Shown: in pieces, positions 1 through 64,000 of the stretch
How positions within the stretch are numbered: the stretch's first letter is position 1
Layout: the number at the start of each line of letters is the position of its first letter
Origin: Lytechinus pictus
Lineage: Eukaryota
NCBI RefSeq assembly: GCF_037042905.1
Contig: NC_087245.1
Span: 2,916,001 to 2,980,000 of the forward strand
Reading direction: 5' to 3'
Length of the DNA stretch: 64,000 bases
Notes under the pieces: model-generated
Databases searched by the model: none
Seen by the model: the letters and a program-made list of their open reading frames with translations, nothing else
What the model was told of the DNA's origin: nothing
Translations under genes and position numbers: made by a program

Positions 1-369
1 TTTTGCAATATGTTTGCAGTCATGAGACACAATGCAGTATTTCACCTGTAGTAGGCCCTATATCTTCATCATTATGCATAATTCATTTAGTGATAAATAT
101 TAAATAGTAGGCTTAAATTCAAAAGAACTAAATGAGAACTTTGGTTTATACTAAATATATTAAAGAGATGTTATTCACTCTGTTTTAGTGTGTTTTGTCA
201 TAATAAATATTTCTTCATTCGTAATTTCCTCATTTTCATTGTCCATCTCTATTTTCTGTCTTGAAGTGCAGCCAAATGCTATTCTGCTAGCTGTATGAAA
301 GCTTTTAAATCATTTACAAAGCAGACAAATTTTATTTTATTGTATCAGCAATAGGTATCAACTAACCTG

Positions 370-538
370 GTGGGTGTTTCATAAAGCTGTTCGTAAGATA
401 AGAGCGACTTTAAGAACGACTGGTGATCCTTTCTTATGGTAAATGGTATATTCAATGGCGATGGTTTAGCGCGTAAGAAGGATCACCAGTCGTTCTTAAA
501 GTCGCTCTTATCTTAGGAACAGCTTTATGAAACGGCCC
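370..538. mobile_element. Palindromic MITE, PIF/Harbinger-like (copy A)
   Basis: Arms of about 60 bp (GTTTCATAAAGCTGTTC..AAGATAAGAGCGACTTTAAGAACGACTGGTGATCCTT and its reverse complement), flanked by CTG/CAG (CWG-type 3-bp target). Confidence 0.75.
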
Positions 539-541
539 CAG

Positions 542-708
542 GAGGGCGTTTCATATTAAAAGCTGTTTGTAAGTTAAGAGCGACTTTAAGAAAGACTGGT
601 GATCCTTTCTTACGCACTAAATAAATACCAATCAACATTTAAAGGAAAGGATCACCAATCGCTCTTAAAGTCTTCCTTAACTTACAAACAGCTCTATGAA
701 ACAGCCCC
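542..708. mobile_element. Palindromic MITE, same family (copy B), directly abutting copy A
   Basis: Same arms as 370-538; CAG at 539-541 and 709-711. Confidence 0.75.
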
Positions 709-1379
709 CAGTTTAGTGTCCCCAAACAATAACAGGCCTAATATTTGTCATAGTTTGTAAAATTATATCTGCAAGGCATTCATTATATTAATCTCCTTGT
801 GGTTGATAAGAGGATGAGACAATTCCATTTCTGATCACCTGATTGGAAAGTTGAAGCCTTTATTAGACAAGAAGATAAAAAAGTCTAGTAAATCCCAGAG
901 AAATAAGGTAAGAAGATGAGATATGAAAGTAAGTTGACAAGATGCCAAAATAGGTCTAGAAGATGGGAAAAATGACTCAAGAAGATAAGGATACAATAAC
1001 CTGAGTCCTGCCAAGTTCAGTTTGATACTCCGGATAAGATTTTGGATGCCTTCTCGATTATCACAAAATATAATGGGAAAGTGTACATGAAGTACGAAGT
1101 TCGACTTGATAGTTCAACATCTAAGTTAGATTAATAATGCATATAGGCCTATAGTCAAAATAGTCAGGATGCAAGACTGCACTACATGCAATAAGCACAT
1201 AGGCAATGATGCATGTAATGGAAACGGGTTGCTAGCAATGAAATATCTCCTGACTTTTTAAAGGTTTGCTTTTATTATTGCTTGTTTTTTGAGGTGGAAT
1301 CTAGATTTTGTTCTTAGAAATCTTCATTTTAAAACTGTTCTCTGTCAGCTGATAGGTCATGGCTTGGAAACTGACTTTA

Positions 1380-1863
1380 AGGGGAACTTCACCCTGATGA
1401 AAACTTTGTTTTAAAAATAGCAGGAAAAAAAATATATTGGTGAAGGTTTTGAGGGAAATCCATTAAATGAAGAAGGTTATTATCATTTCAAGTTTTTGAT
1501 TTGTGATGTCATAAATGAACAGCTACCCTATATGTTATGTAATATAAAATGAATAAATTTCATTTTTAATGGTATTTGATGACTTATTTTTTATTTTCTT
1601 TTTAGGAGCTAGTGTGAAATCATTTATTGATATAATGAAGGTACAACAAAAGCCATTTTCAATTTTCTGATAAAATGACATTTCATTTACATTTTTTACC
1701 ATAGATGTAGGAAAACTGCTCGCATGACGTCACAAATCAAATAATTAAAATTTTGATAGCTTTGTTATTCTTTGGTGGATTTTCGTCAAACCTTCGCCAA
1801 TGTATTATTTTTTCTGCTATATTTACTGTAGGCCTATACTTTTTGTCAGGGTGAACTTCCCCT
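1380..1863. mobile_element. Non-autonomous DNA transposon, Kolobok-like (TTAA target)
   Basis: TIR AGGGGAACTTCACCCTGA / TCAGGGTGAACTTCCCCT; TTAA on the left, TTCA on the right. Confidence 0.65.
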
Positions 1864-3670
1864 TTCAGGTACATGTAGATACAAATTTTAATCAAGTTAA
1901 TATAACACATCTTTCTCAGGGAACTTTATTAAGTTATATAAAGTAGATTTGAAATAAAATCAAACAAACCAACAATAAAAAAAGCGGGAGAGGGAGAGAT
2001 TTGGGAATAGTGAGGGGAGGGTGCTGGCTTATGTAGCACTGTAACACCCATGCATGGTCATTTATGATAAATCCTGCTGTTTTAGGCAGTGTGTGATAAT
2101 ATTCATTGAAATATAAACCCACACATCAAAAGCATTGAGAAAAATGACTGATGAGGACTTACTCTTCTCCCTATCATTCGCACAATACTTGCTCAACACA
2201 CAGTGAAAGTCCATCAAATGCTTGGATTGGAATATATAGTACCACTCTTGATTTTTCTGTAAAATTGAAATTGTCGGTTGTAAGGAAGATCAAAGTCAAG
2301 GATTATGTGATGATGATGGATGAGTGGATTGGGGTATGTCTGATTAGTTTCTGATGTGAAGCTGCTGATCTCGTGTCAGGTGGAGATGATGAACTTGGCT
2401 TCAAGAGTACTGAGATCAGTAGAATATCAACACTGGATACAGATTCAAAAATTGAAGTTTGGCTCTTTTGAAATGGTGAAGGTAATACCAGTTATATTGT
2501 GTGTCTGACTGTATTCTATCTTATGGAAGGAAATTGGCTTGTTATTTATCTGTAGTATTACAATATGATATGTGGGAATTTTCATAAAGAATTTCCAACA
2601 ATCTGCATCATACATTCAGTCTTATACTATTTGCAAAATGCTCCTTGCAAGAACTTTAGTTTGACTTGATCTTCATACTCTTTTGATTGGGATTTTACAT
2701 GGGGTCAGTAAAGCAGTAAAGTTACTGAGTAATCACCATGCATGCCAAAACTGGGGTTTGATATAAAGTCTCCCCAGCATCCCCTGGTCGAATTGAGATG
2801 TCTCACTCTATGCATTCTAGAACAGCGAGGTTTATTAATAGGTTTTTTTGCCTTCTCACAAAAATTAAGTATCTTGGTTAGAACTTTTATCAATGAATAT
2901 GTAAATTATATTTTACTGTATGCAGGTTCCCTTATTTTCTTTGATTAGTGCCAGCTGTTTAGTAATCTCTCCCTTACTATGCATTTTGAACGTACTGTAG
3001 GGAAAATGGCTATTTTGGTTGGTACATGTTGTTTGAAATTATTAAATCTGCTATAAACAGCCTTGGAAGACTTGATTAATCACTCTTATTGACCAAATCA
3101 TTATCAGGGTCACTGATTAGTCTTGCATCATGGAGTTATATAAACCTTGATGCATGATTATAACTTTGATCCATGAAATGGATTATTGGAATTCCAGCAG
3201 CCTGCTGCATAAAACTTTTTGCCTGAGAAAACTCCGGTAAAAACTGAAAACTAAGGTTAGTCCGATTTCTGCCATTGACTTTAACACAGGGCAAAAACTC
3301 AGGTAAAAAATACCTGAGTTTTCTCAGAATTGCCATTCTGTAGACCATGAAATGCCTGTTATTATATCCATAATTTTCTTTGAATAGCTACTAAATTCCA
3401 TTCAGCACAGCATTCATGTTAATATTATTATTGATGACACGGCCTTTGCCTGATAGTAGGAGAGAGATAGAGAGGAGGTTATCACTAGAAAACAAGCAAA
3501 GGGGAGAAAAAAGAGCCTGAGGAACAGGAAGAAAGAAAGAAAGAAAGAAAGAAAAAATGGAGGTAAAAGAATGAACTGTTGAACTTGCAAATGTTTGTTT
3601 TTATGTGTATCATAATGTACAAAAATGATACATTCTACTTCAATTTCAGGCAGGAGTTCTTTCACAGCAG

Positions 3671-3829
3671 GGCAATTCCATAAATTATGTACGTCCGACA
3701 CCCTCTATGTGGGACCTTCATGAAATTTTCTGTCTCAGACCATGACTTGGTCAGTTTATGAAGTGAAGTAAGATTTGAGAAAAATGGGGGTCAGGTGTAT
3801 AAAATGGTTGATCATTTTATGGAATTGCC
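3671..3829. mobile_element. MITE with CAG TSD (PIF/Harbinger-like)
   Basis: TIR GGCAATTCCATAAA / TTTATGGAATTGCC; CAG on both sides. Confidence 0.7.
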
Positions 3830-3845
3830 CAGCAGTAGTTTATAT

Positions 3846-3977
3846 GGGGGCTGTTTCATAAAGCTGTTAATGAAGTGACTTTACACAGAACTGGAACATA
3901 TTAGGTAAGTTGGGGTATATCATTTACCTCAAGAAAGAGCCACCATACAGTTGTTCACAACTTTATGAAACGGCCTC
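3846..3977. mobile_element. Degenerate MITE of the 370-708 family
   Basis: Ends GGGGGCTGTTTCATAAAGCTGT ... ACAACTTTATGAAACGGCCTC followed by CAG. Confidence 0.6.
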
Positions 3978-4421
3978 CAGTCACTGTTGGGAATGTGGAA
4001 TCTGATAATTCATACAAATTTACATTGTAACCGAACCGCTGGCATGCTGTAATTATATCGATAGGGTAGTATCTGGGACATGAATTTGCAATGTTTCCTT
4101 GCACTTTTGGAGAGCTGCCACAAAGACTGCTGATATTTACACTCCTGTAGACGCTCTAGGGGATAGCAATTGATGTGCATCCGTTACTGAATCAGACCAA
4201 TGCTCTGCCATTGAATCCCATGATCACAAGTTTCGTAAGGGACTGTATATGGAATGAATCAGTTTACAGAAAATTTTTTGTCTCTAATAATTGAAAAAAA
4301 GTATGTTGGGAGGAGGGGAGGGGTTTAATATGGTTACACTGATCAATCTTTGACTGATAAGGCGAACATTTTATCAACATTTTGTTGTTTGATAACTTTC
4401 CTTGATTTTGATTGGTCTATA

Positions 4422-4445
4422 CATGGACCTACTAGTAGGTCCATG
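4422..4445. mobile_element. 24-bp perfect palindrome with 7-bp TSD (P-element-type micro-element or excision remnant)
   Basis: CATGGACCTACTAGTAGGTCCATG flanked by GTCTATA at 4415-4421 and 4446-4452. Confidence 0.6.
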
Positions 4446-4799
4446 GTCTATATCACAGTAGACTGACTGTTACTATGGTAACTGTCATATATAACAGATT
4501 TTTACAGATAAAACGTCAACAAGTCTTTAAATTAAATTAACCCCAGGCTACCCCTTGTATTTTGAGTATCATGTCCTTCTCTCAGCTTAAGCATTGTCTA
4601 AGCTCTTGTGTAAATATGACAGTCACATTCTGCAACAGTATGCTAAAACACTATTGTGTTGATAAGAATACAATCCATGTTCCTTCCATTGTATTGTAAT
4701 GCAAGCCATCATTATGCAATTTTGCAAATAGATTCAAATTCTAAAAAGGTCATTCCAAACAGATATATGTTTATTACATGGAAAGATACACTACATATA

Positions 4800-5245
4800 C
4801 AGGGCGTCCCAGAGAAAACAAAACCAAAATCTATTTATCATAACTTAATAAAATATCCTATCATTGTAAAGTTTAGAATCTCTTCTTTAATTTGATGATG
4901 TAATTCAAATGACTCCTTATTCACACATAAGTGAGTAAAAACAGTGTGAAGAAAGGATACAAAAAGTCACTTGGTAGGCGGTATCTGAGTTTCTTATATA
5001 AAATCACATAAAAGGTTGATCATCTGCTCTTTAACTTGATATCGATTACAAAAAATTACCAAGAAATAACAACATTCTGTTTATTTAAATCAAGGCTTTT
5101 TGGTAGCCTTTCTTCAAGTTTTTCCTCACTCATGAATTAGGAATAATATTGTTTATCAGATGAAAGAGAAGGCTCTAATCTTTACAGTGTGATACATGTA
5201 TGTAATCTTCATTAATTCTCAGTTTTGTTTTTGTGGAACGCAGTG
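4800..5245. mobile_element. Degenerate Tc1/mariner-type MITE
   Basis: TA-CAGGGCGTCCCAGAGAAAAC ... GTTTTTGTGGAACGCAGTG-TA; imperfect TIR with TA TSD. Confidence 0.6.
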
Positions 5246-6915
5246 TATATAAGATTTACATTGTCTCTTCCTGTTCCTGTCAAGATCTTCTACTCAAGAC
5301 TAGACTTTACCAACCCCATCCCATTATGGTTGCCCAATAAATCCACTGCTTACACAATTTCTTTTTTTCCAGTATTCTAAAATTTTCCCCAAATTGTTAC
5401 AATACTGCAGGTGAAACCTCTTTGTTTTTCAGCCCTCAATACCATGATTCGTATGATCTCTGCAAATAGAATTCTGATAATTGTTGAAGGTCATGATCAC
5501 AACATTATAATGAACATCCTGTCATTAATGGTTTATGATGTCACAATGGAATAACCAACTTGTAGTCTATGTGGGGAGGAAATTCATCATGTTCTATCCA
5601 CATAATGCCATAGGTCACTGTGCTTAATAATGAGGTAATGTTATCTCCAGTCAGCAATAAAAGGTCAAATATTTGATAGAAGAAGTTGAGTTTTCTAAAG
5701 TAAATAAAGAATACTATTATTGATAACTGGCAGGATGATTGGTATTTAGCCATCAAAGTTCAAAGTCTGGTTTTACATGCATTCTTATTACCTTCACAAT
5801 TGTTTTCCTTTCCTTCTATTCATCTTGTAACATTAATCAGTTAAGATTTTCATACATTTGCAGGTCTTTTACATTCAATAGGCATATGCTTTTTTTACTA
5901 TCTGTCTTTCTGACTGTTTATATTTTTATCAGTAACTTCCTGGCACCTAATTTTTGTACATCTTTAAAAAAAATATTGTATTGAATAGTGTATTATGTAG
6001 GCCTACTGTAAATATTCAATATGATCTAATGGTGCACACCAAATACCTTTAAATAGCAGGGCTTCATGCTTACCTCATAAAATGGGAAATGACCTTTTTT
6101 GGCTTGTTAAATTTTGCCCAAGAGACAGAATTTCCTTTATTTTGGACCGATTCCTTTTTTTTTGCTTGTCAGATTTTGCAGGCAAATTCAAACCCTTCAA
6201 AGGCTGACTCTGGATCCGAACCTGTTATCATTTTTTGTGCACTCAGTTTAATCAGTTCACAATTAACATATAGCTTGAATATTGCTTTTTGTTGCCATAT
6301 TGTAGGAGAAAATAAAGGGAAAGAAAAAATAACTGAATACATGTGTGTAGTTTACCGTACGTACGTACGAGAAGTGTGATTGCAAGGCAATATGTGTGCC
6401 AACTAGGAATAGTGCAATAACAGCAATGAATCATATCAAAATTCTCCATGGTGTGATGAATATGATACATGATGTAAATGGATGAGGTAACAACAACATT
6501 GAATGTAACTAAAACTAAATGATTTGAAAGAAAAACTGTATTACATTTCCCTACATGAACAAACACAAATAATGAAACTGTGTTCATTTGATATTGCATT
6601 GTGTCAGCCAGATTTAAGGCAGAATATACATATATATTGTGTGATAAACTTCTCTCTTTTAGGCAGTGAAGCAGTAGAAATTGACAATGAATGTTCTATT
6701 GTAGTTTTGTACAAGGACATGTTTTAAAACAGTTTAGAAAGGAATATTAAGTTGTGTGTCTGAGTCCGGTACACTAATCCTCCTTAATACCCCCCCCAAA
6801 AAAAAAAAAAACCTACTTCCTAAAAAAGAAATGGGAAAGAAAGAGAAAAATCCCATAAATATTAATAAAGTGGATGTAAAACGTAATGCATGCATCTATT
6901 AAAAGCAGAAGGAGC

Positions 6916-7452
6916 CCCGGGGGGGGCACTCGACCAAAAAAGTGGTAGGGGTGTGCCGCGGGCGAGACAAAAAACGGGGGCCTTGGAGCGGGCTTATTGT
7001 AAAAAGGAGGGTCCTCGGAACGGGCTTCGGAACTACAAATGTTTGTGAAAACGGGGGTCCTTGGAACGGGTCGCCTGCGTGTGCATCCCAATGGAACGAG
7101 CATACGTGCATGCAGCTAGCACGGCGCACGGGCGCCGGCTGCGCCAGCGCAGAGGCGATGGTCTGAGAGCGCTTTGCGGCCGCTTTTCACCAAAATTGCG
7201 GCTCATCGTAGCAGATCAATAGAACCGGAACGGCGTAACGGAAAATATGCGAAGCTTTGGAGCGGGTATTTTTCTTCTTTTTTTCTCGATAAGGAGAAAA
7301 TGCTATGCCTTGGAGCGGCTTTCTTTGTTCTTTTTCTCAATAAGACAAAAATGCTATGCCTTGGAACGGAAATTTGAGTGTAAAAATGGGGGTCCCCTCC
7401 GCGGCACATACCCACTATGCATTATATACTGAGTGCCCCCCCCCCCCCCGGG
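6916..7452. mobile_element. GC-rich non-autonomous TIR element with CCCGGG(G)n termini and 8-bp TSD
   Basis: CCCGGGGGGGGCACTC ... GAGTGC(C)nGGG; exact TSD GAAGGAGC at 6908-6915 and 7453-7460; repeated internal motif (CC)TTGGA(A/G)CGG. Confidence 0.85.
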
Positions 7453-7950
7453 GAAGGAGCTTAAGGAGGTAGATAGAGAGAGAGAGGGAGAGAGAGGGGG
7501 GGGGAGCAGAGGAGGAAGGAGGGGACAGAAGGAGGAGGGGTATGAGGATATTGAAGAATAGAAATTAAAGTGTACTTTCATACCCACCTGATCACAAAAA
7601 TACTGTTAAATTTGGAAAAATTCCCCAGGCCTCAAAATACACCTGCCTGAACTGGAAAAATAACCTATTGTTATGAGCTTGTATTCATATACAAAGAATC
7701 TGCATTTCATCTCAAGTTCTTGCAACACTGCAAAGTTCTTGTAATTTAAAAAAGCATCTACATCTACTATACTGGTGGGTATTTGCTTTCTGCGATATTA
7801 CAACTACTTCTCTTTTTTTTACTGGCACAAAACAATGTATCAGGGCTTATGTTAACATGAGGTGATGAAGGCAATTCAATTGGCTTGGGTGCCCATCTTG
7901 ACTGCCTTGCTGCCCCCAAAAGAACATATTTGAAAATCTGATCTTATCAA

Positions 7951-8049
7951 AGCCGGGGTAATAATAATAATAACAACGTGCCTCGGAATAGAATATTTCT
8001 AGATAGATGGCGCTATATAAATGCCTATTATTATTATTATTATTATTAT
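7951..8049 (+). mobile_element. 3' fragment of a tRNA-derived SINE (family of 16708-17163)
   Basis: AGCCGGGGTAATAATAATAATAACAACGTGCCTCGGAATAGAATATTTCTAGATAGATGGCGCTATATAAATGCC(TAT)n matches the tail of the full copy. Confidence 0.8.
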
Positions 8050-8205
8050 CAACAATGGTTCTTAGGCATTTTCCTCGGACTCTCAGGGCTTAATGTGAAG
8101 GCTGCTACAGTGGGTATGAGAGCACCTTTAGCAAACATGAAAGAATGGATAAGTTAAGTATGTTATACCCCTTTCTAACTGGCGGCTTCAATTTTCCCCC
8201 GGCGA

Positions 8206-8254
8206 ACTTCTCCGGCGTGCATTCCTCACTTCTCCGGCGTGCATTCCTCACTTC
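8206..8254. repeat. 22-bp direct tandem duplication in a CpG-rich patch (probable TE end fragment)
   Basis: ACTTCTCCGGCGTGCATTCCTC twice, plus a partial third copy. Confidence 0.7.
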
Positions 8255-9054
8255 CCCAGCGAAAGTCCTCATCAATGAGGTCAAAAGGATGGAACTAGAA
8301 GACAAACACACCCTCCTTGATACCAGTCATCAACACTCCTCAACTGTTTTGTTGCATCCTAGAAGAAGTTAAGTTGAAGTATCTTGAACCTTTCATTACA
8401 GTCTGACCATGGCGGCAATGTATAAGGGTTGTGTGCTTGAGCGTAATAATGGGTTCTAATTGTTATATTTTCCCTCCATATGATGAGAGCATTATAATAT
8501 TGAAACATACATTTATGTCAACCTTCTGATACATCTTTCTCAGAATTAGAATTACCAATGATAAACTTTTCAATATGGTCTAATTGATTTAACAATTTTC
8601 ACTTCAGGAATATTCTTAGGTTTAGTATGTAAATGGTGCATTTTTCATTTTGATTTTGACTGGGCAGTTGACCGAAATAATTTCTTAAGTAAAATCACAA
8701 AATTTATCTGGTTAAAAACATTTTTATTTTATATCATCCACACCATAACTGTTAAAGAGCAACACATTCAAATTATCAAGCAATGAATTAGAATGGTAAC
8801 TTCCACTTTGGCCTATATATCTTATTCCAATCATTAAATTTGTAAGATAAATCCGTAACAGGCCTTTTTTTAAATTAAGACATTACCAAGAGAAGGGGCT
8901 TGATATCCCCCCCCCCAAAAAAAAAAAAAAAATCAAATTTTCACAGAGACTCGGCGCGTCCAAATAATCAATTTTTTTATTGTTCAAAATAGAAATGAGA
9001 AATTCAAATAGAAATGCTCCGAACATTCATTTTGCCCTAGATCTACATTTCTCT

Positions 9055-9183
9055 ATCCCTTTAAATCATTGAAAGCCAAACAGGGTAGCAGCAGCTCCCA
9101 TCTTTTAATACCTTTTGGTCTGATGCGGCTTGAACTCCTGACCTCATGATTGTGAGGCAGACGCTCTACCAACTGAGCCAACA
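9055..9183 (-). mobile_element. 5' part of a tRNA-derived SINE
   Basis: Minus strand reads GTTGGCTCAGTTGGTAGAGCG (A box) ... GGAGTTCAAGCC (B box), followed by a non-tRNA body. Confidence 0.7.
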
Positions 9184-9249
9184 CACAAGTCCTGATTTAA
9201 CAATATTTTGAATGATTAATTAAATATAGTTTCAATGATTCCAATAATT

Positions 9250-10672
9250 CCAACATTATGGAGTAAGGGGCATTGTCCTAAATTGGTTTACCAGTTATCT
9301 TTCAAATAGAAAAGACAATACACATGCTATAACTTCTTTAACTCTGGTATATCAGTTTTGAGGTGCGGTGTACCGCAAGGTTCTATATTGGGTCCATTGT
9401 TATTTCTGATTTATATCAATGATATTTGTTTGGTATCAAACACATTGAATTATATATTATTTGCTGATGACACAAGTGTTTTCCTATCACACCGTGATAT
9501 TGATATCTTAGAAAACACCATTAATGTTGAACTTCCGAAACTATCTAAATGGTTTGGAAGTAATATGTTATCACTGAATGTTAAAAAGACTAATTATATA
9601 CACTTTAAAGGCAGGAAGTCATGTGCTGACCATGATTTAAGATTGAAACTTGACAATGCTTTGTTGGAAAGAAAGACGTCTACGAGGTTCCTTGGGGTCT
9701 ACATCAATGATCAACTTAACTGGAATGATCACTTGAAACACATCAGTAAACCAATTTCTCGAAATATAGGTATACTGTATAAAGTTAAGTACCTTGTACC
9801 TTATAAAATACTTTACATGTTGTACAATACTCTTATTCTACCTTATTTATCATATTGCAATATTCTTTGGGCAACATCAACGAGTGTCACAAACCCAATT
9901 CTTCTGTTGCAAAAGAAAGCAATTCGTATTTGTGCTGGAGTTGGTTACCGTGATCATACGCGCCCTCTCTTTATAAAGCTGCAATGTCTTACTGTTGATG
10001 ATGTCCATTTTCTTCAAACTTCCCTTTTTATGTATCGATTTAATGCCAAAATGTTACCTACCTGCTTTTCCACTATGTTTCAACAAAATAATACTATCCA
10101 TACCTACCACACAAGACAAGCATCTAATATGCATTTGTATAACCCTCGCACGCTGTTGGCTCACAAATCTATCAGACATTATGGTCCTGATGTTTGGAAT
10201 TCCCTACCTACTAGTACTAGGAATATATTATCAGTGCATTCCTTCAAAAGGGCGGTAAAACGCATACTTGTCTCTAAGATGTAACTTTTTAGCAAGACAC
10301 ATTTTTGTTGTACTATACATCTTAAACTTAAAGATTGATATAATTTCAATTATTATTACGCCTCACACACTCCTTGTAAATATTTGTGGCACATATAATT
10401 TGTTTTTTGTTTTTTTTGTGCGCAATCATTAGTTTCTAATTTTTAGTATTCTTTTATATTTATGTATGTATTTTATATATCCAAAGGTGTGACAACAGCT
10501 CAAGCATCTGCTTATATTGTCATACCACTGCATGTCTGCAGCCTTGGTTTAATCAGTTGTTTAAATGATCATAATTATAAATTATTACTATGTAAAATCT
10601 AATGTATTTAATGTTGTGATGGTCACACTATGTACATTGTCATGACATGCAGAAACGAATAAATAAATAAAT
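9250..10672 (+). mobile_element. 5'-truncated non-LTR retrotransposon, CR1/L2 group (Crack/Daphne-like)
   Basis: RT homology begins at QHYGVRGIVLNWFTSYLSNR, then a frameshift into ORF 9358-10284; 3' UTR ends in an (AAAT)n tail. Confidence 0.85.
9358..10284 (+). pseudogene. C-terminal reverse-transcriptase fragment of the LINE
   Basis: GVPQGSILGPLLFLIYINDI, LFADDT, FLGVYI and LQKKAIRI motifs; no endonuclease or N-terminal part. Confidence 0.85.
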
Positions 10673-12763
10673 ATCACAGATTCAAGCTGAGCAACATAAA
10701 TTGTAGAAATGATCTATATAGACAAATTTGTTTTATGCCTTGAAAATACATTTTTAATTTAGAGCTTTGTGAAACAATTTTTGAAGTTATATGAAAACCA
10801 ATTGACAGAAAATTAATTTGAAAAAAGGCTGAATGAATTGTTTGGTCACCAGCTGACCTGACCCTCTTATTCATCCACGTTTTATTATTGCTCCATGTCC
10901 CAAAATGTTAATGTGTATCAATTCTATGGTATTATTCCTTAAATTGGTTTGCTTTTATTGTGGTACTATGAAAAAAACAGTTATATATTCTCATCCTCCC
11001 AACCATGCTGTGAATATTATATAATCTGACAGCAAGCCAGTATGTCCTATTGATCTTTCCTTACTCCAGTGAATCATATACAATAGTCTCTCTTTAGATT
11101 CATCAATGGGAGTATTGATCAGGATAGGTGAATAACCAATGGTAAGAATGGCAATTAGAAAAGGGTTGAACCATTGAAGCAGTTGAATGCTGACACTTGC
11201 AAAGTAGGTCTCCCAAGTAGTCTAATTCTTGAGACTAAATATTAACAATATTAAAAGAAAACCAGTAATTTTTATGAATCTCATTTTAAGAGCAAGTAAA
11301 AAAGCTCCATGTAGGGAAGTGCGTGTGATGTAGATCAACCCCCTGTGATGCTATTTGCTATAGAATAGCGATGATGTTTGTAATAGTTTGAATTGCAGAA
11401 GAAGTTCTAGAAGTAGAACACCATTCAAGACATTGTGGTTTAACTTCCTCAGACTTAATTAGTACAAACCAATTGTCTACACATTTTTTTTCTTCAGATA
11501 TTAAGAATTGTTATCAGCATCTTAATTCATTGCAGAATTGATGATTCAGAAACAGGGGACAGGAAAAGAGTAGTATCTTTGTAGTTTCAAGTATGTCTGT
11601 TGCATAGACTAATTAATGTCTTTGATATTCCCCGAATCAAATAGGAGGGGGGTCGGTGGTGTTGTACACTTCAAAACAAGAGTGAATGGCTATCACTCCT
11701 CTTCTATTGTGTTATGACTGTTGAATGCATTGGAACTATGCGAGACAGGTGCCTTAAAAATACGCTTTGCGTTCTTACGAAGGGATGCCAGCTCAATCAA
11801 GCTAAAGAAATACTATTTTAACCTGATAAAACTTGCAGGGACTCTGAAGACAGTCTCACAGACTTGAAGGCCATTTACAAGACTCTTCTGTTACTTTGGA
11901 TTATGGAATTGCTGATTGCATTGTGATAAGATGTAAACATATGGATATTCTAATTGTCTACCCATTTCTGTTGTAAATGTGTCTATGAGGTGTTGACAGA
12001 AGGTGACTTGATCGCGGAAAATTAACAAGCAGATTGTTTTATTGGCACAGAGCTTTTGGAGGTACTCGTATTAAATTAACTCTTGCGATGTGTGTATAGA
12101 AACAAGAGCTAATATTTCTATTAAAGTGTTGGATCAAGTACTTGCAGCATTGACAAATTCTTTACTATTTGATAAAGAGCTACTTATTAATGTGATTACT
12201 GGTCTCCATGGTCTAGATTTTCATGTAATAGTCCTTGTTCTATTCATAGACATGCAGTCTAATCTTTAGATGAACATCATATTCTTCAAGATTACTTGAG
12301 ATTTGAAAGGTTGACATTCGGTGGGATCACTGAGCTGTAATAATCCAACTTGGTGGCATTTCAAATGGGTCTCAATCATCCCACACTATTGATCCTTGGC
12401 ATTTGTCTTTGTCTACATGGTGTGTGAAAGCTTTGTCCAAAAGGAAGAACCCATCTTCAAGAAGAAGCCAGTGTAGGAAATTGGTAGGCTGACAGGCATG
12501 GAGTAAAATATTCAAAGTTCATTATTCTCTAGGGTTCTGACTCTTGACAGGAACTTGATTATATTATCATCATGGATACAAAGAATGGTAATTTCAGAAC
12601 GATGCAATGGGGTTGATAAAAACAGATTTACAGATGCTAGATGTCTCCTGGAGAAAATTGGACCAAAGATATTATTTGAACTTTAAGAAGGGTCCATCGG
12701 ATGATGAATTGAAAGGATATTTTGCATTTCTGTATTTTACATTTGGATGGTGAAAACATCAAG

Positions 12764-12793
12764 ATGAGTCTCCATTACAAAACTTTATCTCTG
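12764..12793 (+). CDS. SLC4 anion exchanger, candidate first coding exon (MSLHYKTLSL)
   Basis: aagATG after in-frame stops; consensus donor CTG|GTAAGT; phase 0 fits the exon at 15642. Confidence 0.5.
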
Positions 12794-12959
12794 GTAAGTT
12801 GCACATGTATATATGGAAATGCCATGAAGTTGTTTCTTTCTGTCGATTACGATAATAAAGAAAACAAATTTTATATTCATTTCAAAAGCTGATACAAGTG
12901 CATGGGAAGACTTGCAAAGCTATATATATATATATACATTTTTTGATATTTTCATACTG

Positions 12960-13263
12960 CTGGCCTGCCAACTATTCCTTTTTCCCCAGGAGTCACACTG
13001 TTTTTAAGATCTTTTATCATCCAAAAAGAGGAGCACTCCAATTTTCCATTTATTTAAGATAAAATATAAATCAGCCCATTGGTATGGGTTTAAGAGTAAT
13101 ATAGTTTTTCAACACTTGTACTTTCTCAATGTTTAAATATAAGAATGCTAAAACATGTCTTGATTAAAAAAAGTGAGGGAGAGACACCTGACATCGAGCA
13201 GAAAAATTTGCACCGTGCGATTAGGACTCCTTTTTTTTTCATTTTCCAATGTTGGCAGGCCTG
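12960..13263. mobile_element. hAT-like MITE (degenerate)
   Basis: CTGGCCTGCCAAC ... GTTGGCAGGCCTG termini; no clear TSD. Confidence 0.55.
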
Positions 13264-15083
13264 ATATCATACTTGTATAAATAGTAGGCCTATACAAGTT
13301 CTGGTATTTGAATGGTTGTGAAAGGGGGCTCAGGGGGTAATGAAGAATGAGTGACTTGTATGTTTGATAATGATGTGAGATTTCCTATGGAATCTTGGAA
13401 TACATGTTTTAATATTTCTAAAGTTCTTTGTATTGTGACTTTCCTCAAAGACTTCTGAGAAAGAATTTAAGGTGGTAAATCATGATAACTCATATTTAAT
13501 TCATTGATTGATTGCAAATTTTAGGGGGCTTGATCCAGAAACAAACTATATTTTCTATGAAAATTATGTTTTCAACATCTTATTTGTATACAAAGCATGC
13601 TAACATTAATATTCTAGGAAATTAACAAGATCATATTCTCCATGTACGTCAACATTATACAGATAGAAAATTATTTTACCAGATTTTATTTTCTATGAAG
13701 ATATTGATGATTTCAGTTGTTATTTACATGTATCTCTTCATCATCAATCACATTTATACTATAATATTCTTTTATATACTTCGTTCATACTAACACAAAA
13801 CTGTTATGATGAACAAATTTGGACAAATAAAAAGTTGTGTCTTTATGTTGATGTAGCTAGCGATCACCTGCTTTTCAGACAGGCAAGTGTGGCTGTGTGC
13901 CTTCTCAATTTAATATCTAAATTATTCAAGTCATGTAATCTGAGTCTAATAAGAGAGGACTCTGCTCAAGTATTGCATAAATATTTACACAGATTGGAAT
14001 GAGTCTGTAATTGATATCCTGGCAAGCTGAAGTTCAAGTGGTCAGAACTTGACCATTTTACTTATTAAAACTAAATCAGCCAACAGTTGTGCTAAAAAAT
14101 ATTCACCCCTCACATTTAACATAATTTTGCAACCTGCTTTTTGTGTGAAAGTTGCAATTTTTGAAGGACTTACCATTTGAATGATAAATCCTAGTGTTTA
14201 TTCACCACAGAATGATCAAGTAATGTATTCATCTTGATCAAATGTTCTAAATGCGAGGGGATGGGGAGGGGTTGAATAATTTTGCATACAGGTGTATGTG
14301 TACCACAACTAGAAAACTACAAATAGGTGTACTGCATTATGATGGTGACTGCATATGTATAGGTTTATTTTAACACATTCATTTTTGAGGAGGTGGTTCC
14401 ATTCATTACTTCAAAGATTGAAAAAGAAAACAATTTGAAAGAAACCCTTTGCAATACTTAATTTCTTTTGAGAAAGATTATTAAAAAGCAATATGGAAAT
14501 TAGGCAATCACATCAATATTGTTGTTTTGCAATTATATAATCATTCTGAAGGATATATTCAAAATGGGTAGCCCTTCCCGTATAAAGATAGGAAAGGATT
14601 AATTAAATGAGAGATCGTTCTGTCCTGGAAGTGTGATAATGAGGGATAGGAGTCATTCCTTTTCTTATTCACACATAGGATAGGGCACCTAAAGCAATGT
14701 AACTTCTCATAATTAGGAAATCCTCAAGACACATGTTTGTGATTGGATGAAAGATATCATGTGCAAGAGCCATGGTCCAATGACATGAGGAATGGTAGGT
14801 AAAGGTGCTACCAGAAGCACATTTGCCTTCTGTCCATTCACTAGAGTCAAGCATGATTTGCAGACTATGCATTGCATGCATCCACTACCAGAGATACTAC
14901 TATTGTCTCACTCATACGTAGGCCATTAGCAACTTTGGGATTCTTACTGCTGCCCACGGAGATGCGACGACTCCATTTTAGCTCTTCATTTCCCTGTGTG
15001 TCTAGTATTTAGAATTGATGACATTTGCATGGAGGATATCATAGTCATCTCAATTCTTAGATAAACATTGTCAACTTGCAAAA

Positions 15084-15128
15084 ATGGACAGTAACTCTAC
15101 CAGCTTGATGAGTTTCAGTGATTTTGAA
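15084..15128 (+). CDS. SLC4 gene, alternative candidate first coding exon (MDSNSTSLMSFSDFE)
   Basis: aaaATGG context, 15 open codons, donor GAA|GTAGGT, phase 0. Confidence 0.4.
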
Positions 15129-15641
15129 GTAGGTTATTGGCTTTCCACCTCCATGTCTGAAGTATGTCTTCAGGAAATTAAAGATTTGTGTTCATGTTTC
15201 GTTTACAGAAGATCTTTGACGTCATGATGGGTGTTCAATGAAATTGTGAGGGCATTTAGCCAAGTTGGACGTCATTAGTGGATAACTGATTTATTATGTA
15301 ATACTTTGATGGCCCATAGAACTGTCACATCTGTTTTCTTCCGCCTTTTCATGTCTAAACTTCAGGGATGATAGACCTTTTTATTCTTTCTTAAAATCCT
15401 CAGTGGGTGTAATTGCCTGTCTGAGTAACACTTGATTGGCTTTGTTGCATTCAGGATTTTCTGTTAGATGCTTTGATTTGGATGATTTATCCTCACCTTG
15501 ACATCATGATCATTTCTACATGTAGATCTTCATTGGATAACAGAGTTAACACTTGCAGCCAGAGCCAAATGTAGATGTACCACTCTTACTTGCTTCCAGA
15601 CGTATAATTAACAATATATTTAATTTGTTTTTGGTTTATAG

Positions 15642-15876
15642 GAGGATCTAGAGAGCCATGCTCCCCTTTTTGCTGACCATGAATCAATCAGTGAACTATT
15701 AGAAGGTTCCTCGCTAGGAGGTTCGTCTGCTTTTGGTGGATCAGGCGGGATGCAAGCGGAGCAACGAGATGTGCCAAGGCCCAGGACCCGGTTCATGTCC
15801 CTAGATGTTACAGGCTCTACCCCAAGTAATCTTCTTAAACGATCTCATAGCAATCCAAAGAGATCCAAACCCAAAG
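15642..15876 (+). CDS. SLC4 anion exchanger exon (EDLESHAPL...KRSKPK)
   Basis: Pyrimidine-rich acceptor TTTATAG|, donor AAG|GTAAGA, open frame, phase 0 to 1, GC higher than flanks. Confidence 0.7.
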
Positions 15877-16707
15877 GTAAGAGTACTCCTGAAGACTTTA
15901 TCTTTGAAAAATCTTACTATTGTATGATGAGGTGCATGTACTCCCTATTGTTTGCTCACATCTCTGTTCTAATAGGTGCTCCATCATTATTTGTATTTAA
16001 GAGAGAAAAAAAAAACATATTGTGTGCATGCTTCTATTTCAAAGTGATATTACGACATGTAGTTTTTGAGGGGCTCTTGAATTAGAGGTTTTATATAATA
16101 TTTGTATTAAGGGAACCCTGCTGTAAATGTACAAGCAATTCACATTTCAAACATAACTGATGCAAAACACATATAGTTGAACAATGAATTAACTCACTTG
16201 GAATTTGTAAAAATTTTGTTAAAAAGAGGAAGTAAGACTGAGCATTAAGCAAGTACAGGTAATGAGTTAAATAATCTTACTGCAAGAAAATATTTGTTTG
16301 TACGCTCTCTTTGGTGGGATACAATTGATGCATTAAAACTGATCTTGTGGAATAAGGATTAGCTGTATGAGACATAGTTTGAACTAGGAGGACGTTTAAA
16401 CTATGTTGACATTCATTCTTTTGTTTGAAGAAAGGTTTTTACCGAAGAATTAGTCTGATATCAATAACTCAATTTGCATTAGATATGAATAGAGTGCCTT
16501 TTGAATCATGCTCTTGTTTTGTCAATGGTTGCTCTTAAAAAATGCATAATATTGTTGGGGGTTTGAGGCAAGTAAGTTGCAAATCTCACCAGAAATTCAT
16601 TAAGGGGTGGTGGGGGATCAACTTTTTAAAATGATATAAAGTTTTCTGAATTTGAGTGAGTAGTCACAAGTCATCGGTGGTTACCCATCTTTCTGAATGC
16701 ATTGAGT

Positions 16708-17163
16708 GAGGAGCGTTGTGGCCCAGTGGATTAGTTTGAAACAGAGGGTCGTGGGTTCGAATCCCAGCCATGGGTAATTTCCTTCAGCAAGAAATTTTTC
16801 CACATTGTGCTGCACTCAAACCAGGTGAGATGATTGGGTACCCGGCAGGATTAATTCTTTGAATGCGTTAGCGCTGAAAGGCAGCTCCAGTTAAAGCCGG
16901 AGTAATAATGATAATAACAACGCACCTCAGAATAGAATATTTCTAAATAGATCAGGGAATACTTTTCCTGGTATCGCATCACAATTTGCCCCACTTTTTT
17001 TTATAGACTGCAAAGCATAAAGTCTTTTGTATAGCATATTTTTACATAGGACTGTACATTACTTTGATAGTTGAGAGCTTTTTTCTTATGACCAAAAATG
17101 CTATTCAAATTTGTAAAGCAAAATTATTCCCTGTAGATAGCGCTATATAAATGCCTATTATTA
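16708..17163 (+). mobile_element. Full-length tRNA-derived SINE interrupted by a MITE
   Basis: A box TGGCCCAGTGG, B box GGTTCGAATCCC, conserved-looking body, tail GCGCTATATAAATGCCTATTATTA. Confidence 0.85.
16953..17133. mobile_element. MITE with CAGGG termini and 5-bp TSD, nested in the SINE
   Basis: TIR CAGGGAATACTTTT / AAAATTATTCCCTG; TSD TAGAT; the empty site is visible in the SINE fragment near 7995-8015. Confidence 0.8.
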
Positions 17164-17682
17164 CTGTGAAGAACAGGCATATGAACCAGATTTTATTTTA
17201 CCTGATATTTAGGTAAAAATAATTTGTTTCGAGAAGGAAACTTGTCTCAATTTTCTTTCTTTTCCCCCATGCTGATAGATGTTTTTGTACTTATTTTCAT
17301 TAATTTCATTTTAAGAAGTGACAATGATCATTCTATTTTTTTATTTCCTGTTATATTATACTTATTCATCTATTGCTAATTTGTTTATCAGTGATTTATT
17401 TTTTAGAATGTTTTACTTTATTATTTATTTATCTAATTTTTGTTTTTGGGGGGTCCCATTATGCAAGCGTCATGTTGGTGCAAATACATCCTTAACACCA
17501 CACTTTCACTGATCGCGTGCCTGCAAAAATGTCCTTAGCAGCATGCATTTAAGTGTATTGTGTAAGTGTGTTTCTGCATTGATGAGGTGCGCAACAATGT
17601 TTTACTAAAAAGGGCGTTGTTGCACCCACATGACAACAGATAAAGACCTCCATTTGTATAATTTTCATGGATTTAGAATTTA

Positions 17683-17960
17683 ATTATGCCCCCGCAGACG
17701 AAGTCCGGAGGGGGCAGTAAGCGTTGCCCCTGTCCGTCCGTCCGTCCACTTGGTTTCCGCGCAATAACTCGAAAACTATTTTAAAAGATTTAAAAAATTT
17801 GGGTGTGTAGGTAGATGACACCAAAATACAGGCTAAGTTCGAATTCGGAGTCTGCAGGTCAAAGGTCACAGCTCATTAAATATGCAAGTTGGTTCAATCA
17901 TATTGAATGAATTTCTGATCGTGTTAAGCGGGGCCATCTGTGTCCTGTGAGATTATTCAA
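17683..17960 (+). mobile_element. Helentron-associated non-autonomous element (HINE/DINE-1-like)
   Basis: 5' TTATGCCCCCGC with nearby inverted GGGGGCA, (GTCC)n microsatellite, AGGTCAAAGGTCA core, 3' GCGGGGCC sub-terminal repeat. Confidence 0.65.
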
Positions 17961-20900
17961 TGTTTTATCTGATCTATGTAAGTAATTGTAAGTCTGTAGT
18001 TTATTTGTATATTTCTTTTTGAAATGTTGGAACATGAATCCCAAGTTTGAAATTTGTTTTCTTGGAGGGGTCTAATATATATGTAGGTCATTACGCTACA
18101 TTGGATGAAAGACATTAGTGTATCAGTCTGATTTTCAGATACTCTGTAGTCTGTAGAGAAAAGAACATTTTCAAGTTTTGAGTAGAGTTTACCAAGTGTT
18201 CAAATCTTGGAGATGGACCGTAATCTGGTTAATGTTCTGCCATCATGCTGTGTAAAGCTTGATCATATCTCTCCAGGTGATAAAAAAAAGACTTTGAAAT
18301 CTAAGATAGCCTGAAGCAAAGTGTTTAATCAGTGAAATCTGAGCCCCTTAGGCATCCATATTCTCTTCAAGCAATTCAGAGTGGATTAAGGGGAAACCCC
18401 AAGAAAATACAAACAAATTAAAGGGAGGAATGATCTCTTATCACATTCTGCAGTTGAACAAGTGATATGATAAACATTGTAAAGACATCCGATTATTAAG
18501 GTATCGGGAAAGATATTTTATTGGTTTCTTTCTATGTATTATAATTCTATCTATTTAAACTTGATTACAGTGTATATTTCTATTTCGTTCCTTTTTTGGG
18601 GGGGTCTAGTTCATGAATTGATATTGAATCCCTGAGGCTTGTGGTATCCACTACTATTTTTAACAAGTATATTCTGTACATCAATACCAAGTGTTTATCT
18701 CAATTTTTATTAAAGGTTCAATAAAGGAGTCCAGATTAAATTTACTTGAAAGAGTATGATTTCAGTATGCTACCAAATAAGATTCAATACCTCAAAATAT
18801 AGTGATTCATAGAATGGTAACATGGACAACATCTGCAGTAGATATGGACTTACTGGAAATGATCATCTCCCAAAGTTTTGCTTTGAGATTATCATCCTTC
18901 CATCATCTTTTACATCTCTTAAATTCTTCACACACATATCTTTCCCTCTATAAGGCAATGCCAGTATATAATCTTGTCTGCCAATGTTGTCCCTTGTTAG
19001 TTTTTTCTTTAAAAAATGCATTAGAGATGTTTTCTATTGGGGATGTGCATCTTCCTCTCTCGTACACACATTGTTTTTCACTTCCCTATCTTGTTGTAGT
19101 GTGCCAGTATTATATGCATGATGTTACCATAATTGTAGTGCTATGTTACAGAAATAGCCGAGAGGCTACAAAAAATAGAGAACAATTGTAGAGATTGTAA
19201 TTGCATTGTCCAGTCTATCATTCAATTCTGGTTAACAATTTCTGCTTTCAGACCACACCTCTTTCCGCATCAGAGGCATGCCAGAATGAAATCAGAATCA
19301 AGATTACTGAAAACCTATGTGTATTTTCAGAAATCATCTCCTTCTCTTGGGACTAATTGAAATTGGACAGTGCCATGATTGATCACATGATATCCTTATA
19401 AAACTTGTATGAAAATTCTCTGCAATGACTCATTTATGTGACTTGGCTGAAAAGCTTTTTTGTTGTTGTAAGTTTCAGCGGGAGATTAAAGTCTACTTGA
19501 TCTCCTTTCTCAGAGAGATTTTGATCAGTATTCTTTTTTTGCTTGATCTGTTTGCCTTTTCTCAAGTGATAACGAATATTTTAAGGTTTTGTCTCGAGAA
19601 ATTCATTTTTTGTTTTCCTATAAAAGCTGATACATCTTGCAGAATTTATGTTTTTATATCTTCCGTAATTTTTAGGTTTTTATGGTTTTTATGGTTTCAT
19701 TTCTTAAATGTACTCTTTAATTTGCCTTTTGTTTGCATTGTAATAATGTAAGACCATTGAAAAAGTATCCCAGTATAAAATAAGACTTAATTAGTTAATT
19801 TGTCAATACAATTGATCAAACTTTGTATTGTTTTTGTAGAAGTTTTCACGATGGCCACTTTGTTTATTAATTTAATCCTTTGTTCAAACTAATTCACAAA
19901 ACAATTTAATTGTGGATGTGGTATACATGTATTACATTACATAATATAGAAACAAAAGTTGTAAGGTACCGTATCTGAAATAAGTGTGATGAACAATAAA
20001 TCAAGGTGGAGACTGCCACCATTAATGGCAAGGCTTGAACGGATAACAACTTCTGACATCGTAAATAATCTTGTTCTAGGTGTTGGTGCAGTTGGATCTG
20101 TTGATTAATATAATTTTTTCTAGAAGTATCAGACCATAACTTGATATCTATTTTTATATTTCTTCCCCTTTGAAACTTGTGTATTGCATGCTCTAATAAT
20201 TTTCACATAAAGTAATCCTAGAAAATTGTTTTGATCTCTTTGAAATTGTGTGTTATAATATTCCTTACTTGCCAACTTCTTTATGCTCCCCTGAGTGCTT
20301 CCTTTTATATGCAACTAAGTTTAGATGAAATTTTGATGAGATATTATAGACCATTAGCATAATGGACTGGCTAATATAAATCGTCTGAGTGAGAGGTGTA
20401 GCATATACGTATAATCCGAGTGCTTTTAATGGAAATGTGAAGCATCAGATGATTAGGGATGTTTATCTTTGCAGCTGCTAACCTGTTGTCAATTTGTCAA
20501 TTCCTTGTGATATAGCACTCTCTGATGATGTAAAAGTTATCTTGTATGACTTATTATTAACAGCAGCAGCAGTAGTGGAAGTAATAGAAGTGGTATATTT
20601 TGGAGATGAAAAACATGATTTTCATTCTAATTTATAATCATAGAAGAGAACAGCTCACAGAAAATCTGCAGATCTATGCAGTGTGGTTCAGGTGAAATAA
20701 CAATCATTGTTTTGAAGCAAACCATTCTACCAATCAATAAATCAAGAATAAATGCCCCATTTCCTGAAGACTGTATAATTAGAACTTAATTAAGCATAGA
20801 TGTCCATCAGGATTTACCTGTTGAAAAATAATCCCCCGCATTGAGATCGGCCTTGTGTTGATGTTTTAAAACAAGAACATGTGTATCTCTGGATATTCAG

Positions 20901-21495
20901 AAACTCAAAAGGATCAATTTTGTATTGTCTTGGATTCCGGTTTGGATGGTTACTTTGAGTGAAATTTTTCCCAATTGAACAATTTTGAAATGATGAGAAA
21001 AAGTTAATCCCCTAGCTAGACATCACATGTTCTTGATTCAGTCTTCTGTAATAATGTGCATTGTTTATCATGTATTGATTTCTTTGCTTTGGCTGGTGTC
21101 AAAGTTCTGGCAATATGGAATGCTCTTTTGGGGATCAAAGTAGATAATTCCTAGCCCACTAGTTGTATATGTATGCACATGAAACTTATAATTTTTTTCA
21201 AATCTTGGACTGTTCTCATGAAATCAATTTCATCTCGCATGATTACTTATTATTCCTCTCAAAGTAAAGTAAAAAATATTTTATTTATAGACTGGTAAAT
21301 ATTCCTTGAATGGACAGATGAACTGCTCTGAGGTATGCTAAGGAAAGGGACGAAAAAAACAAAATCCAGGAATATTGACTGTTTCATTCACGAGTTTAGA
21401 GTATAGAAATATCATTTTTCCATAGTGATAAGTGTTGCATCTCTAAGTTGAAATTTATCACATTTACTGGGTAACGTAATTGTGTCTTTCTTTTT

Positions 21496-21880
21496 TAAAG
21501 ATAAATACCAGTTGTGGTATAAACAATTCCAAAATGAGTTCGAACAGAATCCAATCAATTTATCAGTAAAGTGTTTGTATGGTCTGTACCAAAAAGCTCT
21601 GAAAAAAAAGGTGTAATTTCTAAGAAATTAGCAAAATAAGCACAGAATTCCATCAAATTTTGGGTATTTTTTAATCAATATTTATGCACTGCCCCACATA
21701 TGCTTTTCTGTGTACCCCAGTAAATGATCACCAGACCCAAGATTTTCATGACTTTACAAAGATAGGTTTACATTAATGTACCAGATCTAGATGTATGATA
21801 ATATTTTGACAATCAACCTTGATTTTAAAGACTTTCTCTCGAAATACTTGCTTGCTACAACTACTGTCTTTAACCTTTAA
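21496..21880. mobile_element. Old Kolobok-like MITE
   Basis: TTAA-AGATAAATACCAGTTGTGG ... CTACAACTACTGTCTTTAACCT-TTAA; weak TIR. Confidence 0.4.
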
Positions 21881-21980
21881 AGCCATTGATTCAGTTTCAC
21901 TTCATTGCTCTTCCTAATCAGCACCACATTGTCCGGGATGGGGGGGAACTAAACAGCCTGTTAACTGTACTGCAATCATT

Positions 21981-22539
21981 TAGCACTTTTAGAAACGTAC
22001 GTCCACATAGACGACTGGTACGAGATGACATCATTTTTTGGCCTGCCATATGCCTCAGGTCCTCACACATGTCCACTATCAGAATAGAGAACCTCGCCAC
22101 GTCCATTTTGCGGTTCTCCTAAATCATAGTCGACGTGCACGTGAGTGATGTCATTTTAACCGTTCAAGCTCAGCATGAAGATCAGTCTTTCCCTTTTAAA
22201 ACACAGTTTTCAGTGACTTTTCACAAAATTAATATAAGTTGTACGATGCATTATGTTTATCATATTTGAAATTGCTTTCTTATCTCCAAAATATATATCC
22301 TAACTCGCGTAAAAAGGAATCAGCAAGTGAGAGGGCAAGTGTGCACAAGTTGCACCTTCGCATCACCCGACTCATGACCCGCTGGTTATCGCGCTGTTTC
22401 ATGTGGACGTACATACGCGTACAAGTCGAGTGAAATCTAAAGCATTCGCATCTGTGTGAACAAGGGCAGACGACGACGTTGACTCTAACAATCAGATGAC
22501 TGCTACGCCGTTCTCGTTCACTGGTCCTAAAACTCTCTA
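21981..22539 (+). mobile_element. Non-autonomous DNA transposon, copy 1 (copy 2 at 60862)
   Basis: Colinear similarity with 60862-61464; right end CTAAAACTCTC-TA; CpG-rich. Confidence 0.8.
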
Positions 22540-22634
22540 TTAGCAATGTAAGCCTGCTATCATCAGCCTATATGCTGCTAATTTTGATTGGGGGGGGGGG
22601 GGTAAGTGGGAGGGGGGAACTAACCTGGGGGCTA

Positions 22635-22790
22635 GGGTATGTTTCACAAAGACATTTCCAACTAGCTGTACCATTATTGTAGGCCTACATGTGTTAGCTG
22701 GGCTCAGTAGCCAATTACAATCAAGGATTCCATGGACGTTACAATGAATTATAATGGCACAGTTGTAAGTCTTTGTGAAACGGGCACCAG
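22635..22790. mobile_element. Harbinger-like MITE (degenerate)
   Basis: GTTTCACAAAGAC ... GTCTTTGTGAAAC inverted ends followed by CAG. Confidence 0.55.
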
Positions 22791-24576
22791 ATCGATTAAT
22801 TATTGTGTAAGATCAATTGCAAAAAAAAAGGCCTCTTATGATCAATCGCTATATTGTGCCCCGATAGCAAAAGAAGTACTGTAGTGATTAACAGTTTATC
22901 TGTACAATTATGATTTATCATGGTTTGCATATGATTGCTCATACTGATCAAGCAATCAATCATTAAAATTTGCCCTTTCTTCCATTCTTGCAGCCTTGTA
23001 TTAGTGACCCAAAAGAAGCTCTATAATTGATTTAAATGCTTTTCTTACATAGCTCACAGGAGTACAAGTACATGAATTTAATTTTTTTCTTCCAAGACTT
23101 TCCTCTGGATGTAGCAAACTCTTGCTATTCCTGTATACATGCAGGATCTGGCATAAGACTAGGTTGAGATGTTTGTGTATGTAATGGATAAATTCATTTT
23201 GCACAGCTGCTCCCAGTGCTATTTAGATGAAATAAGACGGTAGAATATTCAATGAAAAAAAAAATCTAGTTCTAATTAAGAGATAAGGGGCTTGTCTTTT
23301 GAAGGCTATGAAGGCAATTATGATGGAAACAGGCTTTTTTTTGCAGATTTTGTCAAGAATAAGCTTTGGAGCTTGGGCAATGCTCTCCAAATCCAAATAC
23401 CTTTGGCTAATATGAAGATTTGATTGTTACCTATATTCTGTTTCATGTTTAATATTTATTAACCTCTTTTTTCTCCAGTTTAGCTGTATAAATCCCCTTT
23501 GAATTAGTTAAAAATAGGTATTTATGACTCAAAGCTTGCCACATTCTCTTGAATAATCAGTGTGAAAGTTACAAATATGTTTTGACATTTTTGGCAGTGA
23601 CTACGAGACAGGGCCTTACATATAACAATATCAATCTTCAGCTTTAAATAGCATGTTGCCAGATAAAGATCCCTTCTGTTAGTACCTATCTTAGAGTCGA
23701 AAGTAAAATAAAGGAATGTTGCTTCCAATCACAAAGTATTCAAGTTTCATGCAAAAATCTGAAGAGTAAGTGTTGGAGAATATTAAATATATGTTTGAAT
23801 TTGTCTGGGTTTTTTTTTTTTTTTTGGGGGGGGGGTTGTCAAGAAAGAAGAGGGAATTCAAATTTTATTCAGAAGAGAAGACAAGTATCTTGACATTACA
23901 GGATTGCAGTTGAAGTATTGGTCATTTCCTTTTTCAATCTTTCTCAATTTATTGTGCTTCTGAATAAGAGGTAGAGACATTCATGTTCAGTATCAAAAAG
24001 CACTTCAGTCTCCTTACACTCCACAGTAGAGACCTCAATCTTATACTAGGATGAAAGCCTTCCTCATTTTGTCTGTGTTTTTTTCTTCAGATTCAATTGT
24101 TAATGTTAAGAATTTCCAGTTAACTGAGAGTATCTTGTATTACAGTTACCATTGCCTAAAGTATTTGTCTATAATGACACTTCATTCTGTTAAACCCAAT
24201 TCACAGTCAATTTCCTACACCAATTTACACTGCTTGACTATTAATGCTCGAAGCATTCCAGATTATATCAATTAAGATGTAATTAAAGAGATAAGTGCCC
24301 AACAAGATTCTGCCGCTAGTTTAGTCAGTCTATCTCCTTTAACTTCTTGATTTACAAAGAGGATGAAAGGGGTTCTAGAAGTATGTATTTGTGCAATCAT
24401 AGAAGTGAGATGCGCTGAAACACTCTAACTCCACGTTCAGAGCAAGAGATGTCCTTGCACTGATATTACAAAAAGAATATTTGTTCATCATCTGTTATAA
24501 GAAACAAGTTCTCATCCATGTTTATAAAAACCTGTATGGTGTGGTGTGGTGAATCTATAAGGTTTTATTAAAACAG

Positions 24577-24776
24577 GGGGTGTTTCACAAAGATTTAAGT
24601 ATGACTTAATTGCCTTGTTGCGTGCGGTATAAAAGGCGTGACCGCATTGGTCAGATAGTACCATGAGGACGTGCACTACTGCGTATCAATCAATAAGAAA
24701 GCGCGTTGCATTTCGTGTACGCGTCGGCCTTTAAGTGAGATTCTAAGTCATACTTAAATATTTGTGAAACACCCCC
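24577..24776. mobile_element. Harbinger-like MITE with CAG TSD
   Basis: GGGGTGTTTCACAAAGATTTAAGTATGACTTA / TAAGTCATACTTAAATATTTGTGAAACACCCC; CAG on both sides. Confidence 0.8.
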
Positions 24777-26844
24777 CAGGACATGCAACAAGTATATAAT
24801 GCAGAGACGGATATTTATGAGAAAAGATGTGTAAATTGTAGTTTTATGCACAGCCAAAAGGCTCTAAATGCTATCTTAAAACCCCAGAGATGCATGTAAA
24901 ATTAATGAACACACAGAATCTAAGCACCTTTGGTTTTTTATTTCAGTCTCAATGACATGGCTGCGATTTCTATTCGTTTTTTTTGCTTTGAATTAGATTA
25001 TCTTCCTAGTACATTCACTCATAAGAACCCCAATAAAATCAAATATTTCTTTTGTAGAATAATAAAAATATTTAAAAAAATTATTAAATTTTAGGTGCAC
25101 ATAAATAGGGCTCTCCTTTCTACCTACTATGTATATGCCAAACATTATCCTCTTCATTTTGGACTATAAATACCATGAATTATTAAACTTCTTCCAATCT
25201 CTCTCCATATTGCTTCTCATTATTTCACCCATCTCCCTCACTTAAATCAGCAATGGGCATCGTGGGTTTTTTGTGACAGTGAAAGTCAGTGCTCCATCCC
25301 TGTGCTGGAATATGATACCAAATATTACTTTTACAGAAAAAATATGACAGCATGATAATAATGCAAAATGAGAAAGGCTCCGATTACAAATTATAACAAC
25401 ACAGAATATTTTCTTAGGAAGATGGTCTGTATCAAACTGTTGCGGACAGAGCTTGGGTATTTCGCAGGAGAGTTTATAGCAAAAAAAGCTTTGCACAGAC
25501 TGCAGGGCTTTTCCCTATTCATTGCAAGAGTAGTGGAGTAGATCTTTCATAAATATGATATGGTTGTAAGAAATACCCAAATGTCAAGATACAATGAAAT
25601 TTTTCAATATTAGTGTGATATTTTGTATTGTTACTGTTAAAGAATGCAAGACTTTTTTTATAATTTTGAGAGAAAGTATTAAAACAGCTCAGAAAGTAAC
25701 ATAGGACAAAAGGTAAAATATTTATTTCTGTTGTGACACAAAGTTGTTATATTGTTAAGTTAATGTTATTTCATTGCTTCCTCCATAATTTATACACTAT
25801 ACAATTTATGAAAAAATAGACCTATCTATTTTGATGTTAATTGGGAGAATTTTCCTTTTTCCTCAAGTCAAATTGATGCATCAAATATGAAATACTGCAA
25901 AGTGGACCGTGTATAAAATATGGATGAGAAAGCCTTGACAAACATACATTGAAAAGCCTTACATTGAAAAGCCTTAATAATAATAATAAACATAATAACG
26001 CAGTTCTTGTATAGCGCCTTGAAAGCCTTGAAATACAGATATTAATTACACAGATAGTGAAGTAGCAATATGTTATCCTGGACTTTATTTTATTTCCTGT
26101 CGAGATGTACAAGCAGTTTTAAGGGGGTTGATTTATTGTGTTTGGTGTGCATGATTTCAATAATGAGATGATTTCTATTATATTTGAATCAGTAGGGTAT
26201 TATGGAAACTAAAAGGGGTAAAAAGATAAACACTTTCCATTTTAATTTTAAGTGAATTTCATTCAGGATCTAAAATACAAAAATCTCTTGTAGCTAATGC
26301 TGTAATCATAATTGCAAACCGGAATTGCAAACTGGTCAAACAGGAATCACCTGAGATTCTTAAGCTAATTATTCATTAGTCGTTTTGATAATTATGACTA
26401 CAGTCATAGGCATCCATGTATGATTCTTACAAAATCAATTTCCAGGGTTGCACTGACAGCATAAAGTGTCCTGACAGCTCAGATGTGTCCTATGAGAATT
26501 ATGGTCTGGATGACATTATTCCATCTCAGTGCCCATCTTGCCACTAAGTTGCTCATTCACTTTAAAACCCTTTTTTTGCTTACAACTAAACTTTGGTAGA
26601 TATAAGTAATGCAGTGCTTGAAATAATGTTATAGGAGTAAAATCAAGTCTTGATTAATATGATTGTAAATTGTGTAAGAACTTTGAATTTTGTTTATGTT
26701 TTATGTATAAAAAAGTAGATTTGTTCTAGATTTGGCCGAGTTTCTTTGTTATGCTGTTGCATGGATTTTCCTTTATACTAACAAGTTTATGTGCCCTACG
26801 AGAATTATGGACTGGATGACATCATTCATTCTCTAAACTCTAAA

Positions 26845-27321
26845 GGTGGTTTCAGACTGCCTCGAAGTTTGTCAGTTCCAGGTATTTTCTGATCGGGAAA
26901 TTTGCCCTGATCTACCCAATTAGAAAATACCAGGTAATTTTGGCAGTGTGAAAGTAAATTATGCGTAATATCCCCGAAAGAAAATACCAACTAAATAGTA
27001 GGTAATTGTTGGAAATACAAGAACCTTTGCTGGGCTTTTCCAATGTCGCAGGTATTTTGGCAGTGTGAATTACGGGAACTTTCTTAGCTAAGCGTGGAGT
27101 TGGTTGTGTGCGCTGTGGGTGGCTGCTAAGCTAACGATTTCAAATCTCGCACCTTTGGTGCTTATTGAACCTTACTGCACATGCTCACAACTTCAAGAAC
27201 TGTCTTTAAGGGTATGTTTCTGGGCGGTGTGAATGCAGGAATAATTATCAAGTATTTTTTGCCTAAAAAAGTTTTTTTAATTTAACAGGGATTCTTGTGA
27301 TCAAGGCGGTTTGAAACCACC
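26845..27321. mobile_element. Non-autonomous PIF/Harbinger/ISL2EU-like element, short copy (inverted relative to 59377)
   Basis: TIR GGTGGTTTCAGACTGCCTCGA / TCAAGGCGGTTTGAAACCACC; both subtermini are shared with 59377-60181. Confidence 0.8.
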
Positions 27322-27710
27322 TAATTGCCCATCTTGCTTCTGAGATGATGTATCTCCTGATACGTTAATTGGTTCTGAACTCAGAGGCATCGTTTGGTTT
27401 TAATGACTCTTGTTTGTCTTGCTCTTCTCATCACCTTCATAATCTATGGATATTGGGCAGAGAGATGTCAAAGCCATGAATTATGATCCCCTTAAACACT
27501 TCATAGGGGACGATACTCATTTATTTGTATTCTCTAGAGTAGACAGCGGCTCTTCTTTAATTGGGTAGGGAATCATAGCATGCTTGATTGTTCGCTGGGT
27601 GTATTAGACGTGAAACTCTTCTTTCACTCAGCGTATTGAATCAGTTTGGTAATCAAGAGACTTGCATTCAATACAGTGCTTTCTATATCTTACAAATTAT
27701 ATATTCGAAA

Positions 27711-27768
27711 GTCAAAAAGGGGCCTAAGCTTTCGATCCTAGCAGAATCTTCGTCGGAGGCAAAATGAC
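27711..27768 (-). ncRNA. Minimal type I hammerhead ribozyme (variant core) at the Penelope 3' end
   Basis: Minus strand GUCA-UUUU-GCC-U-CCGACGA-A-GAUUC-UGCUA-GGAUC-GAAA-GC-UUA-GGC-CCCUUUU-UGAC: core, stem II, palindromic AAGCUU stem III, and stem I with an internal loop. Confidence 0.7.
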
Positions 27769-28354
27769 AAACATATAAAGTGGAACAACCATAATATAGA
27801 CCACAAACAAGCTACAGCAACACTAGAAACAAGGAGACAAAAGGGGCATTAGTGAGTAGAGAAGACCAATCAGGTTAGTGAATGGGATGAAAGAAAAGGA
27901 GTAGGCAGACACAAAGGGAAGTTAGTGTAAGTAAGGCCAGTAAAAGACCTCAAGCCAAGAGGGATTAAAATAATGAGGCAGGCAACATCAAACAGGATCT
28001 GGAACAAAACAGTGATAATGGGATGAAAAACAAGAGAATTAGTAAGAGGTGGGTCAAACAGGTTACAAAGAAAGGCTTAATAAACTGGTGCATAAGAGTG
28101 GGGAAAAAAAGAAAAAGAATGGGGAACAACTGATAATGTGCAAAAGACATATAAGTATATATGATAAAGCATTAAACAAACTAAGAGAAGAAGGTAAGTG
28201 TAAATATGTATCTATAAGTGATATGTATATAAATATATCAAAAAAAAGAAATGTATATGAAAAAATATATAAATACGCATATGGTGTAACTGATATTGTA
28301 ATCCGCTAGGTGTGACGGGGAAAAAAAAAAAACATTAAACTATATAGTAGGGGG

Positions 28355-28389
<35 letters not shown>

Positions 28390-28714
28390 TATATGTGAAA
28401 AAGAGGAAGCAAATTGCCTAAAAAGGTAAAAGCAAATATAGAAGAGAGGGGGTGTATTATGAAGAAACCATAGTATACATGTAAATAAGCAAATGTGGTA
28501 AATCTAAAAGAGGTGAGTGGAGAAAAAACAAATATATATATATATATATATATAATAATTATTATATCGCCTGAATAAGGAAGGAAAAATTAGAGCTGAG
28601 CTTGTATGAGATATGGGAGGAAAGTAGAGTAAGAAACTATAATGTAACTATTCAAAAGAGCTGAGGGGAAAAATTATATGTATATATAAATTGAAAGTGG
28701 ATAGGAAAGAAAAA

Positions 28715-31438
28715 TCAGTCGTTCCCCTCTTGGATGTTCAGGCCATGAGGTTGGGTGGTGCGAAGTCGTCTCATCCAGAGCTTCTCCCTGCTAGTACGGA
28801 CTGAGTCAGGACGGGTACCTAAAGATTCGATGCCCTGTAGCATCATGTCAGTGATGGAGTGGTTGGGGAGGTTAAAATGGCGGCCAACTGGAGTGTCCAG
28901 CTTTGCTGTGTTGACGGTGGATCTGTGCCCGTAGAATCGTTTCTTGAGTGTGGTCTTGGTTTCCCCTATGTATTGTACCCTACAAACTCTGCAAGTGATG
29001 AGATATACAACATTAGTGGTAGTGCATGTGATGTTGCCCTTGATTTGGTGAGACAGGCTGGTAGAGTTGCTGGTGAAAGTATCGCCCTCGTGAAGGTGTA
29101 TTTCACATATGATGCACCTGTTGCTGGTGCATTTGAAGGTGCCATGCTGTATGGGAGAAGAATGGTTAGTGAGGGAGGGCACTTCAGCACGAACAATGAG
29201 GTCCCTGAGATTCGGTGGGCGTCGGTATGCTAGAAGGGGAGTATCGGGAACGGCCTGTTGGAGACGATCAGAAGTGTGTAAAATGTGGTGGTTATCAAAC
29301 AGGATTTTGCGGAGAGGGGGTAGATTGGGATGGAAGGTGGTCACAAGCGGTATTCTGTCGGTGGTCTCCTTGTCACTTTTTGGTTTGAGAACTTCAGATC
29401 TGGGGAGAGAACGAACTTTGTTAATTGCCAGTTGGACTGCCCTGGCCCCGTGGCCCCTGGCACAGAGATGTTTCTGCAAATTCCTGGCATGGAAGGAAAA
29501 ATCAGGGTCCTCGGAACAGATACGGCGAAGTCTGAGGGCTTGACTGTAAGCGATGCCGGTTTTGCAGTGACGGGGGTGGCAGCTGGATGAGTGGAGGTAC
29601 TGGTGGGTATCTGTGGGTTTAGAGTATAGGGTAGTGGTGATACCATTAGACTTTTTCTGGACTGTAACATCAAGGAAGTGGGTTTCCTGTTGGGAGAAAT
29701 CAGAAGTGAATTTGATGGTCCTGTGGAAGGAATTGATGTGGTCAATGAATGTATGGAGGCTGTCTTCATCCCTGGTCCAGATGAAGAAAATGTCGTCTAT
29801 GTAACGCCACCAAATCCATGGGCGACAGGGGGCTGAATCTAACATCTGCTGTTCCAGCTTCGTCATGAAGAGACAGGCGAATGAAGGAGCCATCCGGGTG
29901 CCCATTGCTGTACCGAATATCTGTAGGTAGTGCTTGCCCATGAATGTGAAGTTGTTTTTTGTTAGTACATGAGACATCAGAGATTTGATATCGGATATGG
30001 GGGGACTGGAATGGCCACTGGCGGCCAAGGCTTCACATGATGCTTGGATACCTTCGTCGTGGGGAATGCTGGTGTACAGTGAAGAAACATCGAAAGTGCC
30101 GATGATCGCAGTCTCGGGTATCTGGTCCTTGATGTCATTTAGTTTCCTGAGAAAGTCTGGAGTGTCGTGGGTGTAAGAGGGTGCACGTGAGACAAGGGGC
30201 TTAATGTGGTAATCAACAAAAAGGGAGATGTTCTCTGTTGAGGAACCATTTCCTGAGAGGATGGGTCGACCGGGGTTGCCAGGTTTGTGGATCTTCGGGA
30301 GGAGATAGAAGCGGGCAGGTTTAGCATTAGTAGGGGAGAGAAATTTGTGGGCCTTCTCAGAGAGATGCTCGTGTTCTTTCATGTCATTCAGTGTCGATTG
30401 GATCTGTAGGGAGAAATTACAAGTAGGGTCAGAATCGAGGAGTGCATAGTGAGATCGATTATTGAGATGTTTCATGGCTTCATCGATGTACTGCTGGCGG
30501 TCCATAACAACGACGGCTGATCCTTTGTCTGCAGGCTTGATGATGATGTCGGACCTGTTTTTGAGTGATGAGAGAGCCTGGCGTTCTTCTCTAGGAAGGT
30601 TGTCATGTGCTCTGGTGTCGAGGGTATCTGTGGAGCGAACTTGGGATGAGACAGCTTGGATGTAAGTTTCAAGGGAAGGAACTCTATTCTTAGGTGGAAT
30701 CCATGTGCTTTTCTTGTAGAAGGGCTCGGGATCAGAAGGGGGTGCATCTAAAAAGAACTCTTTGAGACGTATCCTGCGATAGAATGTAGAGAGGTCTTGG
30801 CTGAGAGCTATCTGTTCAACTTCTGGTGGCGTGGGGCAAAACTTGAGACCTTTAGAGAGAAGAGAGGTTTCTGCTTGGGAGAGAGGGGAGGATGAGAGAT
30901 TAACAACCAAATGGGGGGATACATCATTGTTGTTGGTATGTCGTCTAAATCTGTTTGACCGTTGTCGCTTCTTTGTGAGGTTGCCTATTTTCTTGTTCCT
31001 GCGTTCAGTGAGGAGAGACCTGTGTTTAGAGAGATCAGATTCAATTTCATCATTATACTGAAGCCATTGGGTTTGGGTACAGCAAGAACGTAGTTCGTCT
31101 TCCAGGCTACTGATGTCAGCTGAAAAAGAATCAAGAGAAGCAATACACTGTTCAGAGAGGATGTTAATTAATCGAACTGAAGCTCCATGTAAGGTCTGGT
31201 TCCATCGTTTGCGAAGTTCAGGTGTGAGCGTACCGAGACCGGGAGTGCAATGAAGTTGGAGGCCTGTGGGTATAATGCGATTGAGGCAATAAAATCTGTA
31301 ATTGTCCTGGTGAAAAGAGGTCTTGAGGGCCTTCAGCTTGATCTTCCTGAGCTGGTGAAATAAAGATAGATGGTTAGTCATGGTAGAAAAGAGACCTAGA
31401 ATAAAAAAAAGTGTAAAACAAAGAAAATGGATATTCAT
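28715..31438 (-). CDS. Penelope-like polyprotein: reverse transcriptase plus GIY-YIG endonuclease (likely start Met at 31381)
   Basis: LLSKGLKF, IKPADKG, GTAMG, WRYIDD, Cys-rich linker CTSNRCIICEIH, NVVYLITC..C..YIGET and terminal GLN; 907 codons uninterrupted. Confidence 0.95.
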   Translation of the reverse strand: MNIHFLCFTLFFILGLFSTMTNHLSLFHQLRKIKLKALKTSFHQDNYRFYCLNRIIPTGLQLHCTPGLGTLTPELRKRWNQTLHGASVRLINILSEQCIASLDSFSADISSLEDELRSCCTQTQWLQYNDEIESDLSKHRSLLTERRNKKIGNLTKKRQRSNRFRRHTNNNDVSPHLVVNLSSSPLSQAETSLLSKGLKFCPTPPEVEQIALSQDLSTFYRRIRLKEFFLDAPPSDPEPFYKKSTWIPPKNRVPSLETYIQAVSSQVRSTDTLDTRAHDNLPREERQALSSLKNRSDIIIKPADKGSAVVVMDRQQYIDEAMKHLNNRSHYALLDSDPTCNFSLQIQSTLNDMKEHEHLSEKAHKFLSPTNAKPARFYLLPKIHKPGNPGRPILSGNGSSTENISLFVDYHIKPLVSRAPSYTHDTPDFLRKLNDIKDQIPETAIIGTFDVSSLYTSIPHDEGIQASCEALAASGHSSPPISDIKSLMSHVLTKNNFTFMGKHYLQIFGTAMGTRMAPSFACLFMTKLEQQMLDSAPCRPWIWWRYIDDIFFIWTRDEDSLHTFIDHINSFHRTIKFTSDFSQQETHFLDVTVQKKSNGITTTLYSKPTDTHQYLHSSSCHPRHCKTGIAYSQALRLRRICSEDPDFSFHARNLQKHLCARGHGARAVQLAINKVRSLPRSEVLKPKSDKETTDRIPLVTTFHPNLPPLRKILFDNHHILHTSDRLQQAVPDTPLLAYRRPPNLRDLIVRAEVPSLTNHSSPIQHGTFKCTSNRCIICEIHLHEGDTFTSNSTSLSHQIKGNITCTTTNVVYLITCRVCRVQYIGETKTTLKKRFYGHRSTVNTAKLDTPVGRHFNLPNHSITDMMLQGIESLGTRPDSVRTSREKLWMRRLRTTQPHGLNIQEGND

Positions 31439-31695
31439 AACAAATCAAAATATAAAGGAGAAAAGTCGAGTAGATTTGAACTGGACCTAAAACAGAATGA
31501 TAATAAGAATACACAAAGTTAATTAAATCAAGCTGAAAGAGACCTAGAATAAAAAAAATAAAAAAAGGGTGTAAAACAAAGAAAATGGAAATTCAAAACA
31601 AATCAAATATAAAGAATGAGAAAAGTCGAGTAGATTTGAACTGGACCTAAAACAGAATGATGATAAGAATACACAAAGTTAATTAAATCAAGCTG
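31388..31695. repeat. Two tandem copies of an approximately 150-160-bp unit in the Penelope 5' region
   Basis: 31388-31535 and 31536-31695 are near-identical (GAGACCTAGAATAAAAAAA ... AATTAAATCAAGCTG). Confidence 0.85.
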
Positions 31696-32306
31696 AAAAG
31701 TAAAATCGACCAGACAAATTATATATTCATCATCTTTCATTCTATTCTTTCTCCTTTCACACCCTTTCTTGTTTCAATTTGTATGAGTTAATACCGAAGA
31801 TTCTCTCTGATAAAATATGTCCCTTTTTCTTTTTTATTCTTTCCTGTCTGATTCTGATAAGTCCTCGCATGTTGTCTTCGAGGTTGTTTCCTAAATATTC
31901 TTTTTCAGTATGTCTTTCTCTTTCCTCTAACTCTTCTATGTGTGATTTCTTGTTTTATTTCATTGTGTCTTTTGTACCTACCCGTCCCTATTTCTCCTTG
32001 TGGCCATCCATCATCCTTTCGATCTCACGTTGCTGTCCCATTTAATATTTTTCTGATTCCCTTCTCACTACTCCTCTCTCTCTTCTGTCTCTTTCACAGA
32101 GTACATACCCAGGAATCCCACTAGAGAATTAGAGATGTTAAGCTGATTAGGAAAATGCATTGCTGTAATTTCGTGTCACAGATTGACTAGGATATGTGCA
32201 ATATCTGTCAAGGTTTGACACCAACGAATAATTGGCTTTTGGCTCTGACATCATCAGTAAGCCCCAGACATTTGGTCATTTTTACAAAATTCTATCTTTT
32301 CTACAG

Positions 32307-33006
32307 GTGTTAGTCCTTTGGCAAGGTTCTCATCTCCACCGGAACAATCTGCGTCATCAGAGCAGGTCTGGGTTCTTGATGAGGAAAGGCGAAAGGCTGC
32401 TGATCAACCCCTTACAAGCAGCACTGAGAACAACCTAAACTACCCTTCAAAGCCTACTCCCTCGAATGTGGCTCAGCACCTATTGAACCGAGGAAGCAGT
32501 GAACGAATAAAGGGAGACCGGAGTGCCATGATGTACCCTCAGAATATCTCCAGGGGTACAAGTAGACCTCTCCGGAGCTGTTCTGCAGAGAATCTACCTG
32601 CAATCCCAAACAGAGGAATTGGTTCTGAGGCCAAGCCAGGTATGGAAGCTCGTAGCAGCTCAATGAATGACATTATAAGGATGGATCCAGCACTCCAGAT
32701 TCCAGTGATTGGAGTCGAGGAACCTTCCGACCAAGAGGACCAAAAGATGTCATCTGACCGTGAAGATGACAAGATCCAATCCAAAGGGACCGAACAACAA
32801 AAATCTCCTGTCAGCTCTCCACCTCTACAGAGGTTCTTGAATCCGGAATTGGCAAAACGACTGTCACTTCCCAATGAAGGGAGTGGCAGTAGTCTATCTA
32901 CTAGAACTGGAAGTGACAGTGATCTTAGTTACACTGGTAGTATTACACCAGATATTAATGAATGCAGGAGAAATGTTGGAGAGAGAGGTCAATTACGTAA
33001 AAGCAG
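32307..33006 (+). CDS. SLC4 anion exchanger large Ser-rich N-terminal exon
   Basis: Acceptor TCTTTTCTACAG|, donor CAG|GTAAGA, 700 nt open, phase 1 to 2 matching both neighbours. Confidence 0.8.
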
Positions 33007-33841
33007 GTAAGAATCCCAAGTTTGGCTTTTACTTTTCTTGCCTCTAAATTTAATATGTTTCTACATGATATTCATTGCTCGCTATATTTTCATCTTAAGT
33101 TTTATTTCAAGGTAGGAAATAAAGATTTAAAGTAAAAATAATTTTTTTCTTCAGGAGGTGAAGTTTGTTTAACAGGTCGCTTGTGAAAAAGCAGCTGGTG
33201 AAAAAGTCAAGTTCAGTTACTGTCCTTTCCTCACTTCACAGGTGCACATTATTATTAACAAATGTAATGTTTTACAGAATCTGTAGAAGTCAAAGGAAGC
33301 ACTACTCGCCATTCATAATGTGATGTGTGTCTATTTAGTCTATTAAGATTAATCATGTCAGAACTGACTCAAGATGTATTTTTCTTCATAGCCTTTAATG
33401 CAGTTAAAGGTTCCCCTTAAGTGTCTGGTATTAGACCACGATGCAACACCAGTAATAATTTTTTTCCCATGACATCAGAGATTCAAGTCACAAAGGAATC
33501 GACCCTTCTAACTTACAGTGTTACTAATTATAACATAGAGCCTTATTTGCCATTAGCCATAAATTGGTAATCCACTCAATGCAAGTCCCCCAAGCTTACA
33601 TTTTCAGAGTCGTTATTTAAGTACAGGTTCATGAGGGTCTATTCCCTTTACTCCGTTGTGTCTTGATGTGATGTGATGGAAATTTGATATTTTACATCTG
33701 TCAGAGATGAGAGATGCTATCCTGATAAGCATAAAGAAAGGTAAAAAAAAAAAGCATTTTATTGAAGTTCAAAAGGTTAGTTACATGTAGATGAAAAGAT
33801 CAATGAAATACATCTTCTTGTGAATTGTTATAATGAAAATG

Positions 33842-33966
33842 ACAATCATGGTGATGATAATGATGATGATGGATGCCATGGTGATGATGATGATGATGAT
33901 GGATGCCATGGTGATGATGATGATAATGAGGATGGTGGTGGTGGTGGTGGTGATGATGATGGTGAT
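33842..33966. repeat. (GAT)n/(GGT)n compound microsatellite
   Basis: Directly visible triplet runs with a repeated GGATGCCATGGT interruption. Confidence 0.9.
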
Positions 33967-35401
33967 ACATTAATGCTAGAAAAAAGAAGCAAATTATTCA
34001 AGTTCCTTGAACATTAGTAGAATAACATGCAGATATCTATTTTCTTTCTGCAGAAAAATATTGAAAAAAAAATTATGATGACTCGTAGATACATGTTTGT
34101 TGAAGTTATCCACCCTCTTCGAAATTCCCCTTTTGCTGTTAGCAGGTAAATTGATGATATGTAATAGAAGTGGGTTATCCTCTAGGGAAGGAGATGTGTG
34201 GTATGAAGATGACGCTTGCTTGATATACTATTTATCCATGCCCGGAAGCATGAACACTCGTTTGTGTATCTTTAATTTGTAACTGCTCCATAACAAACAG
34301 TTGAGATGAGGGACATTCGTGTTTATCCATCAAATCATGCAATGCAAAAATTGATTCGTATCAAACTTGACTCTGCCTGACATATGCCATGACTTGAGTC
34401 ATTGACAGACATTTTTTATGCCTCAATGATACAATGTTATTCATAGTTTTTAAATAGAAATTTAAGTACATGTATCATTCTGGGTTTTGGGGGATTTTTT
34501 TGTAGGGGTGAACATTTTAGAACAAACTTATCAGAAAATTGCTTAAAACAGATACACGTATAAGTTATGTCTTGAAAAATCCTATATTAAAAAAAAAATC
34601 TGTGATTTCTGTATCCAGTATCAACTTACAAGTAAAACTCAGATCAGAATATAGTTAATTCATTGAAACAAGAGAATGCTATCATGGTATACAATTTCAA
34701 ATCACTTTCTTCATAATAGTCAATGTTATTTCCTTAAAAGTCCTTCTTTTCATTCTTGATATTAAAATGGATTTTTTTATTGCCATAATGCCCATTTGTT
34801 TGCCATGTTATCTTCAGGTAACACAGAGGAGGTGAAAGTGTATCTTATATCCTGTAATCTTAATATGTCAGCAGGTGGCTTGAAGCTTCTGATTGTCTGT
34901 TAGAGGGATCATCAAACCCAAAAGGCATATCAAAAATATGGATTTTCTTCATTGTCACTGCTCCTGACTGTGTCAAGTCCCCTTGTGATGACAAAAGGGG
35001 CTTAATTGGTTCATTCATCTGTAATATGTCAGGCAATACGCTGTAGCTGGTAATCTCATTTAACAATACTGAGTCAATGTTGATTGAGTTTCCCCTCGAG
35101 TCTATAGTCCTTTAGTAGATGTGAGGTTTATTTTTTGAAAGGGAAGGATTTATTCTTGATCTCTTTGATAATCTACAGAATTTTAAGATGATAATTGCTC
35201 TTTGACTGGTATTATCTGGTCATCAACCCTTTACTTGCCACTTAGTACCCATCCTAAAATAGACCTAATACACCTATCAAAGTTTTTTTGTTTGTTTGAT
35301 GATTCAAACTTTTTTATATAGAATTAGAGAACAAAAGCCATTGATGATTCTTTGAAAGGTATTGAATATTGCAATTGTATCAATAACATTTGATTGATAA
35401 A

Positions 35402-36381
35402 CAGGGATGCCACTTTTCCGTATTTATACGGGATTCCGGCTTTTTTCCTGCTATCTGTCTTATTTCCGTATTTCCGACTTTTCCTGTTTTCTGTGTATTA
35501 AAAAAAAACGAAAGTCCTCCTTTTTTCCCCCTATCTCTCCCGATTGCGATGCATGTCGATCGACCGAGTGAGAGATATTTCCCCGAGATATTTGCTTTTA
35601 TACAGTACATAATTTATAAACGCGCGCACTGCCTACTACGTTCATTGAGTTATGCTTTTATCAAGGCTTTCTGATTAGAATTATCGATATCCTGGCCAAT
35701 CAATGCGAGCGACAAGTTCCGAACGCACGCACATAGACAAGCGCAAAGTAGCGGCACGAATCGCGGTATAATAGCGACTGGTAAATACGTCTGTAAATAT
35801 GATGACGTCATCCAAGATGGCAACTTACGATGACCAACGAAGGAATCGAGGATGACTAAGTTTTGATCATCATTTGAAAGGAATTAGCGGTAACTGCGGT
35901 CTAAGGTACGATGTTTCTGAATTTTATATATTTTCTCGTAAGTTTGGATGTAATTATTTTTTTATAATGTGACATTTTATGTACCAAAAACGATCCGAAA
36001 ATCGGGTTTCCGCCGAATGTTAGATCTAACGTTACTGCTGCATGCCGATACGGAACCCAGGGAGCTCCGGGCCGGAAAGCGGGCCGGAGCTCCTTGGGTT
36101 ACGTATCAGCTAGCCCTGGGTTAGCTGATACGTTGTCTTTATGTACGGGCCAACAACTCTTCAGTCTATGTATTGGTGAGTGGAGCCAACGCGGTTCAGC
36201 TGAACAACCAAAATACAGAGACTGAAGCTTTTGGTCTAGCGTTCTATGAGAAACACAACTATAACTACCGTCAGTTTTTCAAACCTAATTGACTTCAGAG
36301 TCATCGATCACAACAAGGTAAGAAGCCACTTGGTCCTCCCCCCTCCCCTAAATTTGAGGTGGGGGCGGACCCCCCCCCTCC

Positions 36382-36421
<40 letters not shown>

Positions 36422-36555
36422 TGTCCAATTTTTACCTATGACATGTGTCCATCCCAAAATTAAAGGTGGACCCCCCCAAAAAAAAAATTTCTTGGACACT
36501 ATCCCGGCCCGCGATAAGTTTCAGTATTTTTGGAGGACACCTAGTGGCATCCCTG
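35402..36555. mobile_element. Non-autonomous hAT-like element with CAGGG termini and 6-bp TSD
   Basis: TIR CAGGGATGCCACT / AGTGGCATCCCTG; TSD GATAAA (35396-35401, 36556-36561); CpG-rich interior. Confidence 0.85.
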
Positions 36556-39500
36556 GATAAATCAATATTGAAAATCAATAATTTTTCTAAAATGATATCA
36601 GTAGCTATGCACAAAGTGACTCCATTTTGCTAATATAGTCTTGCATCTTGAGCAATGCTAACGTAGTGTAATCCACAAATGCTGTAGGGCTCTGTTGCTG
36701 ATGAAGACTGACTTAATATCAATATATGGATACCAGTGCTGGTTAGGATTAAAGGTATGAAGGATACATGCAGGTAATTATGCTGAATTATGGAGGAGGA
36801 ATCAGTAGTAATCCTTAACAGAATATTCTCCAATCATATTCATTTAAAATAGGACTGAGCTACATGCTTGCTGGCAAAAATGAAAACCAAGTAGTGCCTT
36901 ATACATAAAGCCAACCTTTTAGAATGACTCTGCATTCATGGTATCTTCCATTAAAACCTTGATTTTGGTTGACTGTTGAGTGATACTGTAATGGTAGAAG
37001 ATCAATAGTACTACAGTTTTCTGCAATGATCCCTTAGAAGGGAGAGGGAGAGTCAAGTGAACATTGGTAACTTAAACATAAAATGTTAATGTAAGTACTC
37101 TGCATTAGACAGATAAACTTGGAAGAGAGGAGAGATAGACAGACAGAAAGAAACATAGAGAGAAATTAACTTACTAACAGACACACATAGATAAATAGGA
37201 AACTGTGCTTTCAGTCAGAGGTAGATATAAATGTAGAAAGAATAATTAAAAAGGAGAATTCATGGAATTCATTTCATAATTTAACATGGAGTTTAAGAGG
37301 AATATCATCCATGGTATGCTTTTACATGTATTTCTTTTTAGTACTGGATTGATGGTTCTGATGATAGCACAACAGTACATGAACTATATCTTGTTTTTAG
37401 AAAATTTTATGATTTTATGATCAAAGAGTTTATGAGAAAGAATTCAGTATGGTATTAAAGTTAATCATGTCATGCTTTAATAATGAAGGCTGAGATACCA
37501 CCTCTGAAGCAGAAGATGACTAAAAATAAAAGTGATTATAGTTATCTTTTGAATCCAGGCAGCTGAAAATAAAATTTTGTCCGGATCAGAATGAATGATG
37601 TTGTGAAGGAAAAGTTTGATCACTACTTGGACTGGCATTTCATGATGGTTTAGATGTCTTCTTCACCTGATTTTCAGTAATCCCCAGAAAGATTCTCCAT
37701 GATCATTGATTGCTGGTCTAATGTTTATCTTATTGATTACATTCATGAGGACCATTGCAGGGTATTTCGTGGTAGTTAACTACTGTTGCTGCTGATGTTA
37801 TTTGTTTTTGCACCACTGCATTTAGAGGATTGATGCGTAAAAGACGTTTTTTGTTCATGTATTCTTCATTTTGGTTCCTGTATCAGAGTGTCTCGTAGAG
37901 GTAGTTTGTATTGATATTGAAAATTATGGCTGAAAAAATGGTCCAAAGAGTATCACATTCACTTCAGATTTAATAGTTTTATAGAATATTAAAGTAATTA
38001 TAGTTTATATACCCAGTTTTAAGAATAGATTTTATTCAATCTCATTGTTTAATCATTGATTAAAGTTTAGATTTAGTATTGAAATTTCAGTATTATGATT
38101 CCACCGATAGTTGTCATCCAACTGTTTTTCATGTTGACTCTTAATACATGTAAATGGTATTTATTTAAATGGAACTAATTAACACAAACCTTTACCCATA
38201 TTTCAGTTAGTCAATTGCTACCCTTCTTCAAGGCAGGCATTTTCAACCTATCTCACGTGCAGTGCACCAAAACACCTGGTGGCAGATTGATTGCGCTTCT
38301 TATATTTTCTTCTTTTTCTTATAGAGAGATGATCTTGAGTATTAAAGATTCTATCTTATATGCGGTAAAATCAGGCCAACTGCATCGGGTAAACCTTTGG
38401 GAACAGAAATGAGAGTTCGTAAATCTGCTGCTGCTTTGGAATTAATACTACTTTGATTGATCAAAGAGCCTCTATATTAGAGGATTTTGGTGCGGGGGGG
38501 GGGGGGGTGCGGAGTCTGAGGTGGAAGTTGGGGGAGATGTAAACCTGAAGATGACACCTTCGATGGAAGGGATTTTTTTTAAAAGATGAGATTACCTCTT
38601 CTTTAAAACTTTTGTGATCAATGAGTAAAAATTGGCCTCATTTGTAAAATTTTACAAGTGATAACAATATTATACTCTTGAATCATGGGAGGAACTAGTT
38701 GGTCATGACTCCCCCCCCCCCCTTCTTGGATTTTAATGTCTCATCTCATGAAATCACTTTGTTATGATGACACCCAGTATCTTGTCTTTTTGACTTGTCT
38801 TCATGTTGACAAAGTCCATTTCCTGATACCCAATATATCATCTTCTTGTCTATTAATGTTCACACTTTCTCATCCTGAAATATCATGCCGTCTTTTCAAT
38901 TCATTACCAGCTTCCACATCTAGGAGTTAAAAGTAGAGCAAATCAGTATGATTTATGGCTATATTATCTTTGATGATGCCCATGAGTCATACATGAGTTA
39001 TGGCCTGTTGCAAATCATAGAGGATGTTCTACAAACATTTCCATGACATAAACTGTCTATCCTACCATGTTAGAATAATAAAGAGTACCCTCTCCACCTA
39101 CCATTTGTCTAAAATCATTGATGGAAGTGGGTTTGTTTCAAGGGGCCTGTTTCCTTTGTGCATATGTGTGTGTCTCCCCACTATATTCATTCCATGGTTA
39201 CAAAAATACCAGTATATTGAATTTTTTCAGGCCTCAAATACCTGATGATTTATTTTGTGTATTCACACCTGCCTAGACCAGTTTTAAGTTGTTGAGATCT
39301 GAGTAGAAACAAGACTCTTGCATTCCAAGGATGTATATATTCTACTTGTCTCACAAGAGTCACAGCAAAAGTTCTTCCAATTTCCTTTTGCTCTCTGACA
39401 GTTTAGAGACATACCTACAGATATTCTCTAAATTTTGGAGGGGGTGGGGTTGATATTACAAGGATATCATACTGGCAGAATAACTGGTATTTCCATATTG

Positions 39501-39731
39501 GGTTGAACTCTTTATCAGATAATAACAAGTAATTTTGTTGTTTGGCTGGTGTGAAAGTAACTTCTGTGGTTTGGCAGGTGTGAAAGTAACTGTATGTATG
39601 AGCATGGAGCTATATAGCTCCATGGTGTTAGGGATTGAAAAGTGCTCCTTATGAAAAATGGCCCTTGTTGATAGTGAGCTTGGCATGTTTTCAAGCATGA
39701 TATATGTTTTGCAAATTTAAATTCACTGTGG

Positions 39732-40189
39732 CAAAGATACTACAAGGGGAAGATCGGACAGTACATAGACTGCATAATGAAACGCTCGGGAAGAGCGCCC
39801 TACAGCGTTTAGTATTAAAGTAACGACCTTTTTTACCTTTGCTTATCGCGAGATGGATGTGTAAAAACATATGAGAGAAATGGTGAAGGGTTGAAGGAAT
39901 AGACGATTTCTACATTGTAAATTTCTTTTCTTCAATTTTTCCCCCTTAAATTTGAGATGAATATATTTCAGAGGTTTCTTGGTAATAAATCGTGGAATTA
40001 TTCCCATGTGCCACCCTTGAGCCCTCTCCAAACTCCCCTCTCATTTTCCCCATATGTTTTATACACAGTCGCACGCCGATATGCGAAGGTTTACTTAACG
40101 CTGTTGGGCGCCCTTCCCCATAAGCATTTATCAAGCCTTTTTCTACAAAAATCGTCGAAGTGTCCGATCTTCCCCTTGTAGTATCTTTG
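39732..40189. mobile_element. P-element-like MITE
   Basis: Perfect 29-bp TIR CAAAGATACTACAAGGGGAAGATCGGACA, CA..TG ends, 7-bp TSD ACTGTGG. Confidence 0.85.
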
Positions 40190-40649
40190 ACTGTGGTAAC
40201 TGAATACCTTCTTTAGAAATTCCTGAAATATATGAATAAAAATGAATACCAAGGAAATGAAAGTCAAAGACATGAAATGGCCAGTGATGCTTGCTTGGTT
40301 AATATCAATTTTCATTATTTTTTTTTCTTCAGAATTTCTCTGTATCCAGTAAATTCTACTTTCAAAACAATTTTTTCTAATTCACTTTTGGCCTTTGAGT
40401 AGGCCTATATGTTCAGTTGAATATTAGATATACAGGTGTATTGTATTAGAATATTCTTTTCTTTAAAAAATCATTCTGAGCAAGAAAAGCAAATGGAATA
40501 CTTAATCCATTTTTCTAGTGACATGGGTTATAACAGCTATGCTTAAAAGTGTCTTCAAACCTTTTTTTTATTGATATTTACTTTCCCCCATCATATAAGA
40601 ATAATAGGAATATGTTAAAAGTCCTGTCACCTGATATCCTCCAGATGCC

Positions 40650-40850
40650 TATTGCCCTCCCCCTGTCGAACGTCTCCACCTTTGCCTATTAGAGGCCACA
40701 GCTCTGGCTTCTGTCCACGTCCTCCATCCAGCTAGGGTCCTTTCTTTTTCTTCTGTTCGCCGCCAAGTTGTTTTGGGCCTGCCCCTTTTCTTATGCCCTC
40801 CCGGTGCCCAAGTCAATGCAGTGTTGCAGATGCTTGCAGGTTCCCCCAAT
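40650..40850 (-). mobile_element. RTE-clade LINE 3' fragment
   Basis: ALTWAPGGHKKRGRPKTTWRRT...ASNRQRWR, typical of the RTE ORF C-terminus. Confidence 0.75.
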
Positions 40851-42381
40851 AAATGCCTGTCTTCTTAATAATATGGTGCTCAGTTTTTCCAGTTTCTCAG
40901 AAACTGCTTGATATTGTAGCTCATGTCTATTTCTGTAATTTTGTAATAGGAAATTAAATGTTCAGCTCAAGTAAGCAGGTGGAAAGAAATCTCATTAGTG
41001 AATACCAAAATCATCAGCAGCTGTTATCCCTTCCTTTCTCATCCCTTGTTAAGTCATGAAATTAAGGGATGTGTTTTGACGTACATGATGTATTTTCTAT
41101 ATACTTGTGTTTACGTTTCATGATCTATTTGATGTCTTTTATCTCTTGTTCAACATTTAGAATATGAGAGTGAAAAATATAGTTTATCTCCCTTTTCTGA
41201 TACTTATCAAAGGCTCTCTTTGTGCAAATCGATGTGATATTTTAGGTTGACGAAAATGATGTAGTTTAACAAAAATATTTATTTGAAGTCAGTACAAATT
41301 TGAACAAGTCCAAGAAGCGTAAGTTTACCATTACTCACCTTGTAATTTCTAGGTAAACACAGTCGTAATCCCTATTCCAGTTATTTATTCTGTCTGAGGA
41401 ACCTGCCTTGACACCATGGCAACAGTTTTTTTAATACATTCAGGTAAAAATATGATAGTAAAGACTAAAGTCAATCAGAGTCTTATGGTTTCCAGATTTC
41501 TGGTGCTTTGATTATTGTTTTAATGCCAAGTTTGTTGGATATAGGAAGAATGGGGGCAACATATTGGAAAACACACTCTGAGTCAATATCCTAAATGTAA
41601 TTTCATGAATTCTTTATTCTTTTTTATAAAAAAAGGTAATAATTTTGATAAAGAAGAGTGACTGATATCTTGTTTTTGTAATTGCTCTCGGTAACTTTTA
41701 TGGAAATATTGTATCGTCAGGTGAATATATAAATCGCCTTGCTTGATATGATAAAGATGATGACTGATATCCAAAGAGCAAATAAATTAAGACTTGGGGG
41801 TGTATCCTTCCTTTAACTTTCCTTTCCCACTACCAAGGAAGTTATCATGTGACCTGCTAGTGGACAGGTCACTCCAGTCGGAAGTAAATTAGTCATAGAA
41901 GATATTACCAGTTTCATAAATTGTAATAAAAGTCAGTTTTTCAATTTTGTGCAGGTACCATCATAAATTCATTGTGCAACACTTCAGAAGTCATGGTATG
42001 ACACTGTGCATGGTGTATTATCATGTTTACAGACATGTTGGACGTAATGTCTCCATTGTTTAACATTAAATATGGGTGGGCATGTTATAATCCAAGTCTA
42101 TTCATTGATTATATTTCTAATTGTATTCAGCTGTATGTTTTGAGATGCTTGCTTTGACCAAGATTGAAGTGAAGGATAATAGGGGAGGGGATGTACCAAA
42201 GAAAGACCGGTATTGAGCCCTCCCAAAATAGACAAACTGAATATTTTAAGTTATGAGGATAAAATGATCATAGATCACTCCATAAACTATCTAATAAATC
42301 AACATAATTGAATCGCCTGTTTATTGTGTATTCATGCAAGTGTGCCAGCTAAATTTTAGTAATGAATAACATACTAGTGAA

Positions 42382-42740
42382 TGTTATTATTATTATTAAT
42401 TATTTGTTTGGCGTCATCTGAGCTAGGGAGGCATCTAGAGCGAACTGAATCACCATGACCTGCATCTCTATTATCCTGATATAACTGATTGGTGGAGTGC
42501 AGGTGGACCACTACACCGTTCGAAGGTGGTGACTCTCCTCTGCACAGGGCCTCCATTTAACATCCTATCCAAGGGACAGAATGTTTTTCACTGTAACATA
42601 GCCTGCGTCTGTGGAACAGGCGATGGGCACGTTTACAAACAGAAAATTAGCTTCAGTCATCTGCCCGGGGTAGAATCAAACCCACGACCGTTGATTTGGT
42701 TCGACGGGCAGATGCTTTACCGACTGAGCTAGTCGCTCGC
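42382..42740 (-). mobile_element. tRNA-derived SINE with Deu/Meta-like central motif
   Basis: Minus strand: TAGCTCAGTCGGTAAAGC A box, GGTTTGATTC B-box-like, CCTTGGATAGGATGTTAAATGGAGGCCC motif, (AAT)n tail. Confidence 0.75.
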
Positions 42741-44459
42741 TCTTATTATGTTGTTCCTCAGGTTTTATATACAATGTGAAGTTCATTGTTTATCCTCTGA
42801 CATTTCTAGACATATAGCAATCAGGCATGTACTGACATTGCTCCCTGCCATAAAACTTGAGATGCTTGTAGCTTCCTGCACTGTTCATTCATTAAAATTT
42901 CAGTGCAAGGGTATTGGGAGAGGATGCTGCTTTATTATTTATTTATCATCATCATCATTGGGGTATTTGTTTTCTTTCTTTTTTTATTTTGATAAGAGTA
43001 TATTACAGCTGAGTCATTACAGCTTTTATTTTTGGAACAGTATTCAAAGACTATAAATAACAACCCACTATAAGGTCTATACTTCCTTATCTAGATCAAT
43101 ATATCAAATTGGTCACATTATTTCCAAACATTTAATCTACCAAATAGAGCTACCAAAATAATAATACCAAGTAGGATTTCTCACTGAAGATTTTTTTTTA
43201 TTTTTTTTAATTGCATTGATTATGATTGGTTTTGGAATCGGTAATTGGTTATAATAATGCATTATTGGTCACAAAAAATGTGTCTAAATATTCTTTTCCA
43301 AAGTATTGCCTCCATCTATATGATTTTAATAATGTTCAGCATCTTTCATTTACATTGTGGTTTTAAAATGCCTTTTCCTTATTGAGTAAAACCAGGATGT
43401 GATGGTTGACTTCAGATTCAATGAAGCCATTTTCAAGACTAAATTAGCCATGGTGTCATTTTCAATTCATTGCATCTCATAAGGGTGCTTTCATCAACAT
43501 GCAATATTAAGCTCTGGTCATTTTCATTTTCAAGGTACATATATTTGACTCTGAATTTCCACCCCTATCCCTCTCTTCCTTTCTCCCTTTCTAGTTCCCC
43601 ATCTCTTTTTTCCATCTCTCTGTTCTTTTCTCCTTTATTCCATCTTCTGGCTTTCTAGAGCAGTGGAAGATTTTGAACCAATTCTTTTCTTGCATTGCGT
43701 TGATGTTTCTTCATTTGAGCCCCATTTGATTGACTGTATTTCCATTTCCTTTAGTATTGCAGCACAGGCACTCACTTTATTTAGAGTGACTGCCTTTTTT
43801 TCTCTCAATCCCATTTAACTTGGATGATGTCTAGCGCCATCTGTAGACAGAAACATTATAATGAAGCTAATCATAATACTGGTAATTGCGCAGCATGATC
43901 AACACGACATACTCAGTACTGCTAGTGCCCATGCATGTGCATGTAAAGGTTATTATTAATTAAAAAAGAACTATTTGATGTTGGAGAATTTAATACTAGT
44001 TTACCAACATATTTCACAAATGGTGATGGATCTAAGCCCCTTTCTTAGTAAGATACATACATGTATATGTTGGTACCGTATATGTTGCAGATGTCAGAGT
44101 AGGCCCTACTGACTTCAGGTCCATTGCTGCAATAAGAGTAACAGCAGATATAACATGAAATCAGTATTAAGATGCATATATAGCAAGCACATAGCTCTAA
44201 GAGCTACACACTTTCTGAATGAGAGCCATTGTCAAGCAGTTATGTAATATTTTGTGTTGTATTAAAAAGAATCAGGCTTCTTCGTGTAAATACATGTAAG
44301 GTTCACTACCGAATGAGTATACTTCAGTGGATAAGTTGAATAGAATGTGAACACTGATTTGAACCTGTGTTAAAACATGGCTACTACTTACTATCTGGAA
44401 ATGATGGCAGATAAAACTGGAATCACTTAGTACAGAAAAGTTAGAGAAGCATTCCACTT

Positions 44460-45011
44460 GAATCAGACAAGCACAATGCTGAAAATTTCATCAAAATCGG
44501 ATGTAAAATAAGAAAGTTATGACATTTCAAAGTTTCACTTATTTTTAACAAAATAGTTAAATGAACGAGCCAGTTACATCCAAATGAGAGAGTCGATGAT
44601 GTCATTCACTCACTATTTCTTTTGTTTTTTATTGTTTGAATTATACAATATTTCAATTTTTACGAATTTGATGATTAGGACTTCCTTGCCTGAAGCACAA
44701 AATGTTAAAATAATGGAATTCCACGTGTTCAGGGAGGAATGAAACTTCATTTCACATGACAATGACGAGAAAATCAAAATATTTCATATTTCATATAATA
44801 AAATACAAAAGAAATAGTGAGTGAGTGATGTCATCAGTTCCCTCATTTGCATACCGACCGAGATGTGCATATAACTGTTTTGTGAAATGAAGCGAAACTT
44901 TAGAATGTCATAACTTTCTTATTTTACATCCGATTTTGATGAAATTTTCAGTGTTATGCTTGTTTTTCTCTTTTTATTCAAATCAAGTTTTTGTTGGGGT
45001 GGACTTGTCCT
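44460..45011. mobile_element. Kolobok-like MITE, left end missing
   Basis: About 48-bp internal inverted repeat (44478-44526 vs 44904-44952); right end GGGGTGGACTTGTCCT-TTAA. Confidence 0.65.
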
Positions 45012-47260
45012 TTAAAGAAGGAGAGAGCAAGAGTAGCTGTGATGTGCCCAAAACTCACTTGTATACAATTAAAAAGAAAACATAAAAAATGTACATTGTA
45101 AATATTTTTATATTACAGCCCCCATATGATAGGAAAGTGATAGACCCCCATATCGAATGTTGAGCAATTAGTTGTTCTCCAGCTAACACATAGGGCCGTA
45201 CTGTGCTCAAGTATGATTGAATGCCAAATCATTGAAATAAATTTTATCGCAAACTTGACATTTTATGCATGAAAAAAAAAACAAGATGAGGGTTGGATTC
45301 AAGGTGAAGGCCATTATAGTTTGAAAATATCCTAAGTAAAGTCTGAAATGATCAGACTACACATTCCCTAGCCATTACAATGCAATGCCTGGGCTTGACC
45401 TTGTACTTATTGAACTGAGGAGAAACCCCCCCACAACAAGCACATCACCTGTGTACTGCTTCATGAATTTGACAATGCAAGCTGGGAACAGGAGCGCGGC
45501 GAGATGCACAATGCTTTATATACAGAGTCAAAGTCATATGTGTTTGTTTATACTGGTGGAAAAGAAATATTGCATGGAAACATGGAGGAATATGGTTGAT
45601 AAAGATACCTTTTATGAGCTGTCTGGAAGAATATTGGACAAGGGCCAGGAGATAGTGAATGAATTTATCTTGGAATAGGCTTACTTGCTGACCTGGATGG
45701 TGATGGATGATACTGTTTAGTAAGTTTTACTTCTTGATTTCTCATGGTCTGGGAAGAGTAAATTGGTTGACAAACATAGAGCATGCATGTGCGTACTGGC
45801 ACAATAGTGTAGGACATGCCCTCACAGCACAGATTGACCTCCGAGATTATGTGTGAACTACCACTACCAGTTGTGTGTCCATTCTTTTGGTCCATTTGTG
45901 AAAATGGGCTTGTGTCTTCATCCTATTCTTCTATTTTTTGTTCACCATAAAGGTCTGTTGTAGACCTGGCCATAGGCCTATAGACTTGTTTTTCAATGAT
46001 CTGTCTTGTTTTATTGTATATCCAGTATCTAGAGCTGACTAGTCCCCCCCCCTTTCCCCTCCTTGTTCTGTTCTTCTCCTCCCCAATCTATTCTGCCATT
46101 CCTTTCTTTCTCTCTTTGTTCCCCTCCCCTTTCTTTCTTTTGCATGATTTACCCTTCCTTTTCTCTTTCACCCACTCACTATATGCATTAGCTTTTTAAA
46201 ATTTTCACATTGCACTTGACTTTATGCCTACACATATTTTTTCCTTAATTGAAGAAGTATTCCCCTTCAAGTTCATGAGTTTTGGCTCATGAATTTAATC
46301 ACAATTACATGTATTTTCAATGTCTACTTTCTAGTTCCTTGAAATAATGTGAAACTTTTGCCCTCTTTTGTTGATAATTAACTTGATGACACCACCACCA
46401 TGGCCAGCATCTTGTACAGTCTGTATCTTGAAGACTACTTGCCAGATACTATAAATAGATGCAGAGATGATTTATGATTTGTGTATTTTACTGGAGTGTC
46501 TGAAGAGGAGAAAGTGTAAACAAGCAATAATCTGCCAGACAGACTTCAGCAAGGGAAATAGGAATTAAAGCATTTCATTTGTTAGATGCATGACCTATTT
46601 TTAGTCAACTTACCTGCCAGATATGCAAGACATACTATGTAGGCCTATAGTAGAAGTAAACATTTTCAATAATTGTTCAATATCAATGGATGCTACATGT
46701 AAATGAACTTGGAATATGGATTCTGATTTGAATCGTCAACAATTTTTGCTCTGGTTTTTACATCATATGCCATGTAGGTCCCACTAAACAAACTTTGATT
46801 ATTTTTTTTAATGTGGAAAATATCAGCATACCTAGTACACTTGGCGGTACTGTAAGTTCATTATTTTTTTGTAGGACTGACTGGTAAAAATCATGGAAAA
46901 TACCATTATAGACAATAATCCATTTTAAGCAGGAAGTTTAAGGCATTTGCAATAGACCAGAGCACTATATTTTGTTACCAAGTTTAGGCCTATATACTTT
47001 TTCTGTAGAAATCATACTGTACTCATGCCTGAATACAGTCATGTGACTTCATCCACTTTACATTGTGAACTGCTACAGCTGTGTATCCTGCACATCAGGA
47101 GAATGGATCAAATGATATATTTGACCTATATCCATGACCTTATTCATTGCACCATGGACCTATTTGTAATACTTGTAATGTAGGTCCATGATTAGTCTGC
47201 TGTGCAAACCCTTTACTTGAGTTAAGGGTCTGAATGTGCAGCCTACTCATTCCTTGAATT

Positions 47261-47868
47261 CTCGCCACCCCAAATAGCGATTTCGCCGAGATCCGGGAAA
47301 ATCCCTGTAACGTGCATTGCATTATGGGATAGCTTTTTCGGTATTACAACTTCCTGTTCGGAAGTCCAACGCACTGTTTTGCCATTTAGATCAACAGTGC
47401 CGTCATGCACAACGTAGCTTTCGCTCGGAAAGTTCGTGATCACAACCCTCTCTTTCACTAACAGTTTTACAGCCTTTTCTGCTAAAGTCACTAATTCTGC
47501 CTGACGCTTTCCATTGCACGGTATTCATCTGTCAGTTAAGATTTTTTTAATTTCCGAAACTGATTTTTATCCATTTTGTGGTCGACGAAAAATTGAACGA
47601 AATGAATGCTGAATATATTTAGTGTCTAGTTGAATACGATCGTGATGTCAGGCCGGTCACTAAATGCAAAATTTTAAGATATTCATGATTTGTTTGATTT
47701 TTTTATAACCAAATAAAAACATGAATAAAAATTATTCTCACGTGAAATATATTTTTTATTTTTATTTATTATTCAAATGGAATCAAAACTGACCAAATGT
47801 AATAAAAATAAAAAAAATTATCTCGTCTCGCGCATTATGAGATTTTTGTTCCTATTCGGGGTAGCGAG
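47261..47868. mobile_element. Non-autonomous TIR element with AATT TSD (Sola1-like)
   Basis: AATT-CTCGCCACCCCAAATAG ... CTATTCGGGGTAGCGAG-AATT; CpG-rich interior with a possible coding remnant. Superfamily is tentative. Confidence 0.6.
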
Positions 47869-48149
47869 AATTGAAACAGCAAGATTTGTATGTGCTAGTC
47901 TTTGCATGGAGACACACTTGTTGATCAAAGTTTCATTCAGGGTCTGTGTCTGCAGACTAGTCCATGATTGCACTAACTACTGATGATGCATTCACATGAA
48001 ACTTTCAGACATTATAATGTCAGACTTTAGCCCTAGACATGTTTCCAATTTCTCAAATGCATATTAAAAATAAATGTAGGTCTATCTCTTTCAACTAATC
48101 ATATTCGGGAACTATGACATGTGAGCTTCTCTTAAATCTTGATAAATTC

Positions 48150-48990
48150 CACAATAAGCGGTTGTCACTCTTCTAGTTTTCAGAGTGAAAAACGCTGATT
48201 GTTTTTTTATAGAACGCTGTCTATTATATACCTTTACCTTTACCCGAGATTCTGGAAGAATGCTGATGATCCCAGCAGTCGTGCTTCCAGTTCAAGTCCT
48301 TCATCCTTCTCGTTAGTTAGGTATCTTCATAGCAGTCTAGCTTGGAAATCTGCACCGTCCTCAATATTAGTGTGGTTTATACATCATAGGGTGAGCAGTA
48401 TGAATCTTGTAGCAGTTTAAATGGTTTAAACAAGTGTTGAAACTCTTAAACAAAAAAAATTAATTGTGATATTCAATTTTTTAATAAATTAAGGATGACC
48501 GTATTAAACTGTTAAACGATTACTGCAAGGTTCATATACTGAACAGTGTTGTTTGAAATTTTGAACAGGTTTTTTTTATTATGGATTAGGAAAGTGTAGC
48601 CTATTTTGTTGTTCACTAGAGCTAGAAACTTCATCATCATTCTCTTCATCTTCAAAATCATCAATTTGGAAATCCAAATCTAGATAAACCTCTGGGTTAT
48701 CTTTCATTTCGTGATCGAAGTATTCAGTGACAGTGTGGAGAAATCGTACCCTCGCAATAGGTTTTGCATGCAAGTGGAGCTTGACGTGGGAGAGCCAATC
48801 ACGACTCTCGTACACTCGTGCACATCATCAAAAATCCCCAATTTCGCGGACGTAATTCTGCGTGTTTGAAGCATTCAGAGAGAGAACTCTAAAACTATCA
48901 ATGAAATGACTTTCATAGGTCTTCATGATAAATGATGTACACCATCGTGTTCTTCTTATTTTCTCCTTTAATTTGATATATAATTCTCCA
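48150..48990 (-). mobile_element. Decayed DNA-transposon remnant (possibly piggyBac-like)
   Basis: CpG-containing patch with an acidic minus-strand peptide DFQIDDFEDEENDDEVSSSSE; ends not defined. Confidence 0.3.
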
Positions 48991-49022
48991 TTTTTAGGAT
49001 TTGCAATATATTTCTACTTTAA

Positions 49023-49608
49023 AGGAGAATGAAACTCTTGGAGCAAGTTAGCTTTTGTGAAAGCAGAAAAATCAAAGAATAAGATCAACAAAAGTTTGAG
49101 TAAAATAGGACTAGCAATAGAAGAGTTATGAGCATTTGAATGTCAAGATCACTAATGCTATGGAGATCCTCCCATTGGCAACGCAACCAAGATCTATGAT
49201 ATCACAGATGAACAACTCTCCCCTTTTGGACACTGAAAATATACCCCAAAACATCTCTTTTTGCTCATTCTAATCATATGACAAACGATTCATCAATGAT
49301 ATAATGTTGTGAAACCTCTGTACTTGTCCTCTCATAAAGATAGAACATCTCACCTTGTGACAGATTCTATAAAAGTGAGAATATAAGTGAAATAAGTACT
49401 AAAGCAATGAGGGAGTTGTACGTGTGTGACATCACAGATCTTGGTCGCATTGCCAATGGGAGGATCTACATGGCATTAGTGATCTCAATATTCAAATGCT
49501 CATAACTTTCTTATTATTCATTCAATCTTCCTCAAACTTTCAACAATGTGTTTCTTTGATTTTTCTCTTTGATATGGATTCAGCTGGTTTCAAGGGTTTC
49601 ATTCTCCT
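49023..49608. mobile_element. Kolobok-like MITE with long inverted arms
   Basis: TTAA-AGGAGAATGAAAC ... GTTTCATTCTCCT-TTAA; about 80-bp internal inverted repeat. Confidence 0.85.
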
Positions 49609-50877
49609 TTAAGAAAAAAAATGATGTAAAATGCTCATTAAATATATACTACTAATATGTTACTTAAAACAGCATGGTGTCCTTAAAATGGTAGATGGTG
49701 GGTCATGGTAAGTTCATGATCAACAAAAGTCAATGTATACACTTGATTTATAGGGACAAGAAATACCATCATTAAATAAAAACTTTAGTGAATTAAATCA
49801 TATGATTTTATTACCAGAATTGTATTGACCCAGAATGGTGCTGACCCAAATGCTATATTCACATTCAAATACTGTACTGTCTTGTTCCATATATTGTAAA
49901 ATGGTACTAAAACATTGTGTATGATATTATGGGCAATTTGGGCATAATGAATTTGCATTTCAGTAATTGCAAAATGATAATGTATTGCTAATCTGATCAT
50001 TATAGATAAATTATTCATTATAAATTCATTATCATCCTACTAACCCACACACTTACAAGGTCAAATGTAATCAGGTTGTAAAATATTAGCAAAGGGGCAA
50101 CTTATTGCTCTCTATAAATCTACTCATTGGTCATTTATTTTATTGTTCCCATAATAAACTGAAATTAAGAGAGACAACATATAATTTGAACTCTTTCTGT
50201 CCTCATATATTGTCATCATAAATTTCAAAGTCCAAAGTCATTTACGAACTCGACTAGGGAATTTTTTTATAAACCCCAATAAAGATTTCACATATTATAA
50301 AATAGTGTTGAATTGCTGCTGTTTGTTTGAAATTTGTTTGTTTTCAAGATATGAAGCTCACGTAAGCACTTGTCTTTCCCAAACAGCCACATGAAGTGGC
50401 AAATTGTACATTGTTCTAGTAGAACTTTAATGGACATGAGATAATGTTTTCAACCCGTATTCAACATTTTATCTACTATATATAACAAGGAAGAAAGTGT
50501 GAAATCTTTGTGTTTAAAAAAGATTAGGCATCATGCATTTACTTCAGTCGCAAAAGAACAAATACTGTAAAGAAACATAAGTTATTTTTACTTTTTCAAT
50601 GTCAATGAACACTGAAGATACATCAACTAATCCTGGTCATCTATTTGTATGATGTCGTACTCTGTAAGGTTATCTTCGTTATCGACTGAAACCAGAGGAT
50701 GTTGGATCTATTATTTTACCTTATTCGAGGCCACTTGATGTGATGGGATTTTGGTGAATAATACAATTTAAGATTCTAGACTTATTCCAGAGACTTCTTC
50801 AGAATGTCAAGTGTTCTGATAGACTATTTCACCCCGGGACCTCTCCTCCCATCTCTTCTTTCTCTTCAACTTGACAG

Positions 50878-51086
50878 TTTACGGAAGAAATCAAGACCCC
50901 ATGACCCCACCCGCCATGTCCAGCTGGCTCTGGATAGTGTGAAGGAGGAGGGAACTCCCCCAACGCCAAGGAAATACAAGAAGCGAGATGATGGGCGGCC
51001 AAGGGTCCAGATACGGATCGGGGATGATGAATCTGATGAGGAAGGAGACAAGGTGGACTGTGGAAGCGATGACCCGAACGAGAATG
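50878..51086 (+). CDS. SLC4 anion exchanger exon (LRKKSRPHD...DDPNEN)
   Basis: Long pyrimidine tract plus GACAG|, donor ATG|GTGAGT, phase 2 to 1; RVQIRIGDDESDEE resembles the SLC4 N-terminal RVQF..G-acidic motif. Confidence 0.8.
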
Positions 51087-53071
51087 GTGAGTACAACACA
51101 ATATTTGAAATAAAATGTGAGGTATCTGATGTTTTTGTAGAATTATTTCTTTGAGGAACAGGCATAAACTTCTTTTTTAACGAAGAAAAATTGGTTATTT
51201 GATAGGTACTAAATACAAAATATATAACAGTAAAGCAATTAAAATGTTTATGGGATAATGGGAGTTAGTCCTGCTGAGATATTGTCTTTGTATAATGTGG
51301 TAATGTTATTACTTCATTCATTTGGTGGTGGCAATACACCCCCTACCCATGTTAATTCGTCAAGAAATAATCTTTTGGCTATAGGAGGTTTGCCTATTTT
51401 CTTTTGCCTCTGAATGAATGCAGATACACAATGCACATCTGAATATGTGGGAAGCTTTGTTATGGTATTTTCCTTGAGCCAAGTGAACATGCAATGCCAT
51501 TCAAAACCAGTGAAGTGAAACCCCAGAATGAAACCATTCCTAAATCTACAGTGAAGTTTAGTCTGTAAATCAGTACACAGTTCTCAATTGAATAAAAGGT
51601 CTCCAAGGAGCTTATCACCTCTGTATATACTGTATAGGATACTTACAATATTGTGATGCAGTAAAGCATATCAGTGGAGGTTTTTATCTCTTTGTGTTTG
51701 AGGGGATTTTGCAAAACTATGTAGTCACCTCTTTAATGGAACTTTTATCTGAGAGTTTCAATCAGTGGATATTTTTAGGTTTTGCAGAACTGGTGTTGAA
51801 AGTCCACCAGTTCTTCATTGAATTTGCTAATCAGCATTTGTTTGCACTTTAAATGGTTTGATGAACAAGTTGCTGGTACTCATGTGTTCTGTGAATGTTT
51901 TAGCCTGCGGAAGTAACTTGCTGTGTTGTTTGTGTACAATGTTTGATGGTTGGTTGTACAAATGAAGGACAAATCATGATTTTGTAATGTGACCAAATGC
52001 AGTGTTTGTAGTTAGCTTGCACTGGGATTTAACTGTGGACCAGAATCAGTGTACATCTAGATTTGAGTTCTGATCAAATTCTCATTGGAACTGATGTTTT
52101 CATCACAAGGAAGAAGCAAATACATCCTATATTAGCTCAATTAGATTTTCTTTTCTAATTGTCTATAGTATAGAAGGGATTTTCCAGTGATATTTGTTCC
52201 ATTTCATCAGTTTTTAGTGGGATCCATCCAGGACTGATACAGAGAATATAATGGAACTACTCCACAGCCAATACCCGTAGCTGGATTTAATTTAGAATGC
52301 AAGGGGTATGAATTAGGTATAATCCCAATAACCTTGAACTGGTATCTTCAGGTATGAATTGAATATGCCAAAGAATTGATTCAGTAGTTTCCATGGGCTA
52401 TGAGTTTGGATATATCTGCATATAGCTGCTTGAAGGATGCAAAGCTAAAAGTGGTGGTGAAAGAGATGATCAGAAACTGCTTGGAGCATTGAATAAATTA
52501 CGCCTGACTCCTGAGTGTTAATACTCCTTTGACATCACAACAATAGTGTATCCTTGATGGACTACTACATGTAAATCCTCTGAATATGCATCAGTATGTA
52601 TAACGTCTGAATTAAAATGAGCAAAGAGAAAAATAAAAGGAAACTTCCAGAGAAAGAAGACAGATATGGTTCCCAGTATCAGGAAGGGAATGATCTGAAG
52701 CAACGTAAGTGATATCGATTTCAGGCTAGGTTCTATATGATCGTCAAGGAGATAACATTGATGATTGTTTGTAATCATATGGAGTCTTATGGAATTTGCA
52801 TCAGGCTTTAATACACTACTCAAAAAAAGTTAAGGACCACTTTTTAAAACGTACATAAAGATTTTATACAAGGTGTTTTATTTCTGGAAATACCTCAGTA
52901 CAACTGTCCTAAATGTCCTTAAACACGCTGTAATCAATTTCACGCATGGGTGGTTTCAGTTGTTGCACAATGTCTCTCGCATCACTGCACATCCTGAAAA
53001 GTGGGCCCCGAGGGGTATCAGCTACCGACATGAAGTGGTAAAAACGAATGTCTGAGTGTCTTTCAGGCAGT

Positions 53072-54100
53072 TCAGTAACGAGTGTGACCACCTCCTGCAG
53101 CAATAACGGCTTCACAGCGCTGTCTCATGGAGCTGATGAGGCGATTGATGTCTCTGACGTCCAGTGCATCCCATGCAGCCTCCACAGCCACACCCAGCTG
53201 CTGCAGTCCAAGTGGATGGGCTTCGAGCTGCTCGAGACTCCTCCCCATCATGTCCCAGACGTGCTCTATCGGGTTTAAGTCCGGGGACCTCGCTGGCCAC
53301 TCCATACGCTCAATCCCCTGGCCCTCAAGGAACTCGGTCACCACCCTAGCTCGGTGGGCACGGGCATTGTCATCCATGAAAATGATGTTTTGTCCCACAT
53401 TTTCTGCAAATGGCACCACTATAGGTTCAAGGACCTCATCCCTGTACCTCACTCCTGTCATTGCTCCCCCTGGGACCACGTAGAGACGAGTACGGTTGGC
53501 GTAGGTGATGCCTCCCCACACCATGACGCTGCCTCCCCCATAACGGTCATGTTCTGCAATACAGGGGTCTGCAAATCTCTCTCCTGGTCGCCTCCAGACT
53601 CTCGAACATCCATCATTGTGGTCAAGGGAAAATCTGCTCTCATCTGTGAACAGAACTCTACGCCATTGCTGTCTGGTCCATCTGACATGCTCCCGGGCCC
53701 AGTTGAGACGAATTCTTCTGTGAGCAGGGGTGAGTGGGACACACTGAGCTGGCCGTCTGGCATGCATATTGGCTCTGTGAAGTCGGTTACGGATTGTTTG
53801 AGTGGAAACAATCACTCCAGTTGCTGCAGCGAAGTCATTGTTGAGGCGGCGTGCACTGTGAAAGCGGTTGCGGAGGCTGAGATTCGTCAAGTAGCGATCA
53901 TCTCTAGGGGTTGTCGAAACTGGTCGGCCACTGCGGGGTCTCTCGGAGTATAGCCCTGTCTCTCGGTGTCTTTGATTTGCTCTGCTAATGACACTGTGTG
54001 ACACGCCCATCATTCTGGCTACTCTTCGCTGACTGAGGCCAGCTTCCAGCATCCCTAGGGCTCTGGCTACATCTGTTTCACTTAGGTGGTGTCTTGGCAT
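53072..54100 (-). CDS. Tc1-like DD34E transposase, left copy (342 aa)
   Basis: Paired-like HTH, RSGRP, FTDESRF, MDDNA-x34-E (SPDLNPIE); uninterrupted. Confidence 0.95.
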   Translation of the reverse strand: MPRHHLSETDVARALGMLEAGLSQRRVARMMGVSHSVISRANQRHRETGLYSERPRSGRPVSTTPRDDRYLTNLSLRNRFHSARRLNNDFAAATGVIVSTQTIRNRLHRANMHARRPAQCVPLTPAHRRIRLNWAREHVRWTRQQWRRVLFTDESRFSLDHNDGCSRVWRRPGERFADPCIAEHDRYGGGSVMVWGGITYANRTRLYVVPGGAMTGVRYRDEVLEPIVVPFAENVGQNIIFMDDNARAHRARVVTEFLEGQGIERMEWPARSPDLNPIEHVWDMMGRSLEQLEAHPLGLQQLGVAVEAAWDALDVRDINRLISSMRQRCEAVIAAGGGHTRY

Positions 54101-54440
54101 TGCTGTTGTAGGCAAGTTGTTGATTGTACAGACTAAAGACGGAAAATGCTTTGGAAGACACTTGTCTTATGGCCCACTGCAATGATGCCAGAGACATCAT
54201 GAAAGAACTGCATGTGTGAAATTGATGTCATTGTGTTTGATGGCATTCTGGACAGCTGTATCTTGGCATTGCTATTGTCAGCAAGTTGTTGATTGTAGAG
54301 ACTAAAGACAGAAAATGCTTTGGAAGCCACTTTTGTACGGGCACATTGCAATGATGCAAGAGACATGAAAGAACTGCATGTGTGAAATTGATTTCATTGT
54401 GTTTGATGGCATCCTGGACAGCTGGATAGCAATGCCAAGA
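54092..54440 (+). repeat. Diverged direct tandem repeat (2 x about 170 bp) forming the spacer of the palindrome
   Basis: 54092-54260 vs 54261-54427, both starting TCTTGGCATTGCT. Confidence 0.85.
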
Positions 54441-55460
54441 CACCACCTAAGTGAAACAGATGTAGCCAGAGCCCTAGGGATGCTGGAAGCTGGCCTCAGT
54501 CAGCGAAGAGTAGCCAGAATGATGGGCGTGTCACACAGTGTCATTAGCAGAGCAAATCAAAGACACCGAGAGACAGGGCTATACTCCGAGAGACCCCGCA
54601 GTGGCCGACCAGTTTCGACAACCCCTAGAGATGATCGCTACTTGACGAATCTCAGCCTCCGCAACCGCTTTCACAGTGCACGCCGCCTCAACAATGACTT
54701 CGCTGCAGCAACTGGAGTGATTGTTTCCACTCAAACAATCCGTAACCGACTTCACAGAGCCAATATGCATGCCAGACGGCCAGCTCAGTGTGTCCCACTC
54801 ACCCCTGCTCACAGAAGAATTCGTCTCAACTGGGCCCGGGAGCATGTCAGATGGACCAGACAGCAATGGCGTAGAGTTCTGTTCACAGATGAGAGCAGAT
54901 TTTCCCTTGACCACAATGATGGACGTTCGAGAGTCTGGAGGCGACCAGGAGAGAGATTTGCAGACCCCTGTATTGCAGAACATGACCGTTATGGGGGAGG
55001 CAGCGTCATGGTGTGGGGAGGCATCACCTACGCCAACCGTACTCGTCTCTACGTGGTCCCAGGGGGAGCAATGACAGGAGTGAGGTACAGGGATGAGGTC
55101 CTTGAACCTATAGTGGTGCCATTTGCAGAAAATGTGGGACAAAACATCATTTTCATGGATGACAATGCCCGTGCCCACCGAGCTAGGGTGGTGACCGAGT
55201 TCCTTGAGGGCCAGGGGATTGAGCGTATGGAGTGGCCAGCGAGGTCCCCGGACTTAAACCCGATAGAGCACGTCTGGGACATGATGGGGAGGAGTCTCGA
55301 GCAGCTCGAAGCCCATCCACTTGGACTGCAGCAGCTGGGTGTGGCTCTGGAGGCTGCATGGGATGCACTGGACGTCAGAGACATCAATCGCCTCATCAGC
55401 TCCATGAGACAGCGCTGTGAAGCCGTTATTGCTGCAGGAGGTGGTCACACTCGTTACTGA
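54432..55460 (+). CDS. Tc1-like DD34E transposase, right copy (342 aa)
   Basis: Same motifs; differs from the left copy at two residues (R/C, L/V). Confidence 0.95.
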   Translation: MPRHHLSETDVARALGMLEAGLSQRRVARMMGVSHSVISRANQRHRETGLYSERPRSGRPVSTTPRDDRYLTNLSLRNRFHSARRLNNDFAAATGVIVSTQTIRNRLHRANMHARRPAQCVPLTPAHRRIRLNWAREHVRWTRQQWRRVLFTDESRFSLDHNDGRSRVWRRPGERFADPCIAEHDRYGGGSVMVWGGITYANRTRLYVVPGGAMTGVRYRDEVLEPIVVPFAENVGQNIIFMDDNARAHRARVVTEFLEGQGIERMEWPARSPDLNPIEHVWDMMGRSLEQLEAHPLGLQQLGVALEAAWDALDVRDINRLISSMRQRCEAVIAAGGGHTRY

Positions 55461-55721
55461 ACTGCCTGAAAGACACTCAGACATTCGTTTTTACCACTTC
55501 ATGTCGGTAGCTGATACCCCTCGGGGCCCACTTTTCAGGATGTGCAGTGATGCGAGAGACATTGTGCAACAACTGAAACCACCCATGCGTGAAATTGATT
55601 ACAGCGTGTTTAAGGACATTTAGGACAGTTGTACTGAGGTATTTCCAGAAATAAAACACCTTGTATAAAATCTTTATGTACGTTTTAAAAAGTGGTCCTT
55701 AACTTTTTTTGAGTAGTGTAT

Positions 55722-57315
55722 ATTACCTCAATAATCTCAGATGTATCTGTCTACCTGTGCCATTTATCTTTCATGAATGTCCTGGAAGAAAGTACACCAA
55801 TTTTAGCGCAATAGCGCCATCTCTTGGTGAACTTATGAGTTATGACCTTGCAACTGGGCGTTGTGGCGTGCGCCTGTAATCCAATCTATGTGGGGAAGTT
55901 ACAAATTGATGCAGAGGTTCAAGCCCTGGTCACCTCTTTCGGATGGTGACGTTAAAGGTCGGTCCCAGACGTAAATAATCATATCTGATTGATACACGTC
56001 TGACAAAACTCAAATACACACACACACACTTCTGTTTGTATCAATCCCAAGCAAGCATGCGCACCAATTGTAACTTTTCTTTCTTCACCCTCGGAGCGTC
56101 AACACGTCTTTCGTCTGTGCTCCGAAAGCTAAGTGAAGTTGTATACTTTCCAAATTGTGTTTTGCGTTTTGGATATTTAGTTATGCTTCAAATTTTCCAG
56201 ACTTTATCTTACTGTAGTTTAATTTATGACTGGTTTATAGTTTATACTTCTGTCCGCAGAGTGTGGCGTTAGCTTACATTTACATGTATAGCTAATTCTC
56301 TGTTGAGCTTGTGTTAGTTATACGTTGTCAATGTGAGGCTCTCCTTCATGCTTGCTGCTGCTGCATAGCTGTCGCTCTCTCTCTTTCGCGCTCCGTTGTT
56401 TAGCGTGATAGGGTTTTTAGAGACGACTTCTCCGTCTCCTTTTTTGTTTTCACAGTTCAGGCTGTTTGAATTTTTTCTGAATTCTTTCTTCATCTTCGGA
56501 GGTCTCTTTATTCTTATAAATTGTGCCTCTTATTTTCTTAGAATATTTTAAGATAGATTCTTGATAGCATCGCATTACATGCTTCTGTTTTGACAAGACA
56601 TAGTATGTTCGCAAATCGGAACAACTCTTGTATTCTCGCACGAATCCTGCCTTTACCGCTTCTTCGTTTTGCAAGATCCAAGCGGCGGGTGCCGGCACGT
56701 GGCTATATTGATGCGAGGTCGGAGGCTCTTGATACTAAGAAGTATCCACTTGTCTTGAGCACTCTCCTTCAAGGTGTTCTCGACAACTTCAGACGCTCCT
56801 GGTGCTTTGCGTTTTCCTTACATCTTCTTTTAAGGTAAATTCCTCGGCTGAGGAGAGCTTGCGCCCTCAGCTTTGAAAGCAGCGGCCTCTGCATCTACAT
56901 CTCCCTTGAACTTAGTTACTTCCTTTTTTTTTGACATACCTACCAAGGTTATCCTTGCCAGTCTAGCAAAGTAGATGGAACCATCAAGATTATTGAAGTA
57001 AATCATGAAAGTACTTGCCTGATTTTCTTATGTATGAGATAATTGGATGTATCTTTCTACTATCCTGCCCTCTGTCCCCTCACCTTGCGTGGCCACTTGT
57101 CACTTTTGCGAGTGCTCAGAGGAGGTTTAACATGTATGCTAATATGATATATGAATGTGAGCAGAAGTAGAAGTGGTCATGTGTTCACTGGGAGATGGTA
57201 CGATTGCATAATAATCTGAGTACGTACATATATTCGAGGGTAGTCCATGAAACATGAACTAACAGGAGTAGAAGGATACATAAATAAGAAAATCAGGTAA
57301 GTATTGTCATGATTT
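55722..57315 (+). mobile_element. Decayed non-autonomous DIRS1-like (tyrosine-recombinase) retroelement
   Basis: Left end about 55722-56035 is a degenerate inverted repeat of about 57160-57280; right extension ends GGTAAGTATTGTCATGATTT; internal region 56971-57037 is complementary to the joined right and left ends (ICR). No intact ORF. Confidence 0.7.
55853..56028 (+). mobile_element. SINE-like insertion with 7SL (SRP RNA Alu-domain) head and (CA)n tail
   Basis: ACTGGGCGTTGTGGCGTGCGCCTGTAATCCAATCTATGTGGGGAAGTT resembles the 7SL 5' end; B box GGTTCAAGCCC; TTTCGGATGGTGACGTTAAAGGTCGGTCCC central motif; interrupts the DIRS left repeat. Confidence 0.7.
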
Positions 57316-59376
57316 CAGAGAGCATAGATATTAACCATGCAACAGTCACTTCAAGAGAAAGAGCTTATGAAATAAAAAGGAAATGGATTCTGTCTAACTT
57401 AGCTTTAACTTCCTTTTATCAGGCTTTATTGAGGAAGTAGGTAAATTATACAGAAATCAATTTTTAAAAATTGCATATTGGAAATGGACTTCATTAGTAT
57501 GCTTTGCACACAGACACGGGCACAACGTGAGATTTATATTGTTCATGAAGCATCATGCTAGCATAGAGCTAATAGCTCCATGATGTACACAAGAAAAATC
57601 CTTTCATCTTTACAAGAAGAGAGCCCAGAATAATGTACATGTCCACAGGAAGAACATGTTTTTGTCTTTTCGGCAATGAGGGAATCGGAAGGTAGAGTAT
57701 ACTACAGAACATTCAAAGTGCATGTGATTATAAATTAATGGGTCTAGACAACATTTCATTCTTGGTACTGGTGAACAAAATGTGAATTACATGACTATCA
57801 TATTCAACTAGAGGTTTTCTTTGGGCCTGCTGTACCTTATTTTGTTCGTACTTGTCCCCTTTATAGGTGTCATTTTTATATTTATGTATTTTACTTTGGG
57901 ATCGAATATTATGTTTCATTTAGGTAGGAAGTGTCTTGTAACTCTGGATATCAAAGGTTACCTTACCAATGTTCACCCATGGTCTGCTACTATAATATGA
58001 AGGAACTAATTCAAAATATTGCCATGAATCTGGATTCTGGAGGGGGGGGGGCAAAGTTTGATGTAGTTGTGTGTTCATGTTCCATTCTCTATTCAATAGA
58101 GTTGTTTCAGTACAATTTCTTTTAATGCTGTATTTACAAGTAGATTCTATCAGACTCAGATTATATCAAACTCAAAGTAAAGTTTCAAATACAGTATTGT
58201 ACTTCGGTGTTGTGTAAAAGAATGAATCAGAAAATCTATTATTGTTTCATGGTAAAGAGTATATTAGTCATTTTGAAGGGAGAAGGAAATGATGAAAAAG
58301 CATATCTATTGTGTGGGAGACGGTGTTTGTTATTTCATGGGCAGTTAGTTGTTTTTTATGCTATGCATGTTTGAAATCAGACTCAAATCGAAACCCCACC
58401 AGGACCGGTTTCCTGTGCGTCTCCTTGCTGAGAGGAAATCGTTATGCAACTTTGACAATAAAGCGAGTTTACAAATGATGGTCATTTTGACTTCTGTGGA
58501 AGGACAATAAACAGGCTAGTTCATTATTAGATGTTTTATTTCACCATTGGTTATCCAAAGAGCAATACATGATTTTAGGTATAAGATGGGTGTTTGACTG
58601 GAAGGAGACAAACAATTGTTAACAGTATAGATTATTCTCTCTTGGAACACTCTATAGGACGAGGATGAGACGACGCTTGCGCTCGGCCGAAGAAGGTATA
58701 TTCTTGAAAAGATATTAACCTGTTGTGCACAGGAAGGGGTATTTCCCAGATTAAGCCTTAAGGATCAAGTGAACGACAAGTGTAGTCAGATCAAGTCGTT
58801 GGAAACCAAGTTCAACTGGCATGATCTGCAAGTGATACAACATGTCTTTGCTTTCTTTACTTGATGTGTTGTGTTGAATGCACATGTTGAATGCATTATT
58901 TATATCCAGACAAATTTGCCCTATTTTCAGTGGAAGCTTTTTGTAAAGAGGAAAAATGAACAAAAACTACAATGTTTGATTTTGATCTGCACCAGTGGCT
59001 CTTTTGTGTTGCGGGTGTTAACATGAGAAGTTAAATTATGAGGGGTGACTGCACTATTTCTGGTTGGAAGATTCTCAACACAAACAAATGTTTTTTTATG
59101 AATATGTAAAGGGAAAAAAAAATCTTGGATACCACACCATGGTTATGTAGGGTTACATGTAACTACCCTTACTAATCGGAAGCAGCTGTATTTGTTGTCC
59201 AAAAACAATAATTTGCACCCTTATATTAAATGACTTGTTCAACTGCATTGTAAAAAAATCTGTTTATAATCTGTGTTATTGAATTTTAAAAAGTCTGATA
59301 GATTCTTATTTTCTTATGTTTATTAAACAAGGACTATGATCAAACAGATCTTTATTTCATTGATATGATGGCACTA

Positions 59377-60181
59377 GGTGGTTTCAAACTGCCTCGATCA
59401 CAAGAATCCCCGTTAAATTATGAGAACTTTTTCATGCTAAAAAATACCAGATATTTATTTCCGCATTCAGACCGCCCCGAAACACACTCTTCGGGGAAAT
59501 TTCTCGAAGTTATGAGCATGTGCAGTACTGTCTGGTAGCAGACGAAGTAGCGCGCGCTTTTCAACAGCGGTACGTATCGCGATCGTGGGACGGCCGGCCG
59601 GGGCAGGAGATCCGCCTGCGGCCGGCCTAGCTCTAGCATGTACTAACTATACTTGATCGTATGCGCAAATCATTTGCTCCCATGATCATCATCTGCAATT
59701 GCACTAGATTTCTCTCCACATTGAATTAAGGCCTTGGTGGCCTCCTCACTCCAGTGCGATGTCATCTGGTATGAAAATGTAGAATACCGGTAAATATCAC
59801 CCTTAATTCATAAGAATCAACCGCCGAGTCAGTCGAACCTCGAATCACGTCGCATAAAAAGTGTACGTATGTTTATCGCTGCATGCACTGGCGCTGGCTT
59901 GCTCGCTCGGTAGACCTCGCATATCCATGCATATCGAACAGCGCGTGCTATGCACCGGAAATTCACTTATCACGGTGATAGATAGGATACAAGTTCTTGT
60001 ACTTTGCTTTCAGATTGCCAAAATACCCACGACCTTGGAAAAATCCCCGCGAAAGTTCTCGTAATTTCGCCAAGTACCTACTATTTAGCGGGTATTTTCT
60101 TTTGGGAAAATTACTCGTAGTTTGCTTTCACATTACCAAAATACCTGGAACTGACGAACTTCGAGGTGTTCTGAAACCACC
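59377..60181. mobile_element. Non-autonomous PIF/Harbinger/ISL2EU-like element, longer copy
   Basis: TA-GGTGGTTTCAAACTGCCTCGA ... TCGAGGTGTTCTGAAACCACC-TA; contains a Myb/SANT-like remnant. Confidence 0.8.
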
Positions 60182-60861
60182 TACTCAGACTCTGGTCCAG
60201 ATTTAACTAATTAGAACTTGAGCAATTGAAATGTTTAACACAGACTCAGCAATCCATCTTCAAGCCAAATCCAATCTCTTTTGATTATGAGTGCTACCAT
60301 GAATGAATACAATCAGAATCTGGTCATTTCTCAAATCATTTTTGCACGAACCTCTGCTTCTTCGCCCTAGCAGAGTGAAGACGTCTCCAAGAAAGTGTGC
60401 TTTTGAAAGAGCTATAATAAGTACACTTCCAAAATACAATTTTAGGCTGTATTGTGTTGCTTCTTTGCAACCAGATTCAATGCCAACCCTTTTTACTTCA
60501 GTATTGTATGGTTTGGCTCGTTTTGAATTCCCGGAGACTGACTTTTTAAGCGATTTTCTGAATTCTTCCTTTTTATCCCAGTGTTCTAAATATTTTTGTA
60601 CATGTGCTTGTGCGAGGTCTTCCTCCCATGGCTTCCCTGCGCTCTCTCTTGCGTGATACTGTAGGTCTTTGTTTGATGCCCGGTCTTTATTATTCTCATC
60701 CTTTGTTACGCGAATAGTTCTCCTTGCTTCACAGCAGGAGTTTCGGGCATCGCCCCATATCTTAGGTTTGAAACGTGAATTCCTTCCTTTTCTTTCTTTT
60801 CAGTTTGCAGCCGGACTTGTTTTTATTCAGGTGTTATCCCTCCCTGCTCTATAGAAATTAC

Positions 60862-61464
60862 TGAGCAGTTTTAGAAACACGTCCACATAGACGACTGGTA
60901 TGAGATGACATCATTTTTTGGCCTGCCATATGCGTCAGGTACTCACCCTAGTCCACTACCAGAATTGAGAACCTCGCCACATCTATTCTGCGGTTCTCCT
61001 AAATCATAGTCGACGTGAGTGACGTCATTTTAATTGCTCAAGCTCAGCATGAAGATCAACCTTTCCCTATCAAAACACAGTTTTCAGTGTTCACAAAATT
61101 AATGTCAGTTGTACGATGCATTATGTTTATCATATTTGATATTGCTTTCTGATCTCCTCGATATATATCCTAACTCACGTAAAAAGTAATCAAAGCAAGT
61201 AAAAGGGCAAGTGTGCATAATTTGCACCTTCGCATCACCCGACCGGGTCGTCAAGCGATGGTTCGCCAGATCTTCCGGGTCGATCGGGCAGCGTGTCATG
61301 ACTCACTTGTTATCAAGCTTTTTCACGTGGACGTACGTACACGTACAAGTCAAGTGAAATCTAAAATATTAGCATCTGTAGTGATCAAGGGCAGACGACG
61401 ACATTGACTTGAACGATCAGACGACTGCGACGCCGTTCTCATTCACTGCTCCTAAAACTTTCTA
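60862..61464 (+). mobile_element. Non-autonomous DNA transposon, copy 2 of the 21981 family
   Basis: Colinear with 21981-22539, with about 50 extra internal bases near 61244-61295. Confidence 0.8.
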
Positions 61465-62294
61465 TTTATTCCTCATGAATGAAGTCCGAGAGTCTTCACG
61501 GCAATGAGCACCTACCCCAACATGATGGGTGGGAGCTAGAGTGGGTACCCGCTTCCCTGACAGAGAAAAGGAATATAAGCCCCGGCCAATCGGGCGATTC
61601 TGCCTCCTCTTGCTTGGAGACTCAGACACTAATGAATTTGATAACGCTCCCAAGGTCCAATCTGGACTAACACCCATAGTGAAAAGCACTTTCGGGGGAG
61701 CGATCGCCTCTCTCAAGAGGAGATTGAGGGTCCAAAACAGGCAAATGAGATTATGAACAATCCTCAAAGCCTCCCACCCACAGGTTTTTCCATTTGGAAA
61801 CCGTCTCCCCTGAGCCACCTCTTGGCTGCCGCCCAGCAGCCTTGCGCTACTGCAATACTATAGACCAGGAACGTTTGTGGCCCAAGAAGAAGCGAAAAAT
61901 GTTACGACGTGAACCCAGTGTTTACTGACAGTCATACATTTGAGGTACTGACAGAGCAATATCACAACTTTAATTTAAGGTGCTCTGTGCTCTCAAGCTC
62001 TGTGGTGTTTTACCACCAGCTCCATGCCTTCCTTATCCCTTGATTCTCTGTGGATAGAAAAATTAGAAGGCGAATCGTCGGCATCTTATACGGCTGGTGC
62101 AGAATTAAATTTCTACTACACATGGGTAACCAAATTATTTCCAAACAACCCCCTAAACGAGTTTTTCTCTGTGTGCAAAATAACCCCCTAAACAAGTTTC
62201 ACAGGCTTTATTTACACATTTTGGCCCCGAAACAAGTTGTCGCCAGAATATGACCCCGGGGAAAAGCTTGGGGGAAAACAACCCGTCCTCTCAT

Positions 62295-62618
62295 CACATG
62301 GTCTAATGCCATTCCATAAACAGCCATGTGGTCCAATAATCACTTTGTCTTATTACCAGTTCTCTGACCATTTTGTCTTAACACCAGTTGGTCTACCACC
62401 CATTTTCTTTTCATTCATTTTGCCCAATTAACACTTAGTCCAATTAGACCAAATGGTATATGGACTAATTGCTATTGGACCAAGTGGTTATTAGACAAAA
62501 TGGTGAGTGGACGAAATGGCATTTAGACCATGAGGATAGTGGATGAACTGATTGTAGACCAAACGATAGTAGATGAGTTGGTAATTGGACGAATTGGCAT
62601 TAGACCAATCTGAAATAA
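62295..62618. repeat. Foldback-type array of degenerate approximately 15-bp repeats inverted about 62440
   Basis: Left units resemble TTACCA(G/T)TTGGTCTA; right units resemble TAGACCAAATGGTAA. Confidence 0.65.
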
Positions 62619-62801
62619 ATGGGTTTACTGGTCAATTCGAAAAGATTTAAGAGAGTTTGTGTATTGTATTATTTAACTAGTATTAAGTCCATGTAATTGT
62701 TGCCTTTCGGAGGGCTGACATTGAAATAAGCCAGATTTATGTAGATGATATACTAAGTTTACTATACTTGTAATAATTTCACTGTTTGTTTTAACTTTTA
62801 G

Positions 62802-62887
62802 GCTACAGTGGAAGGAGGAAAGGGAATGTTAATGTTACTCAAGAGAAATTCCCCATCAATACCAAGAGAGCACATGAACCTCATGAG
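62802..62887 (+). CDS. SLC4 anion exchanger exon (YSGRRKG...AHEPHE)
   Basis: TTTTAG| acceptor, GAG|GTAAGA donor, phase 1 to 0; PHE joins LFVQLD, like PHEVFVELNEL of AE2/AE3. Confidence 0.85.
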
Positions 62888-63120
62888 GTAAGAATTATGT
62901 CCTTCCAATCTGATGTTAGTTTTACATTTTGGAATGGAATGAAAGACCTGCATAATTCATACAGGTTAGTAGTTCCATATTGCATAATATATTAAATCAA
63001 CAGTTATTTTAATTATTAGTTATTTAGATTTTATTTTTGTAGGTCTGTGATTAAGCACCACATTCAAAGACTTTTTTTAAAAGTAGAGACATTTCGGATT
63101 TGTATTGTCCTAACTCAAAG

Positions 63121-63320
63121 GCCCGAATTCACAAAGGTGGTTTTGAAAACCCACGGTTGAATCCATGATTTATGCAGATTTTCTGTATAAATTACGCTTA
63201 ATTTAGCGCGTATCGGGCGCGTGAGTAGGAAATGTCCAATGCTGATGCGCGTTTTTGTCACAGTGCGCCAAATTGACGCCTGTTGCCATGGTTATCCACG
63301 CTATTTTATTCATGAGTCCA
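63121..63320. mobile_element. Truncated Harbinger-like MITE
   Basis: GGCCCGAATTCACAAAG TIR-like start and CpG-rich body; right end not seen. Confidence 0.4.
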
Positions 63321-63333
63321 AGAGTTTCTGGTT

Positions 63334-63472
63334 CAGGGGCCGCGGAACCGGGGGGGGGGGGGGGCTTCAGCCCCCACTTTTTTTCTTAAACCGTGTACAA
63401 AAATGACCATATGATTGTGATTTTTTGCATGGTCAGCCCCCCCCCACTTTGAAAACCACTCCGCGGCCCCTG
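63334..63472. mobile_element. MITE with CAGGG termini and 5-bp TSD
   Basis: TIR CAGGGGCCGCGGA / TCCGCGGCCCCTG; TSD TGGTT (63329-63333, 63473-63477). Confidence 0.8.
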
Positions 63473-63604
63473 TGGTTGTCCACATTTCCTTTTACACATT
63501 TCATTTGAATCCAGTTTGATAAATAATCACAGACTTATCCCCAATAATAATGAATTTTGATCACATAACTGACATTGTAAATATATATATATTTTTCTTT
63601 GTAG

Positions 63605-63803
63605 CTCTTTGTACAGCTTGACTCATGGCAGTACAACCAGAATCAGTCTGAAGAAGGGTTTGTGGAGAAGATATGGAAGGAGACTGCAAGATGGATCAAG
63701 TTTGAGGAAGATTGGGAGGCTGGATCAGAGAGATGGGGTAAACCTCATGTAGCCTCACTTACATTCAATAGCTTGCCACAGCTAAGGAAGGGGCTTGAAA
63801 ATG
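63605..63803 (+). CDS. SLC4A2-like: SLC4 anion exchanger (AE2/AE3-like), first exon of the band-3 cytoplasmic domain
   Basis: WKETARWIKFEED...RWGKPHVASLTF..L..LR; GKPHVASL is the AE-type form rather than the NBC-type SKPHVATL. Acceptor TTTGTAG|, donor ATG|GTAGGT. Confidence 0.93.
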
Positions 63804-64000
63804 GTAGGTGCACACACCTTTGTTCACTTTGGTGTGGTGTGAAAGTGAATGGTGCCATGTTGTTATAGGCTGTTGAATAGACTTTTAAAACCCAACACTA
63901 ACATCTTAGGAAGTTGTGTGTGCAATATGTACTACTGATTGAAACAACATCTCTTGGAAGAAAATTATATATATATCATACGGCTGTACACACTGTTCAA

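Follow-up and report, generated by a model that had tools for sequence, protein, structure and literature searches.

Members of the Tc1 family carry one transposase gene between terminal inverted repeats (TIRs) of tens to a few hundred base pairs. How, then, could an element arise in which each inverted arm is a complete transposase gene, and is such an element a transposon in its own right? The case considered here lies on contig NC_087245.1 of Lytechinus pictus, in a stretch of 64,000 nucleotides (hereafter the window, in whose coordinates positions are given). An initial annotation had described a pair of inverted arms of 1291 nt separated by a spacer of 323 bp, each arm running from just 5' of an ATG through an intact DD34E open reading frame (ORF) to the terminus, with symmetry ending at the flanking TA. 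Inverted-repeat detection found the same structure again, at 52811-54104 and 54428-55721, with 1294 nt on each side, 323 nt between them and a printed complementarity of 100%. The 1294 nt detected are made up of the 1291-nt arm, the flanking TA and one extra base matching by chance. The ends of the element read TA-CACTACTC...GAGTAGTG-TA, and the TA on both sides is the target-site duplication expected of a Tc1 transposon. Each arm starts 4 nt 5' of the ATG (AGCA/ATG) and continues past a 342-codon ORF to the terminus; ORF and domain analysis agrees with the annotation here, and also on the divergent orientation of the two ORFs, which both point outward from the centre. With its two genes and arms of 1291 nt, the window element thus derives from a Tc1 family member without being a standard member itself (Table 1).

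Table 1. Features of the twin-gene element in window coordinates; canonical positions refer to the 1896-bp parent.
Feature	Position	Strand	Basis or detail
Whole right-right (type A) Tc1 derivative, 2905 bp	52814..55718	.	canonical 1896->283 (reverse), then 606->1896
TA target-site duplication, left copy	52812..52813	.	sequence
TA target-site duplication, right copy	55719..55720	.	sequence
Left arm	52814..54104	-	canonical 1896->606
Right arm	54428..55718	+	canonical 606->1896
Right-end TIR of the parent, serving as left terminus	52814..53008	-	canonical 1896->1702
Right-end TIR	55524..55718	+	canonical 1702->1896
Left transposase ORF, 342 aa + stop	53072..54100	-	carries private R165C and L306V
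Right transposase ORF, 342 aa + stop	54432..55460	+	identical to family consensus
Asymmetric spacer, 5' leader of the parent	54105..54427	-	canonical 605->283; repeat analysis and comparison with parent
Fold-back junction	54427..54428	.	canonical 283 joined to 606; BLAST against parent
Private substitution of the window copy, C	53185	.	G in 17 other copies
Private substitution of the window copy, A	53608	.	G in 17 other copies

The element has the transposase, ends and target rule of an ordinary Tc1. In Pfam, both ORFs match HTH_Tnp_Tc3_2 (E 7e-19) and DDE_3 (E 3e-19). The DD34E triad, located from sequence motifs and not from a structure, is D153, D244 and E279, the last two being 34 residues apart, and 3871 homologues were found at E <= 0.001 among 8000 scored, the source names being Tc1-like and Tcb1/Tcb2 transposase. 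The left protein differs from the right at the two residues given in Table 1. Moreover, the conventional single-ORF parent that the annotation had proposed to look for exists in the same genome. It is a canonical Tc1 of 1896 bp with one ORF and TIRs of about 194-195 bp, which are 84% identical between left and right with the outer 34 bp identical in both; it thus follows the one-gene, short-TIR plan of the family. All of the canonical copies fetched (11 of 11; L031-L041) are 1896 bp long and TA-flanked, with the ORF intact, and they show 0-4 differences per 1896 bases from their own consensus; since the copies fetched were the best-scoring matches, the divergence figures reported here are biased low. 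The parental family looks very young, and active or very recently active.

Comparison with this parent explains the composition of the window element and of its relatives, which we refer to as type A. Type A lacks the left 282 bp of the parent, which comprise the left TIR plus the first leader repeat; in their place stands, inverted, a second copy of the segment from 4 nt 5' of the ATG through the right terminus, giving two identical right termini and two head-to-head transposase genes. Between the type-A and canonical consensus sequences, only one of 1614 shared positions differs (54425, G versus T in the parent), 3 nt from the junction, and type A must therefore be very recent. The spacer has no symmetry of its own. 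It consists of two tandem leader units of 166-169 bp, each with a start-codon motif at its end and both oriented like the left (minus-strand) gene, so that it is the native upstream region for the left ORF only: the left ORF keeps 327 bp of native leader, and the sequence upstream of the right ORF is inverted leader only. A joint from 54413 to 54248 in contigs of public runs corresponds to the third leader unit of the parent. The 166-bp leader unit is the sole tandem repeat in the element and lies within the spacer; the arms are unique transposase-gene sequence, whereas those of classical Foldback elements are built of short tandem subrepeats with no coding sequence or an unrelated one. At the junction itself the BLAST segments are adjacent, with no overlap, microhomology or filler.

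The annotation had viewed the element as a unit with two "right ends" that inserted as a whole, and had proposed a search for the same architecture elsewhere. A 34-mer spanning the junction (at most 2 mismatches allowed) occurs at 27 loci in the window's own genome, and its reversed control at 0; a metagenome scan with the 34-mer gave 0 matches. At 18 of the 27 loci the element is full length (2901-2909 bp), the other nine being deleted or rearranged derivatives. The 18 full-length copies are spread over 10 contigs, with mutually unrelated flanks and a TA on both sides of each, as in every family member examined (57/57). One internal junction combined with different flanks is the mark of mobility as a unit. 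Type A has thus spread as a unit by TA-targeted cut-and-paste, which bears out the annotation, and the window element is a real mobile unit, not the product of an artefact or of rearrangement in place. The palindrome could otherwise have been read as an assembly artefact (a fold-back chimeric read or a mis-join), or as the local rearrangement of a normal Tc1 that never moved, and the contigs of public runs do break at the ends of the element and at its junction: in four such runs none bridges 54427/54428, the flank-element boundary or the empty site. Chimeric reads, however, predict random junctions and no target-site duplications, and neither they nor a local event would be expected to leave an identical junction at 27 loci, 18 of them with unrelated flanks and TA on each side. 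That reading is already close to refuted, and we regard it as highly improbable.

The same loci bear on whether the element is a single unit at all, or instead a pair of independent Tc1 insertions, placed head to head or one within the other. Other transposons are known to insert twice at one site. They should, however, leave inner termini, and neither a left-end terminus nor a second, inner TA duplication is present in the sequence of the window element; the left end is absent from both halves, and the join connects leader position 283 to 606, 4 nt before the ATG, at all 27 loci alike. Two independent insertions are consequently so improbable that we give them almost no weight.

The near identity of the arms had been attributed in the annotation to homogenisation by intra-element conversion. 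The two arm mismatches that it listed, 53185/55347 and 53608/54924, are real, and no others exist. Both changes are in the left arm, with G at both positions in 17 of 17 other full-length copies and in contigs of three public runs. The arms of the type-A consensus are identical to each other; individual copies differ from that consensus by about 0.2%, through private changes, and their variation forms a star-like pattern in which almost all of the 109 variable columns are singletons, with 84 of 94 arm differences not mirrored in the other arm. Recent origin is thus sufficient to account for arms this alike, and conversion is not needed. Symmetric changes are nevertheless in excess, with 5 pairs in 3 of the 18 copies against 0.035 expected. 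This excess is consistent with occasional conversion between the arms, or with assembly polishing that acted across both; two of the five changes are deletions of a single base and may be errors of polishing.

The excess of symmetric changes would also suit a stronger proposal, namely that the twin-gene architecture evolved as such, the doubled, divergent transposase being selected and the arms kept identical by continual intra-element conversion. Both ORFs are intact in 12 of the 18 full-length copies, and, of the 24 junction types, type A alone was seen to keep both ORFs complete; at 27 loci, it also outnumbers the rest. Yet the unmirrored private changes and the identical consensus arms call for nothing beyond youth, and an element one base from its parent is very recent. 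Moreover, type A is far from alone. Sampling of 24 further right-right elements yielded 21-22 distinct junctions and, with types A and C, at least 24 types (three sampled right-right elements were left out of this count), so that the right-right architecture is a frequent accident. An evolved twin-gene design is thus improbable, and the annotation's idea of a separate family built on it is not supported in that form: one young family has independently given rise to at least 24 right-right fold-backs, type A among them.

These other right-right elements are informative about how they were made. At their junctions the BLAST segments overlap by 1-11 nt or are separated by a filler of 1-7 nt, and breakpoints are concentrated in a hotspot at canonical 549-716 (17 of 48, against 4.3 expected; P about 4e-7). 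The largest element measures 3112 bp. One type-B copy, L019, contains a 25-nt inverted copy of its own flank. The ends themselves are unevenly represented in the genome, the right-end 40-mer occurring 425 times and the left-end 40-mer 135 times, counts that suggest about 145 right-right elements; no left-left pair was found by eye among 100 left ends listed.

We conclude that the window element very probably represents a mobile fold-back form, right-right in structure, that derives from a very young Tc1 (DD34E) of 1896 bp. Its junction would have a single origin: repair synthesis following excision would have switched template or folded back, and end joining would have completed the join. The template-switch step is modelled on the proposal made for Goblin, a MITE of Aedes aegypti (213 bp, non-coding, 15 copies) that descends from the Tc1/mariner element Ozma and whose origin is ascribed to a left-to-right TIR template switch in gap repair followed by end joining (PMC3814204). 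As in type A, both subterminal regions of Goblin come from the right end of the parent, one of them inverted, and the product is mobile and multi-copy; for type A, too, the parent is found in the same genome. Goblin differs in having a 6-bp microhomology at its junction, where type A has none, and in that its outermost 28 bp match the 5' end of the parent (PMC3814204). The end-joining step is thus not marked in type A as it is in Goblin. Furthermore, the type-A arms are 1291 nt long with a complete transposase gene in each, and the genome holds at least 24 junction types (compare PMC3814204). Galileo of Drosophila likewise has kilobase inverted arms and large structural variation among its copies, and its origin is attributed to abortive or template-switching gap repair; it belongs to the P superfamily, however, and the part of the account drawn on here does not present its long TIRs as complete genes for a transposase (PMC4168063).

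A template switch from TIR to TIR predicts left-left elements as often as right-right ones, and the absence of the former consequently requires an extra assumption, either end preference or loss. Possibly, elements with two right ends are good, and perhaps better, substrates for the transposase, by analogy with engineered Mos1 right-right transposons; this would account for right-right forms being common and left-left forms unseen. The transposase could be supplied by at least the left ORF, with its 327 bp of native leader.

End preference also lies at the root of a different route, in which two right-end fragments from two excised or broken copies co-insert at one TA and have their inner ends joined by end joining; the weakly held left sides would be degraded while the transposase grips the right ends, each type being born at a new site. 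Such co-insertion would account directly for a right-right excess without left-left elements, for a unique junction in each type together with clean TA flanks, and for the junction fillers and short overlaps, and mariner transposases have been documented to favour one end (PMC4505599). It leaves the breakpoint hotspot at canonical 549-716 without a reason, however, and no near-complete head-to-head dimers were seen, the maximum right-right size being 3112 bp; in addition, the inverted flank copy of L019 resembles repair synthesis leaving an end and is better fitted by the repair model. We know of no experiment on the co-insertion of two right-end fragments in Tc1, and we consider this route possible, if on the unlikely side. 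Other routes were set aside. Autointegration of an excised copy would put a terminus beside an internal TA, and none was seen in the sequence. On reasoning, pairing of right ends between sister chromatids predicts chromosome rearrangements, not compact TA-flanked elements, and a spread of type A by ectopic gap repair is disfavoured in that the excised site retains no homology to the element.

A search of the open-access literature by title and start of abstract turned up no description of a Tc1/mariner element whose arms hold two transposase genes. Tc4 of C. elegans is foldback-like and has very long TIRs, with arms that are non-coding. Mu killer of maize is a natural inverted duplication of part of an autonomous transposon, from which a hairpin RNA silences the parent; it is a single immobile locus, and double Ds is an element inserted into its own copy. 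Unlike both, type A is mobile and would have been made by a fold-back join, with silencing as a candidate role. Read-through of the element would give a 1.3-kb perfect double-stranded RNA that silences its own family, as Mu killer does, a role compatible with the fold-back origin that we favour. The arms, 1291 nt and perfect in the consensus, would suit such a source, family sequence is present in contigs of an oligo-dT RNA library, and an RNA system triggered by paired DNA-transposon inverted repeats in mRNAs has been reported (PMC12779559). On the other hand, no junction-crossing transcript was seen in the public-run contigs examined, the sense transcripts of the two arms are identical and not complementary, and the family looks active or recently active, with 0-4 differences per 1896 bases and 11 of 11 canonical ORFs intact. 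A hairpin-RNA function is thus rather improbable. As to the surroundings of the insertion, an Rfam search over 50000-58500 gave no family, a tRNA scan over 55700-56300 found none, and five neighbouring stop-to-stop ORFs gave nothing in Pfam, so that no host gene is placed around it.

Transposons with two identical ends have been engineered from Mos1 and Mboumar-9, and in vitro both transpose best when each terminus is of the preferred kind (PMC4505599, which cites Auge-Gouillou et al. 2001). Like those constructs, the window element has the same natural end at both termini, in place of an imperfect left/right pair; the constructs, however, are made in the laboratory from 28-32-bp repeats and a marker gene, whereas the window element is natural and carries its own transposase twice (compare PMC4505599). 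A further reading, which we consider doubtful, is that the right end is strongly preferred, that repair keeps making right-right fold-backs, and that type A, self-sufficient with its pair of perfect preferred ends and its pair of transposase genes, outcompetes the other fold-back types and is replacing the left-right parent; if so, a natural change of transposon architecture would have been caught in progress. In any event, if the inferences drawn here hold, type A would be a natural counterpart to the laboratory result that Tc1/mariner elements move best with two same ends. The at least 24 independent junctions and their hotspot would provide material on how repair makes long-TIR or hairpin elements and, by further deletion, MITEs, and the twin-gene form would show that a fold-back by-product can retain full coding capacity and spread. 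The genome of L. pictus would then contain dozens of sites with a perfect 1.3-kb hairpin template directed at a transposase that looks active.

The window element belongs to a right-right fold-back form of a Tc1 family (type A; right-right meaning bounded by two copies of the parent's right end) that goes back to one founding join and has since moved, as one unit, into TA sites. In an inverted-repeat search the dominant inverted repeat of the region has arms at 52811-54104 and 54428-55721 with 323 nt in between; read against the sequence, the element proper covers 52814-55718 (2905 bp), starts with CACTACTC, ends with GAGTAGTG and has TA on either side, the three additional symmetric bases of the repeat being the TA and one chance match. 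Each arm spans 1291 nt: it opens 4 nt 5' of an ATG, takes in the whole ORF of 342 codons and closes at the terminus. Both ORF products carry the Pfam domains HTH_Tnp_Tc3_2 and DDE_3 and the residues D153, D244 and E279 (D244-E279 spacing, 34 residues), and the left and right proteins differ at two residues, R165C and L306V; these match the arm mismatches at 53185 and 53608 of the initial annotation. The closest relatives beyond the element's own family show 52-59% identity (at least 3871 homologues among 8000 scored); the transposase, ends and target are those of an ordinary Tc1. The spacer is asymmetric: a unit of 166-169 bp occurs in it twice in tandem, each time oriented as the left (minus-strand) gene; the left ORF retains 327 bp of its native leader, and upstream of the right ORF there is inverted leader only. 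To the right of the element, at a distance of 130 bp, is a dispersed repeat about 180 bp long (window 55851-56030). It shares 96-98% identity with dozens of scored matches, drawn from 1526 first-look genome candidates, is covered to very high depth by the contigs of two runs, gave no tRNA and no Rfam match, and may be a SINE or MITE.

A whole-element search of the species' own assembly (811 Mb, 368 contigs; 40 of 297 candidates scored) returned 18 full-length type-A matches, distributed over ten contigs and 2901-2909 bp long. Moreover, a 34-nt junction word was found at 27 loci (reversed control, 0), namely the 18 full-length copies and nine deleted or rearranged derivatives (L024-L029 and L067-L069). 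TA is present on both sides of all 18 full-length copies, whose 1-kb flanks show no mutual match; flank matches among these copies and the other loci compared involve simple repeats or other dispersed repeats only, and the single true flank duplication is between two copies of a 2938-bp form. Across the family, 57 of 57 members examined have TA on both sides, the target having the form A-TA-T. The common junction at 27 loci, with unrelated flanks and TA on both sides, bears out the proposal that the element inserted as a whole and represents a mobile family. Assembly artefact, in-place rearrangement and double insertion were rejected, as none can yield this junction at 27 loci together with unrelated TA-flanked sites.

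The proposed conventional, single-ORF parent was also found. A third and numerous group of matches in the search covers positions 1-1614 only and resumes about 90 bp further on with 194 bp that share 84% identity with the terminus; this group is the parent. The 11 copies fetched all measure 1896 bp, lie between TA dinucleotides and hold a single intact ORF; each departs from their common consensus at 0-4 positions. In parent (canonical) coordinates, type A consists of 1896 to 283, reversed, followed by 606 to 1896; of the 1614 positions that type A and the parent share, a single one differs, 3 nt away from the join. In the parent, the outer 34 bp are the same in both TIRs, and identity over the full TIRs is 84%. 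The parent 5' leader (e.g., L031:2279-2691, at one parent locus) comprises 2.5-3 tandem units of 166-169 bp, two of the three being found at window 54089-54427; each unit closes 6 nt past the start codon and resembles the inner TIR, matching window 52899-52948 at 77-78% when inverted. A block of inner TIR plus leader thus seems to have been triplicated here, and may provide extra transposase-binding or promoter copies.

Coordinates of parent features and of the breakpoint cluster
Feature	Canonical position	Window position
Left TIR	1-194	
Leader, three tandem units, each closing with the start-codon motif (motif positions given)	271, 437, 606	
ORF	ATG 610; stop ends 1638	
Right TIR	1702-1896	
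Breakpoint cluster	549-716	53994-54104 and 54428-54538 (arms); 54105-54161 (spacer)

Type A is one of many right-right derivatives. End-specific 40-nt words occur 425 times (right) and 135 times (left) in the genome; from this excess the number of elements with two right ends can be put at roughly 145. Pairing by eye gave about 40 facing pairs among the first 100 right ends listed and none among the 100 left ends listed. We dissected 24 right-end pairs without the type-A junction (three further sampled pairs were left out); each sits between TA dinucleotides at a site unrelated to the others, and together they represent 22 different fold-back junctions, two of which were seen twice. One of the 22 (642|213) defines type B, 2938 bp long; at least four relatives of that length were among the 40 of 297 candidates scored. 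Type A and the 2925-bp type C (locus L042) bring the junction types to 24. Where BLAST segments meet at the junctions, they leave fillers of at most 7 nt or overlap by up to 11 nt. Breakpoints are concentrated near the start codon and the leader repeats' inner edge (canonical 549-716; 17/48, against 4.3 expected; P ~4e-7), and it is because its junction at 606 falls in this hotspot that the arms of type A start just 5' of the ATG. A second, smaller cluster (7/48) is in the left TIR, within its first 100 bp. Two complete ORFs are found in type A only, one in 18 types and none in five; type A also has the highest locus count. Two different right-right elements, L049 (contig C1, ~43.39 Mb) and L059 (contig C3, ~4.97 Mb), are each interrupted in the right TIR region, at one and the same point between canonical 1794 and 1787, by ~580 bp of unrelated inserted sequence; this may be another small transposon targeting that site, or may point to shared ancestry of that arm.

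We infer that the type-A join was made during excision-gap repair. In the model outlined for the Goblin MITE, the newly copied left TIR switches to the right TIR of the template, so that both nascent strands carry right-end sequence and end joining is needed (PMC3814204); here, such a switch would be allowed by the identical outer 34 bp of the parent TIRs. As to spread, two identical right ends would be at least as good a transposase substrate as the natural pair, by analogy with Mos1 and Mboumar-9, for which two preferred ends are described as transposing best in vitro and two of the other end poorly (PMC4505599). End preference would also explain the missing left-left forms, whereas the switch model alone does not. 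Co-integration of two right-end fragments, joined afterwards, would account for the right-right bias directly, but it leaves the breakpoint hotspot unexplained and we regard it as rather unlikely. A transcript across both arms would fold into a 1.3-kb hairpin; no such transcript was seen in the contigs of public runs. Bearing on formation, in the 2938-bp type-B copy L019 (contig C7, ~21.21 Mb) 25 nt of the right flank recur in inverted form on the left side, and beyond them lies a 2.1-kb partial inverted type-B copy ending at canonical 1059 (L019:1060-1500 and L019:4439-4463, with L023). The rearrangement is local and complex, and may be a scar of repair synthesis running out of an element end.

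The 18 full-length type-A copies have 109 variable alignment columns, nearly all singletons, and their consensus arms are identical at 1291/1291 positions. The two mismatches of the window element are private to its left arm, the consensus base being present at both sites in contigs of three public runs. In total, the copies show 94 arm differences (~0.2%, biased low since the best matches were fetched), and both ORFs are intact in 12/18, one in 5/18 and both broken at the same place in 1/18. Homogenisation of the arms by conversion had been proposed initially; the identical consensus arms and the private changes indicate instead that the arms are alike because the copies are young. Conversion keeps a lesser part, as five changes occur symmetrically, on both arms of the copy concerned (L018 has three, L014 and L015 have one each), against 0.035 expected under independent arm mutation (at least five in 0/20000 simulations). 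Occasional arm-to-arm conversion is thus indicated, although polishing across the arms could mimic it, especially for two single-base deletions. These, with one G>A, lie within a 150-nt tract in L018 (contig C3, ~35.59 Mb); because the three changes are mirrored, the two ORFs are interrupted at one shared codon, which makes L018 the foremost candidate for conversion, or else for polishing across arms. A 1498-nt contig corresponding to window 52818-54315 is present in each of runs X1, X9 and X12 (coded organisms A, B and D), with 2-3 bases different; either these labels denote close relatives or the family is common to the species almost unchanged. An "echinoderm metagenome" RNA library also contains family sequence.

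Derivatives of the same kind are known, in miniature, from the published description of Goblin (PMC3814204), and faulty gap repair is already given as the origin of the long-armed foldback transposon Galileo (PMC4168063). The two-preferred-end effect is likewise described for Mos1 and Mboumar-9, in constructs (PMC4505599), whereas here it would concern a natural element. Among the papers listed in searches of the open-access literature, judged by title and abstract start, we found neither a natural Tc1/mariner element with whole transposase genes as arms nor a family in which about half of the copies are right-right palindromes. What the window contributes is a twin-gene subfamily, a catalogue of junctions, a breakpoint hotspot and a test of arm conversion.

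Follow-up and report, generated by a model that had tools for sequence, protein, structure and literature searches.

Several Tc1/mariner derivatives have been described with one end of the element rebuilt from the other. Goblin, which stems from Ozma in Aedes, is explained by a template switch from the left to the right TIR (PMC3814204); in Rpmar49 and Rpmar17 of Rhodnius, the 3′ part substitutes for the 5′ part (PMC4678618); and the Drosophila mariner MITEs Dromar7, Dromar11, Dromar28, and Dromar36 show a comparable rearrangement in the reverse sense (PMC4161770). Inverted duplications of transposon sequence are also familiar from maize, where the Ac killers are located in introns of host genes, one of them being read from the promoter of the flanking gene (10.1101/2020.01.07.897926). 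For Tc1 of C. elegans, fold-back of the TIRs in read-through RNA is a described mechanism (reviewed in PMC3878927). As for the animals closer to our case, ADAR targets in the sea urchin are mainly young repeats, with 86% of the sites in repeats (PMC9989829), and a study of amphioxus found no classical siRNA population (PMC6396948).

The locus that we set beside them lies in a window of 64,000 nucleotides from the sea urchin Lytechinus pictus (the whole stretch of DNA that was analyzed). It holds a palindromic element in an intron of an SLC4 gene (Table 1), which is probably one very young copy, formed as a by-product of repair in an active DD34E Tc1 family, with a hairpin that would add little to the RNA of that family. 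The evidence from sequencing runs comes from X1, X9, X11, and X21, i.e., four of the 20 public runs that hold part of the stretch; the 20 include marine and echinoderm metagenomes and organism D. None of the 23 runs listed in all is recorded as a small-RNA library. Reads of at least 86% identity were aligned to the left arm plus spacer (50500–54427), so that those of the right arm also fall on the left one. X21 is the sole RNA run that was read. It is stranded, about 6 in 100 of the run was sampled, and it stems from an animal that may not carry the insertion, as neither a carrier row nor an empty-site row was listed.

Table 1. Coordinates of the palindromic element, its parts, and the surrounding SLC4 exons (positions in the window).
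Feature	Position	Strand	Evidence or remark
SLC4 anion-exchanger exon, long isoform, spliced to 62802	50878..51086	+	tblastn; 8 reads in X21, 1 contig in X1
Alternative first exon, coding part	52617..52704	+	29/30 aa; 18 spliced reads
TA target-site duplication, left	52812..52813	.	flank sequence
Whole palindromic (3′-3′, "right-right") Tc1 derivative	52814..55718	.	2,905 bp
195-nt TIR = 3′ end of left unit	52814..53008	-	joint 53008-54338 in X21 and X11
Left transposase ORF, 342 aa, intact	53072..54100	-	ORF list, arm comparison
Tandem unit 1	54089..54261	-	first codons, 5′ UTR, and degenerate (~72%) inner-TIR copy
Tandem unit 2, 88% to unit 1	54258..54427	-	array joints 54413->54248 (X21, X9, X11) and 54424->54092 (X21)
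Fold-back junction	54425..54440	.	position where ordinary copies have TA, then the next unit
Right transposase ORF, 342 aa	54432..55460	+	triad D153-D244-E279 (DD34E)
195-nt TIR = 3′ end of right unit	55524..55718	+	sequence comparison
TA target-site duplication, right	55719..55720	.	flank sequence
Next SLC4 exon, acceptor common to both isoforms	62802..62887	+	tblastn, RNA reads
SLC4 exon, start of Band 3 cytoplasmic domain	63605..63803	+	domain and tblastn evidence

Comparison of the sequence with itself gives an inverted repeat with two arms of 1,291 nt around a 323-nt spacer (52811–54104 and 54428–55721, 1,294 nt each, if the TA and one chance base are counted). The arms mismatch at exactly two places, 53185/55347 and 53608/54924, leaving a stem that is 99.85% perfect. 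For the central 933 nt, the folding energy is -760.5 kcal/mol (z = -69 relative to 20 shuffles), which excludes a chance origin of the palindrome. The two transposase ORFs are divergent and both complete (342 codons). Both private arm changes sit in the left ORF, namely R165C (at a CpG) and L306V, and the product of the right ORF is identical to a protein on 18 public contigs. Upstream, the left ORF retains some 330 nt of the array without the 5′ TIR, and the right ORF has 4 nt left of its own 5′ UTR. The spacer consists of two diverged direct copies (54089–54261 and 54258–54427, 88% identical) of a family-wide tandem unit, and the fold-back junction holds a 13-nt microhomology that is common, in inverted form, to the start of the unit and the start of the ORF. 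On the host-sense strand, the sole AATAAA of the element lies at 55650, inside the right-hand TIR.

In the host gene, tblastn confirms the exons 50878–51086 and 62802–62887 and places them next to each other in S. purpuratus AE2, and eight RNA reads join them. Between them lies a feature absent from the initial annotation: an alternative first coding exon at 52617–52704, which shares 29 of 30 aa with the N terminus of isoform X1 in L. pictus, with RNA depth that begins in the bin 51810–51940 and a donor at 52705, 109 nt upstream of the element. Both donors, 51086 and 52704, splice to 62802 in X21, and no splice joint from either of them into the element is listed in this run. The initial annotation had described near-perfect arms of about 1.29 kb over the whole transposase ORF, located in the SLC4 intron between these two exons, and both statements are borne out by the data above. 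It had also stated that host pre-mRNA would carry the fold-back, which follows from the anatomy, but the fold-back junction was listed in none of the four runs examined, so that the palindromic structure is known from the present assembly.

Membership in the DD34E/Tc1 group is apparent from both the protein and the ends. The transposase combines an N-terminal HTH (HTH_38 and HTH_Tnp_Tc3_2) with a DDE domain (DDE_3) in Pfam, and we take D153, D244, and E279 to be the catalytic triad from the positions of the DD34E motif; the six other ORFs, including a 224-aa antisense frame of the transposase, gave no Pfam match. The outer ends are flanked by TA (52812–52813 and 55719–55720), and ordinary copies carry the 195-nt TIR, inside which no internal direct repeats of the IR/DR type were found. 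In the public runs, the ordinary element reads TIR(195)–tandem array–ORF–TIR(195), with array units of 166–169 nt and a size of about 1.7–2.2 kb that varies with the length of the array. Its 5′ end appears as a joint of 53008 and 54338 on opposite strands, covered by 12 reads in X21 and at a depth of 194.1 in X11 (versus 192.6 for the ORF contig). The tandem unit is repeated in the ordinary copies of three organisms (A, B, and C). Before 52811, X21 has 16 reads with mixed loose ends (agreement 0.53), X1 has three such contigs, and X11 has two, which reveals multiple insertion sites for the family. Two further ideas were rejected. The palindrome is not the family's normal form, given the ordinary 5′ junction at ORF depth in X11 and the lack of any record past 54427 in X9 and X11. 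Nor was the spacer duplication born with the palindrome, as its copies are 12% diverged and tandem repeats occur in three organisms.

Judged by its sequence, the palindrome is a very young copy. The arms differ by 2 substitutions in 1,291 nt versus 25 in 1,078 nt between the window and four mostly non-coding contig pieces of X1, a difference of about 15-fold. Over 1,498 nt, no listed position separates the element of organism B from the right arm, and that of organism C differs from it at one listed site. Such near-identity in two other organisms, while host alleles differ by about 2.3%, suggests a very recent horizontal invasion. Contamination from organism A is an unlikely source of the X11 signal, with G54141A at 207/207 depth in X11, 0/50 in X21, and 0/157.5 in X1; for the X9 signal, such contamination is possible. 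Searches further afield returned no family member among metagenome contigs (14 loci at 28–44% identity) or prokaryote genomes (nine weak matches at 30–45%), and none of six candidate viral contigs was confirmed.

The RNA of the family is strongly biased in strand. Over the arm, antisense outnumbers sense about 12:1 in X21, and 450 of the 673 aligned reads have at least 99% identity. The private alleles of the left arm are missing from the antisense reads (0/46 and 0/71), and the junction reads are those of ordinary elements. A>G changes occupy 50 of 99 listed places in X21 versus 9 of 59 in X1. Among the rows listed, which give the positions of all but 43 of these 50 places, four A>G changes are RNA-only (52903, 52911, 52937, and 52970), and all fall in the 195-nt TIR, which would happen by chance with a probability of about 7e-4 if they were spread over the 374 A's. 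ADAR editing is strongly indicated, if not proven, as the source of the A>G changes on family RNA. Family RNA in the urchin is mostly antisense already and seems hyper-edited in the TIRs. We ascribe it to ordinary copies, owing to the A>G changes in the TIR, the missing left-arm alleles, and the fold-back joint not being listed. A contribution of the hairpin could be hidden, since reads below 86% identity were excluded and diced RNA is invisible to the method.

Two side observations concern the same run. Five X21 reads overran an end of the aligned segment; since X21 lacks depth at its left end, they are placed at the 54427 end, where a few of them could come from a fold-back. The sense-side depth is raised (5.8–8.4x) at 52989–53381, which shorter palindromic copies could explain.

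How might such an element have arisen? Gap-repair synthesis entering from the 5′ TIR would have switched to the identical 3′ TIR and run backwards through the 3′ UTR and the entire ORF as far as the start codon, before returning to the array at a short sequence common to both. This would yield a 3′-3′ palindrome with "TIRs" of 1.29 kb, each with a full transposase gene, and with perfect ends and TA kept it should be mobilizable. The palindrome resembles Goblin and Rpmar49 in origin: an inverted copy of the 3′ part stands in place of its 5′ end, the outer ends are intact, and the breakpoint holds microhomology (the 13-nt inverted stretch). It is not a MITE, i.e., short, non-autonomous, and amplified, but measures 2.9 kb with two intact ORFs and a junction listed in 0 of 4 runs. 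The same outline could be reached from two ordinary copies, adjacent or nested in opposite orientation, if both 5′ ends were subsequently lost by a deletion or TIR–TIR recombination. For Rpmar49, a deletion between two neighboring copies has been put forward as a hypothesis (PMC4678618), the junction coincides with the TA of the ordinary copies' array, and the family is so homogeneous that the identity of the arms fits two separate copies too. We nevertheless consider this origin quite unlikely: it needs two or three events instead of one template switch, the outer ends show one TA pair only, neither 5′ TIR has left a remnant, and the inverted microhomology fits repair synthesis. That the assembly joined reads of an ordinary element into a fold-back chimera would agree with the absence of the joint from all four runs, yet contigs show presence, not absence. 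The two arm differences, moreover, are both in one arm (one being a CpG transition) while the other arm has the cross-species sequence, and beyond a clean TA the unique host sequence continues in its proper orientation, making such an artefact highly improbable.

What the insertion does once transcribed can be weighed along the same lines. In a carrier, the stem of a template-switch palindrome would most likely undergo hyper-editing by ADAR and be broken down along with the excised intron, and ordinary copies would remain the main source of the antisense, TIR-edited RNA, to which it would add little. Compatible with this is a main effect on SLC4 itself, in which the 2.9-kb hairpin impairs splicing of the short isoform or causes early polyadenylation, giving a mildly deleterious allele. 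The element begins 109 nt behind the donor at 52705 and offers three pyrimidine-rich AG sites and one AATAAA on its + strand, and Ac-killer hairpin transcripts seem to retain introns (10.1101/2020.01.07.897926). On the other hand, both donors splice to 62802 and no listed joint from 52704 or 51086 enters the element in X21, whose animal may not carry the insertion, and we regard this effect as unlikely. The initial annotation had proposed a Mu-killer-like silencer, for which read-through of both arms from the SLC4 promoters would give a stem of 1.29 kb whose dicing leads to trans-silencing of the family; transcription would come above all from the alternative first exon and possibly end at the AATAAA at 55650. 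The architecture speaks for it: a natural inverted duplication of transposon sequence, with a stem that spans the whole ORF, lies inside an expressed host unit just downstream of a host first exon, both host isoforms are expressed, the right arm has the AATAAA at its far end on the host-sense strand, and the maize Ac killers likewise lie in host introns. The RNA is unlike that of a hairpin, however. Read-through of both arms predicts a ratio of about 1:1 over the single reference arm, not 12:1 antisense, and X21 shows neither a locus-specific allele nor, in the rows listed, the fold-back joint, with mostly unedited ORF reads. The A-to-G changes that the initial annotation named as a sign are present on family RNA and ADAR-like, but the listed RNA-only sites are all in the TIR and not arm-wide. 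Abundant antisense RNA from other copies means that the palindrome locus is not needed. Silencing by siRNAs from long dsRNA is, furthermore, not established in invertebrate deuterostomes, and the 20 literature matches listed, of 498, included no sea-urchin study of it. We thus judge this silencer improbable. The killer role, with its putative siRNA production and trans-silencing, is unsupported but not refuted, since the animal sequenced may not carry the insertion.

Among the Tc1/mariner rearrangements ascribed to repair, the palindrome is the extreme, since its long "TIRs" have been extended until they take in the transposase gene as a whole. The suggested horizontal invasion and the antisense, TIR-edited family RNA may matter more than the palindrome itself. 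The locus also lends itself, as a clean natural experiment, to asking whether silencing of a transposon can be started by a kilobase-long hairpin within an intron of an invertebrate deuterostome, in a genetically tractable host where carrier and non-carrier siblings can be compared. It is a long shot that a natural animal "killer" allele arose here during a horizontal invasion, with the alternative SLC4 promoter and the element's own poly(A) signal delimiting a whole-ORF hairpin that feeds small-RNA silencing. If true, a possible transposase source and an off-switch would be united in one mobile unit, in a Tc1 family that is near-identical across several marine organisms, and the maize mechanism would extend to animals. 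Neither an animal Tc1 killer nor a two-ORF palindromic Tc1 appeared among the matches listed from the open-access literature.

Compared with the described systems, the ordinary element resembles the LIR-type DD34E/Tc1 elements Bari2 and Bari3 (inverted repeats of about 250 nt; PMC4877112), with which it shares the DD34E transposase, the TA target, and TIRs of about 200 nt. The urchin TIR differs in being without internal direct repeats, and the 5′ region in its variable tandem array of 166–169-nt units with a degenerate inner-TIR copy. The antisense, TIR-edited RNA fits the natural RNAi of C. elegans Tc1, where read-through RNA has paired TIRs (Sijen and Plasterk 2003, via PMC3878927), although the urchin TIRs are 195 nt long and the visible mark is A>G editing. 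With Mu killer (PMC3440606) and the Ac killers (10.1101/2020.01.07.897926) of maize, the palindrome has in common an inverted duplication with both TIRs from one end that is readable by a host gene. The maize loci, whose genetic definition in the plant was dominant heritable trans-silencing with siRNAs, duplicate the 5′ end and partial ORFs, whereas in the urchin palindrome it is the 3′ end and entire ORFs that are doubled. As in Rpmar49 and Rpmar17 (PMC4678618), Goblin (PMC3814204), and the Dromar MITEs (PMC4161770), one end has been swapped for an inverted copy of the other, yielding TIRs of great length, a junction at microhomology, and outer ends that are still intact. Those derivatives are short and non-coding (213 bp to about 1.7 kb), whereas the copy in the urchin reaches the start codon and makes an element that is longer than its parent, with two complete transposase ORFs.

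The element at window positions 52814-55718 is real and well formed: a very young palindromic Tc1 of the 3'-3' type that carries two whole transposase genes. The near-perfect inverted duplication with one open reading frame (ORF) per arm described in the initial annotation is borne out in this assembly. The arms delimited by a repeat finder enclose a gap of 323 nt, and a base-by-base comparison leaves two mismatches between them (53185/55347 and 53608/54924). TA flanks the element at both ends, and each arm carries one full 342-codon ORF directed outward from the centre, with Pfam matches to DDE_3 and HTH_Tnp_Tc3_2. The triad D153-D244-E279, located in the sequence from the motif positions, is of the DD34E type. 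For the central 933 nt, folding predicts the stem that the repeat implies (z = -69 relative to 20 shuffled sequences). The private differences belong to the left arm, namely R165C (at a CpG) and L306V, whereas the right-arm letters are found in four out of four sequencing runs.

The exons placed on either side of the element are supported by tblastn, and an overlooked one could be added at 52617-52704, whose product matches L. pictus isoform X1 at the N-terminus (29 of 30 aa, tblastn). RNA depth over this alternative exon starts in bin 51810-51940 of X21, a run of stranded urchin RNA. Both donors are spliced there to the exon at 62802, more often from the alternative exon (18 reads) than from the upstream one (8 reads), and the element is thus intronic in both isoforms, 109 nt past the short isoform's donor. 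An upstream intron of this gene also holds older inverted repeats, meaning that host pre-mRNA already contains other fold-backs. No Pfam match was obtained for ORFs near either of the dispersed repeat families.

Features of the window and their positions
Position	Strand	Feature	Observation
361-717		Cluster of ~55-nt unit	Direct and inverted copies alternating, 85-98%; resembles small foldback element
15642-15863; 32306-32980	+	Upstream SLC4 exons, long N-terminal isoform	Match Diadema protein P0126
21999-22541; 60879-61466		Dispersed repeat family	Direct copies ~39 kb apart, 85-92%
26844-27323; 59375-60182		Second dispersed repeat family	Inverted copies 32-33 kb apart, 80-91%
44461-44965; 48996-49635		Older imperfect inverted-repeat elements	Arms 71-87% complementary
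51810-52704	+	SLC4 alternative first exon	5' UTR several hundred nt; encodes MSKEK...
52811-54104		Left arm	
52858-54427		Family RNA in X21	40-66x vs 15-19x for host exons
54089-54427		Family 5' region	Variable array of 166-169-nt units (first codons, 5' UTR, degenerate inner-TIR copy)
54428-55721		Right arm	
63605-63803		SLC4 exon	Best matches sea-urchin SLC4 anion exchangers (Lytechinus pictus 100%, S. purpuratus 98%)

To describe the ordinary, non-palindromic members of the family, we aligned 4 of 23 public runs (X1, X21, X9 from organism B, and X11 from organism C) to 50500-54427, which spans the left flank, the left arm, and the spacer, at an 86% likeness threshold. A strand-switching joint, 53008-54338, is the normal 5' end of the family and sets the terminal inverted repeat (TIR) at 195 nt: it has 12 reads in X21, a depth of 194.1 in X11 (192.6 for the ORF contig), and a matching loose end in X1. 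Joints stepping back 166 nt (X21, X9, and X11) or 333 nt (X21) make both spacer units part of a tandem array in ordinary copies. These units are 88% alike, each including a ~72% copy of the inner TIR, and arithmetic puts the ordinary element at ~1.7-2.2 kb. X11 depth suggests about four tandem units in organism C. The fold-back joint, 54427 to 54104, is absent from the joints listed for the four runs, and records extending beyond the 54427 end number 0 in X9, 0 in X11, and 5 reads in X21, a few of which may come from the fold-back. Elsewhere, five X21 reads exit the element at 52847, after the first 34 TIR nt, into unrelated sequence, and one X11 contig omits 52848-52934; both probably reflect non-autonomous relatives sharing the outer TIR.

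The RNA test covers about 6% of one run, X21, in which reads below 86% identity and diced RNA are undetectable; strand was read off the host exons, where a first mate on - marks + strand RNA. Read-through of both arms should give roughly equal depth in each direction on the single arm used. Instead, depth over the arm is 47.8x in the antisense direction relative to the transposase and 3.9x in the sense direction (12:1), the ratio rising to 29:1 in the 5' half of the ORF, and depth is ~3x in the bin across the insertion point. None of 46 antisense reads carries the left-arm letter at 53185 (95% upper bound 6%), where the C/G difference could not be masked by editing, and none of 71 carries the one at 53608.

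The A-to-G changes proposed as a sign of hairpin editing do occur in family RNA, making up 50 of 99 places listed in X21 vs 9 of 59 in X1. Yet among the seven of the 50 places displayed (the other 43 not being among them), the RNA-only ones are 52903 (14/17), 52911 (17/19), 52937 (21/24), and 52970 (30/36), all within the TIR, on antisense reads only, and not in X1, X9, or X11 contigs. Three displayed places were treated as variants: 51046, which lies in a host exon, 52969, which is present in X1 and X11 too, and 53608. Moreover, 450 of 673 X21 reads have at least 99% identity and the flanks contribute only ~71 read-equivalents; editing is therefore absent from most ORF reads. Combined with the strand bias, missing left-arm letters, and ordinary junction reads, the TIR-confined sites displayed point to ordinary copies elsewhere as the source of the bulk family RNA. 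Their read-through RNA would pair at the TIRs and be edited there. Such read-through with TIR pairing is described for C. elegans Tc1 in a review (PMC3878927), and sea urchin ADAR is reported to target chiefly young repeats (PMC9989829).

This locates the source of the bulk family RNA in that sample; silence of the hairpin in carriers does not follow. As for the initial proposal of a Mu-killer-like silencer, the inverted-duplication structure stands, but the X21 family RNA speaks for ordinary copies rather than the hairpin. The idea is kept alive by the sole host-sense AATAAA within the element, at 55650 by the outer end of the right arm: judging from sequence, transcription started at the promoter of the short isoform might in principle give a polyadenylated hairpin of ~3.8 kb. 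The siRNA route is uncertain in this lineage too, amphioxus being described as without classical siRNAs (PMC6396948). In Mu killer, two incomplete mudrA copies are accompanied by TIRs that both derive from one end, and transcription comes from a neighbouring gene (PMC3440606); Ac killers are described as intronic, yielding dsRNA, 21-24-nt siRNAs, and heritable trans-silencing (10.1101/2020.01.07.897926). What the element demonstrably shares with these loci is structure, and its killer function, possible but unsupported, strikes us as improbable.

The protein encoded in the right arm recurs without change on 18 public contigs; its 90% cluster has 17 members, including Nymphon striatum (sea spider) protein P0242 at 90.5% identity. 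Compared with the left arm and the first tandem unit, a contig of 1,498 nt from organism B shows two letter changes, both at the private sites of the left arm, and organism C adds one fixed difference at 54141. Coverage in X9 and X11 is of the element only (13 of 30 bins, no host exon). Given this near-letter identity and the sea-spider transposase, the family has likely passed horizontally between marine animals, and very recently.

The window copy is an ordinary minus-strand element as far as the end of unit 2, beyond which an inverted ORF, 3' UTR, and 3' TIR stand in place of the remaining array and the 5' TIR. The switch falls at a 13-nt stretch common, inverted, to a unit start and the ORF start, where a template switch may have exchanged the 5' end for the inverted 3' part. 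Divergence between the arms amounts to 0.15% (2/1,291), against 2.3% (25/1,078) for the window compared with four X1 contig pieces that are mostly non-coding; a young, polymorphic insertion is therefore probable. Its origin is consistent with the template switching put forward for Goblin (PMC3814204) and with the Rhodnius mariners, described as having the 5' part replaced by the 3' part (PMC4678618); the Drosophila case reported is a replacement in the reverse sense (PMC4161770), and Galileo TIRs are said likewise to lengthen by incorporating internal sequence (PMC4168063). Mos1 with two right ends is reported to transpose better in vitro (PMC4505599), although that result concerns unequal ends and no such TIR difference is in evidence here. 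Among papers listed by searches of an open-access library, no two-ORF palindromic Tc1 appeared, and a palindrome with two whole transposase genes is a novel form of an already known rearrangement.
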